Assembly (NCBI RefSeq): GCF_000143415.4
Contig: NW_003314401.1
Span: forward strand, 248,741 to 312,740
Reading direction: 5' to 3'
DNA from: Selaginella moellendorffii
Lineage: Eukaryota; Plantae; Lycopodiophyta
DNA length: 64,000 nt
Shown: piece by piece, positions 1 through 64,000 of the stretch
Layout of the letters: the number at the start of each line of letters is the position of its first letter
Numbering within the stretch: position 1 is the first letter of the stretch
Made by a program: the position numbers and the translations under genes
Notes under the pieces: generated by a model
Database searches by the model: none
Told to the model about the DNA's origin: nothing
What the model saw: the letters and a program-made list of their open reading frames with translations, nothing else

Positions 1-114
1 GTCAGGACTCGTTTCTGCCGCAGTATTACTGCATTCACCTGGTGGAAGAGGCCGGGCGAGAACGTCGACAACTAGCAGCAAGGAAAGAAACAAGAGGCTG
101 CAGCGAATACCCAT
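1..114 (-). CDS. 5' end of a probable secreted protein/peptide precursor (runs off window)
   Basis: ATG at 114 gives MGIRCSLLFLSLLLVVDVLARPLPP (signal-peptide-like); upstream (GA)n tract and TTTATAAA at 271-278. Confidence 0.45.
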   Translation of the reverse strand, partial: MGIRCSLLFLSLLLVVDVLARPLPPGECSNTAAETSPD

Positions 115-1743
115 GACTAGTAAGATTCAAACTACGGTTTCAAGAGATTGATCTTACAAAGCAGTATAGAGAGAGAGAGAGAGAGAGAGGAGAAAGCGAG
201 AAGAGAAGGAGGAACGCCCCGTGTAGTTAGCGAACGAAGAAGCAGCAAAACATCCATCCAAAATGCGCCCTTTATAAAGGGTGCATCCAGCCGTTGGAAG
301 GGGCAGGCTCTCCACCGTCGGATGGGCTAGTCGAACGTTGACTGGCGGCGGTCGCCCCGATCACCGACGGTCAGGAAGGACGGGGTAGGGAGCTTTCTTT
401 GCGTTTTGCGCTGGGCCTGCAATTCTTCGTCTCTCCTTCTTCTTTGTTCCGGAAGTTGGGCAGTTGACTTTGAGATTATCTGTCTGTCACAACTGGGAGC
501 TTGGGGATGGCTCATTGACTTTTCGCCGGTACATACGCCACACACAGCATCACCGATACGTATGCGCCCGCGTACACTGGCCAGGGATTGACATTTGCCT
601 GGGCTCAAGGGCGTACTCTCTAATCGCCCTCTCACACCTTCACATTGTCCGGCTAACCGGGGATCCATTTCCAGAACAGGTCCATTCCAGCTACAGGAGT
701 ATACGGGGATGGGAGCTCTTGTTTGAACAAAATCAAGGAAGAAAGTGATTTGATTTGCTTGTTTCAAAAGTCAGTCGAGTAAATGACGTGCTACAAAACA
801 GGTGGATATACTACATATGCCTGGGGTATTTGTAAGCAGATTGGCGGTTTTACAGGATTTGATTTAGAGGAGGGTTTATAAGTAAGTCCATTGTGGCCGT
901 GGCAATAAACTCAAGAGCTCCATTGTTGAGGTGTGTTTCGAAGAAGCCAGGTAGATACCTTTTAGTGTGCATAAGGAGCTGAAGCTCTTAGCTCAGATAG
1001 TAGGAGGATTGGCGCTACTAGAAAATGAGCTAGTGAAGACGTTTGGCAGCTGAGAATTAGGAATTCTTTGTAAATTTTTTATAAGGGAATGATGCTATGT
1101 ACATACAGACGCAAATCAAATTCAAGCTCAAGGAACAAAGTGTAAGTGAGTGTGTATACAAACAAATCACGAGTAATGTAGCTGCGTTCTCAGATTTTTA
1201 GTATACCTAATCCACATGTAATAATAAATATACGTTAAATTTTTACAAAAATCCTACAATATAGTGTTGCTATTAGAGTGTTTATTCTCGTACGATAGCT
1301 TGTCTTCGTTTCTATTCACCATAAATTCAGTTCTAAATTTAAATTATTTCTCATACTCACACCTTGAAATCTTCATACATATCTCTACTTCCATATTTAT
1401 TTTAAATTTTTTCATGTCCATGGTCTAAAAATAAGCATATAAACATTGTTACATTTTTTTTAATTCTGGTTCTAACTTTGATCTTGGGGCAAGTTTCAAG
1501 GCGCTCTAGCCTAGGTGCTTTCCAAGGCTGGGATAAATGGATGATCGGATCGCTCAGCCACTATGCAGCAAGGGAGCACAAGGCACGCGTGCATCCTAAA
1601 GGACCCAAAGGACTAACGATTTCTCACGTCATCATTCCTCGTGGTGCGTAGTGTTGACAATTCGCTGCTACTGCTGCTGCTTGTGTCATTCATGGAGCTT
1701 TTCACTTCTTTCCAGACGTGTCCTGCGTATGAAGTGATGGAAG

Positions 1744-3903
1744 ATGGCCAAGCTCCAAGTGTGTCCCATCCCAGACGATCCCAATTCCTACGCCGAGGCC
1801 TTCAAGCTGTGCACCAGGACAAAGAACCTCGCTGCCGGCCAACGCCTGCACTCGCTATTCGCACAAAGCCAGCACTGTGGGAACATCTACGTGTGCAACA
1901 TGATCGTGGAGATGTACAGCAAGTGTGGAAGCCTAGAAAACGCGAGAAAGGTCTTTGAGAGCTTGGCATGCCCCAACGTCTTCTCCTGGAACATTATTGT
2001 CTCTGCATATGCCCAACACGGGCATATGCTGGAGGCCGAGCTTTTATTCCAGAGAATGCCTCGTCGCGATCTTGTTTCTTGGGTGGTCATGGTGGTAGCC
2101 TACTCTCGGGAAGGAAGCTGCAAGAGCGCAAAAGAAAAATTCGACAAGATGCCAGAGAGAGATTTCATTGCATGGGTGGCTCTCATCTCTGTGTATGCTG
2201 CCTGCGGCCAGCTATATGAGGCAGTCACCCTCTTCAATCTGATGCCAGAGCGAAACCTGGTTGCGTGGAACGCCATGCTGCAAGCGTACTCTCAAAACAG
2301 CGATATTGCAGGAGTCAAGCTAACCTTCGATTCTATGCCACAGAGGGATGTTGTGTCGTGGACGACTATGGCTGCAGCGTATGCCCGGGAAGGGCAAGTG
2401 GACAAGGCAACAGTAGTGTTTGACGGCATGCCAGAGCGAAATGTGGTTTCCTGGAACGCAATGCTTGCTGCATATTCATCTCAGGAAGATGATCCAGAAT
2501 CGGGAGATATGACTCAGGTGAGGGAGCTGTTTGATGCGATGCCGGAGAAAAACTTGGTGTCGTGGACCAGCTTGATTGCAGCGTATGCCAGGTACGGACA
2601 TGTTGACAAGGCCCGCAAGGCATTTGATGCTATGCCGGAGACATGCGTTGCGGCTTGGAATGCGCTGATACAGGCATACGTTCGAGTTGGAGAGGTGGAA
2701 ATGGCTGTGAGAGTTTTCGAGAGCATGCCGCAGCAAGACATGGTGTCGTGGAACGCGATGATCGCAGCTCATTCCCAGCACGGCGACATGACAAGGGCGA
2801 AAGATCTCTTTGACAGAGCCCCTCGGCGGAACTTAAGGACGTGGAACACTATGATCACTGCCTACGCTCGGGAGGGCAATATTCGCGAGGCAGAGGCACT
2901 CCTCGACAAGATGCCGGAACAGGACGTGGTGACGAGGAGCAGCATGGTCGGCATGTACGCCGACGCTGGTGACTTAAGGGTGGCACGCCGTGCGTTTGAC
3001 AGCATGCCGCTGCGCAACCGGGTGGCGTGGAATGTGCTTGTCCAGGCCTACTCGCAGGCTGGCGACGTTGTTGCGGCCAAGGCGCTGTTTGACGAGATGC
3101 CGGAGAAGGACGTGGTCACCTGGAACGCGCTGCTTGCCGGGCATGCGCACAACGGGGATCTGGACACGGCACGAGAGTTGCTTCTGCAGGAGATGCCGGT
3201 GCGGGACGTGATATCGTGGAACTTTGTGATCCAGGCGTATGCCCAGAGCGAGCAAGGCGAGGAGGCATTGCAGCTGGTGCGGGCGATGGATATGGAGGGT
3301 TTTCAAGGTGACAGAGTGACGCTGGTGAGCGCCCTCGAGGCCTGCGCCAGCGTGAGGCTGGTGTCCCAGGGGAGAATCGTCCTCTCCAGCTTTGGAGACG
3401 CCTACGGATCGGAGCTCGTTACGGGCGACACGTTGGTGTCCAATGCCGTGATCAGCATGTATGGGAAGAGCAGCCATCTGAGGGAAGCAAGGGTGACGTT
3501 TGATAGGATGCCGGAACGAGACGTGGTGTCTTGGAGTGCTCTCATTGCCGCAAATGCCCACAACGGACAAGGCGCTGCGGCGGTGGAGGTTTTCAGTGCA
3601 ATGGGGGTGGAGGGCATCATTCCCGATCAAGTGACAATGCTGAGCGTCCTCTTCTCGTGCAGCCACGGGGGCCTGCTGGACAAGGGGATGCGCTACTTCA
3701 TGGGCCTGGCGAGTGACTATGGGATAAGCCACTCGAGCGAGCACTACCACTGCATGCTGGACGTGTTGGGGCGGGCGGGACGGAGCAAGGATGCTCGGGA
3801 GCTGCTGCTTACAATGCCGTTTCTTCCCGGTGGTGTGGCATGGACCACGCTGCTTGCAAACGAGCTCAACTCCGATCAACGACGAAGCCCCAGTCTCCCT
3901 TAG
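1744..3903 (+). CDS. PLS-class pentatricopeptide repeat protein, degenerate E domain, no DYW
   Basis: 719-aa intronless ORF of tandem ...FD.MP.RDVVSW..MI.AY motifs; ends HYHCMLDVLGRAGR...MPFLPGGVAWTTLL. Confidence 0.95.
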   Translation: MAKLQVCPIPDDPNSYAEAFKLCTRTKNLAAGQRLHSLFAQSQHCGNIYVCNMIVEMYSKCGSLENARKVFESLACPNVFSWNIIVSAYAQHGHMLEAELLFQRMPRRDLVSWVVMVVAYSREGSCKSAKEKFDKMPERDFIAWVALISVYAACGQLYEAVTLFNLMPERNLVAWNAMLQAYSQNSDIAGVKLTFDSMPQRDVVSWTTMAAAYAREGQVDKATVVFDGMPERNVVSWNAMLAAYSSQEDDPESGDMTQVRELFDAMPEKNLVSWTSLIAAYARYGHVDKARKAFDAMPETCVAAWNALIQAYVRVGEVEMAVRVFESMPQQDMVSWNAMIAAHSQHGDMTRAKDLFDRAPRRNLRTWNTMITAYAREGNIREAEALLDKMPEQDVVTRSSMVGMYADAGDLRVARRAFDSMPLRNRVAWNVLVQAYSQAGDVVAAKALFDEMPEKDVVTWNALLAGHAHNGDLDTARELLLQEMPVRDVISWNFVIQAYAQSEQGEEALQLVRAMDMEGFQGDRVTLVSALEACASVRLVSQGRIVLSSFGDAYGSELVTGDTLVSNAVISMYGKSSHLREARVTFDRMPERDVVSWSALIAANAHNGQGAAAVEVFSAMGVEGIIPDQVTMLSVLFSCSHGGLLDKGMRYFMGLASDYGISHSSEHYHCMLDVLGRAGRSKDARELLLTMPFLPGGVAWTTLLANELNSDQRRSPSLP

Positions 3904-5176
3904 GACCGGCTAAATCTATCGAGGGTGCTTTTCGATCGCGCCGACTTGAGCTTGATCCGCGCCTGCCTTCCGCCATGAGGGTCGCAGGGGGAGCCTTGCA
4001 GATGCGTCGGATTCATCCACCATCGAGAAAAGAAACGTATTCCATTCATCCATGCATTAATCAATGTTACTGGTTCTTTCGGATTAGGATTTGCGGAATT
4101 CCCTTCTCTACTACACAGCAACAAGATTGCGACATTCTTCCTCATAGGTGACCACTTTTTACCTCGCCTAGTCTTCGGCTAAACATCCATTCTTGCTGGT
4201 GGATAGTAGTTACAGTGATCGAGTATCAACCGGGCATCACAGCAGTAGAACGTGATCATCTTTCCTGGCCACTTTTCGGATGGACGGTGTTCTCATGGTG
4301 GAGGTGAGTAAATCTATAATGATAATGGATAATGGGAATAACGTCGATTTATCGTTGTCAAGAAGCTTACGCTGGCCAAAAATGTTGGTAATGGGATCGA
4401 ATCAGCCAGGAAAGGCTCGATGTTCAAGAACTCGAGATAGCATTTTCCACGCTTTGGATAATAAAATAGTGTTTAGTTTAGCACAAGTCTTCCTGGAAGA
4501 AGGCATGGATGGAGACCAGCCATCCACATTGGCGCAGCAGCTCGGCTTGGATCAAATAATGAATTCGCGCGCGGCTTTTTGACCAATCCTGTCCTGCTCG
4601 CGTACAGGCAGAGGAGAGAGCAGACAGCCAAGAGCCTCCCGTGACCCCTAACTCTGAAACAGTGACTAATAGCCGATTTCCTAGCTATAGGCCTCACTCG
4701 CCCCGTCGCGCGCCACTCTTTTCTCCTCTCCTCTTGCTTGTCTTCTCACCTATAAGCCTTGTAAGCTTTTGAAATGGTGACTGCTCAACTGGTGGGTGTT
4801 GTGTCAGGCGGTGGCAGCTAAAGTGTGAATTGAGTGTACATCCATGTTCTCGCGCGCTTGCGCCCATGTGCAATCAAGCCAGCCATTGCAAGCGGAGCGA
4901 AGCAAAGGAATGCTCGCTGCCAATCCATCCTTTTCACCATCCCTCGGCCAGCCAGAGCGCATCGCATATATACTACTTTACGGGGCCAAACAAAGATTCC
5001 AACGACTTGGTAAAGGCTGGCACCGCGCAATGGCAAAAAGAGAAAGAGAGCGCCGCTTCTCTTGTAGCAACAGAGCTCCTCCCACTCAACCACGCACTCG
5101 CATTGGACAGTGGCGCTCATAAAGCTTCCTGGCTGCTCGCACGACGGATAGATAGTTTATAAAGCCCCCAGAAGCG

Positions 5177-5207
5177 AAGAAGAAGAAGAAGAAGAAGAAG
5201 AAGAAGA
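5177..5207 (+). repeat. (GAA)n microsatellite upstream of PR-1
   Basis: Direct reading. Confidence 0.9.
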
Positions 5208-5307
5208 GGTAGGCATTTGAAGCAGGGTCGTCTCGGGCTCTAGACAGATAGATACATAGATACATAGATAGAGACAGACACTTACACTACGTACATACAT
5301 TCATGCT

Positions 5308-5832
5308 ATGAGATTCATGGTTGATCGAAGATACCACTGCGTGGTGGCCGTGTGCTACGTGCTGCATTGCTCGCTCCTGGCAGGCGCGAGCTACTGGCCG
5401 CCCCGATACAACGCATTCGTGGCGCAGTTCCTCTACGGCCAGAACCGAGCTCGCTACAGCGTGGGTGTTCCGCCGCTGGTGTGGGACAACCGGCTGGCAG
5501 CGTACGCGCAGTGGTGGGCAAACCAGAAGCAGGCGTCGGGCAACTGCTATCTCCAGCACTCGGGGGGTCCCTACGGCGAGAACATCTTTTGGGGGCGGGG
5601 CAAGCCGTGGAGCCCGTCCGAGGCCGTCGACGCCTGGGTGGACGAGCGCCGCTGGTATGACTACTACTCCAACTCGTGCCTCTTCAACGACGACTGTGGC
5701 CACTACACACAGATCGTGTGGAGAAGCTCAACGCGGGTGGGATGCGCAAGAGTCACCTGTGCCGACGGGGATGTGTTCATGATCTGCAACTACGATCCCC
5801 CAGGGAACTACATTGGCCAGAGGCCTTACTAG
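5308..5832 (+). CDS. PR1: Pathogenesis-related protein 1 (CAP/SCP family)
   Basis: Signal peptide, HSGGPYGENI, CGHYTQIVW, CNYDPPGNYIGQRPY; TATA at ~5157. Confidence 0.95.
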   Translation: MRFMVDRRYHCVVAVCYVLHCSLLAGASYWPPRYNAFVAQFLYGQNRARYSVGVPPLVWDNRLAAYAQWWANQKQASGNCYLQHSGGPYGENIFWGRGKPWSPSEAVDAWVDERRWYDYYSNSCLFNDDCGHYTQIVWRSSTRVGCARVTCADGDVFMICNYDPPGNYIGQRPY

Positions 5833-5960
5833 CTACCTCTCTCCAATTCTCATCTCGCGCGATCCACAGTCGCTCACTCAACTCTACACAGGGGGTGAGG
5901 GGTATTCACAAAAACCACCTATGTCTCTCTCTCTCTCTCTCTCTCTCTGAGTCTACTGTC

Positions 5961-8900
5961 TCACATCTTGAACTCCACCTTGCCCGTCACCACGATTGGC
6001 TGCCGAAGCACCACTCGAGTAGCTTGGCCCTCCGCAGCTAGCTTGCCCAGCGATCCTGCCTCCTTGGGTGGCGTGCCAGGAGCGGTCCATAACTGTGCGG
6101 AACGAAGGTCAGTCCAGTGAAATAAAGAGAATCAAAGAAAAGAAAAAAAAAACTCACCGTGACGTGCGGCATTGGGTTTTTGGAAGCCACGCTTTTGCTG
6201 TCTAGCTGAGCCTCGAAAGCACACATCCTTGGGCAGTACAAGAATGCTGTGAACTTAACCGGCACTTCCGTCCCAACGTATGCGCCATACTCCGCCACCG
6301 CTGCCGCACCGTGAGAGCGAACGTGCGCAAGTGTCACATGCCCGGCACGAAGGGTGTTGCTAAGATTCTTTGGAGCCAGAAACGCCTTTGCTCCGGCGTC
6401 TGCGCTCGATACCTGTAGCACAACCTGTGAATCCAAATTCGTCTCAAAACTTTAGGACACTTACCTTGGCCAGAGCGCTCAAAATGCCATCCACGGGTAA
6501 GGAGACCGCAGCGTAATTGAATGCACGAAACTTACGCTCCTGGGTATCTGGCATGTGAACTTGAACGTTGCCAGTAACCACATCACGAAGCTTCTCTCGA
6601 ACAGATTTGACAACATCTTCGAAGGGAACCTGCAAGCGCACCTCTGTCATGACTAAACTACTGTCAATCGAAAAAACGGTTTTACCTGAATGCCACTTAT
6701 GTGTGCCGAATGTGCAAGCATGGTGTCCTTCAGTTTTTTCTCCCATGCGTCCCACTCTCCCTTGAAGCTTCCCTTCGATGGATCCGCCCTGCGAAGCGGG
6801 AAACTTAGAATAACAACCACAAACCATCAGATGACTTACTTCCCATGCTTTGCGGCGTGTTTCCTGAACAGCTCAAGTCCTTCGTCGAGCACAGCTTTCA
6901 GAGGTCCCGGCAGAGGAGGTCTGGAATTCATGCGTCGTAACTCGCTTCCGGGAGAAATATAAAGGACAAGATTTTACCGATTCGGCTTCAACAAGGGAAA
7001 TTTGATCAGATAGCCAAACCGCTTGTGTAGCTCCGCGTCAAATTCACTTCGATCCTATACACAAAATTATCGTGCTAGTAAGGAAAGAAAACAAAATGAA
7101 GAAAAGAAAAGGATACAGACCATCCCATCGTACAGGTTGTAGAACATCATAAGCACATATCCAGGATATAGGGAGTTTTTGTCAAGGTTGCCCTGCGACA
7201 AACAGGCAGTAAAGAAAAAGCAGCGCCTCAACATACGAAAGCATACCGGATGCTTCTCTCGGTGAAGTACTCGGAAAATAAAAACAGCAAGGGCATCTAA
7301 AGAAAATGGATTTGAATCCGTGCCTGAAATAACCAGGATGATTAGAAGTTCCTCTGCTTATACAAGCCGTCAAACCTTCAGAGTCAGGAACTATGGGAAC
7401 CGCAGTGGCATCAGTTGACTTGCAAATATCGGTCACCTGAAACGGTGCTTGAGTAGTAGTACAGGCTAAAAGAAAATACTTACCAGCTTCCACACATCCG
7501 CAGTCGGAGCATTCTTATCAGCCAGAGTAATTACGTTTGGATTTTTCTTTCTTTCCTCTTCAAGCTTCGGCCAGTAACGTCCTGCAACGAGATGACGCTC
7601 AATATTGAGTCAGTCGCTCATAGCAACGCCATACCCTTTATCATGTCTCCCATTAAGCTTTTCATCGGTCTTTTATCACCGATGCCACCTGGAGTGCTGA
7701 TAATCTCATTGCAAAGTGCAGATTTTGCGCACCCAGGTATTCCTACAAAGAGAAAAGTTGACGATTAAGCGATCCACGATAAACGATAGTAAGCAAGTAC
7801 CAGGAAAAAACACGAGCAGCCCCTTAGCCTTGATGCCTTCATGGGAAATCGGCACATCCGGCGAAGCTCCAACGTCTTGTTTAAGATCACCTTCCTCGTC
7901 ATCACCTTCACGAGATGCAGCTAGGTGCGCCGCGGTGTCGATATCAGTACCAGCTTGACCAACCAGTAGCTGGTTCTTTGTACTGCGACTAGCAAAAGCT
8001 TTCAGAAACGGTTCGGCTTCTGAAAGATAGGACCCTTCTTTGAGCTTGCCAATCTTAATCTTTTGTGTGATGTGTGAAGCCCTGGAAAGCAAGAGGATGA
8101 GCAGCTGCAATCAGCGATTCTAACAAAATACCATTCATCCAACATCCTGGAAAGTTCTCGCTGCTTTTCCGCAGAAGTGCCCCAGATTTGCATTTGCCTG
8201 GCAAATAAACATAAGCTGAGCCCAAAACTTCGAATCCAAAGTACCTGAAATAATAGTCTTTATAACCCTGCTTCCCCTTATTAAACAGAATATCAATACC
8301 ATTACGAATAAGGAACGTACGAATCTGAAAGAGAGAAAAGACCATCCAGTTGAGGTTACCACATAAGAAGACAAGCAAAAAAGTGTTACCTTGTATGTCA
8401 AGAACTTCAATTTCACCATCAAGTGCTCAGCATCATCCGCCATTGCATCTTGGTCCAGGTGTCCCAAAGTCACTTCTTCCGTCTCATTAGAAGAAGAAGA
8501 ATTGTTTTGCGAGTCTCTGGTTAACATAACATCCACAAAGAAACCTGTAGAAACATATAAAAGTCAGATGTTATGAAGTTTCCTTGTTAAAAAAACCGGA
8601 CCTCTGTATAAAGGCCACAGGCTTGGATTGTACCTGCACAGAAATTATTAGAGAATGCGGCAGAAAGAAAATCACATACTGCATCTCCTTCTGATATCTT
8701 CTAAATACAGAGTCTTGTAGTACATGAATAGTCATTGTGAACTCGTTCTCCGAGCCTTGGCGAGACTGACATTTAAACTTCACCCGCATATTTTTTTGGC
8801 GTAGCAAGTTCACCATTTCCTGCCCATAGAAGTTTAGAGGCAGAACAAAAGAACATAGTGGTACCTGAAGTTTAGCTGTGGGATCATCCGCAGGAGGTGT

Positions 8901-10713
8901 TTGTAGAAATTTGTTTAGCCACGCTGTCTGAGCAGCATCTTTTTCCTTGTCAAACCATGCATTCCAGTCCGAGCAAAAGTCGGTGCCAACAGCCTTCAAA
9001 AGAGCCTTGCTTTGCTGAAAAATTGGACGACATGATCATTAGTCCGCACGTCAAGAGCTACCCTGTACCTCTTTCTCAGACTGCCTGTTTGCCATGCATA
9101 TTTCACGGAGACCAGGCGCAGTGTAAGCACCTGCAAGAGCTCGATCGTAAACATACCGATCAAAACTGAAGAAATACATTTACCAGGTGCATGATCTGGA
9201 ACAGGATATTTCTCAGCGACAAGCTTTAGCTTCTTGCCACTTTCAAAAGAAACGATACGAGCAACCAGTCCCTCCAGTATTTCCCCTTGCACTACGGCAT
9301 GACTTTCGGTGCCTACACCACAAGAAGGAAACATTCAAGAGAAACGCAAGTAGAGGAGCAACAAATACCTGGGACAGTCGCATCTGCAATTTTGTTGAAG
9401 TTGTCGCGGACAAGCGTATAAATGCTCTGCTCACATAAGACGTCGTAAGCCGCGAAACACGTTGAAGCGGACTTCCTGACGAGAAATTCATTCGCAATGA
9501 CAGATCAAGTAGATCGTAAACATACCTTGTGGAGAATAACCACACCTCATTCGTAGGAAGACGCCACTTCCTGCAGAATTCCACAAGATCGGGGGTAGAA
9601 AAAAATCTGGGACGGCCTGTAAGCTCTGTTACTGCTGTCACCACCACTGTTCATGTAACAAGGTAGAAGTCAGTGCCGTTGTTACAAGAATAACAGACAT
9701 CAGACCGTAATCTTTGAGAGGCCTTTGACCGTGATCACCAAGCACAGCCGTCACAAGTTCCATGGAGATTGAAATACGGTGTTCCTGGGAAATAAAAATC
9801 AGTTTGACATGATACCATTGGCAAAAACCCTGAGCAAACCTTAAGGTATGCATTGAATTCTCTCTGCTTGGCTTTGGCTTGATCGCCCCATGCTTGTTCG
9901 AGTGTTTTTCCCAGAACATACACACCAACAGCCGTATATCTGGCACAAACAAAAAACAAACTACGTGAAAACCACGCCAAGAGTAAACCGCCTTACAGAT
10001 TTCCATAGCTGTTTTTCGCGAAAGCCTGTCCATCACCAGCGTACATAAACAGGGATCCAGAATGTTTCAAGGTGACCTACACAACCCTGGATAAGCAAGC
10101 TTCTTTTCATTGCTCGGGAACTCACCTCCACAACACCTCTGCCGGAAGCCACCACCTCGATCATCCTACTTCGGATCTACCAAGACAATTCTATAAACCA
10201 AACGAGTAGAAAGACAAGGCAGTACCTCTTGATCGGACTTTTCATTCTCAAACTTGGGATAGAAGGTGGCCCGAACTTCCGACTTGACTTTGGTCTGGCC
10301 CTTTTTGGCGGGATAGGCCGTCTCGGTCATGGGCTCGGCCACGGCGGCCTGCGAGGAGGGACGCTGTTGCTGCGCAGATGTGGAGATTGTTGCCTTTGGC
10401 ACCCAGACAGTAGCACCGTCGCTGTCGGCGGTCTTGGCTTTTCGCCCGCGCTGTGAAGGCATCTTCCTCTTCATACAAACACAGGACTAGGTTAACCTAA
10501 ATGCCAAGGCATGCACAGCTTATATACCTCGTCACTCGCAATCACTTGCCATAGCTCACGCCGCGGCACCGATGGCAGGGACAGCGCCGGGAATCTGGCG
10601 CCGAATGGCACGCAATGCCTCCAGAGATGGGGGGCGAGAGTGGGAGAGTGGCAGAGCGGGGAGGAAGAGACACGGAAGAATGAGGAGATGCCCTTGCCTC
10701 GGACGCCTTTCAT
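5961..10713 (-). CDS. RNL: Plant tRNA ligase (ligase + kinase + cyclic phosphodiesterase), multi-exon
   Basis: RATFYPKFENEKSDQE, motif I VTLKHSGSLFMYAG (~10035-10076), kinase FFPG/IPGCAKS, two HVT motifs; last exon ...VVTGKVEFKM* with stop at 5961; upstream ATG 10713 gives a transit-peptide-like extension. Confidence 0.93.
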
Positions 10714-10905
10714 CGAAGCCCTATTCTTCTCCTAGCCAGGAAGACGAAGACGAGGAGAGAGAGCCCCTCCCTCCACACATTGCCAATCGCGAGACCTATG
10801 AGGGTTAGCCAGGGTTTAAGCGTCGGGGGAATATTCCGCTTTCTAGCGAAATGTCCCGATAGACGGGTTTAGGGCTTTTGGTTGCGAGAAGAGAAAGAGA
10901 GCGCG

Positions 10906-13900
10906 ATGTTTACCCCGCACAGGCGCGGCGCGACGCCCAACCGGGGAGCTGGCTTCTCTGTGTCCACGGAAAGGCGAGAGGTCAGGTTTGCTTCCTCCTC
11001 ACCACCAGATGGGCGGCAGCAGCACCAGTCCGCGGACGGAACCCTAGCTGGGAATGACGCAGGAGATGGCGCGGGCAAGTCCAGCAGCGAGATCTGGCAG
11101 ACATTCCGGGAAGCGGGTGCGCTGGACCAAGAATCGCTGGAGCTCAAGGATCGCAATGCTCTCCTCGCTCATATCTCCAAGCTCGAAACTGAGGTGGGTC
11201 TTGTTTCTTTCCGGGTAGTCTTGGTCTCACGCGACGCTCGGCCTGGATCTCCAGCTGTACGACTACCAGTACCAGATGGGGCTGCTGCTCCTGGAATCCA
11301 ACAAGCTGCGCGGCGAGTCGGAGCGTCTCAAGAGCGTGATTGACGAGACGAGAGATGGGCTCAAGCGGGAACAATCCGCTCACATGATTGCGCTGCAAGA
11401 GGCGGAGAGGCGCGAGGAATCTCTGAAGCGTGCTGTCACCACCGAGAAGAAATGCGTGGCCGACGTAAGCTACAGCGCCCTTGCTCTCTCTTCACTTGTC
11501 ACAACCTTTGCCGTTTGTGTCCAGCTCGAGAAGGCCCTCAAAGAAATGCACGAGGAAGTCGCTGAAGCCAAGGCAGCCGCTGCTACGCAGTTTCAACAAG
11601 GCAAGGCAACGGCAATGAGCGCTGAAGAAAAGCTGCTCGAGGCGGAGTCTAAGCTACATTCCGCGGAGGCGTTGCTTGCGAAAGCAAACAGGAAGCACGC
11701 TGACGCGGAAAGAAAGCTGCAGGAAGTCGAGTCTCGTGAAGACGCCTTGAGAAGGCAGCGCCACAGTTTTCTGGCAGAGTAAGCCCTTTCATCTTCTGGA
11801 ACCCGCTTCTGACATTTGAGAGTCTTTGTTAAAGGTGCGAGGCGCATAAGCTGGAGCTTGAACATGAAAAGCAGAACCTCAAGGGCTGGGAACGCACCCT
11901 CGAAGAGAGTCAGGCTAGATTTGTGGAGAACGAGAAGCTTCTGAACAAGAGAGAGGAGTACATGCAACAGAGGGATGATGCACTTACGAAACTTGAGAGG
12001 GACCTGGATGAAGCAAGAAAGGTTCTAGAAAAGGACCGTTCTGCACTACGGCAAGAACAGGCAGAGTATAGTGCTTTGCTGTCTGCGCTTTCACTGAGAG
12101 AGGAGGTTAGTGAATGCGATACGACACGTTTCTGTTTTTATGTTTGTCTTATACTTTTACACAGGCTGCTGTGGAAAGGGAGAATGCTGCAACAAAGAAG
12201 GAACAGGAAATCTTGCTGCTACAAGAGAAGCTTGCCAGCAGGGACAGGGTGAGTAAAAGAACTGTGTTCTGCCTGCTAAAGTATCTATTCCTGTTATCAT
12301 TCTTCCAGGCATTTGAACAACACGAGCAGATGGTACGAGAGCTTGAACAAGCAAACGCGAAGGAAAAGGAACGTCTTGTTGATCTAGAAGCCAGTTTGAG
12401 TACTCGGGAGAATCTTTTGGCTGTGTCAAAGCAAAGCCTGGTAAACATTGTATTCTATGTGCCTCACGCGCTTATTTGTTTCTGCATGGTAGGAGGATAT
12501 CTCGAGGACCCTGGATGAGAACGAGCAGGCTTTAAGGACAAAGAAGGCCGACTTTGAGAAGGAGATTTCCGCGCTTCGTCTGGCGTTAGCTTCCGAGAAA
12601 GATGAACTCGAGGGGGTCAAGATGCAGATTCAGGAGGAGAAGGAGAAGCTTAATGTGATCGAGAAGGAGAGGGAAGATCTTCTCAAGGTTCAGCTGCGGT
12701 TGAAAGAGGAGATAGACGATTTTCGGGTACGTAAACAAGACTTAACGACAGAATCCGACGAGCTTAAGAAAGACAAGGAGAAGTTCGAGGCTCAGTGGGA
12801 GTTACTCGATGAAAGGAAGGACAGGCTTACGAACGAAATCGATCACTTCGAGGCGAGTAAAAACCAGTCAATGAAGTGGCTGCATGACGAGGAGGAACGG
12901 CTAAAGCAGGAAAGGCGAGAGCTCCGCGAGCAGGTGGACAGGGAAATGGAGACCTTGGCACTTGAAAGGGAAGCTCTGGCGCGAACTGCAGAGCTGGAGA
13001 AAGCTGAGATTTTGTCTAGGCTCGAAAGGGAGAGGGAAGAGCTGATCCGTGATGTTGATCTGCGGCATGCTGAGCTTGAACGGAACATGGCCAAGAAAGT
13101 GGAGGAGATGGAGAAGCAAGCAGAGGAGCGGGAAGCTCGCTTACTGTCACAAGTTCAGAAGGAGCGCCAAGAGGTGGCACAGATAAGTGAAAAAGCTAGA
13201 AAGGATTTGGATGGCGTGGAGTCCGAGAAGCGGAGTCTTGAGAAGGAGCGGTTGGCGATAATTGGACAGCGCGAGCTTGCTGAAGCTGAATGGGAAGAAA
13301 TAAAGAAGGATATACACGAGTTACAAGTCCAGAGGGAGAAGCTGAAGGAGCAACGAGAAGCTTTGCGGGCGGAAAGGCAAGAAGTACTGCAAGAAGCAGA
13401 GAGGCAGAGGAAGCTAAAGGAGGACCTGAAGGAACTCGAGGACAGCTTAAGGATGTCAGAGCAACAACCTTCACAGAAGAACGCCAACGATGGGGAAGTT
13501 ATGTCCGCCAGGAGGATTTCGTCCGAGAACGAGTTGCAGCCCCTTCCAAGCTCTACTCCAAGTCGAACCATCACTCCGAGCCGATTGTCATGGCTGCGAA
13601 CTTGTGCGTCCAGAATATTTCCGAAAAGCATTTCTCAGGGTGGCGAGGAGGACAAGGTGCCAGTAGCAGACGTGGACCAAGCAGAACTGACAGTTGGGAA
13701 GAAGAGGCGACTGGAAGAGAGCGAGGGTGCTGCAGTGAACCCGGAGGCGACAGCCAGTGGAAGGAAAAAGAGGAAACAGCGGGAGGCGTCACAGTCTGCG
13801 ATGAATGGCGACTCTACCCCTCGGTACAACTTCAGGGACTCCACAATGTAAGTCTAGAAACACTTGTATCACGTCCTAATGCGCTTTACCGATTTCAGTG

Positions 13901-14447
13901 CAAGTATGCTGGCGACACAAGGAGGAACGCATGGAGCTTCGGCGACCAAGAAATCGCAAAAGAGTGAAGACCCGGCTACTGTAAGATACCCATCCTCTTC
14001 TGTGCGTGCGTGATGAGGTGACTTTTTGGTTTGGTTGGTTTTGTTTTGCAGAGCCACGACGGTGGCGCTTGTAACGGTGTGAGCGAGGATGGACCGACCA
14101 CAGGAGACGCGGACCAGGAAGTCAATGCAACTACAGTAGGCAACCAAGACTTGCGAGGTTTGGAAGGAGGGGAGGGCGAGGGCGCACAAACTGTTAGCCT
14201 CATCGAGGAGTTCGTGGCTGTGGAGGTGGTGACAGAAGAGGTGGAGAACGGGGGCCTGGAGGAAGTAGCACAAGGAGGAGACGACGAGGACAATGAGGAG
14301 GCAGAAGAAGAGGAGGAGGAGGAGGAGGAGGAAATGGAGATGGATGAAGAAGTGGATGATGACGAAGAAGGCATGAGTGAAGGCGATGGCGACAGTGGTG
14401 ATTCTCAGCCCTTGAGAAAGAAACTATGGACGTTTATGACGACGTAG
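10906..14447 (+). CDS. NMCP1: Nuclear matrix constituent protein (NMCP1/CRWN-type lamina protein), multi-exon
   Basis: MFTPHRR start, YQYQMGLLLLE, long coiled coil, SWLRTCASRIF, RYNFRDST, acidic tract, C-terminal KKLWTFMTT. Confidence 0.93.
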
Positions 14448-14850
14448 TTTGGGTTGTATGTATATCCTTATAGAATGGAATTTGATTTAGTCAGTCTCCA
14501 ACATCAGGTTTTGTAGGAAACCCTGGTAGAACTAGGGATGGCGGAGTGCGATGGGAGTTTGACGGTGCGAATCTTGCGGTTCCTAACACTGTCTCGGCGG
14601 AGGAGCTGAACAAGGAGCATGGCGACGCACTCTTGCGCCCTCACGCGACGTGTATGTTTGTGGTATGTACGCAACTTAGCTGCCTATCTTGTGTCTCATG
14701 CCTCTCTCACCCAGCACTTCCTGCAAGCCAGCGCGACGCTCTTGAGAAACTGGCCCGGGGTATGCCCCCGTTTGATCCATCACTGCCAATATCTCGGATA
14801 ACCTCTTCACATGGCTCACCACCGTCGTCCCTTGGGACGATCCTCTACTG

Positions 14851-15880
14851 TTGAAATCAGGAATGGATGGAAGGGCTGCTCACAGCGATTCAAAACGCCG
14901 GGGACTCGTCTTGGCCGTGCTTGAGTATGCATCTCCAACCACAGTACGTCCAAAAGTTGACTACCCACTGAGTGTCAAGGAGGCGCTACAGGTGGCCTGG
15001 GATCGCCCTTACCAGGATCCTTGCAAAGTGTTGGACTACGTTGCAGAGGTTATCAATGGCTTGTTTGACGAGTGGCACAACGATATGGGGCAGCTTGCAG
15101 CATGGACGATGGTGCTGCAGAGCTCTGGGTGGGGAAAGTCAAGAACCATGCGAGAGCTGGCCACCAAGGGCTTCTACGTAGTGTACGTCTCCTTTCTCAA
15201 GATCGGGTCTACAGGCATCCCGGATCGAAGTGCTGTGGCGCAGCAGCTGATTAATAGCAAAATGAGCAACGATCCACACGCCGTGGCAGCATGGGTTCTC
15301 GCCATTTTAACTCAGATCAAAGAGAAATCTCCGGAGGAGTGGATGAAGGAGCAGTCGGAGCCACACTTTGGCGAACCCGTGGCTAAAAGGTACGCGACTA
15401 TCTTCTCCTATCTTCTCTTTTTGCTTGCTGACTTTGTGCTGCTGGTGCTCTTTCCTCCAGCTACCTTAAACTCCGTGGGGAGGTGCTGGAGGAGGTGCGT
15501 GTGTCCAAGCCGGGTCCAGGACAGGACTGGGATGGTGTGAAGCGATCCGGAAGACGGCCAACAAGATTTTCGTACCGGATAAGAAGATCATTGTCTGCAT
15601 GGACAAGGTGTCTTCATGGTTTGGACAGGTAGCCGGTTCATTCCTGACCTGCAGGAGGTTTTTTTCGTGCATTCCGCGCAACTTAAAGGTGTTCGGACTG
15701 GTAGCAGATACTGCCGGAAAGCTCGGCCTCGTCATCCCTCCGCAAATGCAAGAGCGCAGCTCCTCTTCGACCAGGTTCTTTGAGCCGATCTCGGTGGTGG
15801 GGAGCTTGTGGTGGGACTTCGAGCAGGCAAAGAAGCTAATGTCCTTGCAGCTGAAGAAAGGATCCGACCAACCATGATTG
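14851..15880 (+). pseudogene. Disrupted P-loop NTPase, N-terminal part of a Crinkler-like NTPase+REase gene
   Basis: Walker A VLQSSGWGKSR, STGIPDRS, Walker B-like KIIVCMD, FGLVADT; broken by frameshifts. Confidence 0.55.
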
Positions 15881-16135
15881 CGTCTTCACCGCGGACACGT
15901 TCAAGCCTAGGAATGGTTGGTTGTGCTAGCCTCAAGGTAAGCGTACACGAAAGTTTGTTCTTCAAGCACTTAGACATGTACAATAATATTCTTTGCAGCC
16001 TACAGTAGCAGCAATAGCAGCTGGAAAGGATATTGCTCTAGCCAACAAGGAAAATCTCCCGCAGGTAGGATGTTGATTCCGTGTTTCTTTGCAAGAGGTA
16101 GAACATATGGACTGCCGGCTGAGTAAACTTAGTCT

Positions 16136-16295
16136 TCAACGACGTGCTTGCAACAGGCATGTAACTATTTCCCCTCGAGGCCCCTCCACAACGTACGCTT
16201 GCTTGAAAACTCGCTGCGCCACCTCCAGCACCGCATTCAACCGATCTTTGTTGTCCGGTATGCGCGCGGCTGCCTCCGCCAATATGCCACAACTT
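16136..16295 (-). pseudogene. Inverted middle fragment of the same NTPase-REase gene
   Basis: ILAEAAA...LEVAQRVFKQ...GPRGEIVTCLL; homologous to plus-strand LEVVQRIFKQ at ~23941. Confidence 0.5.
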
Positions 16296-16389
16296 CTACT
16301 GCCTCTGGATGACACGCTATCTGAAGAGCAAAAAAAAGCAAACACAAGAGAAAAAAAATATGAGAAAAAACAACTGAGCAAATTGAAGT

Positions 16390-17105
16390 ACCTGTACAAT
16401 TCCTTCGTCCCCAACGACAATCTCTGGATTTTCGTCAAGATCAGCAATGGCTTCTTTTAATTCGGTCTCGAATCCCAACCATGCTTGGTTTGAATCTCCT
16501 GACCTGTTGATTGGCAGTGTAAGCTCGTATAAACAGATACGACGGCTGACCAATTCGTAGTTTACCTGATCAGCAACAAGTGTAACGTTTGAGCCAGCAG
16601 CCAGGCCAACAACTTTGAATCTGTCAGGGTTTTCCGAGATGATGTCAAGTGTGTGGCACAACACCACGTTAGCATCCTCATCGCTTGCATAGGAAACGAA
16701 GGAAAACAGGGATTCTAACCTGTGTGCCGATGGAGCCCGTGGATCCAAGAAGTGAAATGGGCTTTGGTCCATCCCAGGATTTTTTCCTAGCTCCATCCAC
16801 CATTGCTCTGGCCAAGCTGAGGGAGGATCATTTGACGAGCAGCGTATCTTAGAGGAACCAGCATTTCTTGGGTACTCCTGCGTACTGGAGGAGGTACCAC
16901 ATTGAGCGCCTGCAAACATGCACGAATGAGCACTGTCGCTGTCGAAAACGTGTCTCACGCACCTGTTACTGCCAATTTCCTTCCTGTGAAACACGACCTG
17001 GAGCTCGAGCTCAGCTGCTGCAAATCCCCCTAGAAAGAAATTTCCACATCCATGAGAAATCCCAGCTCCAGAAAAGCATTTGCTAAAGACAGCCTCCAAA
17101 GCCAT
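16390..17105 (-). pseudogene. DXR: Truncated, frameshifted DXP reductoisomerase (5' exons only)
   Basis: PPSAWP then frameshift to [19 protein letters not shown]; [25 protein letters not shown]; [13 protein letters not shown]; introns retained; rest of gene absent. Confidence 0.88.
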
Positions 17106-17194
17106 CGGCAGCTCCCAGAAATCACTAGACGCGCGGTCAATCGCTCGGAATATCGCAGCGGCAATGCATACAAACCAAGAGCCCTAAACTTAGC

Positions 17195-17400
17195 ACTACT
17201 GGCTGACATCCTGGGAAGAGTTGGGAAGTTAACGGAGGCTCATGAGTTGCTGAATTCGATGCCTCTCAGGCCTGGAGCTATCGGCTGGACATCCTTCGTT
17301 GGAGCTTGCATCACACACTCGGATGGCATTAGCTCCGGAGTCGAGGGAGTGGAGAATGTTTAGAGACGACTCACTCCAAAAGTCTGGGGAAGCACTTGCC
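17195..17400 (+). pseudogene. PPR C-terminal (S2/E) fragment
   Basis: DILGRVGKLTEAHELLNSMPLRPGAIGWTSFVGACITH. Confidence 0.75.
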
Positions 17401-18480
17401 TTACGTGATGCTGGCGAACGTTTTGAAGGAAACACCAACATATGCTATAGGTAGACGGGTTTTTGCTTTATTCTTTTTGTTCTTGGCAGGGATGGATTAC
17501 GGTTAGACATTCGAGGCGCTCTCCCTGAGTTTTTAACTCAACCTTCTTTGTGTACAGTCACAACTCCTTTCACCACTGTAGGATCTACTTTTTACAATTG
17601 ATGCAGGTGATCTTGAAAGTCCAGTCCGTGCCCTCCATGATCCATTCTATGTCTTTGATACTGAGAAAATAGAAAAATAAATGTTGTAAAAAAAATATCA
17701 TCTATAAATCAAATACCTCGTGATCACAAAATGATACAAAAGGCCACTCATAGAACTCAACTTGTGGAACCCAGCTTGTGATGATAGAATACCGTGGCCA
17801 TGTGATTTTGGAATACTTCCAAGTCCACCAAAGATCAGCACCATTTCAAGTGGGATAATGTCTCTTAAAATTCAATGCTGAATAAATAGAAAGCAATAAA
17901 ACACATAAAACATACCTCTCAAAGTAGCAGTGTAACATACATGGTATCCTGGAATCTCCTTAGCTTTGTGAGCCTTCATCATTTTCTCATCCGCCAAGCA
18001 TCTACGGTGGGTAGAGCAAAAGTAGCCGTCCTTGTGGTAAATCACACCAGTCAAGGTATGGTGTATTCTAACTCCCATACCTTTGTATGGCTGGATGCCA
18101 TTTGGAAAAAATTCGGCGGGAAAAGCCATTGTTTCGAGCACGTGAACATTGTTCTCCTGGGATCCGTGGTCTATATACCACTCCTTGTATCAATCGTCAA
18201 AATTGAAAGCCTGTACTGTAGTAGCTGTAAGCAGTGAGAGACGAAAAATGAACTATGCCAATCAATACCAAGCAGCTTCTCGGATAGCACAAAGTCCAAG
18301 AGCTCCTCGCGCATGAGAGTGTAAGCCATAGATCCAGATGAACCCTAGATAATTAGGTTGAGGTCTTGAGCATGGTTACCGGGTGATGATGGTGAGTGGG
18401 AGATTGTCTCTGATCCAGGGCTGGAGCTGTTTCCATCGGCTAAAGGTTCAGCGGTTAAAGTAGCAAATAGGATAGAGGAG

Positions 18481-19332
18481 ATGGATGATTCAAAAACCTG
18501 GGTCCTCGTTCACAGAGGCAATGGCACAGACGATTGCACATTAGCATGGAGCCCGTGTGATGGAGAACGTCTCATGATCCCGGAGCAGTTAATTGGAAGC
18601 CATGGCCTACGCTTGGCCCCTTCCTGCCACGAAATGGGTCCATTCTCTTTGCTGCTCAACAGATATCATGATCAGCTCTACGTTGCGTACATGGCAATCC
18701 ACGGTTGCTTTCTCTACGTCTCCTCCACCGGGAGCTGGCAGCCTCTGTTAGATGTTGAAGGGAAAGAAGACGTCGAGCTTGAGTTAATGGATGCTCAAGA
18801 GGTGAGGGAGATTGGAAATACGTACATTCCATCCGTCCACTACAACCCCAAGAATCGATCATACAAGGGCTTGCCGGCGGCGCCAGATAATGTTCGTCCT
18901 AAGGGTTTCCACTGGCACGAGGGCAGCTTCTACATGATGTCTTGCATACCTTTTGAAGAGTTTCAGGTCTTCAGCTGGCAGGGTGGTGAAGAAGGGTGGC
19001 AAAAAGTTGCTACACATCCCATATACCAGGATGGGGTTGACAGATTAGGTGGTGACTTGTTTTGGTTTACGGCAGGTGGTCGCTACGCTTGCATATCTCA
19101 GGGGAATATAAGCTATCCGGATGTAGACTCTGGTCGCTTCATTGTGGTCTACGACTTGGAGGAGAGGCAGTGGCATTACCACACCATGCATGCTGATTCT
19201 GGATTTGGTATTCCAAATGTTGTTGTGTGCAACCGCGCTCCAGAGCTTGGTGATTTGGAGGCTACCACCTTCAATGTAGTGTGGGCTCAAGATCGTGTAC
19301 TTCTGCAGCTACCGCCCATTTCTTCTGCATGA
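18481..19332 (+). CDS. F-box-associated beta-propeller-like protein; no F-box visible
   Basis: 283-aa ORF with blade-like motifs YVSSTGSW, FQVFSW...WQKVA, IVVYDLEERQW. Confidence 0.45.
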   Translation: MDDSKTWVLVHRGNGTDDCTLAWSPCDGERLMIPEQLIGSHGLRLAPSCHEMGPFSLLLNRYHDQLYVAYMAIHGCFLYVSSTGSWQPLLDVEGKEDVELELMDAQEVREIGNTYIPSVHYNPKNRSYKGLPAAPDNVRPKGFHWHEGSFYMMSCIPFEEFQVFSWQGGEEGWQKVATHPIYQDGVDRLGGDLFWFTAGGRYACISQGNISYPDVDSGRFIVVYDLEERQWHYHTMHADSGFGIPNVVVCNRAPELGDLEATTFNVVWAQDRVLLQLPPISSA

Positions 19333-19504
19333 CTTTTGATGCAATAGCATGATAATGCTTGTTGTTTAGATTGAAATCCAACTCGTGAAAGTTGGATGAA
19401 CTTCGGGCATACATGAGTTTGCCACATTTACATTTACATTTTGGATGATCAAGTTTGAGAGGCGAGTGACATGTTCAAGTTTGTCTGTCAGATCTTGTCT
19501 ATTG

Positions 19505-19800
19505 GACGGTGCAGCACAAGACCATCAAGAGTCGAGACCGGTGTTCGTCCAGAGGGCGATCCAGTACGAGGAGATCCGGGAGAGGGAAAGGAGATCAAGA
19601 AAAACTTGCTGGAACTCCACCAGATTTTTCTCGACATGGCTGTGCTGGTGGAAGCTCATTGAGATATGATTGCATGGCGGCCAACTACGTGGACAGGGAA
19701 CTCGCAGCCACTATGCCAAGCAGCACCAGAGGAGCTCCCGGAAGTGCACGCTCATTGCGATCATCCTGCTGCTGCTGGTGCTCATGGTTACGACTCGGTT
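19505..19800 (+). pseudogene. Syntaxin (SYP1-type) SNARE/TM fragment with frameshifts
   Basis: FVQRAIQ, EEIRER, KEIKKNLLELHQIFLDMAVLVEA, then SSRKCTLIAIILLLLVL in shifting frames. Confidence 0.8.
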
Positions 19801-20969
19801 GCCAGCAACCACCATTCTTCCTCGCGTGATAACAAGAAAGATCCACTGACTTTGAGACCTCCAGCGTACATTCTTGGACCCTGTCCCTGACTACGAAGCT
19901 GGAAGAAACGTTTTACGAATTAAGTCGATCGAGAACCGCAAGCAACAAGAGCTTTTAGTTCAAAGAACAGAGGTGTATATATATTCTCATACCAGAGAGG
20001 CCCGTGCCGCGACTTCCGCAGCGTAAATCCGGGCCCATTGGTCGGATGCGAGGATAACATCCAGGCTTGGCTCCTTGACAAAATCTCACTTGTGCGTTTC
20101 GCAAGTCTTCTCGATCAATCTGATGATGTCGAAATAACCAATCATGAGAAAAGAATCCTTGGAAACCAACTATTTTGCTTACTTCTCGTCTAGGAAGAGC
20201 TCCACTGCTTTCTCGTTGGCCGCGCTCATGACTCCTGTCATGGTTCCTCCCATTCTTCCAGCTGCATAGGATATGTCCATGGATGGATCCTTTGCTCAGT
20301 CGGGGGCTTTGAACGTTAGCGATCCAGTCCTGTTTCAAAGCTCCGGTGTGAATAAATGTTTCCAAAGGACAAGGTGATAAAATGTGAAGCTTACTTGACA
20401 AAATCAAGCCTTGGCCAGGTGATTTCTGAGCATGGAATCCTATCCGGCCAAGAGAGTGTGTAAAGAATAGGTAGTCGCATGTCAGGCCACCCCAATTGCA
20501 CCAGAATGGAGGAATCCTGTATTTGACTAGATGTGTTAGTTGTGTGTTGACGCAGCATTCAACTAATATTACCTATGGCTTGATTATGGAGGGTATAATC
20601 GATTGGGGATGGATAACAATGTCAATGTCATCATAGTCAGCTCCAAACAAATAGTGAGCTTCAATGACCTCGAGTCCCTGCCAGCAGAAGATGTTAGTTC
20701 AGCAGACAAAATATCAGCTTATAAAAAAGTTTTTTATACCTTGTTCATCAAGGTTGCCGAATCCACTGTAATTTTCTTTCCTATACTTAAGTTTGGATGT
20801 TTCGGTTTGACGTCCTTGAGCCTTTTCACTGGCCAGTCCCTGATTTTTAAAGAGAAGTTCAGTTTGGATTGGTAAAGTATAACGATGAGAGAAATCCTAT
20901 GCATTCCGCCCTCTGGAAGCCCCTGAATGCACTGAAATACGCATGGTTGAATGTTAGAAACAAGCACTG

Positions 20970-21792
20970 TTGGAGGAAAGAAAATACATCACCTGGAAAA
21001 TTGCGGAATGTTCTGAGTACACTGTCAAGCTCCGGGGCTTTGTGACCAAGCTGTGTGGGAAACCGCTGGAAGTAAAAGGGCTTGTCTGCTTCAACCGCTT
21101 CATCATCCTCAACAGAAAGCAGATCACCAAGGAAGACTTGCTCTTATGCTTTCTGGTCAGTGTGGCGATCATACCGCAACGGAACCAGGAAGCGTAGGAT
21201 GCACTGCTTCCTGTGCTGATGCCAGGGCCAGATGAGATGTATGAGCTTCGTGATGACAGAATGCGAGCCGGGTTCAGATTCGAATCAGAGACACCTACTC
21301 TGTGAACACTCAGAAGCTTGCCAAGGCTGCATTGGAGTATGCTCTCTTTCTCACTCGCTTTTAATCACCAGTGTTCATTGCAGGGGGGAAGCTCCGGTTT
21401 CAGAAGCCAGCTCCAGCCAGGCTCCGGTTCCAGGAGTCATCTCTAGCCATGGTCCAGAAGCCAGCCCCTGCCAAGTTCCACAGGTCCTCCCTGAGGCTGG
21501 CAAGGGACTGCTCCAACACATGGACGTGGATCCGGATGAAGTTCCCCATAGTCCTGTGCATAGCTGCACGAAAATGAAACAGCAGAGTCTGCGTGCTGAA
21601 GATGATGACGATCATGACAAACTCAAGGATTCAACATATAGAGATAAAGAAAATGACAGTGATGAGAATGAAAGTCATCAGGGGGAGCCATCTCGAAAGA
21701 AGAGGCAAGTTGTCATGGAATTGCCATCTACATGCATTTGGGAGGATGTAAGAAGTCATCAGTCAAAATTTCAGAAGACGGTAGAGTGTTGA
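20970..21792 (+). pseudogene. C-terminal REase-like fragment of the NTPase-REase gene
   Basis: LVCFNRFIIL...VAIIPQRNQEA*DALLPVL...MSFV; homologous to 24010-24150. Confidence 0.45.
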
Positions 21793-22204
21793 TTTTACAC
21801 AAATTTGCATATTTATTTCTTGGGGTAAGTGGATATAAACATGTTTGGATAGCTCATTTTTATATTTTTGTGCATGAAAAACTTCTTAATGCTCTTATGC
21901 AATTGTGCACAGCATATTTTAAAATGGAAGATCATTTCATAAGGAGACGAGGGGACATTTTGAATTATTTTAAATTGCCCAAGTCAAAGGTAGAGCAGGT
22001 TTAGTGCAGTTCGAGAGATGTTGGATTGCCAACTTAATCACTGAAATTGTTTGCTGCAAGAGGGACAGCATGCGTAAATAAAGCTTATTTTCCGCTTTAC
22101 ATTCTTCTGGGCATTCTCTAACAACCTGGTATAAGAAAAGGAACAGACTGAACTAGTTCCTCTATATTTGACAGCTGTTTTTGTGGGCCATGTCAAAGCT
22201 AATT

Positions 22205-24170
22205 TTCTGCACCCTGGATGAGAAAGTTGAGGAGGAGCTTCCTCTGGCGTTCGCGTCCGAGAAAGATGAACTCGAGGGGTTCAAGGTGATTCAGGAGGAG
22301 AATTACTTGATGTGATCAAGAATGAGAGGGAAGTTCTTCTCAAGGTTCAGCTGATTGAAAGAGGTATAAACGATTTCCGGGCATGTCAACAAGACTTAAT
22401 GACTGAATCTGACGAGCTTAGGAACTAGGAGAAGTCGGAGTCTCAATGAAAGGAAGGACAGGCTTACGAAGGAAATTGAGTAAAACGCAGTCAATGAAGT
22501 GGCTGCATGACGAGGCGAAACGGCTAAGCAGGAAAAGCGAGAGCTCCGTGAGTGGGTGGACAGGGAAATGGAGACCTTGGCACTTGAAAGGGAAGCTGCA
22601 TACTAGAGAGGTGATTTTGTCTAGGCTCGAAAGGGAGGGGAAGAGCTGATCAGTGATGTTGATCTGCGGCACATAATTGAACATGGCCAAGAAAGTGGGG
22701 GTGAAGAAGCAAGCAGAGGAGCGAGAATATACATGAGTTACAAGTTTAGATGGAGAAGCTGGAGGAGCAACAAGAAGCTTCTTGCAAGCATTGCAAGAAG
22801 CAGAGAGGCAGAGGAAGCTAAAGGAGGACCTAAAGATGTCAGAGCAGCAACCTTCACAAAAGGTTGGGGAAGCCATGTCCGCTTTGTCCAAAAACGATTT
22901 GCAGCTGGGAACCATGCATTTCTCAGGGTGGCGAGGGACAAAGTGCCAGTAGCAGATGTGGACCAAGCAGAACTGACAGTTGGGAAGAAGAGGCAACTGG
23001 AAGAGAGTGAAGGTAGTGAACCCCGAGGCGACAGCCAGTCGAAGGAAAAAGAAGAAACAGCGGGAAGCGTCACAGTCTGTGATGAATGGCGATCTGTACA
23101 ACTCACAAGGTAATTAGTCTAAAACACTTGTCGTCCTAATGCGCTTTACCGATTTCAGTGCAAGTAACTGGCAACACAAGGAACTTCGAAATCGCAGAAG
23201 AGTAAAGACCCCCTACGGTAAGATATCCATCCTCTTTTGTGCGTGAGGTTTTAGCCGCTTGTAACGGGAGAACAAGGATGGAACAAGGATGTAGCTACAG
23301 TAGGCAACCAAGACTTGGGGCGCACATCATCTTAAGAAGAAGGCATGAGTGAAGGGGGTGATTCGCAGACGTTTATTTGAATTATTATCGCCCATCCGCA
23401 ATGAGAATTTGATTTAATCACTATTTTAAATCTATACTCCAATAATGCCGTGTTGGGGTATGATGTCAAACTCCCACGCCATCCCCATCGTCGGGTTCTT
23501 GTGCACGATGTTTAAGTGGTATGTACGCAAATTGGCTGCCTATGTGGCTCTTTGCACTTCTTGCAAGCCAGCAGGACGCTCATGAAAAACTGGCCCAGGG
23601 TAAATCGATCTCTTCCCTTTGCTAGAGAGCTCTGGCATGCTGTCCCTTGCTGTCAAGAACCATAAGAGAGCTGACTATACGTGTCCTTTCTCAAGATCGG
23701 GTTTACAGGCAGACATCCCAGATTGAAGTGCTACACATGGCCAGCAGCTGATTGATAGGATTCTCGCCAGTCTAACTCGCATGAAATCTCCAGAGGAGTA
23801 GGATGAAGGAGCAGTCGGAGCCACATTTAATGGAGGAGACGTGGCTAGCTATCTTCTCTCCGCTGACTTTGTTCGTTCCTCCAGCTACCTGTACTCAGTG
23901 GGGAGGTGCTGAAGGCGGTGTCCGAGTCCAAACCGGTTCCCTGGAGGTGGTGCAGCGGATTTTTAAGCAAGTGTGCTGCTTCTGGCAATAGAAAGTGACA
24001 ATAAGTCTTTGTGACCAAGCTGTGTTTGGTTTCGCATTCCTCAACAGAAAGCAGATGACTTGCTCTTGGGCACTGTGGCAATTATACTGCAATGGAAGGA
24101 AACTTACGATGCACTGCTTCCCTTCCCGTGCTGATGCCAGGGCCGGATGGACAGACGAGCTTCGAGCCGT
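22205..24170 (+). pseudogene. Decayed local duplicate of the NMCP1 3' half plus the downstream NTPase-REase gene
   Basis: Collinear matches to 12508-15520 (e.g. DKVPVADVDQAELTVGKKR, QSMKWLHDE, MKEQSEPH) with many short deletions. Confidence 0.9.
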
Positions 24171-24315
24171 GCCGGTTCACATTCGAAACAGGGCAGTGAA
24201 GCTTGCCGGAGTCGCACGGCAACCGCACCACGTCACGGACGCGGATTCCAGCCGCGTAAATGGTCTTCAAAGGGATTTAATTTAAGCTAGGGTTGATACT
24301 ATTTGGCGATCGGCG

Positions 24316-24777
24316 ATGGCTTCCAGTGGCGACGAGGCCTATGCGGCTGCCTATCAACGATACGCGGAGGCGGGGTTTGTGTCCGGCGGCGGCGACGAGG
24401 AGGGGTGGCAGTCGGGTTTGTGCGATTGCTTGACGGACATCCCCACTTGTGTCTTGGGCTGTTTGTGCCCCTGTGTGGCGCTGGGAAGGAACGTGGAGAT
24501 TCTCGACGGGGGCCAGACTTCGTGCGTGGCTGCCTGTCTGCTCTGGTTCCTCCTCCAGTCGTGCCTGTGCGGATGCGCATACTCGTGCTGGTACAGGCGC
24601 AAGCTGCGATCCGTGTTCCACCTCCCAGAGTCTCCTCTCTGTGACTGCTGCGTCCACTGCCTGTGCTTCCCCTGCGCCTTCTGTCAAGAGGCCCGAGAGA
24701 TCGACTTGCGCAGCAAGAGGCTTGTGGCCACCCTGCCTCCCCAGCGCCAGTACTTCACCAGGACGTGCTCCTTCTAG
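24316..24777 (+). CDS. PLAC8 / plant cadmium resistance family protein
   Basis: WQSGLCDC...CLCPCV...RRKLR...DCCVHCLCFPCAFCQEAREI. Confidence 0.93.
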   Translation: MASSGDEAYAAAYQRYAEAGFVSGGGDEEGWQSGLCDCLTDIPTCVLGCLCPCVALGRNVEILDGGQTSCVAACLLWFLLQSCLCGCAYSCWYRRKLRSVFHLPESPLCDCCVHCLCFPCAFCQEAREIDLRSKRLVATLPPQRQYFTRTCSF

Positions 24778-26766
24778 CGCTTCTTCGACTGCTTCCTCTT
24801 TCCAGCCACATAGCCACCATCGTCTGCCTCATCGTCGTCGCCGTTCCGCCGCTTCTTGGATTTCTTGGACGCGTCCTTCTCTCGGATGTGCTGCACACAC
24901 ACAAGAAAATGTAATCCAACCAACCAGTACATAGAATAAAGAAGAGTACAAACCATTGCAGCTAGTCTCTGCGCCTCACTGACGCGCTCCTCGAGTAACA
25001 AGACCTCGTCCGCCTTTGCTGGAAACTCGGGGAGAGTCATGCCTGACAAGCAGTGTTAGAACAAACAAGAGGTCCATGATCACTTACCAATCAAGTCCTC
25101 TATCCTCTTGTACAGGTCCACGTCGTACTGGGTGACAATGGATATTGCACGCCCGGACCTCCCAGCTCGGGCCGTTCTTCCTACGCGATGTATGTAATCC
25201 TGCAAAAGCCAGGGGAGAGAAAGGGAGAGTCAGGAGCAGCTGATAATATCTTATGAAACTTGCCTTGGAGTTTGTTGGTATGTCGTAGTTGATGACCACA
25301 TCCACAGATGGGATGTCGAGGCCACGACTGGCGACGTCAGTACATATGAGCAGGTTTCTGTCGCCAGCTTTGAACTTCAACAAGGCACCCGAGCGCTTGG
25401 ACTGCACAAGAGGAAACCTGTGAGCTCATCTCTGTTTGGTTGGATAGACGAACCAAGACCCCTTACCTGGCTCATCTGGCCGCTGATGGGGATAGCACCG
25501 AATCCAAGGCTACGGAGAATCAATGCCAGCCGCCTCGTGCTGTCACAGGTTCTTGTGAAAACCATTGCCGTACTCCCCGCCATCTCGTTTAGCAGGAATA
25601 CAAAGTAACAGTCCTGGCCAATGTGGACAAGAGACAAAACTCAAACAGCAAGAACACGGGTGCAAACCTTGTGCTTGGCAGGAACAAAGACATACTCTTG
25701 TTTCAGGGTAAGAGCGGTAGTGTATTTGGAGGAGACTTCCACCTGCAATGCACTTGTCTCAAGTATCTGGCAACCGCAAACAGGCAACACAAACCTTTGT
25801 CGGATTTCGAAGACAGGCTCGTTGAAGTTTTGCCACCTGCTCGTACGTTGAACATGAACGGAACGAGAAAAAAGCAGGAGACAAAGCGCACCTTGTTTGT
25901 CATTGTAGCAGAGAAGAGGAACGTCTTCCTCTCCCGAGGGACAACCTTGAGGATCTCATCGACCTCCTTCTCGAAATCGTTGTGCAGGATCTTGTCCGCT
26001 TCATCAAGCACCTGATCACAAAGAAGCACGGACCTTAAGGGAAGAAAAGGTGTGTCATGTCATCTTTACCAGGTACTTGACGTTTCGCAAGCTAAAGCCT
26101 TTTGTGTTTGTGAGGTGATCCAGCAGCCTTCCAGGTGTGGCTACCTGGTGGAAAGAGGAGTGTCGTAAGAAAGCTCGGTGCTTGCGTGCAGAGAACATAC
26201 CACAATATGCGGGTTCTTGCCCAGCGCAACAGCCTGATCCACCATAGAGACGCCTCCAACAATCTGTCCACGAGCAAGCACGCAACAAGGAACTGACGAA
26301 AACAGGTGATAGAGCAACTCTTACAGCCACGCTCCTGACGCCGATTTGTGATCCTAGCGCTTCAAACTGCTCCGATATCTGGATGGCCAGCTCCCTGCAT
26401 TTGATGATCCATCCAGGTAATTAGTTCTCCTCGCCTGTGCTCTCTTACCTGGTGGGAGACAGGACGCACGCAAAGAATGGGTGGCATTGCTGGAACAGCG
26501 CTTGAAGTATAGGCAGCGCGAAAGCCGCTGTCTTCCCGGATCCAGTCTGCGCGAGGCCGATCAAGTCCCGGCCTGTCAGCAACAAGCGTGGAGAGATTGA
26601 ACACACACGCGCACGAACAAGACACACACAAACCTTGCAGAGCCAGCGGGAGCGCCTCCACCTGGATGGGCGTGGGTGCCTTCCATCCGAGCTTGGTGCA
26701 GGCGTCTACAAGCTCCTCGCGCACTCCCAGCTCCCCAAAGCTGGGCACCGCCGCCGCCGCTGCCAT
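24774..26766 (-). CDS. RH10: DEAD-box RNA helicase, DDX47/Rrp3 type, multi-exon
   Basis: Q motif [49 protein letters not shown]. Confidence 0.92.
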
Positions 26767-26807
26767 ACACACTAGAGCTTCTTAGGGATCCTGTTTAGGG
26801 TTCCCCG

Positions 26808-27230
26808 ATGGAGTTTTGCCCGACATGCTCGAGCCTGCTGCTGGTGGAGCACGCTGGCAGGCTGAGATACTTTTGCCCCACCTGTGCATACATTTTCGGC
26901 GTGGACCTCAAGGTTTGCTCTCCTGCTTTCTCTCCTCGTTCACGCCTCTTCCCTCTCAGATCAGCAAGCCGATCCCTCTCAAGAACAAGGAGGTTGACGA
27001 CGTTATGGGGGGAGAAGACGCATGGAAGAATTGCGATCGCACACCAGGTATGTGTGTGTGAATGAGCTCTGAGCTTCTTACAACCGTGGGGCTGGACAGT
27101 TACCTGTGCCAAGTGCAACTATGGGCATGCCTACTTTATGCTGGTCCAGATCAGATCGGCGGACGAGCCAAGCACAGCCTTTTACAGGTGCTGCAATCCA
27201 AACTGCTCGTTCCGGTGGAGAGAAGACTAA
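26808..27230 (+). CDS. RPC11: RNA polymerase III subunit C11 (RPC10/RPC11), 3 exons
   Basis: MEFCPTC...FCPTC; KEVDDVMGGEDAW; CAKC...QIRSADEPST.FYRC...WRED*. Confidence 0.95.
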
Positions 27231-27252
27231 ACTTATTCTCAAAAAAGGCCCT

Positions 27253-27784
27253 CTAGTGAGTGCTCCAGTCTTCCCTCCCCCAATCTTTTACAACCACAAC
27301 CTGATCAAAGCCCGAATGAGAAGAGTTGCAAGATCTGAATATAAAAGATACAAACCTCGGCTGGGAGAGGTGGGTTTCTTGCATACGTTACGCCTTCAGG
27401 GGACCAAGGAACTGTAGATTGGACGAAATGTTGGTGAGCACACAAACATTGGAGAAAAACAAACCTGCGTATGGCTCTGGATGCTGGAACTTCTTGAACT
27501 CGGCCTCTCCCTTGACAATGAGCCTCTCTATTGCATCCACATCTACCACATCCTTGTTGACATCGAATCTGGCTCTCAGCTTAGATGCCTGCACAAGCAC
27601 ACAAGAAGAAGAATGCACGCTTGGATCGCAACACGCCTCCTCACCTCCTTGTAGAAGGGCTCCCGGAATATGACCCAATCAAGGGTATGGTGGAGCGCCT
27701 TCCTGTAGAGCCGACACACCCGTCTCCTCTGGGCATCTCGCCGGGCCGCAAGTGATGCCAAACCAGCGATCGTTAAAGAGGCAC

Positions 27785-27788
<4 letters not shown>
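27253..27788 (-). CDS. NDUFB9: Mitochondrial complex I B22 subunit (LYR family), 4 exons
   Basis: RLYRKAL...LRARFD.NK...GEAEFKKFQHPEPY / VPWSPEG..YARNPP / ...WGREDWSTH*. Confidence 0.92.
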
Positions 27789-27819
<31 letters not shown>

Positions 27820-27901
27820 CTTCAACAAGAGTTAAATTGACTCTCTACTTAGGGCTTCCTAGGTACTTATCTTGTCCCAGCCATACATTCCAGTTTTTAT
27901 C

Positions 27902-28725
27902 ATGCTGCTGAGCCGCTCTTCTTCTTCTTGCCATGGCCGTCCTCGTCCTCAGCTCAAGGTGGGATCCTCCTCGCCCATCAAATGCTCCGCTGTGCCCAAC
28001 GCTCCCAACAAACGAGCCAACAGAATGATTGAATGGAGCTCTCCGGACGAAGGATGGATCCGATTTGACAAAGATGATGATCCGGATAAGGAGGGCCAAG
28101 GAGGAGGAAGGGCAGCAGCTGAAGCAGCAGCAGCAACACAAGAGGGCAAAGACGATCAAGCTGGACTGGACGACACCATTACGGATCTCATAGCACACGT
28201 ATCGGGAACACATTACGAGTGAGTAAAACCGAAGCCCACCATTGACTGTGTGTGATCTTGCGGTTTCGCTTGTGGATCCACAGGTTCTTGGGGATCACAC
28301 CTGAAGCTGACACAGAGGAAATTAAAGTGGCTTATAGGAAGCTGTCTAAGCAGTACCATCCTGACTCCACCACACTCCCTCTAGAGGTAGCGGGAAAGAA
28401 ATTTCTCCGTCTCAAGGAAGCGTACAACGTGTTGAGCAGCGAGGACGACAGGAAGCTCTACGATTGGCACTTGGCGCAGGAGGCATCCAAAGCGAGAGGG
28501 GGCAGATTCATCTGGCCTTACGAAGTGGATAGAAGCCAGCTCAGAGAAAGCAGCAAGCCTCCAAAATGGAAAACCGAGTGGCAGCCCAAGCTAGACCCAA
28601 TTGAAGTGCTCGACGGGAAGAATCTCAAGCTGAGCGACCAGCAACAGACAGCACTTGCGTTTGATCTCTTTGCCATCCTTGTGTCTGTTGCCACTATGAT
28701 TTACGTTGGCTTCTTTAAACATTGA
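27902..28725 (+). CDS. ndhU: Chloroplast J-domain NDH subunit U (CRRL-like), 2 exons
   Basis: Transit peptide; HYEFLG...AYRKLSKQYHPD.TTLPL...YDW.LAQE; GKNLKLSDQQQTALAFDL + TM helix. Confidence 0.85.
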
Positions 28726-29694
28726 CCACCTATGAGTGGCCGACTATAGATGATCGCAATTAAAGTAAGTTTAAAAGGAGTTAAAGTGCTGCAGCCACGC
28801 CGGCCAACTCGACGTGCATGCTACTGCTTCACTTCCACGCAGCTATTCCTTCCAGAGGAACTCAAGGCTGCAAATATGTGTTCCCAGGATGAGACCGACA
28901 TTGTTGTTCATGTGGATGGACATGAGTTTCACTTTCGTTTTTTGTGGGTGGTGCTGAGTTAAGCTTTGGCATCATTCTTGGTTTGAATTGAATCAAGCCT
29001 TGAATTCTCTCCCTTTTGCTTTGTTTTTTATAGTGTTTCTCCTACACCTCTCACTTTTATTCCCTTTCATTTTTTTTCTTCAACCTCTGCTTTTATCTCT
29101 TTTATTTCTCTATTGTTCTTCCTTCGTGTTCCTCAGTTCCTTTGATCTTTGAGTGACACTTGGCACCCGTTGCCTGGTACAGCAGTATGGGATGATGGAG
29201 TACGGCCAGATTTCCATGGGGGGCTACTCAACGGTGTGAAGCTTTACCCCGGAAAGCAGGGCTGTCTCTGGGTGAGGGGAGACGATGTGCTCACTACTGT
29301 GTGTAGCAAGGATTGGTTTGTGGACATGAGGCACCTAGTTAGACGTGAAAAGGAGATTATCAGGGTTACCTAGTTACATGTGAAAAGGCAAGTGCAACTA
29401 GGTTCCTGGAGGCCATCGCTCTCCATTGTCCAAGAGGTTGCAGTTGTGGGCAGGATGCCAACGTGTTCATCCAGAAACTTGCACCAGAGTGGAGATAGAC
29501 TAATCAAAGAAGAACAAAAATAAAAGACTCAAAAGAGTCATTACCATTGCATTTTTTTTAAAAAACTACACTTGAACGAATTAATGCATTTAAGAATACA
29601 AGTGAATAGGCATGAAAATCCACCTTTTAGACCATTTACAATCTGCATGAATACAAAGGCAAGGACTAACAATTTTTGATTTTTTTGTGTTTCA

Positions 29695-31055
29695 ATTCTG
29701 AACTTCCTCATGAGTTGCCTCTGTTACGAGGTGTGGAGCATGGGATTACATTGGAGTCGGGGATGCGGCCAATTTACCGGCATCCATTTCGGTTAAGTTA
29801 TGTGGAAGAGCAAGAAGTTCAACAACAAGTCAAGGAGTTACTTGAATTTGGATTTATTCAACCAAGTAAGTCTCTATTTGGTGCTCCGGTCTTACTTGTG
29901 AAGAAGAAAGATAGTTTAATGCAGATGTGTATTAACTACCGCACTTTAAACAAGAAGACAGTGAAAGATAAAATGCCGATGCCACATGTGGATGATATTC
30001 TAGACAAGCTTAGTGAAGCACGAGTGTTTACTAAGATTGATATAAGGAGTGGATATCATCAAATTGCAATGGATGATGCATCTATTTCCAAGACGGCGTG
30101 CAATACAAACTTTGAACATTTTGAGTTTACAATTATACTGTTTGGTTTGATGAATGCACCAGCCACATTTACTCAGTTGATGACGGAGGCATTTGGGTGT
30201 TATCTTCATGAGTTTGTGGAGATTTTCTTGGACAATATTCTTGTTTTTAGCAAGAATATGGGGAGCATAAGATGCATTTGCGCAAGGTTCTTTTGTTACT
30301 CCGAGACAACAAACTTCATGCGAATAAGAGCAAATGTGAGTTTGCAAAGTCGGAGGTGGAATATCTAGGCCATATTGTGACATCAAAACAGATCCAAGGA
30401 AGGTGGCTGTGGTGGAAAATTGGCCTACACTGACTACAGTGGCTGAGTTGTATAGTTTTCTTGGTATGACTAGTTACTACTAATGTTTCCAGCATAAATT
30501 TGCAGAGGTGGCTATTCCTTTGACACGGTTGTTACGCAAGAATATACCATTCGAGTGAAAGAAGCCATAAGAGGAGAGTTTTGTGGTGTTGCAATGATTG
30601 TTGAACGAGACTCTAGTGCTTCACATTGCTGATCCATTGAAACCTTACGAGGTGACATGCGATGCAAGTGGTTATGCACTGGGAGGAGTTCTCATGCAAG
30701 AGGGATAGCCTATTGCATATGAGAGTCAAACTTTGAATTCTGTGGAGCAACACTATTCCATATATGAGCAAGAATTACTCTCTATTGTTCATGCTTTATG
30801 GACGTAGCGGCACTATCTTTATGGTGCAGTGTTTGTGGTGTTAACAGATCACAAACCACTTATGTATCTTTTCACACAGAAGGAGTTGAATTCTAGGCAA
30901 GCTCATTGGATGGTCAAGCTTATGGACCTTTACTTATTCCTCAAATCCGTTAGTGTAGTGTCTCTATGGACTTCATCACTTGTTTGCCATGAACACAGAG
31001 GAAAAAGGAGCAAGTATGGGTCATAGTGGATTGGTTGACGAAGTATGTGCGGTTG
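29695..31055 (+). mobile_element. Degenerate Ty3/gypsy pol fragment (RT, RNase H, start of integrase)
   Basis: SLFGAPVLLVKKKD, KIDIRSGYHQI, FGLMNAPATF, FLDNIL, DASGYALGGVL, TDHKPL; many stops. Confidence 0.9.
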
Positions 31056-32687
31056 TAAGCTCTATTTCGTTAAAGTGGGATTTATTCAGTAAAATGGGAC
31101 TAGGTACAAATTTTCAAGTATTTGAAAATGACGTGAAATTATATGTTTTTTGTCCAGGGGCTAGACATATCTGGGGCATGGTGACTAGCGCGGTGACTTT
31201 GTGTCCAGACTGAGTCCATCTGGTTGTATAATAAATCTCATTGTCAAGGTGAACAAGCCGAATCTGAAGCTAAAGAAGAGCGATGGCATGCGCGCACACA
31301 CTATTTGTTTGTTCATTGAGCGTGTGGTGAGCTTTCCAAGATGAACATCATTCTTATTAGCTAGACATATAACTTAATGGTGAGAACATTTAGATATTAT
31401 TCAATGTTATTTTTTTCTAACAAATCTAATTGTAAAGGTGTAGCAAGAGGCATTGCTAGTATGGAGAAGTCATTTAACTCATTTGACCCTTAGTGTATTT
31501 TCATGAAACTAAATAACATTCATATTATTAAGGAATTTCTCTAGTACCTTTTTTTTACGACATAGAGGCTTGCATTTCTTTCAAAGGTGATTTAGTAAAA
31601 GGCCTGAGGGCACATGCCATTCTATTTCTCAAACCGGTATTAAGATATACTAGTGCAAAGGGAAAAAGGTATTTGGTGATCAAGTAAATGGCATGAGGGC
31701 ACACGCCATTATAAGCCTAAGCGCTAGTGGACACCTCCTTTTTGGTACTCTCAGCAGTACTATCATCCTTCTCCGGGTCAGTTGTTTTGCTTTGGATTGT
31801 TGTCTCTGACGTTACTGGGGCGTTCTCGATAGTTGTTAATGTTGCCGTTTGTTCAGAAAAATGATCACCTGGAGTATAGTACGGGGAGTTTGGAAGACTT
31901 ATATATTCTACATCTTCACCTATCTCCTTCTCCGTTTCCTTTTCTGCCTCACTTACAGATTTTGTGCTTGCCATGAGAATGCTCTTCACCCTAAAATATG
32001 GAGTTCGTTGTGTTATAAAAGGAAACCAACACACACGCTGCAAGGGAATGATGGTACATAAAGCATGTAAGCCCACAATATGGGTTTATGTGCCATTAAT
32101 ATAGGCCACACGCCATATTATTAGATTTATGCACGTGTGATTGGTAAATGTATATGTCACATCATCTTTGTTTTACCTCACACACTATATCAGGCCTAAT
32201 GAACCATATCACATGTGCGCACATGCTATATATATGGAGAAGTATTATGCAAGGATAGAAAAATTCAATGCATGATTGTGGAGAGCAATGGCATGAAGCC
32301 ACATGCTAAATAACATTTTAGAGAAAGAATTAAAATAGAAACATGCAAACAGTACTGAGTGGACCAAGACTTAGAAGTGCACAATTGAATGAGGTATTTC
32401 TAATAAATATTTCACTCACCTCATATAGGAATGGCTACCACTCTCAAATGGCGTATTGCCTCATGCCATCACCTCGCAATTTGTTATAACAATCCAATGA
32501 ATTCATATTCGGCTTGTTCACCTTAAACTTTAAGTAAGATTTGCTAGAACAACTAAGAATTTATACTTGTTATTTGTATCATCTCACCTAGGAATGGCGT
32601 AAGGCCACATGCCATCACGCCTCCTCTGATTTAGATTCGGATTGTTCACCTTGAAATAAAATACATTAGAAACTTAGTAAAGGAATA

Positions 32688-35600
32688 TTAATAAATCTCA
32701 CCTTGAACCCGGGTTATGAATGCTCTTGCTGCATCTCTTGCATGGTCTAGCAAGGTGATGGTGGCACTCTGCTTCCGCATCCAACCATGCACAACATTAT
32801 CCACCGATATGCTCATGCTGGGATCCCTTGGATTCAGCACCCATCTCTTTTCTAGGCAATCCTTCGTATATCCGGAACTTGGCTTGAACCACTCCACAGT
32901 TACATTGAAGGAGTTAGTTTCCGCGTCCTCCTCTGCATCAGTGATGCAGCGCCCCACCCATATCATTTGTTTTTTATTACTGGGTCTGACAAACACGACC
33001 ATTCCTTTGCAGACCTGTACTGGATTGAATGCTGAATCCGGCTTCTTGTTCCTCGGCCCACAATAGTGATCCTCAACATCGTTATCTGTCACTGCATTTC
33101 CAGAGGACATTGTTCCGCTACTATCTGGTGCTCTGGGTTCTGGCCAAAAGGACTCTTCCAATTCTTCATATACAACCGGCCCATTTTGGATAGCAAATAT
33201 AATCTTCTCCCAGTATTCGAGCAAAGGCTTGCACCTCTGAAAATAGGATTCTCCACCAAACACCAACCCCCTCTTCCAGAAGGCAATATGCTGTCTAATC
33301 CCGGCCACTATACTTTCCTGGTCTTTGAGTCCATCCGGGTGCATCGGCCGTGGGGAACCCTGAGGAATCATAGGTTCCCCAGTTATGGGATCTCTCTTGA
33401 AGAGTTCAATGCCGTCCACTGGCAGCCACACTGTGTCCCATTCTCTCATCTTGTACCTCATCACTAGAGCACCGTCACGCATGCTGAAATGAAACTGAAG
33501 AGGCTTGGAGTGGCCAATCAGCGTTTCGGATCCGTCCCTGATGTAGCCTCTTACAAACCCCTTAAAGTCTGGAACCTCTGTCACAAGTGCAGCTTCAACA
33601 GTGCCTTTGATGCAATTTTGGAATTCATCGTAGAGTTGTGGGAGGGTGAGGACATTGGATCGCCGGAGGGACTCTACCAGGTGACTGAACATGGCATCGA
33701 CGTCTTCATGAGTGTGCCCAACCATGAGAAAGCCAAGTGTAACCATTTCAAATATGCCTTTGGCAACAAGCATCGCCAAGTATGCGAAGACGTACATGTT
33801 TTTGTTCTCACTGCCAGCATTGTCTGTTTGGAGCAGAAGATGGGGTGGAAGGCCACATCGGCCGCAAGAACTTCCTTGAGATTCTGCTTCGTTTGGATGA
33901 GGCTGTGCATTCACCGGGCGACCAGCCTCGTCGGAATGGCATGAGGCCTCACGTGATAACCCTACAATCTGACGGCCAACATATTCATTGGGATGGCATG
34001 GGGCCCCACGCGATACTGCAAGCCTTTGCTCCTCCTCCAGCTGAACCCTGTATGGGGTTCGATCGACAAGGGCCTTATGCAAGGGTTGGCCGTTCAGCTC
34101 AGTCTGCGCACTTTGCAGAGACCTTAAGTGTTTTGCTAGGGACACAATCATCATGTTTGCACCCCCGCCACCCCATAGAGGTACAAAGAAGTTCCCATAG
34201 TTCTGGGCACCATGCCCATGAGCGATTATTACAAACAGAGACACAGGCAGCTGCATGGATGAAGAGACTGCCTTGGGGGCAGGATTGAGTCGAGGTAAGC
34301 AGTTCTTTTTCTGGTCCATTTTGTCGTGGATGATGCAGAGGTAAGAGTCAGGTCTCTCCATGGAGAGAATCCTGTTATGATAATATGTAGTCCTGCAGCT
34401 TCTCTGCTCGATGTTGTGGTCGAGCCGCCTTCTAACCAATGTCTCTCGCTCTTAAGCGCTGCAAGAATTCTTCGACAAAGCCATTTTGATAGCAGTGCCC
34501 TCGTCACACTTTGAAAAGCTGGAGTACTTTCCTATACTCACATCCCTGAACCTGTTGCTCCACAATCTACTAAATCTAGATTGGCTCAGCTTCCTGTAGC
34601 CATTACTCTGGAGTTCCCGATTCACATCTTCCAATATGGCCCCCTTGGTATACATGGAAGGGAGAACTCGTTGGGTGTCTCGTGTTCCATCTTCCAAGAG
34701 GCGGGTTTTATGTGGTTGCTGCTCGCTACATGTCTCGACAAACCTCTTGAAGATTGCCTCTCCATATACAACATAACCCCTGGTTTTGTGTGTACCGTCG
34801 TTCCCATGGACTGCCTGTTGAACCCTTTGTTCCTCGAACTCAGTTTTGATTCTGTAGAATGTGGTTCGAGGGACTCCATAAATGTTCATGCAGACCAAAC
34901 CCCTCTGGAAGACCATGCCCCCCACCTGATGTTCTGAAGCATCAACAGATGACCGTAATGCCTCATACACAAAATTGCGAGCTGCCTTCCAGGACAATGT
35001 CTTGTATCTTGCTCTCTCCTCTTCAATAGCATCCCAATCAGCATGTTGACAGCACCTCCTCTTGCAACAAGCAACTGTCGAGACCATTCGAACCTCCATC
35101 GCCATTTTCTACCTTTTCGGTTCGTTGCTCAGATCCCTTTGGCTGCGCTTTAGGAAGGTGTACTTTCTTTTCCCATGAAGAGATGTTTTGTCATCAGTTA
35201 TAGTGGTGTTTGATTGTGAATCCTTCACATTCTCAAACACTAAGTGCCTCAATTTCCACCGCACAATGCTTCCAATAGTCAGACTGTTTTCTTCTGTGTC
35301 AACAACCTTTAAAATCGCAACTCCAATATCATCCCAGCCCAATTCTTGATTAGCAACCGCATCTCTTGGATCAACAACTGTGGCTAAGCCCTCAGCTACC
35401 ACCTCCCCCTCGGGGTTGTTTAGAAACAGCTTTGCCTGAATCCATGTAGCACAGTTCTTAAGATCTACGGAGGGAACATGCGTCGCACTTGTGCTGTCCC
35501 CAACATCTGCTTTCTTCTGAAGATTTTTCAAGGCAACAACAACATTTACCCCGACGACCATCTCTCCTCGTTCAATAGCGACCACATTCCCATCGAAGAC

Positions 35601-35744
35601 AGTCTCTATTGATACAGCAGCATTGCCTTCCCCAAGCCTTTGACAGTGTATAACAAAGTTCCGATCCATAGACACAAGGGTCCCTTTTGCAACTCTCTTC
35701 CCACCATTCAAAATGTAAACCTTTTCCCCAACCCTGAAGGCCAT
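32688..35744 (-). pseudogene. ~1018-codon DDE transposase with two in-frame stops (34452, 35109)
   Basis: Three listed ORFs share one frame. N-terminal pair of TnpA-like VAKG/VAEG domains; catalytic-type motifs HDKMDQ, LQTDNAGSENKN, FLMVGHTHEDVDAMFS. Confidence 0.8.
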
Positions 35745-37039
35745 TCTGAAAATGCAGAAAAAAAGTTAAGACCATACAAAAAATGATTGGAGAATGGCCT
35801 AAATCATAACATACCAAACAACCTCAATAGCATGAGGCCACATGCCATTATTCAAACATGCTATTGACACCCACGTGAAATTTCGCATTCACAAAATTGG
35901 CATGAGGCCTCATGCCATCTTGATATACACACAGCTGCAGGCAAGTAAAAACATACATGACAATACGCTAGCCATGAAATTGCAAGGGCCCAAGATGGCA
36001 TGTGGCCTCATGCCATTTCTAAATGTGGTCCTAAGCCATTCCATGGTGAACATACCAGGAAGCACAAGTGCCGAATATCAAGAGGAAGCGGTAGCCACAC
36101 CAAAGACAATGCCGCTCGCAACACCGCAACTACTCGTAGCGCCGCTCGCAACACCGCAACTGCTTGTAGCGCCGCTCGCACAAATTGCCACTCGCAAAAA
36201 CTGCCGCTCGCAATGGCGCTCGCAATGCCGCAACCGCTCGTAGACGCATAAACCACAGCTCACAACGCCGCTTACACAAGCAGCGCTCACTACGCTCAGC
36301 GGAACCAAGAACACGGCGCACAAAAATGATAGACCTAGGAATGAGTTCGAGAATGCAAAACTAACACACGCTTGAACGTCACATCAAATCCTCTGACAAA
36401 CCAGATCTTATGATTCCTCTGACAAATTTCAAACTGAGTAGCTTCTAGACTTTGCTGTCGGAGGTTGAACTTTGTCACATCATGTCCTTGCCTCGATCCA
36501 GCTGTGCCATGTCAGTGATTCGAACTTTGCCATGCCATGTCAGCGATTTGCGCCAAGATTATTCGCCGTGTAAAGGAATAATTATGCTGTGTGTGTACGT
36601 CCATTTATGGCAATATAAGGCCACACGCCATTCAAAGAATAATGCTAGTCGAGCATTTTTTGGTGCATTTTTGGGTTCAAAATTGCATGAGCCCACACGC
36701 TATAAAGTTTACCTGTACCAAAAATAGAAACAGCTTTATTTACTTGGGAATTTAAGTGGTTGAGGCATTTTTAAATTTACAAACACATGCCCTACTTACA
36801 TTCCTTTGGTTGCTTAAAATTCAAAAATATTATAAACCTTTCTTTTTGCATTTTCAATGTTTTCAATTATGGTTTTTGATTTTTGCAGGACCAGCCTAGT
36901 AATCTATTTGCATCCTGTCATGTTTATAGCTAGCTTTCGTTTGTCCCCTTCGCTAGCCTGAGATACATTTGCTCGGCATCTGCCTCTTACAGCATTTGCC
37001 TAGAAAGGGCATCTTTCTTCACGCAGCATTTGCCACATG

Positions 37040-37065
37040 TTTAGGGTTTAGGGTTTAGGGTTTAG
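37040..37065 (+). repeat. Short interstitial (TTTAGGG)n upstream of the transposase gene
   Basis: About 3.7 units, read directly. Confidence 0.9.
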
Positions 37066-38526
37066 CAATTCAGTAGCTTGATAAACATGCAAATACAGAA
37101 CTTGATGAAAAATCCTTTGATATGTCACAATGCCCCTAGGACCATAAACACATTTCAATAGAGAGGGTCCTTTCATTTTATAACTCCTTACGTAAATCTT
37201 GGTGAAACCAGAGTTAGTGAAGTTAGTTTCTTGTGATCCTGCATCTGATTGTGATGTCCCTTTGCAGTGTCGATGGAAAGGTCAATGCACACCAAACTGT
37301 AAAATCTTGGAGCAAAATAACGGTCGGATCTATGGCAAATGCCCCTGAAACATTGTAAGGCTCGTGTGGTCTCATGTGGTGTCCGATCGAGATGGTTCTT
37401 TGCAAGGTCATCAAGAAAGACATTGTATACCATTTTGTAAAATCTAGTTGCGATCTAACGGTTGGATCTCCAGAAAACTCAAAAAAATCTCGCGCGTGTC
37501 AGAATATTCTAGGAATATACTCCTATGTGCCCCTGAAAATGGCATGCGGCCCCACGCCATTCAAGAGATAACGCCAGATGACGCCGAGCATTTTTTGGTG
37601 CATTTTTTTGGATTTTTTATATACCATTCTTTATTTAGCTAAACATCTGGCATTTTTGGAAATACAAGATGCTTTGGAATATCCAATCATGCATGGTATA
37701 AATATAGCGAGGGTATTAAATGATATCCCAATCATGATCTTTCTTTTGGATTTCGCATGCATGCAGTCCGAGGAATGATGACGTTGCGGATTTCTTTTGG
37801 ATTTCACGTGCATGCATGCGTGCGGCGATCCAGAAATTAATGGTGGCGCCCAAGTCCGAGGAATGATGACGTGGCGGGATTACCAACCGTCGTGACATTT
37901 CGCGCGTGTGAGGTTAGGTTTTGCATTTTGCTTCGTACTCGCGCTTGCACACTTGCGCTCGCATCGCGCTCCCACTCGCGATCACGCTCACATTCGCGCT
38001 CATCTACCTTCTCTACAGGTTTCTCGTGTGCATCGGCGTCCACTCGCGCTTGCATCACACTCGCGCTCGCATCGCGCTCGTGTGCATCGGCGTCCACTTC
38101 AAGACACACCCAGTTTGTAACTTTGCCGCCAACTCCGCCACCCACTCCGCCACCCACACGCAGCCCACTTGGCGTCCTGGGAGATTTCAGCGCCACTCTC
38201 CAACTGTAAGTGGCAGAGTAGCCTTGCTGCTACGATCCGCTACACACACAGTGCACATTCGCCAGCGAGTCCGGCGTCGATTGTCACGCCTCCATTCGGC
38301 TTCAAATGGTAAATCTTTTAGGCCAAGTAGAAAATGGCATGAGGCCACATGCCATTCAGTAGCAACATTGGCATGCACCGATTGGGCTCTCGAGTGCAGT
38401 CCGGTTACAGATGGCGTGTAGCCTCACGCCATCTTAGGATGAAGCCTCAAGACATCTGATGCAGTGGTGAATGGCGTGTGGCCTTACGTTATTTCCAGCT
38501 GCTAGCTTTTCATCTGTCAGCTCTAA

Positions 38527-41200
38527 TTGTTGTGCATTTCTGAACAGGCGAGGAATTGCGTTCTTCTTCCAGCCACTGTCAATGTGGATGCAGAGAAGGG
38601 GGAGGAGCTCACCAGTTGGACTTTCGGGATGGAAGGCAAGGATCTAAGGCTGTACAACACAGATGGTGGGAGAAAAGAATGCATGGGGATCCTCATCCAA
38701 GTGACAGACATTCCATGCAGTTCCATGCAAGAATATGGACTGGCACTTGTGGTAGAGACAGCGTCCGCCTTCAAGATCCACCTTGCACATCCTAGCGGCT
38801 TCCCGGAGGGGGGCAACAGCTATGAGGAATTCCTAGAGGGAGCTAGGGAGAGGTTGTCCAGGAGGCCCACAATTTCAAAGACGCTGTGGGTCTATGAAGA
38901 TCACATGGAATCCACGGACCTCACCTACGGTGATGTTCAAAAACTATATTCCAACATTGAGCCGTTGAGAGTGCCTCCAGTTCGCGAAGCGAAGGGGAAG
39001 GGGGTCGATTTGGAAACTATCCCGAAGCAGAAAAGGGTGGTCAAGCTCAAGCTGAAGTCCGACTCTCCTGCTCCAAAAAAGAAGCTACTCGGTGATGCCA
39101 TTGCCTCGGGTTCGAACACTACACCCACCAAAAAGAAGAGCCGCAAAGAGCAGAAAGAGCAAGAAGAGGCAGCAAAAATCATCGCAGATAATAGTACTTG
39201 TTACTATTCCAACAAAGTATATACAATCGACGTGAGCCGTATCGACATCCAAAGCAAATACAACCACAGGCTAGTATCTGATGAGTGGGTGGAGAAACTG
39301 AAGCAGAAGATGCTGGCAAGTCCAGTAACACCCGACATCGCAGATGTGATCCCCTACTACCGAACAATGAAGGGCGAGACGAGGTTTCCAGACTTGATCA
39401 ATAGGAAGGTGTTGGACGATCAGAACATCCGGTTCTATGCCGTCTCCGGGCAGCATTCTAGCTTGGCGATGCAAGAGATAGTTGTGGATATTATGGTGGG
39501 CGAGGAGGTGAAGAAAGTCTTCAAGACAAGAGTTGTCCGCCTGATAAAAGGCAACTCGCCCCTCCGATCTATCATATACATCTCCCACGCACAGAATGTC
39601 AAGCAAGAAATGTGCTACAAATCAGGTCTGCACGAGACATTGGCACGAACACGGAAGCTCTGGGTTCAACTGAAGAAGCCACAAAAACCAGGACAAGGAC
39701 GTGCACTAGCAACTAGCGCCTGGCAGGTAAGCCTCGTTGCATGTGGCATAGCATGTGGCCTCACGCCATTTCCATTGCAGGAATTCTCGAGTCTTCTCTC
39801 GAAAACACTGGGGGTCAATGACATACTCAGCATCCATAACATTCTACTCGCGACAAAAGTTGTTTTTGACAAATGGGTAGATGTGCTGAGGAGGTACCAT
39901 GACGGGGAGTTGCTAAACTCAATGGGTGTGGAGGACGGCTGGAAGCCCAATGATTTGAAGCTCAACGCTTTTAAGCCGCACTACTCAAGGGTGTCCCGTG
40001 TGTTGCGGTGACAAACTCTATTGAAGAGGTGACTTCAATGGAGCATATAATTACAGTTGCCAAAGAAAAACAGTATCTTCTCTGCGAATCTGGTGAGTAC
40101 GCACTTTAAGTTTAAATGTTATCTCACAAGCTCTGTATGCAGGAGCGTGGCCACCCCCAGATGCTGAAACGGCGTTAACAGCTACTGTTGAAGATACCCA
40201 TGTTGGGCCGAGCTCACAACCTGCACAAGGTAAGGTCACGTGAGGCCTCACGCCATTTTGATTATAGATCGTTGTGAATATTCAGACACGAGGACTGAAA
40301 AGCACACTGGTGGCGCGTCGAAGAAGGACAAACAGACAAGCAATAGGAAAAAAGGAGGTACAAATTATATTTGCAATGGCGTGTGGTCTCATGCCATTCC
40401 TTGCAGGAGACACTTCTTCAAAGGCAAAATAGGCAAGCACCAGCCAAGCTCAAACTAACAGTGGTCATAAAAAGCAAAAGCACGTTGGACAGTCGTCGGG
40501 ATCAGAGGCGTTTGATTCGAAAAGGAAGAAGGGCAACGAAAAGATGATAGGTAATGCCTCGCGGTTATGGCGTGTGTGCTAATGCCATTCATTGCAGATC
40601 AAGGGCTGAGTGAAAGCAGCCAGTCACCATCTCCTAACTCAGATTCCTATGGCGGACTCCCCTTCCCCAATCTCAATGGAGAGGTACAATGGATGAGGGA
40701 TGCTTTTCAAGTCAGGGCCACATTTTTCTCATCTCGTCGTCTTCGAAGGGTGCAAGAACGTGTAGAAACCATGTTAAGACAGTCGGGTGAGGATACGGTC
40801 CTATGTCACGCACTAAAACAGGCTATGGATGTCTTGTATTTTGAGATGGAGACTCGGCCAGATGATTTTCCTAAGATGGTCCTGGAAGAACAAGCCATCC
40901 AGCCTGAGCAGCTTATGGAAGAATTGCAGGAGGGGGATGAGGAGCCATAGAAAGATAATGAGCAGGAAGAGTAGAAGGACGAAGAGGAGGACAAAGAAGA
41001 GGAGGACGAAGAAGAGGAGGACGAAGAGGACTTGGATGGTCCTCACAATGGTGACGAGCACAATAACGACGACGACGATGGCCAGCCTGAGGTGGCCAAA
41101 GAGCAGCAGAGGAAGGTCATACAAGACAAACCATCAGGTAAATAATAGTACATCCATTCCTAACCTTTTACCATTTCTAACATTGTCCATGTAGGTCGCA
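38527..41200 (+). CDS. Transposon accessory gene with ParB/Srx-like domain and acidic tail; intron-containing, probably disrupted
   Basis: TIDVSRIDI...NHRLVSDEWVEKLKQKM...FYAVSGQHSSLAM; GT-AG introns 39727-39780, 40230-40267, 40358-40406, 40551-40597. Confidence 0.55.
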
Positions 41201-42039
41201 GAGCAAATGGTAAGTAGAGATTATTCAGTTGAATTTACAAACTCTAGCCTTTAGTGTCGAGGAAGGATAGTGCCAAGCAAGGGTCGAAACGTATGTCCAA
41301 TCCTTCAGAATCAGCAGTGCGCCCAAGTGATATCGGTCCTAGTTCCTCAATAGCAGTTGATGGTAAATACAGTATAGTCGATTCAATGTGCTAATGAGTT
41401 TGTTTTTAGTAGCACGGGAGGATACCATCTCAATCGAAGGGAGATATTTGGACATGCATATGGATCCGCCAGTGGACTCTACTTGCCTGCAAGAGTCATC
41501 AGAGCTGGTTGAGGCTACTATCCATATCAACGCCAAGCAAGCTGACCATGCTCTGCTTGATGCTACCCATACCACTGAGTCAATCTTGTCCACGTATCCA
41601 ACTGACGGTGACCAGGCGCCATTGGACCCGCATGAGGCCACCCCAGCCGCCGAGCCGGTCGTATCCTCATTTCCAATGGACTCAACGTGTGCCCAATCGT
41701 CTGACTACGCGCTGTTAGAACCTCCCTACACCGCCCCTGCTGCCTGTTCGGTCATGTCCACTTTGCGAACGGAGGCACCAGCTGAAATGGCGTGTGATCA
41801 CACGCCATCGGAACCACCCCATGCCACTGTTGAGCCAGTTGTACCAGAGTCTACAGCTGAAATGGCATGTGCCCACACGCCATCGGATGCGATTGACCCC
41901 ACATTGCAGAGGAGAGTATTTCCGCCCTTCACGTTTCCTCGACCAAAAACCTCTCAGCGACCATCGGGAGCACCATTCGCTAATATTGTAGATGGTAAAA
42001 TTGACTTGTACCATTTTTTATGCTGACGCATTTCATTTC

Positions 42040-42890
42040 AGAGTCATGGCGAAGGTACTGTATCGTTTTTGATCTGAACGGTGTCCTTTTCTCCCATGAG
42101 CGTGGCTCGTCCTCGAATGTCATTGCACCCTCCAAAGCCTGCGGTCGCAAGTTGGTCAAAAGAGATAGATTCACATTAATCACACGGGAGAGACTGCGGG
42201 ATCTAATAATGACCATACGACACTTAAAACAGAGGGCAATTGGGAGTTTGGACATCCATGATGTGCCACAATGCATTAACGTTGCTACAGATGATGCACG
42301 ATCAGACGCGAGTAATATTACCATTTGACTTTCTCCTAACGCAGGAGGATTGCTTGACTATGGTCCATGTGAGGGGTAGCAAGCCCATCTTCGTCAAGCC
42401 AGAGGCTGTAGTGATGAACCGGACTGCTAGGTCAAGTGAAATCCTCATCATCGATGACTCGCCGATTAAAACTGCAGCGAACACGCACACATATGCAGTG
42501 CACCACATCTCTTGCAGTATGGAAACTAGGGAGAAGAAACCGTATGTTCTGGGGGACCTTGCAAAATGGCTTGGAGCGATGGTGATAGAGAACCGGCCAG
42601 TCTAGGAGGTGGCTGCAGAAATCAACCAAATGGCAGATGGAACGGTATATCAGAAGCCATTTGATCGGACAGACACCAGTCATCATTTATGGCATGTATA
42701 TTGTCTAGCCAAGCACTATCTGCATCTCCATAATCTGCTCAACCGGATGGGTTCTTCGACCATTGAACATGAGCGTGGACGTATTAGAGAAGAGATGGCA
42801 TTACTATTGGGTTTCATTCCTGATAGTGTGGAGAGTGATGAAATTCCAAGATTATTGTATAGGCGTTGGAGGCAAAAAATAACAGTCTGA
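42040..42890 (+). pseudogene. FCP1/NIF-like HAD phosphatase domain inside the transposon, frameshifted
   Basis: IVFDLNGVL ... LLTQEDC ... KPIFVK ... ILIIDDSPIK. Confidence 0.7.
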
Positions 42891-43333
42891 GATGGCATGT
42901 ATTTATTTAAAAATGTAACTTATTATGGCATGGGGTTCCATGCCATTGTATTAATATTAAAAGACAATTATTTGAGAGGATTTGCATTATACTAGAAGTG
43001 TTACAGCATGTTATTGGAAGTCTACGAAGTTGTTTTATTAATAAGGGGAAAGTAAAGATTGAATGGGGACTTGGGCTCCACCTAGACTCAGAGCAACTGA
43101 GCCAATATTAAAAGGATGGAAAGAAATTGGACGACGATGACAAGGAGAAGAGAGAGGTGAAGTAGTGGCAGGGGGAGGAGAAGTGATTGAGTAAACATTT
43201 CCTTGTTTAAAATAAAATGGCATGTGCCTCAATGCAGTTGAATTTTGTTATATTTATATACTATATAAAGGTTTGGAAACCTTATTTTACAAGTGGGATA
43301 ATGACAATTCCCACTTTAACGAAATAGAGCTTA

Positions 43334-45295
43334 GATGCTTCAGACTTTGCGTTGGGTGCAGTTTTGAAGCAGGACAACCATCCAGTAGCATTCTTCTCGA
43401 AGAAGTTGGACAAGGCTCAACGGAAGTGGCCTGCCCATGAGAAGGAATTGTTTGCGGTGGTCAAGGTGCTCAAGGAGTGGCGACAGTACCTTGGGAGACA
43501 CTTCAAAGTTTACACGGACAATGTGGCAATGAAACACTTTTTGTCACAGCCCGACCTAAGGGGAAAACAAGGTCGGTGGGCCAATGCTTTGGCCGAGTTT
43601 GATTGCGAGATCCTGTACAAACCTGGGAAGAGCAACATCGTGGCAGATGCGCTAAGTCGAAAAGCAAGCTTGAAGTTGGCGATATCTAGCGCGACAGCAA
43701 CCTTTTGGGATGATGTGCGGACTGCATACGAGAACGATGGTCTAGCACAAGAAGTGTTGCTGAGGAATCTAGAGGCGCGGGAAGCTCACTAGAGAGGTGA
43801 GCTGCCAACGGAAGAGAAAACGGGCTATGCGGAATGCAACGGACTCATATATTACAAGCAAACGAGGGTGTATGTTCCAGAAGGGGAACTAAGGAAGGTA
43901 GCCTTGGAAGAGTGTCATGACGGACCTCTCGCGGGACACGGTGGAGTGCCCAAGACGATGAGCTTACTCAAAAGGAAGTATCACTGGCCAGATATGGCTA
44001 AGGACGTCCAAGACTATGTAAAGACATGTCCAACATATCAGCAGGTCAAAGCCGTGACGAAGGCTAGTGGGGGCTTGTTGCAAAGCATCCCCATTCCAGA
44101 TCGTCCGTGGAAATGTCTCACGATGGACTTCATCACGGGACTACCCCCAAGCGAGGGGTTCGATGCGATATTCGTGGTGGTGGACCGATTTTCAAAGATG
44201 GCACATTTCATACCCACCACAACGGAAGTGGATGCGGAAGGTGTGGCGAAGCTATTCTTCGAACAAGTGGTTCGAGTGCGGGGAAGGCCGGAAGAGATTA
44301 TCTCATATCGAGATAAGATCTTCACCAGTAGGTTCTGGAGGACACTCCTAGAACAGTATCGCACCAAGTTGAAATTCAGCACAGCCTATCACCCACAGAC
44401 AAGTAATGGGTATTAAGTCAAGATTGATGGCACTAACACTTCTTGACAGACGGACAAACGAAAAGGGTGAATAGGCAGCTGGAGGATTATTTGCGATGCT
44501 ATGTCTCGGGAGACCAGACCGACTGGGTAAGTCATTTGGGACTTGCAGAAATGTGTTATAACAACTCACCACATTCGAGCATCGGGGTGAGTCCATGGGA
44601 AGTCATCAATGGGCGAGCTATTGAAGGTCCTGTGGAACTCGGCGTGGCCGAGTATCATGAAGAGTTACCTGCAGTGGAGGCATTCACGGCGGAAAGACTC
44701 AACATTTGGAATCTAGTGAGGGATTCCTTGGAACGGGCTCAACAAAGGCAAACTAAGTACGCGAACCAAAAGCGTCGGAATGTGGAGTTCCAAGCTGGGG
44801 AAAAGGTGTGGTTGAACACCAAGAACCTCAGGCTACCAAGTGGGATCAGTCGGAAGTTGACCCAAAGGTAAAAATGCATGTATTCCTGTAAATGAATTGA
44901 TCTTGAATTCCTTAAGCAGGTTCGCGGGGCCTTACGAGATTGAGGCTCGAATCGGTAAAGTGGCTTACCGTCTCCGACTTCCTCGAGAGATGGGGAAGAT
45001 GCATCCCGTGTTCCATGTGAACTTACTCAAGCCGTATTTTGAGGATCCACTTCGCAAGGACCAAGTAAGACCTTTACCTGAGGTTATCCAAGGGGAGGAG
45101 GAATACGAAGTCGAGGCCATCCTCAATGCGCGCAAGAGCAAGCGACAAGGACGCGAGGTGAGAGAGTTCCATGTGAAGTGGAAAGGATTTCTACACTGCG
45201 AAGCAACATGGGAACCGGAGGAGAACCTAGCGAACGCGCGAGATCTAGTGGAGGAATTTCTGCATGGCAGAACTCTGGGAAGTGGAGTTGCATAA
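43334..45295 (+). mobile_element. Chromovirus (Ty3/gypsy) pol 3' part: RNase H, integrase, chromodomain
   Basis: DASDFALGAVL, HDGPLAGHGG, MDFITGLP, VVVDRFSK, TAYHPQT/DGQT, RFAGPY, HPVFHVNLLK, EYEVEAIL...VKWKG...TWEPEENL. Confidence 0.95.
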
Positions 45296-48200
45296 AAGGT
45301 GCAAGGCAAGGTGTCGGAGACACCTAGGAAATTGACTCCAAGAAGTCAAAATTCAAAGTTCCAAAGTGCAAAGGTTATATCGATGGGAACTGAGACCACT
45401 CGAGAATGAGTAGTGGGAATTGAGTTAGAGAAGATGTCTCTAACAGGTTTAGTGAGAAATAAGCCAATAAAAGGGAGCAAACCACCCCAGGTGGTCGAAT
45501 AAGTCTCTATGTTGGAAAGACTATGCTCCTTAGAGGATGAGCAAGGCATAGTGAGCCTTTGGCGTCAAACCATTGATGAATATGGAGAAGGCATGGTGAG
45601 CCTTCAATGTCAAACTATTGACAAATATTGGCTAGGTGCCAAGGATGGAAATGGTAACACATGCGGGTGTTACTTTATAAAATAGTTTATCGTTTGATGA
45701 GGACATTGAACTTCGTCTATGGGTGGTGGAGTTGTGAGACATAAATCCCTAAGCCCCAAAGTGGAGCCGAAAGGGTGCCACGTGGTAGTGGCTGAAGCAA
45801 AAGCCAAACGAGCGTAGACGTTTGGACTAAAAGGCTCTGACTTGAAAGGTTGAGAGCGGGACTGGAAATCCCAATTTAAATGTTATCTCACAAGCTCTGT
45901 ATGCAGGAGCGTGGCCACCCCCAGATGCTGAAACGGCTTAACAGCTACTGTTGAAGATACCCATGTTGGGCCGAGCTCACAACCTGCACAAGGTAAGGTC
46001 ACGTGAGGCCTCACGCCATTTTGATTATAGATCGTTGTGAATATTCAGACACGAGGACTGAAAAGCACACTGGTGGCGCGTCGAAGAAGGACAAACAGAC
46101 AAGCAATAGGAAAAAAGGAGGTACAAATTATATTTGCAATGGCGTGTGGTCTCATGCCATTCCTTGCAGGAGACACTTCTTCAAAGGCAAAACAGGCAAG
46201 CACCAGCCAAGCTCAAACTGACAGTGGTCATAAAAAGCAAAAGCACGTTGGACAGTCGTCAGGATCAGAGGCGTTTGATTCGAAAAGGAAGAAGGGCAAT
46301 GAAAAGATGATAGGTAATGCCTCGCGGTTATGGCGTGTGTGCTAATGCCATTCATTGCAGATCAAGGGCTGAGTGAAAGCAGCCAGTCACCACCTCCTGA
46401 CTCAGATTCCTATGGCGACTCCCCTTCCCCAATCTCAATGGAGAGGTACAATGGATGAGGGATACAATGGACAAGGTTGGTTATGCCAGCTGGGAGTGGA
46501 GAATCAAGTGGGGGCTCGAGGGTGTTGTCGCTAGCAACCGTGATGCCATGGAGAGTCTAAAATATGGAATTGTCCATGTTAGACTATATGGCAACTATAA
46601 AGCTTGCAAAAAGGGAGGCCTTAGCAAGCTGAGGGACAGAGTTCCTTCAAGGTTCCCAAAGAGGATTCTAGGTAGCTTAGTACCTAGAAAGGCCAAGCAT
46701 AAATGGTACAAGGAACACGCGAAATCAGAGTGGCGCAGCAGAAGCGTGGTCTTGAAGCTTGCCATGAGGCAAGGCTTTCAAGGTTAGGGAAGTAGTTCCC
46801 AAGCCTTCAAAGAGAGGGCTTTGAACGAAAGTCGATGGTCAAGGACTTTCACGCTTATGCAGGAACCATGTTACAGTGGTCGGAGGACTTGCTAAGTGAG
46901 ATTGGCACGTCGGGGGAACAAAGACCCTAGTTGAAGGTGATAACTTCAAAAAGGGTGGGCCATGGGGCCGAGCATGGAGGAGTCCATGCATGATCACAAA
47001 CATGTCAAGTGAGAGGACTTGGCAATGTGGAGGAACTAGGTTCCTAAGCTGTGATCTGTAGCGCGCTTTAAAAATAGGTTGGTGCACCGGCGTGGGGAGT
47101 CACGCCAGGCATCTTGTGTGATGCCGTCCGTAGATGCATATACGGAGGTTGGGTTCGAGTCCCGACCCTCTAGTGCTTGGGTTCGAGTCCCAAATCACTA
47201 GGGCGTGGTGATGGTTTGGAATATGAGGACACTCATATTTCGGTGGTCATGGACTCTCAGTGGGGAGACTGGTTTGGGCACACCGCCAAGCGAGGGATGC
47301 CTCGGAGTCGTGATGCACAGTTAGATTGCTTAGTGTGAAAACTTGGCATATCTAACTTGAAAGCTTTGGTGCAAGTGGCACCAAGGACGTGGTGAGTGAG
47401 ATGGGGACACCTAATCTCAGTTGCTATGAACCCTTGGCCGTGAGGGCTGGCTTGGGTGCACTGCCAAGTGTGGGGGATGCCCCGGGGTTATAGTCAACAA
47501 TTTGAAGGTCTAGAAGACCTAGTACCTATTGGCAAACCTGTTAAGGTGCCGAGGTGAGATCACTAGGTGATCTTGTGGCTAAAATAAGGACAAGGTCTTT
47601 GTTTGGGTTAAGGAATAAGGTTCCTAGTTCAAAGTGTTGATTTGAACTATTGATGATGGTGTGGTTTGGTCAAGGTGACCAAGTGGGAAAAACACCTTAG
47701 GGAAGTAAGCTATGTCATTGCGATGGCATAGTGTGAGCAAGGAAAGTAGTCTCTATAAGAGACCCATGGGAGGGTCACAAGTTGGGCCGTGGATAGAGCC
47801 CACAGCAGAAGGTGCTAAAAGAGACTTACTAGGGGTGAACACCCTAGTCTTGGCAAAGCAAAGCTTTTGCTATGGAATCAAAGGAATACCTCAAGGAGGG
47901 AGGTAGACATTCGGTGTTGCTGGGTGCAACAATCAACGGATAGGAGCAAAAGATGAGTGGCCAAGATAGGGCCGTGGAATCCCTTGGAAGGAATCCAAGT
48001 GACAAAGTTAGGCGAGGAACACTAATGTGTTGGACGCTAATAAATTGTGGGAAAGGAAGTGTGTTTCCAAGGATGGATTCCAAGTGCTCCGATTTGGCAA
48101 AAGTGGAAGCTCCAAGGGAGGGAGCGGTAAGGTAGCCAAATGATAGGGCGATGGACAACCCTAGCACAAAGTGTGATAAATGGAACTTAGTGCCCAAGGT

Positions 48201-48515
48201 GGCATGAAATAGAAAAGAGGATGATGGTGCCCTCAAGTAATGAACTTCCTAGGATAGGGAAGTGGAGTTGCACAATCTGTGCAATGCAAAGTGTTGGAGA
48301 CACCTAGGAAATTGACTTCCAAAAGTCAAAAGAGTAAAAGTTCCAAGGTGCAAACATTCAATAGATGGAAATTGAGACTACTTGAGAAGGAGTAGTGGGA
48401 TTGACTTAGAGAAGGGTCTCTAAGAGGTTTAGCGAGAACTAAACCAATAAAAGGAGAGAACCACTCCATGTGGTCCAATCAGTCTCTAAGTTGGAGAGAC
48501 TACCCTCTTTATAGG
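45277..48515 (+). mobile_element. Fragments of a long non-coding LTR-type repeat, inverted relative to the 48.5-53.4 kb copy
   Basis: 45277-45874 is the reverse complement of ~50215-50815; 46470-48515 is the reverse complement of ~50560-52235. Confidence 0.7.
45875..46461 (+). repeat. Near-identical duplicate of 40111-40701 (internal piece of the DNA transposon)
   Basis: Same sequence from TTTAAATGTTATCTCACAAG to GAGGTACAATGGATGAGGGAT; matching 72-aa ORFs at 40240 and 46003. Confidence 0.95.
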
Positions 48516-49503
48516 ATAGTGTAAGCGACTAAATTTTCCATTCTACTTTAGTCATTTAACCACACCTCTGACCACTTGGAGGAGTCTCATTCACAACCTC
48601 CATAAGTCCAACTCAGGACTTGGGGGCTTGCTAGCCCGGAGAATGGCATCCAAGCCGCTCAACCTTAGCACTTGGTCCAAGTGCTCCACGTGTCCGATCC
48701 CATGATCGACACCCCAAGGTACCACCAACGCATTGGCCCGTTACGCTAAGGCCATGCCCAATCACCTTTGCCACACTAGTAGTCCATTACCACTTGCATC
48801 ACAGTCTTGGCTCTCTAAGACTAGGCAAACCATCCGTGAGTGGTCATCTCAGATCCACTCCTTAGCATCCTTAGGATGCCCACCGACAAGGGGAATAGCC
48901 TTCCCCAATATCCCTCTGTCAGTCCCCACTAAGTCCCTTTCTGCCCCTGGCCGTGTTTGCCAACATTGCCACTGGATCGAGACCCACAGGCCCGACCACT
49001 AAGTCCCACGGTCCTCTGGGACTTCCTCACCACACGACTGTGTCCTTGGTCACTACCCTAGAGGACTGCTCCTCTTCCTTTTCACAGTCTGGGCCTTTGG
49101 GACAACATTTCGGAACACTGTGGCCTTACGCGAGCCATCTAGGTACTCTCCTCGCCTTCTGCCCTTGGGTGCTCTAGCCATGGGCTTAGAGCGGGTTCCG
49201 TTGAGCCACACCAGGTATCCAAGTAGGTAGTGCCACCCACACTTGGACTGGGAGCATCGGCCAGTCGATCTCCCGAGGGAAACTAGAGCCGGCTCTTGAA
49301 CACTTCACCAAGCTACCCCGCTTGTCGGTCTGTGTTCACTCTAGTCTTGGACTTCCCAGTGGGCAGCTCATCACCCAACACTGGGTCCGGCCTTTTTGGG
49401 CCAAACTGGCTCCACTGCAGTCCTCCCCCTACTATACTTTTGGAGCTCACCAAACCCCCCAGGGTCTGGGAGACGAACGCTTTGGGCTTTCACCCTCTCA
49501 GGC

Positions 49504-50122
49504 TTCGAACTCGGACTCGGACTCAGACTCGGACTCGAACTCGGATTCAGACTCGGACTCGGACTCGGCCTTGGCCTCGGTCTCGGTCTCGGCCTCGGTC
49601 TCGGTCTCGGTCCCGATCTCGGTCTCGGTCTCGGTCCCGGTCTCGGTCTTGGTCCCGGTCTCGACTTCGGACTCCATCTCGGGTCCATCTCGGACTCCAT
49701 CTCGGACTCCACCTCGGGTCCATCTCGGGTCCATCTCGGACTCCATCTCGGACTCCACTTCGGACTCCATATCGGACTCCACTTCGGATCCATCTCGGAC
49801 TCCACTTCGGGTCCATCTCGGACTCCAACTCGGGTCCTTCTCGGACTCCATCTTGGACTCCATCTCGGGTCCATCTCGGGTCCATCTCGGGTCCATCTCG
49901 GACTCCATCTCGGACTCCACTTCGGACTCCATATCGGGCTCCACTTCGGGTCCATCTCGGACTCCACTTCGGGTCCATCTCGGACTCCAACTCGGGTCCG
50001 CCTCGGACTCCATCTCGGACTCCATCTCGGACTCCATTTCGGACTCCACTTCAGGTCCATCTCGGACTCCACTTCGGGTCCATCTCGGACTCCAACTCGG
50101 GTCCGCCTCGGACTCCATCTTG
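49504..50122 (+). repeat. Minisatellite: CTCGGA/CTCGGT hexamers grading into 11-12 bp CTCGGACTCCAT/CTCGGGTCCAT units
   Basis: Direct reading; source of the low-complexity ORFs in all frames. Confidence 0.95.
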
Positions 50123-52728
50123 GACACTTCCATGTGTCATGTGTTGGTCCTTTCTGGGTCCCTTTTTGAAGCCTCGCTTATTGCTCTCTTTGTGCTTGTT
50201 CCTCGAGCACTTCGTTGGGAGTTCCACTCCCGCTCTCGACCTTTCAAGTCGGAGCTTTTAGTCCAAACGTGTTATGCTCGTTTGGTTTTCGCTTTGGCCA
50301 CCACCACGTGGCACCCTTCCAGCTCCACTTTGGGGCCTAGGGATTTTGTGTCTCACAACTCCACCACCCATAGACGAAGTTCGATGTCCTCATCGAACGG
50401 TAAACCATTTTGTAAAGTAACACTCGCATGTGTTACCATTTCCATCCTTGGCACCTAGCCAATATTTGTCAATGGTTTGACATTGAAGGCTCACTATGCC
50501 TTTTGCATATGCCTCAATGGTTTGACACCAAAGGCTCACCATGCCTTGCCTATCCTCTAAGGAGCATAGCCTCTTCAACTTAGAGGCTCATTTGACCACT
50601 TGTGGTGGTTCTCTCTTTCTATTGGTTTAGTTCTCACTAAACTTGTTAGAGACACCTTCTCTAACTCGATCCCACTACTCGTTCTCAAGTGGTCTCACTT
50701 TCCAACACTATAACCCTTGCACTTTGGAACTTTTAATTCTGACTTCTCAAAGTTAATTTCCTAGGTGTCTCCGACACCTTGTATTGCACATATTGTGCAA
50801 CTCCACTTCCTCATCCTAGGAAGTTCTCCACTTGAGGGCACCATCATCCTCTGTTCGATTTCATGCCACTTTTGGGCACTGAGTTCCAGTTATTATATTG
50901 TGTGCTAGGGCTGTCCATGGCCCTATCTTTTGGCTACTTTGCCGCTCCTTCACCATGAGCTTTTACTTTGCCAAATTGGAGCACTTAGGAATCCATCCTT
51001 GGAAGTCCACTTCCTTTCCCACAAGCCGTTAGCATCAAACACATTAGTGTTCCTTGGCTAACTTTGCCATTTGGATCCCTTCCATTAAATTCCATGGCCC
51101 AAACTTGGCCACTAGTCCTTTGCTCCTATCCGTTGATTGTTGCACCAAGCAACATCGAATCTCTACCTCCCTCCTTGAGGTATTGTTTCGGTTCCATAGC
51201 AAAGACTCTTCTTTGCCAAGTCCGGAGGATGTTCACCCCTAGTACGTCTCTTTAGCATCTTCTGCTATGGGCTCTATCCACGGCCCAACTTCATGACCCT
51301 CCCATGGGTCTTTTATAGAGACTACTTTCCTCGGACTCACTATGCCATCGCACGGACATAGTTTATTTCCCTTAGGTGCTCTTCCCACTTGGTCATCAGG
51401 ACCAAGCCACACCACCTTAAACAGTTCAATTTCAACATTTTGAACCAGGAACTTCATTCCTTAGCCAACCAAGGACCTTGTCCTTATCTGGCCATAAGAT
51501 CACCTAGTGATCTCACCTCGGCACCTTAACAGGTTTGCTAATAGGTACTAGGTCTTCCAGACCTTTAATTTGTTACCTATGACCCCGGGGGCAACCCCCA
51601 CACTTGGCGGTGCGCCCAAGCCAGCCCTTCTGGCCAAGGGTCCATAGCAACTGAGATTAGGTGTCCCCATCTCACTCACCACGTCCTTGGTGCCACTTGC
51701 ACCAAAGCGTTCAAGTTAGATATGCCGAGCTTTCACTCTAAGCAGTCTAACCGTGCATCACGACTTCGAGGCATCCCTCGCTTGGCGGTGTGCCCAAACC
51801 AGTCTCCCCACTGAGAGTCCATGACCACCGAAATATGAGTGTCCTCATATTCCAAACCATCACCATGCCCTAGTGATTTGGGACTCGAACCCAAGCACTA
51901 GAGGGTCGGGACTCGAACCCAACCTCCGTATATGCATCTAAGCAAGCTTCAAGACCACGCTTCTGCTGCGCCACTCTGATTTCGCGCGTTCCTTGAACCA
52001 TTTACGCTTGGCCTTTCTAGGTACTAAGCTACCTAGAATTGTCTTTGAGAACCTTGAAGGAACTCTGTCCCTTAGCTTGCTAAGGCCTCCCTTTTTGCAA
52101 GCTTTCCAATTACCATATAGTCTAACATGGACAATTCCATGTTTTAGACTCTCCATGGCATCACGGTTGCTAGTGGCAACACCCTCGAGCCCCCACTTGA
52201 TTCTCCACTCCCAGCTGGCATAACCAACCTTGGTTATGCCCTTCGATTCCTATGGTTCGGTTCTATCCCCTTACTTCTTGCTTTTGGCTTCGCACCTTTC
52301 CTTCGGTCATTCTCCTCCAGACTAGGAGGATAGCTTTGCACTTTCTATCATGCCTTAGCAAAGATTCCTAGGGATGAACCAACCCAATAGCCCAGGGAGT
52401 GGTTCCTCAATCCGGGTATGCTCACCTTGTAACCCCACACACTGGGATTACATTGTTGCTTATGGGCCTTTACATGCCCATCACTAGCCTTGCCAAAGTT
52501 CTATTTTTGGCTTTGTCCAACTCGGGCAGACAGTCTTTTCCTGTCTCCGCAACCTTGGACATTTGGATAGCACCTTCTCTCCATCATTAGACTTAGTCCC
52601 TTGGGCCTTATCCATTGCCCTCGCGACATCAAACACCACCTTCTGGTGTTCTAGAGTGTTCGGGTGTCCTAATGATAGCTTTCTTGACAATGAGTATTTC
52701 CTTTTATGACATTGACTTACTATATCGC

Positions 52729-53265
52729 TAAACATATATGTACATTACCCCAATCCCAAAGGGATCAAAACAACATTGAGAGCGCACTCTCGAAGAAACT
52801 AGTGAAACTATGAGCACGAACGCCCGGCGCTGCTCTTGGGCCGTCCGCCTCCCAGGTGACTCCACCGCGGAGCTTGAAGCCACCTGCTTCGCCTTGCCAC
52901 TCCTCCACTCGGTCACAATGATGTCAGGCCAGACGAACACCATGTCGATCTAGCTCGACGTCGTCGCAGCCAAGCGGTCCAACTCGAGCACGATGACCCG
53001 GCGTCGCTCATGGGTCACTCGCCTCCAAGGTGACTCCACTGCACAAGCTGAAGCCACCTGTTACGCCCCAAGACGTGATGCTGTGTCTTGGAGCGCCTAC
53101 CTCCCCAGTGTACTTCCAACACTAAGTCGGTGCCCATTGCGAACAAACTCCAAGGCGTAGAACAAGCGAGGTGTGAGCCTCCTCCAGCTCTAGACTAGAG
53201 CGTGCTACCTTGCCTCCCACACTAGACAAGTGCGCTGGCCCCCTTCAATGATATACGAGCCCCCG
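52729..53265 (-). mobile_element. 5'-truncated non-autonomous repeat ('unit A') with 17-bp TSD
   Basis: TTGACTTACTATATCGC at 52712-52728 and 53266-53282. Confidence 0.88.
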
Positions 53266-53364
53266 TTGACTTACTATATCGCAACACAAGCAACTTATCC
53301 CCCGTAAGGGTGTATCCGACTTCCCTATGCTATTAAGAAGTCTTGGGTAGCTACCTTCTACCCG

Positions 53365-53469
53365 TTTAGGGTTTAGGGTTTAGGGTTTTAGGGTTTAGGG
53401 TTTAGGTTTAGGGTTTAGGGTTTAGGGTTTAGGCGCGTTTAGGGTTTAGGCGCGTTTAGGCGTTTAGGG
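53365..53469 (+). repeat. Telomeric (TTTAGGG)n tract ending in variant units TTTAGGCGCG/TTTAGGCG
   Basis: Direct reading. Confidence 0.97.
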
Positions 53470-54698
53470 TCAAAGACACCCCGTGGTGTTGCAATCCGGC
53501 GAGATCGCTAAACATATATGTACATTACCCCAATCCCAAAGGGATGAAAACAACATTGAGAGCGCACTCTCGAAGAAACTAGTGAAACTATGAGCACGAA
53601 CGCCCGGCGCTGCTCTTGGGCCGTCCGCCTCCCAGGTGACTCCACCGCGGAGCTTGAAGCCACCTGCTTCACCTTGCCACTCCTCCACTCGGTCGCAATG
53701 ATGTCAGGCCAGACGAACACCATGTCGATCTAGCTCGACATCGTCGCAGCCAAGCGGTCCAACTCGAGCACGATGACCCGGCGTCGCTCATGGGTCACTC
53801 GCCTCCAAGGTGACTCCACTGCACAAGCTGAAGCCACCTGTTAGCAATCCGGCGAGATCGCTAAACATATATGTACATTACCCCAATCCCAAAGGGATCA
53901 AAACTACATTGAGAGCGCACTCTCGAAGAAACTAGTGAAACTATGAGCGCGAACGCCCGGCGCTGCTCTTGGGCCGTCCGCCTCCCAGGTGACTCCACCG
54001 CGGAGCTTGAAGCCACCTGCTTTGCCTCGCCACTCCTCCACTCGATCACAATGATGCCAAGCCAGACGAACACCATGTCGATCTAGCTCGACGTCGTCGC
54101 AGCCAAGCGGTCCAACTCGAGCACGATGACCCAGCGTCGCTCATGGGTCACTCGCCTCCAAGGTGACTCCACTGCACAAGCTGAAGCCACCTGTTACGCC
54201 CCAAGACGTGATGCTGTGTCTTGGAGCGCCTACCTCCCCAGTGTACTTCCAGCACTAAGTCAGTGCCCATTGCGAACAGACTCCAAGGCGTAGAACAAGC
54301 AAGGTGTGAGCCTCCTCCAGCTTTAGACTAAAGCGTGCTACCTTGCCTCCCACACTAGACAAGTGCGCTGGCCCCCTTCAATGATATACGAGCCCCCGTT
54401 GCCGGCATCACGACAATCACAAGACTTGCAAGCCTCCGCAAACCTCCTCAAAGGACTAGCCCTGAAGCAAGAACCATGTGGGATTCCCTCCGCGAGCAAA
54501 CCAACTCGGCCATCCGCCACTGGCCCCCTTTGTGACAGCACTTCCCTGTCACTAGATCCAAAAATGCACCCATAGTGTCTTCCACGTCCATCCACCACGG
54601 ACACTTCGCTATGTCGGGATGTCGTCCCGAACTGTCCTCCACCAGTCAACAAAGTTCCCATGACTTGGTCGTGTTTCCACGACTCAAGTCGCCAAGAA
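53470..54698 (-). mobile_element. Two tandem unit A copies (53470-53843, 53845-54698); the second is fused to LINE ORF2
   Basis: Near identity with 52729-53265, 58364-59217 and 63191-63580. Confidence 0.88.
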
Positions 54699-57364
54699 TC
54701 GATTACTCCAAGTCCTCCCAAGACTCGCGGACATGCTGTAGATTGCCACGCGACCTTGGCCATGCTCCTCCCTGTGACCAGAGCGCCCCGCCACAAATAC
54801 TGACGGACCATCGTGCGTACCTTTCTAAGAGTGCGTTCTGGAACAGGCCAGATGGAGAGGTGGTACCAGATGCCAAGCAGAATGATGCTCCTAGCGACTA
54901 CCACTCTCGCTGGCAAGCCGAGTTTCCGGGGAGCCCACTTCTGGATTGACGTTCGTACCCGTCGGAGCAAGGTGTCATCCTGAAGTGCTGCACTGAACCG
55001 AGTACCAACCTGGATCCCCAGGTACCTAGCGTCTTCTCCTGGTTTGAGCCACTGGAAGCCAATGTCCTGCCCCCAAGATTCGATGCCTGGTCGCCCCCAA
55101 TTTATGCCCACTGATTTGTTCCAGTTAATTGCTGCACCAGCCGCGAGGTTGAACGTCTCCAGCGCCTTCTTAGCTGCATCCATGTTCTCCTTAGTCGCAA
55201 GTAGGAACAAGGCAGTGTCGTCCGCAAAAGCACCATCAAGGAGTTCCCGAGACACCCTTGTGGTTCCCGGAAGTTGCTGTCTCGCAGCCGGCAGTGTGAG
55301 TCCTTTAATGCGTCCGCCTTCCGCTAGAAACGTGCCCAGGGCCTCAGCCACAATCAGAAAAAGATAGGGTGCTAGTGGACACCCTTGGCGTACTGAACGT
55401 CCCAGCTGGAAACTCGGTCCCGTCTCGCCATTGATTGTGACTCTGCTTGTGGCTCCTCGGTACAGTAACGAGATCCTAGTGACCATCTCTCTCGGGATGC
55501 CGATCGTGTTCATGCACTCCTCTAGGAACCTCCAGTCCACCCGATCGTAGGCCTTCTCGAAGTCCAAAAGCCATGCTGCAGTTTGTTGGTTAGAGATCTC
55601 TGCCCATCTCTGAGCCAGCAGGTACGTCCAGATGTTTTCTGCGATTTGCCGCCCTGGAACAAACCCTGTCTGCTGCTCCCGGATGATCAGCGGCATGACA
55701 GCTTGGAGCTTGAGGGTCATTGCTTTGGCATAGACCTTGTAGGACGTGTTGAGCATGGTGATTGGCCTCCAATTCTTCAGCTCCTGCAGGTCCCCCCTCT
55801 TTGGAATAAGCGCAATCTGGCCCTCAAGGATCTCGCGAGGCAAGGTCCCATCACGTTGAGCATCCCACCATGCTTGTAGCAGCAGCGGGCCTATGGTCTC
55901 CCAGTGCTCCTCGAAGAAAATGGGCAAGAGGCCATCGATACCTGGCTGCTTGTCGTTGCTGAGCTTCCTGAGCGCTTCCCGAAGCTCCTCCAGTGTGAAG
56001 TCCGTCTTCAGTGAGTCGTGCCACTCATGGGGGACTCGCTGGGGAAGGGACGCAAGCACTTCCACCGCCGCCCTTTCCCTCTCTGGAGTCCACTGCTGGG
56101 CCGTATATAGAAGTTGGTAAAACTCCTGGGCGAGCTGTTGCATCCCCTGTTGGTCCTCGATGACTCGCCCGTCACTGTGCTTCAGTCCTAGAATGGGAGG
56201 AGAGTCCGTCACTGGCCTGATTCCCCTAAAGAAAGCCTTGTTGAGAAGGCGTTCATTCAGGGCCCATCCATCTTCCATGGCCCGGACGCCCTTGCTCCAT
56301 GCAGCGTACTCCATGTCACGTAGCTCGGCTTCACGTTCATCCAGTATTGTTTGCCACTTGAACTCATCTTGCGTGTTCAGCAACATCCTGTGTGCTGCTG
56401 CGACCTTCTTCCTGGCCAGTCTAAGGTCCTTCATCACCACCCCTTTGAGATCCTTCTGGCGCGCCCGGAGCTTCTGTGAGCAAGACAAGAGCACAGGGAT
56501 CAGTCCCAGCTTGTTCTGCGCAAGAGCGTCGTGTATAAGCCCAATTGCCACCGGGTCTCGCAGCGTGGCTCTAGTGATTGATCGCTGGACCGCTGTCCCT
56601 TTGTCCCTTTGGAGCTGGATCACGCATCTGAGGGGGTCGTGATCTGAGAAGGAGGCAAATCCCAGCCACGTTTTTAGGCTTCCCCCATCCTGCCGTATGC
56701 GAGACGAGGCGTAAATCCGGTCCAGTCTCGACTGGGAGGATACTGTCTGTCGCCTTGTAAAAGGGTGAGCATGAGGTGCGAATCCCGCAGCATGCTGAAG
56801 GTCCATGAGCCCCAGTATGTCCATGAGCTGACTCCACTGCTTCTGTTCACGTGGCTGAATTGTTTCCTGCATACCCCTGCGATCACAGACGTCCTCGACC
56901 ATGTTGAAATCTCCCAGGACCAGCCATTCATCTGCTTGCCCCTGGGCAGACTGTAACACACTCAGCCAGAATTCTGCACGTCTCCCTTTCTTCGTTGGTG
57001 CATAGACGTTGATTATCCCCACCCGTCCAAAGTGGAGGTGAAGGACAAGCAATTGAGCCTTTCCTGGGACGAGAACAAGGTGGTTTCGTACCTGAGCAGA
57101 CCATTTGGTGGAGACTACCACTGCTGTGCCCCCTCCTGGTCTGGCCACTGCTTGCGTGGCCGGGTTCCACCAGAGCCGTCCCCTCATTCCAAAGGTGTAG
57201 TCTGGGGCCACAGTCATTTTGTGCTCTTGCAAGCATAGGATGTCGATATCACCTTCTAAGCTGATCTCCCGGATGTGGGACTTGAGCTGCGCCCTTTTGT
57301 TGAGTCGACTGCCGGTCCAGCTGAGTCCCCGGCAGTTCCAGGTGACGAGCGTGAGAGTTGTCAT
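54338..57364 (-). CDS. L1/Tx1-like LINE ORF2 (APE endonuclease + RT) with chimeric C-terminus
   Basis: VTWNCRGL, LCLQEH, NVYAP, LGDFN, SRLDRIY, SDHDP; WRPITMLN, LDFEKAYDRV, VRQGCPLAP, FADD. Confidence 0.95.
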   Translation of the reverse strand: MTTLTLVTWNCRGLSWTGSRLNKRAQLKSHIREISLEGDIDILCLQEHKMTVAPDYTFGMRGRLWWNPATQAVARPGGGTAVVVSTKWSAQVRNHLVLVPGKAQLLVLHLHFGRVGIINVYAPTKKGRRAEFWLSVLQSAQGQADEWLVLGDFNMVEDVCDRRGMQETIQPREQKQWSQLMDILGLMDLQHAAGFAPHAHPFTRRQTVSSQSRLDRIYASSRIRQDGGSLKTWLGFASFSDHDPLRCVIQLQRDKGTAVQRSITRATLRDPVAIGLIHDALAQNKLGLIPVLLSCSQKLRARQKDLKGVVMKDLRLARKKVAAAHRMLLNTQDEFKWQTILDEREAELRDMEYAAWSKGVRAMEDGWALNERLLNKAFFRGIRPVTDSPPILGLKHSDGRVIEDQQGMQQLAQEFYQLLYTAQQWTPERERAAVEVLASLPQRVPHEWHDSLKTDFTLEELREALRKLSNDKQPGIDGLLPIFFEEHWETIGPLLLQAWWDAQRDGTLPREILEGQIALIPKRGDLQELKNWRPITMLNTSYKVYAKAMTLKLQAVMPLIIREQQTGFVPGRQIAENIWTYLLAQRWAEISNQQTAAWLLDFEKAYDRVDWRFLEECMNTIGIPREMVTRISLLYRGATSRVTINGETGPSFQLGRSVRQGCPLAPYLFLIVAEALGTFLAEGGRIKGLTLPAARQQLPGTTRVSRELLDGAFADDTALFLLATKENMDAAKKALETFNLAAGAAINWNKSVGINWGRPGIESWGQDIGFQWLKPGEDARYLGIQVGTRFSAALQDDTLLRRVRTSIQKWAPRKLGLPARVVVARSIILLGIWYHLSIWPVPERTLRKVRTMVRQYLWRGALVTGRSMAKVAWQSTACPRVLGGLGVIDSWRLESWKHDQVMGTLLTGGGQFGTTSRHSEVSVVDGRGRHYGCIFGSSDREVLSQRGPVADGRVGLLAEGIPHGSCFRASPLRRFAEACKSCDCRDAGNGGSYIIEGGQRTCLVWEAR

Positions 57365-57672
57365 GGAGCCACGTACTTCCAAGAAAGTGAGGAGTTACGG
57401 GGTCTCGCCCTCCATTCTGTGGAGATGGTCCACACCGCAGTCATCTTCCCCCTGTGCTTCGTCCAGGAGAAGCCTCGGACAGTGTACTTCGCAAAGCCCG
57501 TCCACTCAGTGATAGCACTCTCCATGCGTGTGTGGTAGTCTCCAATAGTGACAACCTCTGGGAAGGCTGTGTTCCCGCGGCACATCAGCCAGTCTCCCGC
57601 CTCTGTGGGACTTAATTCCCGCTTAGGGGGAATCCACCTGACCGCCATTCCTACTGTTCGAGGGAGGACCAG
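57361..57672 (-). CDS. C-terminal remnant of LINE ORF1, 5'-truncated at a telomere tract
   Basis: Open frame whose TGA overlaps the ORF2 ATG (ATGA at 57364-57361). Confidence 0.55.
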   Translation of the reverse strand: MVLPRTVGMAVRWIPPKRELSPTEAGDWLMCRGNTAFPEVVTIGDYHTRMESAITEWTGFAKYTVRGFSWTKHRGKMTAVWTISTEWRARPRNSSLSWKYVAP

Positions 57673-57692
57673 TTTAGGGTTTAGGGTTTAGG
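57673..57692 (+). repeat. Telomeric tract capping the LINE 5' end
   Basis: TTTAGGGTTTAGGGTTTAGG. Confidence 0.95.
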
Positions 57693-57910
57693 AGGTGGAG
57701 GAGGCGGCGGCGGCGCGCGGCGAATTGGGAGCTCTTCCAGAACCACTTGGCGTAGAGGTGGAGCGAGAGGATGAAGAGGATGACCGAGAAGAGGACGACA
57801 ATGGCGGCAATCATGATCTTGATGTTCACCTGGTAGGGATTGGAGTCGCTGCTGCTGGCGATGGCGCTGGAGCTGCTGCCGCTGGGATCCATTGGCGATT
57901 CAACGCCCAT
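57693..57910 (-). pseudogene. 5' fragment of an ATL-type RING-H2 E3 ligase gene, broken at telomere repeats
   Basis: KIMIAAIVVLFSVILFILSLHLYAKWFW...RRRR matches the ATL N-terminal TM + basic region; no RING domain. Confidence 0.75.
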
Positions 57911-58246
57911 TTCTCTCTCCCTCTCGATCGATCGACCGCCAAATGGGAGAAATGGAAGAATGAGAGGGATTGGGAGAAAGGAGTCGACCTAAAATGTCAC
58001 GACACAGAGCATTGGGCCAAAATTGTCAACTGGCATTTCCAAGGTCTCTCTCTCGTCCAAGTGTGTTGATTTCTTCGTCGCGGTGACGGGCGGCCCTTCC
58101 AATGGCCGGCTCGTCTCGCCTATCTCGCCCGTCGCGCCATCCACCTGACGGGCCCCGACGAGTCAACATTTCACCGTACGCGCGTGGTTCCCCTGGTGGC
58201 CCGGTGGAAAGAGCGCTGGGGTCTTAAAGTGCCACCGAATCGGCGG

Positions 58247-58346
58247 NNNNNNNNNNNNNNNNNNNNNNNNNNNNNNNNNNNNNNNNNNNNNNNNNNNNNN
58301 NNNNNNNNNNNNNNNNNNNNNNNNNNNNNNNNNNNNNNNNNNNNNN
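58247..58346. other. Assembly gap (100 N)
   Basis: Run of N. Confidence 1.
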
Positions 58347-58363
58347 CCCTAAACCCTAAACCC

Positions 58364-59935
58364 CAATCCGGCGAGATCGCTAAACATATATGTACATTAC
58401 CCCAATCCCAAAGGGATCAAAACTACATTGAGAGCGCACTCTCGAAGAAACTAGTGAAACTATGAGCTCGAACGCCCGGCGCTGCTCTTGGGCCGTCCGC
58501 CTCCCAGGTGACTCCACCGCGGAGCTTGAAGCCACCTGCTTCGCCTCGCCACTCCTCCACTCGATCACAATGATGCCAAGCCAGACGAACACCATGTCGA
58601 TCTAGCTCGACGTCGTCGCAGCCAAGCGGTCCAACTCGAGCACGATGACCCGGCGTCGCTCATGGGTCACTCGCCTCCAAGGTGACTCCACTGCACAAGC
58701 TGAAGCCACCTGTTACACCCCAAGACGTGATGCTGTGTCTTGGAGCGCCTACCTCCCCAGTGTACTTCCAGCACTAAGTCGGTGCCCATTGCGAACAAAC
58801 TCCAAGGCGTAGAACAAGCAAGGTGTGAGCCTCCTCCAGCTCTAGACTAGAGCGTGCTACCTTGCCTCCCACACTAGACAAGTGCGCTGGCCCCCTTCAA
58901 TGATATACGAGCCCCCGTTGCCGGCATCGCGACAATCACAAGACTTGCAAGCCTCCGCAAACCTCCTCAAAGGACTAGCCCTGAAGCAAGAACCATGTGG
59001 GATCCCCTCCGCGAGCAAACCAACTTGGCCATCTGCCACTGGCCCCCTTTGTGACAGCACTTCCCTGTCACTAGATCCAAAAATGCGCCCATAGTGTCTT
59101 CCACGTCCATCCACCACGGACACTTCGCTATGTCGGGATGTCGTCCCGAACTGTCCTCCACCAGTCAACAAAGTTCCCATGACTTGGTCGTGTTTCCACG
59201 ACTCAAGTCGCCAAGAACTTCCGACACATGCAGCTTCACGCTCTCCGTACCTTAGTCGCCACCTTGCATGGCCCGACCTAAGGCGAGAAATCCCGCTCGA
59301 AGCTGCGAGACCAGCAACCGTCGCGTTTCCACCATGTTGCTGCCGTGCCAACCACATGCAACGAAGATCCCTGACACTTAGAGTGGCCGGATCGAAGATC
59401 CCGCCGCCACCCTATGTCCTGCCCTAACCGCAGTTAGCCAAGAACCCTAACCCTAGCCACGAATTAGGGCAGGTGAGAACTCTGAGACCGTGAAGAATTT
59501 TTGCCTGCGCTTCTGGGAGGGTGTGAGGCTCCCTCCCAGCTATCCCCCTGTGAATTTTTGTGGAAAAATTCCTAGCCGTTCAGGAGTTATGAGCTCCCAA
59601 AAAACTTGAAACCATGAGAAGCGAAAAAAGAAGAGGAGGAGAGGAGAGCGTCCAGCTGCTGCAGCCGTGGTGTTCCTGACTGCCCTCTCCACTCCTCCAA
59701 ATCTCTAGGCCCCGAAAAACCCTAGCCGCCGCCGAAGAACCCTAAAAACAGCAGCGACCTAGGGCCAGCGAGATCTCCAGATCCGTGGCAGATCTCGCCG
59801 CGGCCTTCTAGGAGGATGAGAATCTACACTCCTAGAAGCCCCCCGTCGAAGGAATCGAGGTTTCTCCCAGCCGTTTGGGAGATATCGATAAAAACGACAG
59901 AGAGCGAGAGAAAAGAGGAGAAAGAGGAGGGAGAC
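58364..59935 (-). mobile_element. Longest unit A copy (non-autonomous, ~1.6 kb), preceded by (CCCTAAA)2
   Basis: Shares its 3' 850 bp with 53845-54698; no recognisable protein; 5' boundary approximate. Confidence 0.7.
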
Positions 59936-59986
59936 CGTTGTGCAATCCACATTCTCCGTGTGCCGTTGTCGAAACGGCATGATTGA

Positions 59987-60313
59987 TGCTATGATTGATG
60001 CTATCCTCCGGGACAGGGGGAAGCTCGAGAGGCTCGAGGAGTGGAAAAAAGCATGGCTGCCATGTTTTGGTAGAGGAGATCACAAGGAGGTTCGTTGGAG
60101 ATGGCGCCCCCCGGAGTCGATCTTGCGGTCAGCACGAAGGGGGGATATGGATCTGGACGTGATACGACGGAGACGACCACAGCCGCTTCTACTGCAGGCC
60201 TAGTCTCACTTTAGATGAGGGAGATCACCACTAGGTAGCATGAGCTTTGGGCAGCATGCCCAGTTTTTGTATTAGTCCCTACGGGACATTGGGGAATGTA
60301 CATACACGTTTCA
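59987..60313 (+). mobile_element. 5'-truncated LINE 3' end inserted in the PLE 3' UTR, 18-bp TSD
   Basis: TCGAAACGGCATGATTGA at 59969-59986 and 60314-60331; empty site at ~62509; homologous to 63600-63915. Confidence 0.88.
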
Positions 60314-60393
60314 TCGAAACGGCATGATTGAGAGCAAGTAGAGGAGGCAAAGGAATGAATTTTCATTCATTCGTGAGCGAGGGAGAGGACAAG

Positions 60394-60451
60394 AGACAAC
60401 CCAAGACCGGTTTCGTCCTTTTTGGGACTCATCAGCCGGGTGTAGTCGTCT
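60394..60451 (-). ncRNA. Minimal type I hammerhead ribozyme
   Basis: Minus strand CCCGG-CUGAUGA-GUCC-CAAAAA-GGAC-GAAA-CCGG-UC-UUGGG. Confidence 0.88.
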
Positions 60452-60580
60452 AGTGTCTACCCTAACCCTAGCTCGGTGCCGACTCTACTTATATTTTGGC
60501 TCTGTCACGTGGCGCGAGTCCGTGTGGCGGCCATGCGAAGTGGCGTGGCAGCGTTGGGTCGCGAGGGTGCGAACGTAGCA

Positions 60581-60756
60581 TGAGGGGAGACTTGGACATC
60601 GACATGATTCGCTCGAGACGACCACGTCCACTTCTACTCCAGGACTAGGTCTAGCTGCGGCATATGAGGATCACGTAGAGTAGCTCATGGAGAGGGCGGC
60701 ACGCCCATTTTTTGTATTAGTCCCATTGGGACATGGGGAATGTACATACACGTTCA
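60581..60756 (+). mobile_element. Second short LINE 3' end inserted in the PLE 3' UTR, TSD up to 20 bp
   Basis: GCGAGGGTGCGAACGTAGCA at 60561-60580 and 60757-60776; empty site at ~62756; insert is the reverse complement of 63601-63773. Confidence 0.9.
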
Positions 60757-61482
60757 GCGAGGGTGCGAACGTAGCACAGCTGGTGTTGGTTACTCCACAG
60801 CAGTGGTAGTCGCGGAGAATGACTTCGGCGGATCGCCGAAGACAGTAAGCGTTCGTCCGGCGGGTGACGTACCTTTGACGCGAGATAACTTGTGAACGCG
60901 GCATGATATGATGCATGCATTACGTCCACAATGCTTGTATCACTTGTACGTACCCGGCGACGAAAAAACCGGTTCACTTTGCAGGGAATATTCTCGGAAT
61001 ATTCCGTCGTTGACCGTTGACCCCGCGTTGACCGTGTGTGGACTGTGGTGGTGGAGGGCCTGAGGTCACTCATACATACCCGGAGTCCAGCGGTTGCGTC
61101 GGGGAGAGCCATCCCGCGAGCTGTCGGCGTGTGTCGCCGATGTCGAGGGAGCGGCACCGTTTTAACGGAATACACGCTTTTCCACGAGTCATGTGTGGAG
61201 TTCAGAGTTGAAACTCACATATTCACGATCGGAATGAAGAGCGGAATCCAACGGTATATGCCGTTTTGACTCGGTCAACAGGGATACAGTCGGAATATTG
61301 GGGAATATTCCGTTCTGACCGTTGACTCCGCGTTGACCTGGCGTTGACTCGAAAGGGGGGTGGCCTGGAGTGACTTGGGACATACCTGAAGTCCATCGGC
61401 CAGACCCTGGGAGTCATAGGGTATGCGGAGAGGGATGCAAACATATGCTTCCGTGTCTTGCAAAGTGTGGTACAAGACGTGG

Positions 61483-62313
61483 CTAAGCTCGCGGAGGGAG
61501 CTTGGCCCTGACCAGGAACGAACCGAGGTTCGGGGAGCGTCTCCAACACGTAATCACTCGGGGGAGTGTGTCTGCGGGAGCTTCATCCATCACCTGTTTA
61601 GGGTTTAGGATGTCCCCCAAGCCTAGCTGCGCGCTGTGGAGTGTGTAAGGCAGCTTGAAGGCGAGGGGGGCCCGTCGACAGGCGTCGCTAGAGCGGCGCG
61701 AACGTGCAAGGAGAGCTTGATGTCGCTGGTCGTAGGAGATGCCGGAGAAGCAGTGATGGAGGAAGGAGGTCGGGTATCCCCGGGCACGGAGGCGGTGGTA
61801 GAACCGCGTGCGCATGGTGTGGAATCCATCGGCCGTGCTCTCGCGGAGGAGGTATCTGCAGAGCTCGCTGCGGATGAATGCCACCTTCTGGTGACGTGGG
61901 TGAACCGACGTCCAAGGGAGGTACTGGTAGGCATTGAGGGGCTTCTGGAACGTGGACGAGTCGAGGCAGCCTGTCTCTTCAAAGCGAGGGCCTTTGAAGA
62001 AGTGGATATCGAGGATATCCAACTCTTCGAGCGAGATCACCGAGGTGATCTTGATCGAAGGACACAGCGTGCCGTATCCTCGGAGCCATCGTTCGAGGCC
62101 TGCTCGTGTACCTGTCCAAATGCCCACTCCGTCATCTATGTACCTTCGTAGATAGAAGGGCCAGTCGTTGGTGGCGTGCTTGTACTCGGCTTCAAGAGAG
62201 CAGAGGAAGAGACAAGCGTAGACCACCGCAAAGTTGGAGCCCATCGCTGTGCCGCGGATCTGCTGGTAGATGTTACCGTCAAACTCCACGTAGTTGTGCT
62301 CCAGGACGAGGGC
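61483..62313 (-). CDS. Penelope-like reverse transcriptase, C-terminal half; no GIY-YIG domain
   Basis: VLEHNYVEFDGNIYQQIRGTAMGS, RYIDD, LDI, QKP..YQYLPWTS.HP, RLRARGYP, LPY; stop follows without GIY-YIG. Confidence 0.92.
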   Translation of the reverse strand, partial: ALVLEHNYVEFDGNIYQQIRGTAMGSNFAVVYACLFLCSLEAEYKHATNDWPFYLRRYIDDGVGIWTGTRAGLERWLRGYGTLCPSIKITSVISLEELDILDIHFFKGPRFEETGCLDSSTFQKPLNAYQYLPWTSVHPRHQKVAFIRSELCRYLLRESTADGFHTMRTRFYHRLRARGYPTSFLHHCFSGISYDQRHQALLARSRRSSDACRRAPLAFKLPYTLHSAQLGLGDILNPKQVMDEAPADTLPRVITCWRRSPNLGSFLVRAKLPPRA

Positions 62314-62429
62314 TTTAGGGTTTAGGGTTTAGGGTTAGGGTTTAGGGTTTAGGGTTTAGGGTTTTAGGGTTTAGGGTTTAGGGTTTAGGGTTTAGGGTTT
62401 AGGGTTTAGGCGCGTTTAGGCGTTTAGGG
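62314..62429 (+). repeat. Telomeric tract ending in the same variant units as 53428-53469
   Basis: Direct reading. Confidence 0.97.
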
Positions 62430-63076
62430 TCAAAGACACCCCGCAGTGTTGCAATCCGGCGAGATTGCGGCACCACTTTGTGCAATCCACATTCTCCGTG
62501 TGCCGTTGTCGAGACGGCATGATCGAGAGCAAGTAGAGGAGGCAAGGGAATGAATTTTCATTCATTCGTGAGCGAGGGAGAGGACAAGAGACAACCCGAG
62601 ACTGGTTTCGTCCTTTTTGGGACTCATCAGCCGGGTGTAGTCGTCTAGTGTCTACCCTAACCCTAGCTCGGTGCCGACTCTACTTATATTTTGGCTCTGT
62701 CACGTGGCGCAAGTCCGTGTGGCGGCAATGCAAAGTGGCGTGGCAGCGTTGGCTCGCGAGGGTGCGAACGTAGCACAGCTGGTGTTGGTTACTCCACAGC
62801 AGTGGTAGTCGCGGAGAATGACTTCGGCTAATTGCCGAAGACAGTAAGCATTTGTCCAGCGGGTGACGTACCTTCGACGCAAGATAACTTGTAAACGCGG
62901 CATGATATGATGCATGCGTTACGTCCACAATGCTTGTGTCACTCGTACGTACCCGGCGACGAAAAACGTGGTTCACTTTGCAGGGAATATTCTGGGAATA
63001 TTCCGTCGTTGACCGTTGACCCTGCGTTGACCGTGTGTGGACTGGGATGGTGGAGGGCCTGAGGTCACTCATACAT
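62430..63076 (-). mobile_element. Second PLE 3' UTR copy, uninterrupted, with full terminal module
   Basis: Matches 59938-61077 minus the two LINE inserts. Confidence 0.88.
62589..62646 (-). ncRNA. Minimal type I hammerhead ribozyme (copy 2)
   Basis: CCCGG-CUGAUGA-GUCC-CAAAAA-GGAC-GAAA-CCAG-UC-UCGGG. Confidence 0.85.
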
Positions 63077-63190
63077 GTTCCGTGAACTGCTCACTGTTCC
63101 AAAAGACGATACCACCGCTTGCAGGCTTCGGCAAGAACAAGTGCAGACAATCTGTGCTATCTCCACCCTGACTCAAGTCCATGCAGCGCC

Positions 63191-63580
63191 CAATCCGGCG
63201 AGATCGCTAAACATGTATGTACATTACCCCAATCCCAAAGGGATCAAAACAACATTGAGAGCGCACTCTCGAAGAAACTAGTGAAACTATGAGCGCGAAC
63301 GCCCGGCGCTGCTCTTGGGCCATCCGCCTCCCAGGTGACTCCACCGCGGAGCTTGAAGCCACCTGCTTCGCCTTGCCACTCCTCCACTCGGTCACAATGG
63401 TGTCAAGCCAGACGAACACCATGTCGATCTAGCTCGACGTCGTCGCAGCCAAGCAGTCCAACTCGAGCACGATGACCCGGCGTCGCTCATGGGTCACTCG
63501 CCTCCAAGGTGACTCCACTGCACAAGCTGAAGCCACCTGTTACGCCCCAAGACGTGATGCTGTGTCTTGGAGCGCCTACG
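63191..63580 (-). mobile_element. 5'-truncated unit A copy
   Basis: Near identity with the other copies. Confidence 0.88.
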
Positions 63581-63583
63581 TCC

Positions 63584-64000
63584 CAATCCGGCGAGATCGC
63601 TGAACGTGTATGTACATTCCCCATGTCCCAATGGGACTAATACAAAAAATGGGCGTGCCGCCCTCTCCATGAGCTACTCTACGTGATCCTCATATGCCGC
63701 AGCTAGACCTAGTCCTGGAGTAGAAGTGGACGTGGTCGTCTCGAGCGAATCATGTCGATGTCCAAGTCTCCCCCACGAGCTGACCTTAGAACAGAGTCTG
63801 GGGGGCGCCATTGCCAGCGAATCTCGCCACCTCCCGATTTGCCGAAGCATGGGAGCCACCTAGATCTCCACTCCTCGAGCTGCCTCGGTTTCGCCCGCTC
63901 TTTCAGGATGGTGTAGTGAAGACGCACCGCTGCAAGAGTGAGTCTCCACCATGATGCCACCACTGCCGATATTCTCGCTTGTTGCCCATCAAAGCGACAA
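63584..64000 (-). mobile_element. Probable native 3' end of the LINE (ORF2 C-terminus + 125-nt 3' UTR, no poly-A)
   Basis: ORF ending ...RPRPLLLQD* at 63709; the same sequence is found as TSD-flanked inserts at 59987 and 60581. Confidence 0.7.

Follow-up and report, generated by a model that had tools for sequence, protein, structure and literature searches.

A sequence motif recurring at retroelement 3′ ends in a telomere-associated array of Selaginella moellendorffii is most likely a duplicated LINE landing site

The short sequence that recurs at the 3′ ends of retroelements in this stretch of Selaginella moellendorffii DNA (64 kb in all, hereafter the window) is most likely the duplicated landing site of LINEs in the tail of a Penelope-like element (PLE), rather than a recognition signal that the elements have in common. 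More specifically, we give somewhat better than even weight to the reading that the motif is the first hairpin of the PLE telomere-docking tail, duplicated as a 17–19 bp target-site duplication by LINE families A and B. The evidence supports a polarised array, associated with the telomere, in which an endonuclease-less PLE stands together with an L1-type LINE and another LINE-type family. A PLE chain at a S. moellendorffii chromosome end is an already published kind of array, and the chain as such adds nothing essentially new.

Elements of the array

The initial annotation described a polarised telomere-associated array of a PLE and an L1-like LINE, and this description holds: the main units have minus-strand sense with their 3′ ends toward low coordinates, and the truncated LINE and PLE are capped by TTTAGGG repeats. 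The chain starts proximally with a first tract of TTTAGGG repeats (53365–53427, G-strand on the plus strand). The LINE breaks off within ORF1 at 57672, where 2.8 TTTAGGG repeats (57673–57692, plus strand) adjoin the truncation, and the first PLE copy is cut inside its reverse transcriptase (RT) at 62313, where it is capped by a longer telomere tract (62314–62404, plus strand). Between the two lies an assembly gap of 100 N (58247–58346), which divides the chain into two contigs. Running into this gap is a captured copy of a host RING-H2 gene (57693–58246, minus strand), made up of the upstream region and the first 220 nt of coding sequence at 98% identity over 556 nt, and joined to the LINE telomere cap via CC microhomology. 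On the other side, two CCCTAAA repeats and then C's (58347–58363, plus strand) directly abut a motif copy at 58364; these repeats, next to the gap, have a polarity opposite to that of all other telomere tracts.

The LINE family that we call A is represented most fully by LINE2 (53862–57672, minus strand), with a 3′ UTR (53862–54337), an intact ORF2 (54338–57364) carrying APE endonuclease and RT domains, and an ORF1 remnant whose frame is open as far as the truncation at 57672; the start of ORF2 overlaps the stop of ORF1 as ATGA. Among solved structures, human L1 ORF2p is the closest to this LINE (7.5e-47). The supposed "unit A", which had been taken for a separate non-autonomous element, is this LINE's own 3′ UTR, contiguous with intact ORF2: 53845–54698 and 58364–59217 are 98.5% identical, and the sequence is unbroken into the ORF2 stop at 54338. 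All of its copies are 5′-truncated copies of the same LINE, so that a non-autonomous RNA is not borne out. They include LINE1 (53509–53843, minus strand), a 335-nt 3′ fragment, a fragment at 58381–59217 that includes the last 122 codons of ORF2, and an off-target 3′ fragment at 52715–53282 (minus strand, body 52729–53268) that is without the distal 12 nt of the motif.

LINE-type 3′ ends number eight in the window. The unit at 63584 had been read as a probable LINE 3′ UTR; it is indeed LINE-type, but it represents the 3′ end of a second, related family (B; 63601–64000, minus strand, running off the window) and not of LINE A. The proposed likeness between the two 3′ ends is real, at 82–85% over ~62 nt. 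Two more LINE-type 3′ fragments, one of family B′ (59987–60313) and one of family B (60581–60756), both on the plus strand, sit in inverse orientation in the 3′ UTR of the first PLE copy. Families A, B and B′ have in common a 45-nt 3′ block with a 5-bp stem, which keeps its pairing through a double change from A-U to G-C; this block is not present in the PLE. This conserved stem-loop, with GGGGWAAUGUACAUA after it, probably serves the LINE families as a 3′ recognition element of their own. Each of the eight LINE-type copies lies inside the array or at most 100 nt from it, a clustering with P ~5e-5 by arithmetic from site counts, if copies were spread over the (G/T)CGA sites of the window.

PLE copy 1 (59938–62313, minus strand) comprises a C-terminal RT open reading frame (61483–62313), a 3′ UTR and a hammerhead ribozyme (60399–60441), and its 3′ end is without the tail and the last ~28 nt. 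Next to it, a 720-nt non-coding stretch with internal hairpins (59218–59937), for which no second copy was found within the window, occupies the place expected for the tail of this copy and the right-hand duplication. PLE copy 2 (62480–63076, minus strand) is a 3′ UTR only, ~95% identical to copy 1, with its own hammerhead ribozyme (62594–62636); both type I hammerheads score above the gathering score. The C-terminus of the PLE reading frame is complete, as seen from end-to-end alignment with relatives, and an endonuclease was not found after it; kin clusters of the PLE carry HTH_animal, RVT and GIY-YIG domains.

An uninserted, intact PLE tail (62405–62479, minus strand) joins copy 2, with variant repeats, an adaptor (62430–62451), the hairpin motif (62452–62468) and a linker (62469–62479). 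Read on the element strand, the order is 3′ UTR, GUGGUGCC, the hairpin GCRAUCUCGCCGGAUUGC, a 22-nt adaptor, variant repeats and perfect CCCUAAA repeats. The motif is thus internal in the PLE, 11 nt from the UTR and followed by adaptor and repeats, and it is not the RNA terminus. The 3′ part of such a docking tail occurs again at 53428–53491 (minus strand), as variant telomere-like repeats and then the 22-nt adaptor (53470–53491). A predicted outer stem of the tail is no better than shuffles (z −1.24). The hairpin is probably native to the PLE, and the local evidence for this ownership is thin because intact PLE tails number just one in the window, copy 1 being tailless.

Motif copies and LINE insertion sites

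As reported at the outset, CAATCCGGCGAGATYGC has exact matches at 53492, 53845, 58364, 62452 (T variant), 63191 and 63584, all on the plus strand, giving six matches in the window against 0.01 expected by chance. That it marks element 3′ ends is true of these six sites but not in general, as it is missing at the fifth LINE A copy (52729–53268), from both plus-strand B and B′ inserts within the PLE 3′ UTR, and at the 3′ end of PLE copy 1 (59938). Five of the six copies touch a LINE-type 3′ end, and all five of these LINE ends meet the motif at one and the same bond, which follows ...GATCGC. The junction of the PLE with the motif falls at precisely this bond.

Motif copy 1 (53492–53508, minus strand), the tail hairpin, is the left duplication copy of LINE1, and copy 2, taken with the G that precedes it (53844–53861, minus strand), serves LINE1 as its right duplication copy and LINE2 as its 3′ flank. 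This G matches the tail base at 53491, and LINE1 (53509–53843) lies between identical 18-mers, GCAATCCGGCGAGATCGC (18 nt) standing on both sides with the G preceding the motif in the tail. Likewise, the LINE A 3′ fragment at 63208–63583 lies between copies of the 17–19-mer (63191–63207 and 63584–63600; the whole 63191–63600, minus strand). In all, two LINE fragments are bracketed by the motif in the manner expected of a duplication. The third motif copy (58364–58380) adjoins the LINE A 3′ fragment at 58381–59217 (together 58364–59217, minus strand).

What these LINEs do elsewhere is seen at three LINE-type insertions outside the hairpin, which have clean duplications of 14, 16–20 and 18 bp and, in two of the three, an empty site. 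The off-target LINE A copy at 52729–53268 has a 14-bp duplication, ACTTACTATATCGC, at 52715–52728 and 53269–53282. The B′ insert has one of 18 bp (59969–59986 and 60314–60331), with the empty site in PLE copy 2 at 62509–62526, and the B insert one of 16–20 bp (60561–60580 and 60757–60776), with its empty site in the same copy at 62756–62775. Every one of the three duplications starts (G/T)CGA on the element strand (P ~1e-6), and the distal 12 nt of the motif are missing in all three insertions with provable duplications. The hairpin motif, for its part, starts GCGA and is 17–19 nt long, matching the LINE duplications made elsewhere in the window. The initial annotation had treated the module as a shared part of transcripts; its length, its GCGA start and its two-sided flanks match a target site instead.

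On the reading that we prefer, the telomere-complementary end of the RNA tail of the endonuclease-less PLE would anneal to the G-overhang and then be reverse-transcribed, and the resulting copy, usually 5′-truncated, would be capped by telomerase. The related L1-type LINEs A, B and B′, two or three families that lack poly(A) and carry an APE endonuclease, would insert 5′ of (G/T)CGA on the element strand, on a first-strand primer ending ...TCG(C/A), and make duplications of 14–20 bp. The hairpin, beginning with GCGA, would be an insertion hot spot. Insertion just after ...GATCGC would leave the LINE 3′ end abutting the hairpin and a hairpin copy on the other side of the LINE, and repeated hits would pile up LINE fragments with the 17-mer between them. 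The insertion site itself may be set by the endonuclease or by RNA microhomology.

Two details of the array speak for this scheme. The single tail that is still attached to its PLE (62452) reads GCAA in place of GCGA and holds no insertion. At two places the motif leads on into one and the same adaptor with its variant telomere repeats, and this motif–adaptor–repeat structure is complete only in the PLE context. Other details depart from the scheme. We found no hairpin-resident LINE in the window with a second motif copy, the PLE linker and the PLE body on its 5′ side, and at the 5′ end of LINE2 telomere repeats stand in place of a second motif copy. The motifs at 58364 and 63191 are detached from the rest of the PLE tail, with CCC just outside the motif in both; the former is adjoined by the inverted telomere repeats and the latter by an unrelated 114-nt stretch (63077–63190), which separates it from the 5′ end of PLE copy 2. 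How these anomalous flanks arose is something that we infer rather than observe.

Alternative explanations

The best-surviving alternative, which we consider possible though rather unlikely, is that the hairpin travels on the RNAs of LINEs resident in the PLE tail. Transcription would run past the LINE 3′ end and take in the hairpin or, at times, the entire docking tail; the chimeric RNAs would be reverse-transcribed at free DNA ends or telomeric overhangs, and the borrowed PLE tail would bring LINEs to chromosome ends. Such hitch-hiking would account for the motifs at 58364 and 63191, which are detached from the PLE adaptor yet attached to a LINE 3′ end, although these are followed by GGG, where read-through from a PLE tail should give CAACAC. 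The first junction of the array, telomere, full docking tail and LINE, also fits. The 5′ end of LINE2 is telomere-capped, and therefore the end of its cDNA was once a chromosome end; the cap is, however, also explained by an abortive insertion in which the distal chromosome piece was lost and the end then healed. The target-specific LINEs R1Bm and R7Ag are documented to read through into downstream target sequence and to undergo 3′ transduction (PMC7265360). Against the idea, the motif is absent from all three provable endonuclease-mediated insertions. Read-through extends the landing-site explanation rather than excluding it.

We consider it improbable that the 17-mer is a common 3′ RT-recognition module of the PLE, the LINE and a non-autonomous RNA, whose RTs cross-mobilise, as the initial annotation proposed. 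The same 17-mer does adjoin the 3′ ends of LINE A, family B and one PLE copy, and all these elements stand together in one polarised array. However, three different retroelements do not share it, since unit A is the LINE itself; it is absent from three of the eight LINE-type ends, all with proven duplications, and from one of the two PLE ends; and in the PLE it is internal to a longer tail and not the RNA terminus. The stem-loop that the LINE families do share at their 3′ ends is another one, absent from the PLE, and this leaves a common RT-recognition tail unsupported.

An assembly artefact in part, with repeats collapsed or mis-joined around the 100-N gap and the short telomere tracts, appears just as improbable. 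The gap does fall between the host-gene copy and the telomere repeats of wrong polarity, and all units are multi-copy repeats, but the decisive junctions (duplications, empty and filled sites, 53843/53845 and 63583/63584) lie inside contigs, away from the gap, and are internally consistent. Least probable of all, by a little, is a hairpin that belongs originally to the LINEs, with the "PLE tail" at 62452 as a very short LINE remnant or LINE-derived capture joined to the PLE: five of six motif copies touch a LINE-type 3′ end, and families A and B both show the motif and then GGG outside PLE tails, but the provable LINE insertions are without it, adaptor and telomere-complementary repeats follow it in only one of five LINE cases, and a bond met by PLE and LINEs alike is expected of an insertion site and would be coincidence for a 17-nt remnant.

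Comparison with known systems

Endonuclease-deficient telomeric PLEs (Athena/Coprina) have been reported for S. moellendorffii by Gladyshev and Arkhipova in 2007 (as cited in PMC8557442, PMC4209133 and PMC12477314). The present PLE is like them in its PLE-type RT without GIY-YIG, in a 3′ region that contains a type I hammerhead, in an RNA whose 3′ end carries telomere repeats in reverse complement, and in head-to-tail 5′-truncated copies with short telomere tracts between them, G-strand outward. It is unlike them in that its hammerhead is ~145 nt upstream of the hairpin and not immediately beside the repeats. Bdelloid rotifer terminons (Arkhipova et al. 2017, as summarised in PMC12477314) are likewise telomeric PLE-based unit chains with captured pieces of host genes between units, as the RING-H2 copy at 57693–58246 is here; whereas terminons consist of giant multi-gene units, the present array is built of short truncated copies.

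The likeness to SINE–LINE pairs, in which partners with a common 3′ tail are recognised by one RT, lies in the conserved 3′ block with stem-loop of families A, B and B′. Unlike a SINE, "unit A" is without its own head or promoter and is simply LINE 3′ UTR.

Tx1L, which inserts in Tx1D of Xenopus, and R1/R2 in 28S rDNA are target-specific LINEs that use one position. As in those systems, an APE LINE has here landed again and again at a single bond of a multicopy target, always facing the same way and with a duplication of fixed length, and there is short complementarity of RNA to target at the priming site. The insertion mechanisms of R1Bm have been described (PMC7265360, PMC1919474). Here, in contrast, the target is a telomeric PLE docking tail in a land plant, and LINE specificity is loose, with off-target insertions at any (G/T)CGA.

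TRAS/SART of Bombyx are telomere-repeat-specific LINEs, and HeT-A/TART/TAHRE form the arrays of Drosophila. Common to these and to the present case is the concentration of non-LTR elements in polarised chromosome-end arrays (for SART1Bm, see PMC7265360). In the present case, nothing suggests that the Selaginella LINEs maintain the chromosome end, and because telomere caps are present, telomerase is still active in Selaginella. Rather than the telomere repeat that TRAS/SART target, the Selaginella LINEs would target the tail of a resident retroelement.

Arrangement of units along the array

The chain of units at 53365–64000 is, on our reading of its sequence, probably a telomeric Penelope-like element (PLE) array of the known kind that has been invaded by hairpin-homing L1-type LINEs. 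The LINEs belong to three related families without poly(A), here called A, B and B', and the hairpin would lie in the docking tail of the PLE, which comprises a linker, the hairpin, an adaptor, and variant and telomere-complementary repeats. A gap of 100 N interrupts the chain at 58247–58346; 53365–58246 and 58347–64000 were handled as two contigs, and the argument is independent of continuity over the gap. Ahead of the array, self-comparison, a scan for the LINE 3' block and a read-out of the junctions delimit a LINE A 3' fragment with a flanking 14-bp duplication (52729–53268). The array opens with a TTTAGGG telomere tract (53365–53427, G-strand on the plus strand), followed by variant telomere-like repeats and a 22-nt adaptor (53428–53491), a 17-nt motif (from 53492) and the LINE A fragment LINE1, which ends at 53843. 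G plus a second motif copy (53844–53861) leads into LINE2 (53862–57672), a LINE A copy comprising a 476-nt 3' UTR, an ORF2 intact over 1008 codons and what is left of ORF1. It is capped by TTTAGGG repeats (57673–57692, G-strand on the plus strand) and followed by a stretch called Z (57693–58246).

Past the gap, two CCCTAAA repeats, the motif and a LINE A fragment of 837 nt run from 58347 to 59217, and another stretch, Y (59218–59937), separates them from the first PLE copy, PLE1 (59938–62313), which carries a family B' insert (59987–60313) and a family B insert (60581–60756), both on the plus strand. The next TTTAGGG tract (62314–62404, G-strand on the plus strand) is followed by variant repeats, the adaptor, a T variant of the motif at 62452, an 11-nt linker and the second PLE copy, PLE2 (62480–63076). 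After stretch X (63077–63190) come the motif at 63191, a LINE A fragment (63208–63583), the motif again, and a LINE-type 3' end, unit B (63601–64000), that reaches the end of the window. Since the TTTAGGG tracts carry their G-strand on the plus strand, the chromosome end lies to the right. As the initial annotation held, the minus strand encodes the large units, whose 3' ends point to the proximal side at lower coordinates, and the LINE and the PLE are 5'-truncated and capped by telomere repeats. The LINE is cut within ORF1 at 57672 and the PLE within its reverse transcriptase (RT) at 62313, each with telomere repeats directly after the cut.

The two CCCTAAA repeats at 58347–58363 are the first letters past the gap, are opposite in polarity to all other telomere tracts of the array, and meet a motif copy precisely at its outer edge. 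A lone (TTTAGGG)3 lies at 37040–37060, distant from the array. All eight LINE A, B and B' copies in the window lie within the array or no more than 100 nt from it, and none was found in the remaining 52 kb (1–52000) despite about 650 (G/T)CGA sites there, which points to a regional preference or to a retention bias toward the chromosome end.

The motif as a probable LINE landing site

The 17-mer CAATCCGGCGAGATYGC has six matches, precisely those first noticed (53492, 53845, 58364, 62452, 63191 and 63584) and all on the plus strand, against 0.01 expected from shuffles. Evidence on its nature comes from the three LINE-type 3' ends that lie outside it, each a textbook insertion with a target-site duplication: 14 bp (ACTTACTATATCGC) for the LINE A insertion at 52729, 16–20 bp for the family B insertion and 18 bp for that of family B', the latter two having their empty sites in the sister PLE copy. 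The distal 12 nt of the motif occur in none of these three off-motif insertions. On the element strand, all three duplications begin with (G/T)CGA (chance about 1e-6). The motif, which on that strand reads GCGAUCUCGCCGGAUUG, begins with GCGA and has, at 17–19 nt, the size of the off-motif duplications.

Five LINE-type 3' ends meet the hairpin at one bond, after ...GATCGC (53508/9, 53861/2, 58380/1, 63207/8 and 63600/1), for which the chance among 262 local (G/T)CGA sites is 3e-7. LINE1 has an identical 18-mer on both sides, which takes in the G found just before the motif in the tail, and the LINE A fragment at 63208–63583 is flanked on both sides by the 17–19-mer; this is what a duplication looks like. 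An empty hairpin site, with no LINE present, is found at 62468/62469 in the PLE2 tail, the one tail still attached to its PLE, where this bond is the junction with the PLE linker; the motif there has GCAA as its first bases, a CpG transition that abolishes CGA. The motif folds as a hairpin of 6–7 bp, with the adaptor and then the telomere-complementary repeats coming next, a context seen twice. Given the same-bond junctions, the duplication-like flanks and the PLE-tail context, we read the motif as a PLE-tail hairpin and a LINE hot spot. It would be the first hairpin of the docking tail and the preferred target of the LINE families, and each LINE insertion there would duplicate it. An outer stem around the hairpin was considered as proof of PLE ownership and is too weak (z -1.24).

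The initial annotation had explained the motif as an RT-recognition tail common to LINE, PLE and a non-autonomous element, allowing cross-mobilisation. Its observations were largely correct, and the further ~25 nt it saw in common are accounted for by a 45-nt terminal block of the LINE families; this block is absent from the PLE, which speaks against one recognition signal serving both. The reading as a shared tail with cross-mobilisation is not supported. Nor does the supposed non-autonomous element, "unit A", have a 5' head of its own: it lines up with the LINE without a break, past the ORF2 stop and into ORF2, and in self-comparison 53845–54698 matches 58364–59217 at 98.5%, continuing into ORF2. 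An independent "tail RNA" template-jumped onto LINE or PLE was rejected because it leaves the motif copies without an adaptor unexplained.

The LINE families and the PLE

LINE A ORF2 carries Exo_endo_phos (1.4e-14) and RVT_1 (1.8e-26) domains in Pfam, with the APE endonuclease preceding the RT, and its best solved relative is human L1 ORF2p (7.5e-47, vs 2.7e-16 for R2). An ORF1 remnant lies upstream in LINE2, and the ORF1 stop and ORF2 start overlap as ATGA at 57361–57364, which suggests termination-reinitiation. LINE A is active-looking: with an intact 1008-codon ORF2 and copies that differ by only 1–3.6%, the family may have been recently active. The 14–20 bp target-site duplications likewise fit the roughly 10–20 bp that a staggered cut leaves in the L1 superfamily. 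All LINE-type 3' ends of the window, eight in total (five of A, two of B, one of B'), finish at GTT(T/C)A or GTTTCA and lack an A-run, and thus a poly(A) tail. Since members of the L1 superfamily do not all have such a tail, its absence here excludes just the canonical L1 tail type. The 45-nt terminal block common to A, B and B' consists of a 5-bp stem followed by GGGGWAATGTACATA; the stem is paired throughout in all copies and includes one A-U to G-C double change, a comparison of low power with only three families. The LINE A 3' UTR also contains two internal repeats of 75–82 nt with ~76% identity (53592–53666 / 53766–53840 and equivalents). As for unit B as a possible coding LINE, no ORF2 similarity was found within its 400 nt inside the window. 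A homologue search with the LINE ORF2 gave a best match of 31% identity and no same-genome copy, the C-terminal third of ORF2 gave no match, and exact look-ups of ten window ORFs likewise gave none.

The PLE ORF (276 aa) aligns over its full length with relatives at 43–49% identity, and the fragment, which can be aligned across its whole extent with Closterium, Ginkgo and metagenomic relatives, shares their end point; the best match in a homologue search with this fragment (53%) came from another species. The nearest Atlas clusters combine HTH_animal and RVT_1, with GIY-YIG in some, and are commonest in Rotifera; a local Pfam search with the ORF gave no match. No GIY-YIG endonuclease follows the RT, as the ORF ends where its relatives do and the downstream ORFs carry no Pfam domain. 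Both PLE copies contain a type I hammerhead on the minus strand, matching Hammerhead_1 of Rfam at 60399–60441 (39.7 bits) and 62594–62636 (40 bits), above the gathering score of 34. Reverse-complement telomere repeats at the PLE 3' end and telomere-capped, 5'-truncated copies can be read at 62314–62479 and 53365–53491. By its RT, missing GIY-YIG, hammerhead and telomere-repeat features, the element classifies from sequence as an endonuclease-deficient PLE, putatively of Athena/Coprina type. Canonical hammerheads are known in S. moellendorffii PLEs (PMC4209133), and the PLE chain at the ends of its chromosomes is already on record (Gladyshev & Arkhipova 2007, cited in PMC8557442, PMC4209133 and PMC12477314).

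Two further features of PLE1 are of note. Its 3' region holds an internal repeat of ~110 nt (60985–61093 vs 61292–61399, 74%). Within the ORF, at 61597–61609, lies a 13-nt complement of the telomere repeat (CTAAACCCTAAA on the element strand) that encodes L-N-P-K; distant relatives keep this as LNPK or LNPE, so the complement is native coding sequence. It could serve as an internal annealing site for the G-overhang. A hidden unit junction at 61597 (TTTAGGGTTTAGG) was rejected, as the sequence encodes L-N-P-K, homology is unbroken across it, and a Ginkgo relative has LNPK too.

Misfitting junctions and chromosome-end remodelling

Some junctions fit simple homing less well. For none of the hairpin-resident LINEs in the window does the 5' side continue into another motif copy followed by the PLE linker and body. 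The 5' end of LINE2 is telomere-capped, which implies that a LINE cDNA end at one time formed the tip of a chromosome; either an abortive insertion cost the distal piece and telomerase healed the break, or the end received a chimeric LINE-tail RNA. Neither the motif at 58364 nor that at 63191 is followed by an adaptor, the first bordering inverted telomere repeats by the gap and the second bordering X. CCC lies immediately outside both, and both breaks fall exactly at the motif's outer edge, which fits the predicted second-strand nick as well as a possible end of a motif-bearing RNA. Stretch Y occupies the place of the ~28 nt missing from the PLE1 tail, at a LINE 5' junction, and looks like filler or a template switch. 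Y itself is 720 nt of non-coding sequence in two loosely similar halves, each with a AACCCTAGCC-like motif and a hairpin of 9–10 bp, and a single hairpin arm is similar to the 17-mer (GCGAGATCT). Rfam gave no match for Y, and the window contains it only once. X was also tried as a divergent PLE adaptor, and local alignment was no better than with shuffles.

These junctions allow an extension that we consider rather unlikely, in which tail-resident LINEs are transcribed into the PLE tail and the chimeric RNAs are joined to chromosome ends by overhang-primed reverse transcription. Read-through into the target with 3' transduction is documented for R1Bm and R7Ag (PMC7265360), which makes motif-bearing LINE RNAs a plausible extension. 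Its traces would be the capped LINE 5' end at 57672, the telomere-tail-LINE junction at 53365–53509 and the motifs detached from PLE tails. If this route were true, an endonuclease-bearing LINE would borrow the telomere-docking device of an endonuclease-less element and help to build the chromosome end.

Host sequence has also entered the array. Z (57691–58246) was copied from an intronless RING-H2 (ATL-like) host gene, with 98% identity over 556 nt; it spans the region upstream of the gene and the initial 220 nt of the coding sequence. The parent gene lies in gene-rich surroundings on GL377565.1 of GCA_000143415.2. Z joins the telomere cap through CC microhomology, and its other end runs into the gap. 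Rotifer Terminons likewise carry host genes between units (PMC12477314).

The PLE chain being already published, the new layer would be an L1-type LINE and its relatives homing to one bond of the PLE docking tail. Homing of LINEs to a single position within another repeat has precedents in principle, among them Tx1L and R1/R2, and the behaviour here resembles that of Tx1 and R1 in that separate insertions sit at one and the same place in a defined target, all in one orientation. Our literature search retrieved no description of such a repeat-homing LINE from land plants, nor of one that targets a PLE tail. The array would be a compact natural case in which the functional RNA structure of one retroelement is the landing pad of another, in a genomic safe haven, and it illustrates how duplication of a target site can produce what passes for a shared 3' module. 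Finally, the capture of a host gene onto a telomere and a putatively telomerase-healed LINE end at the same locus are relevant to the remodelling of chromosome ends in plants.
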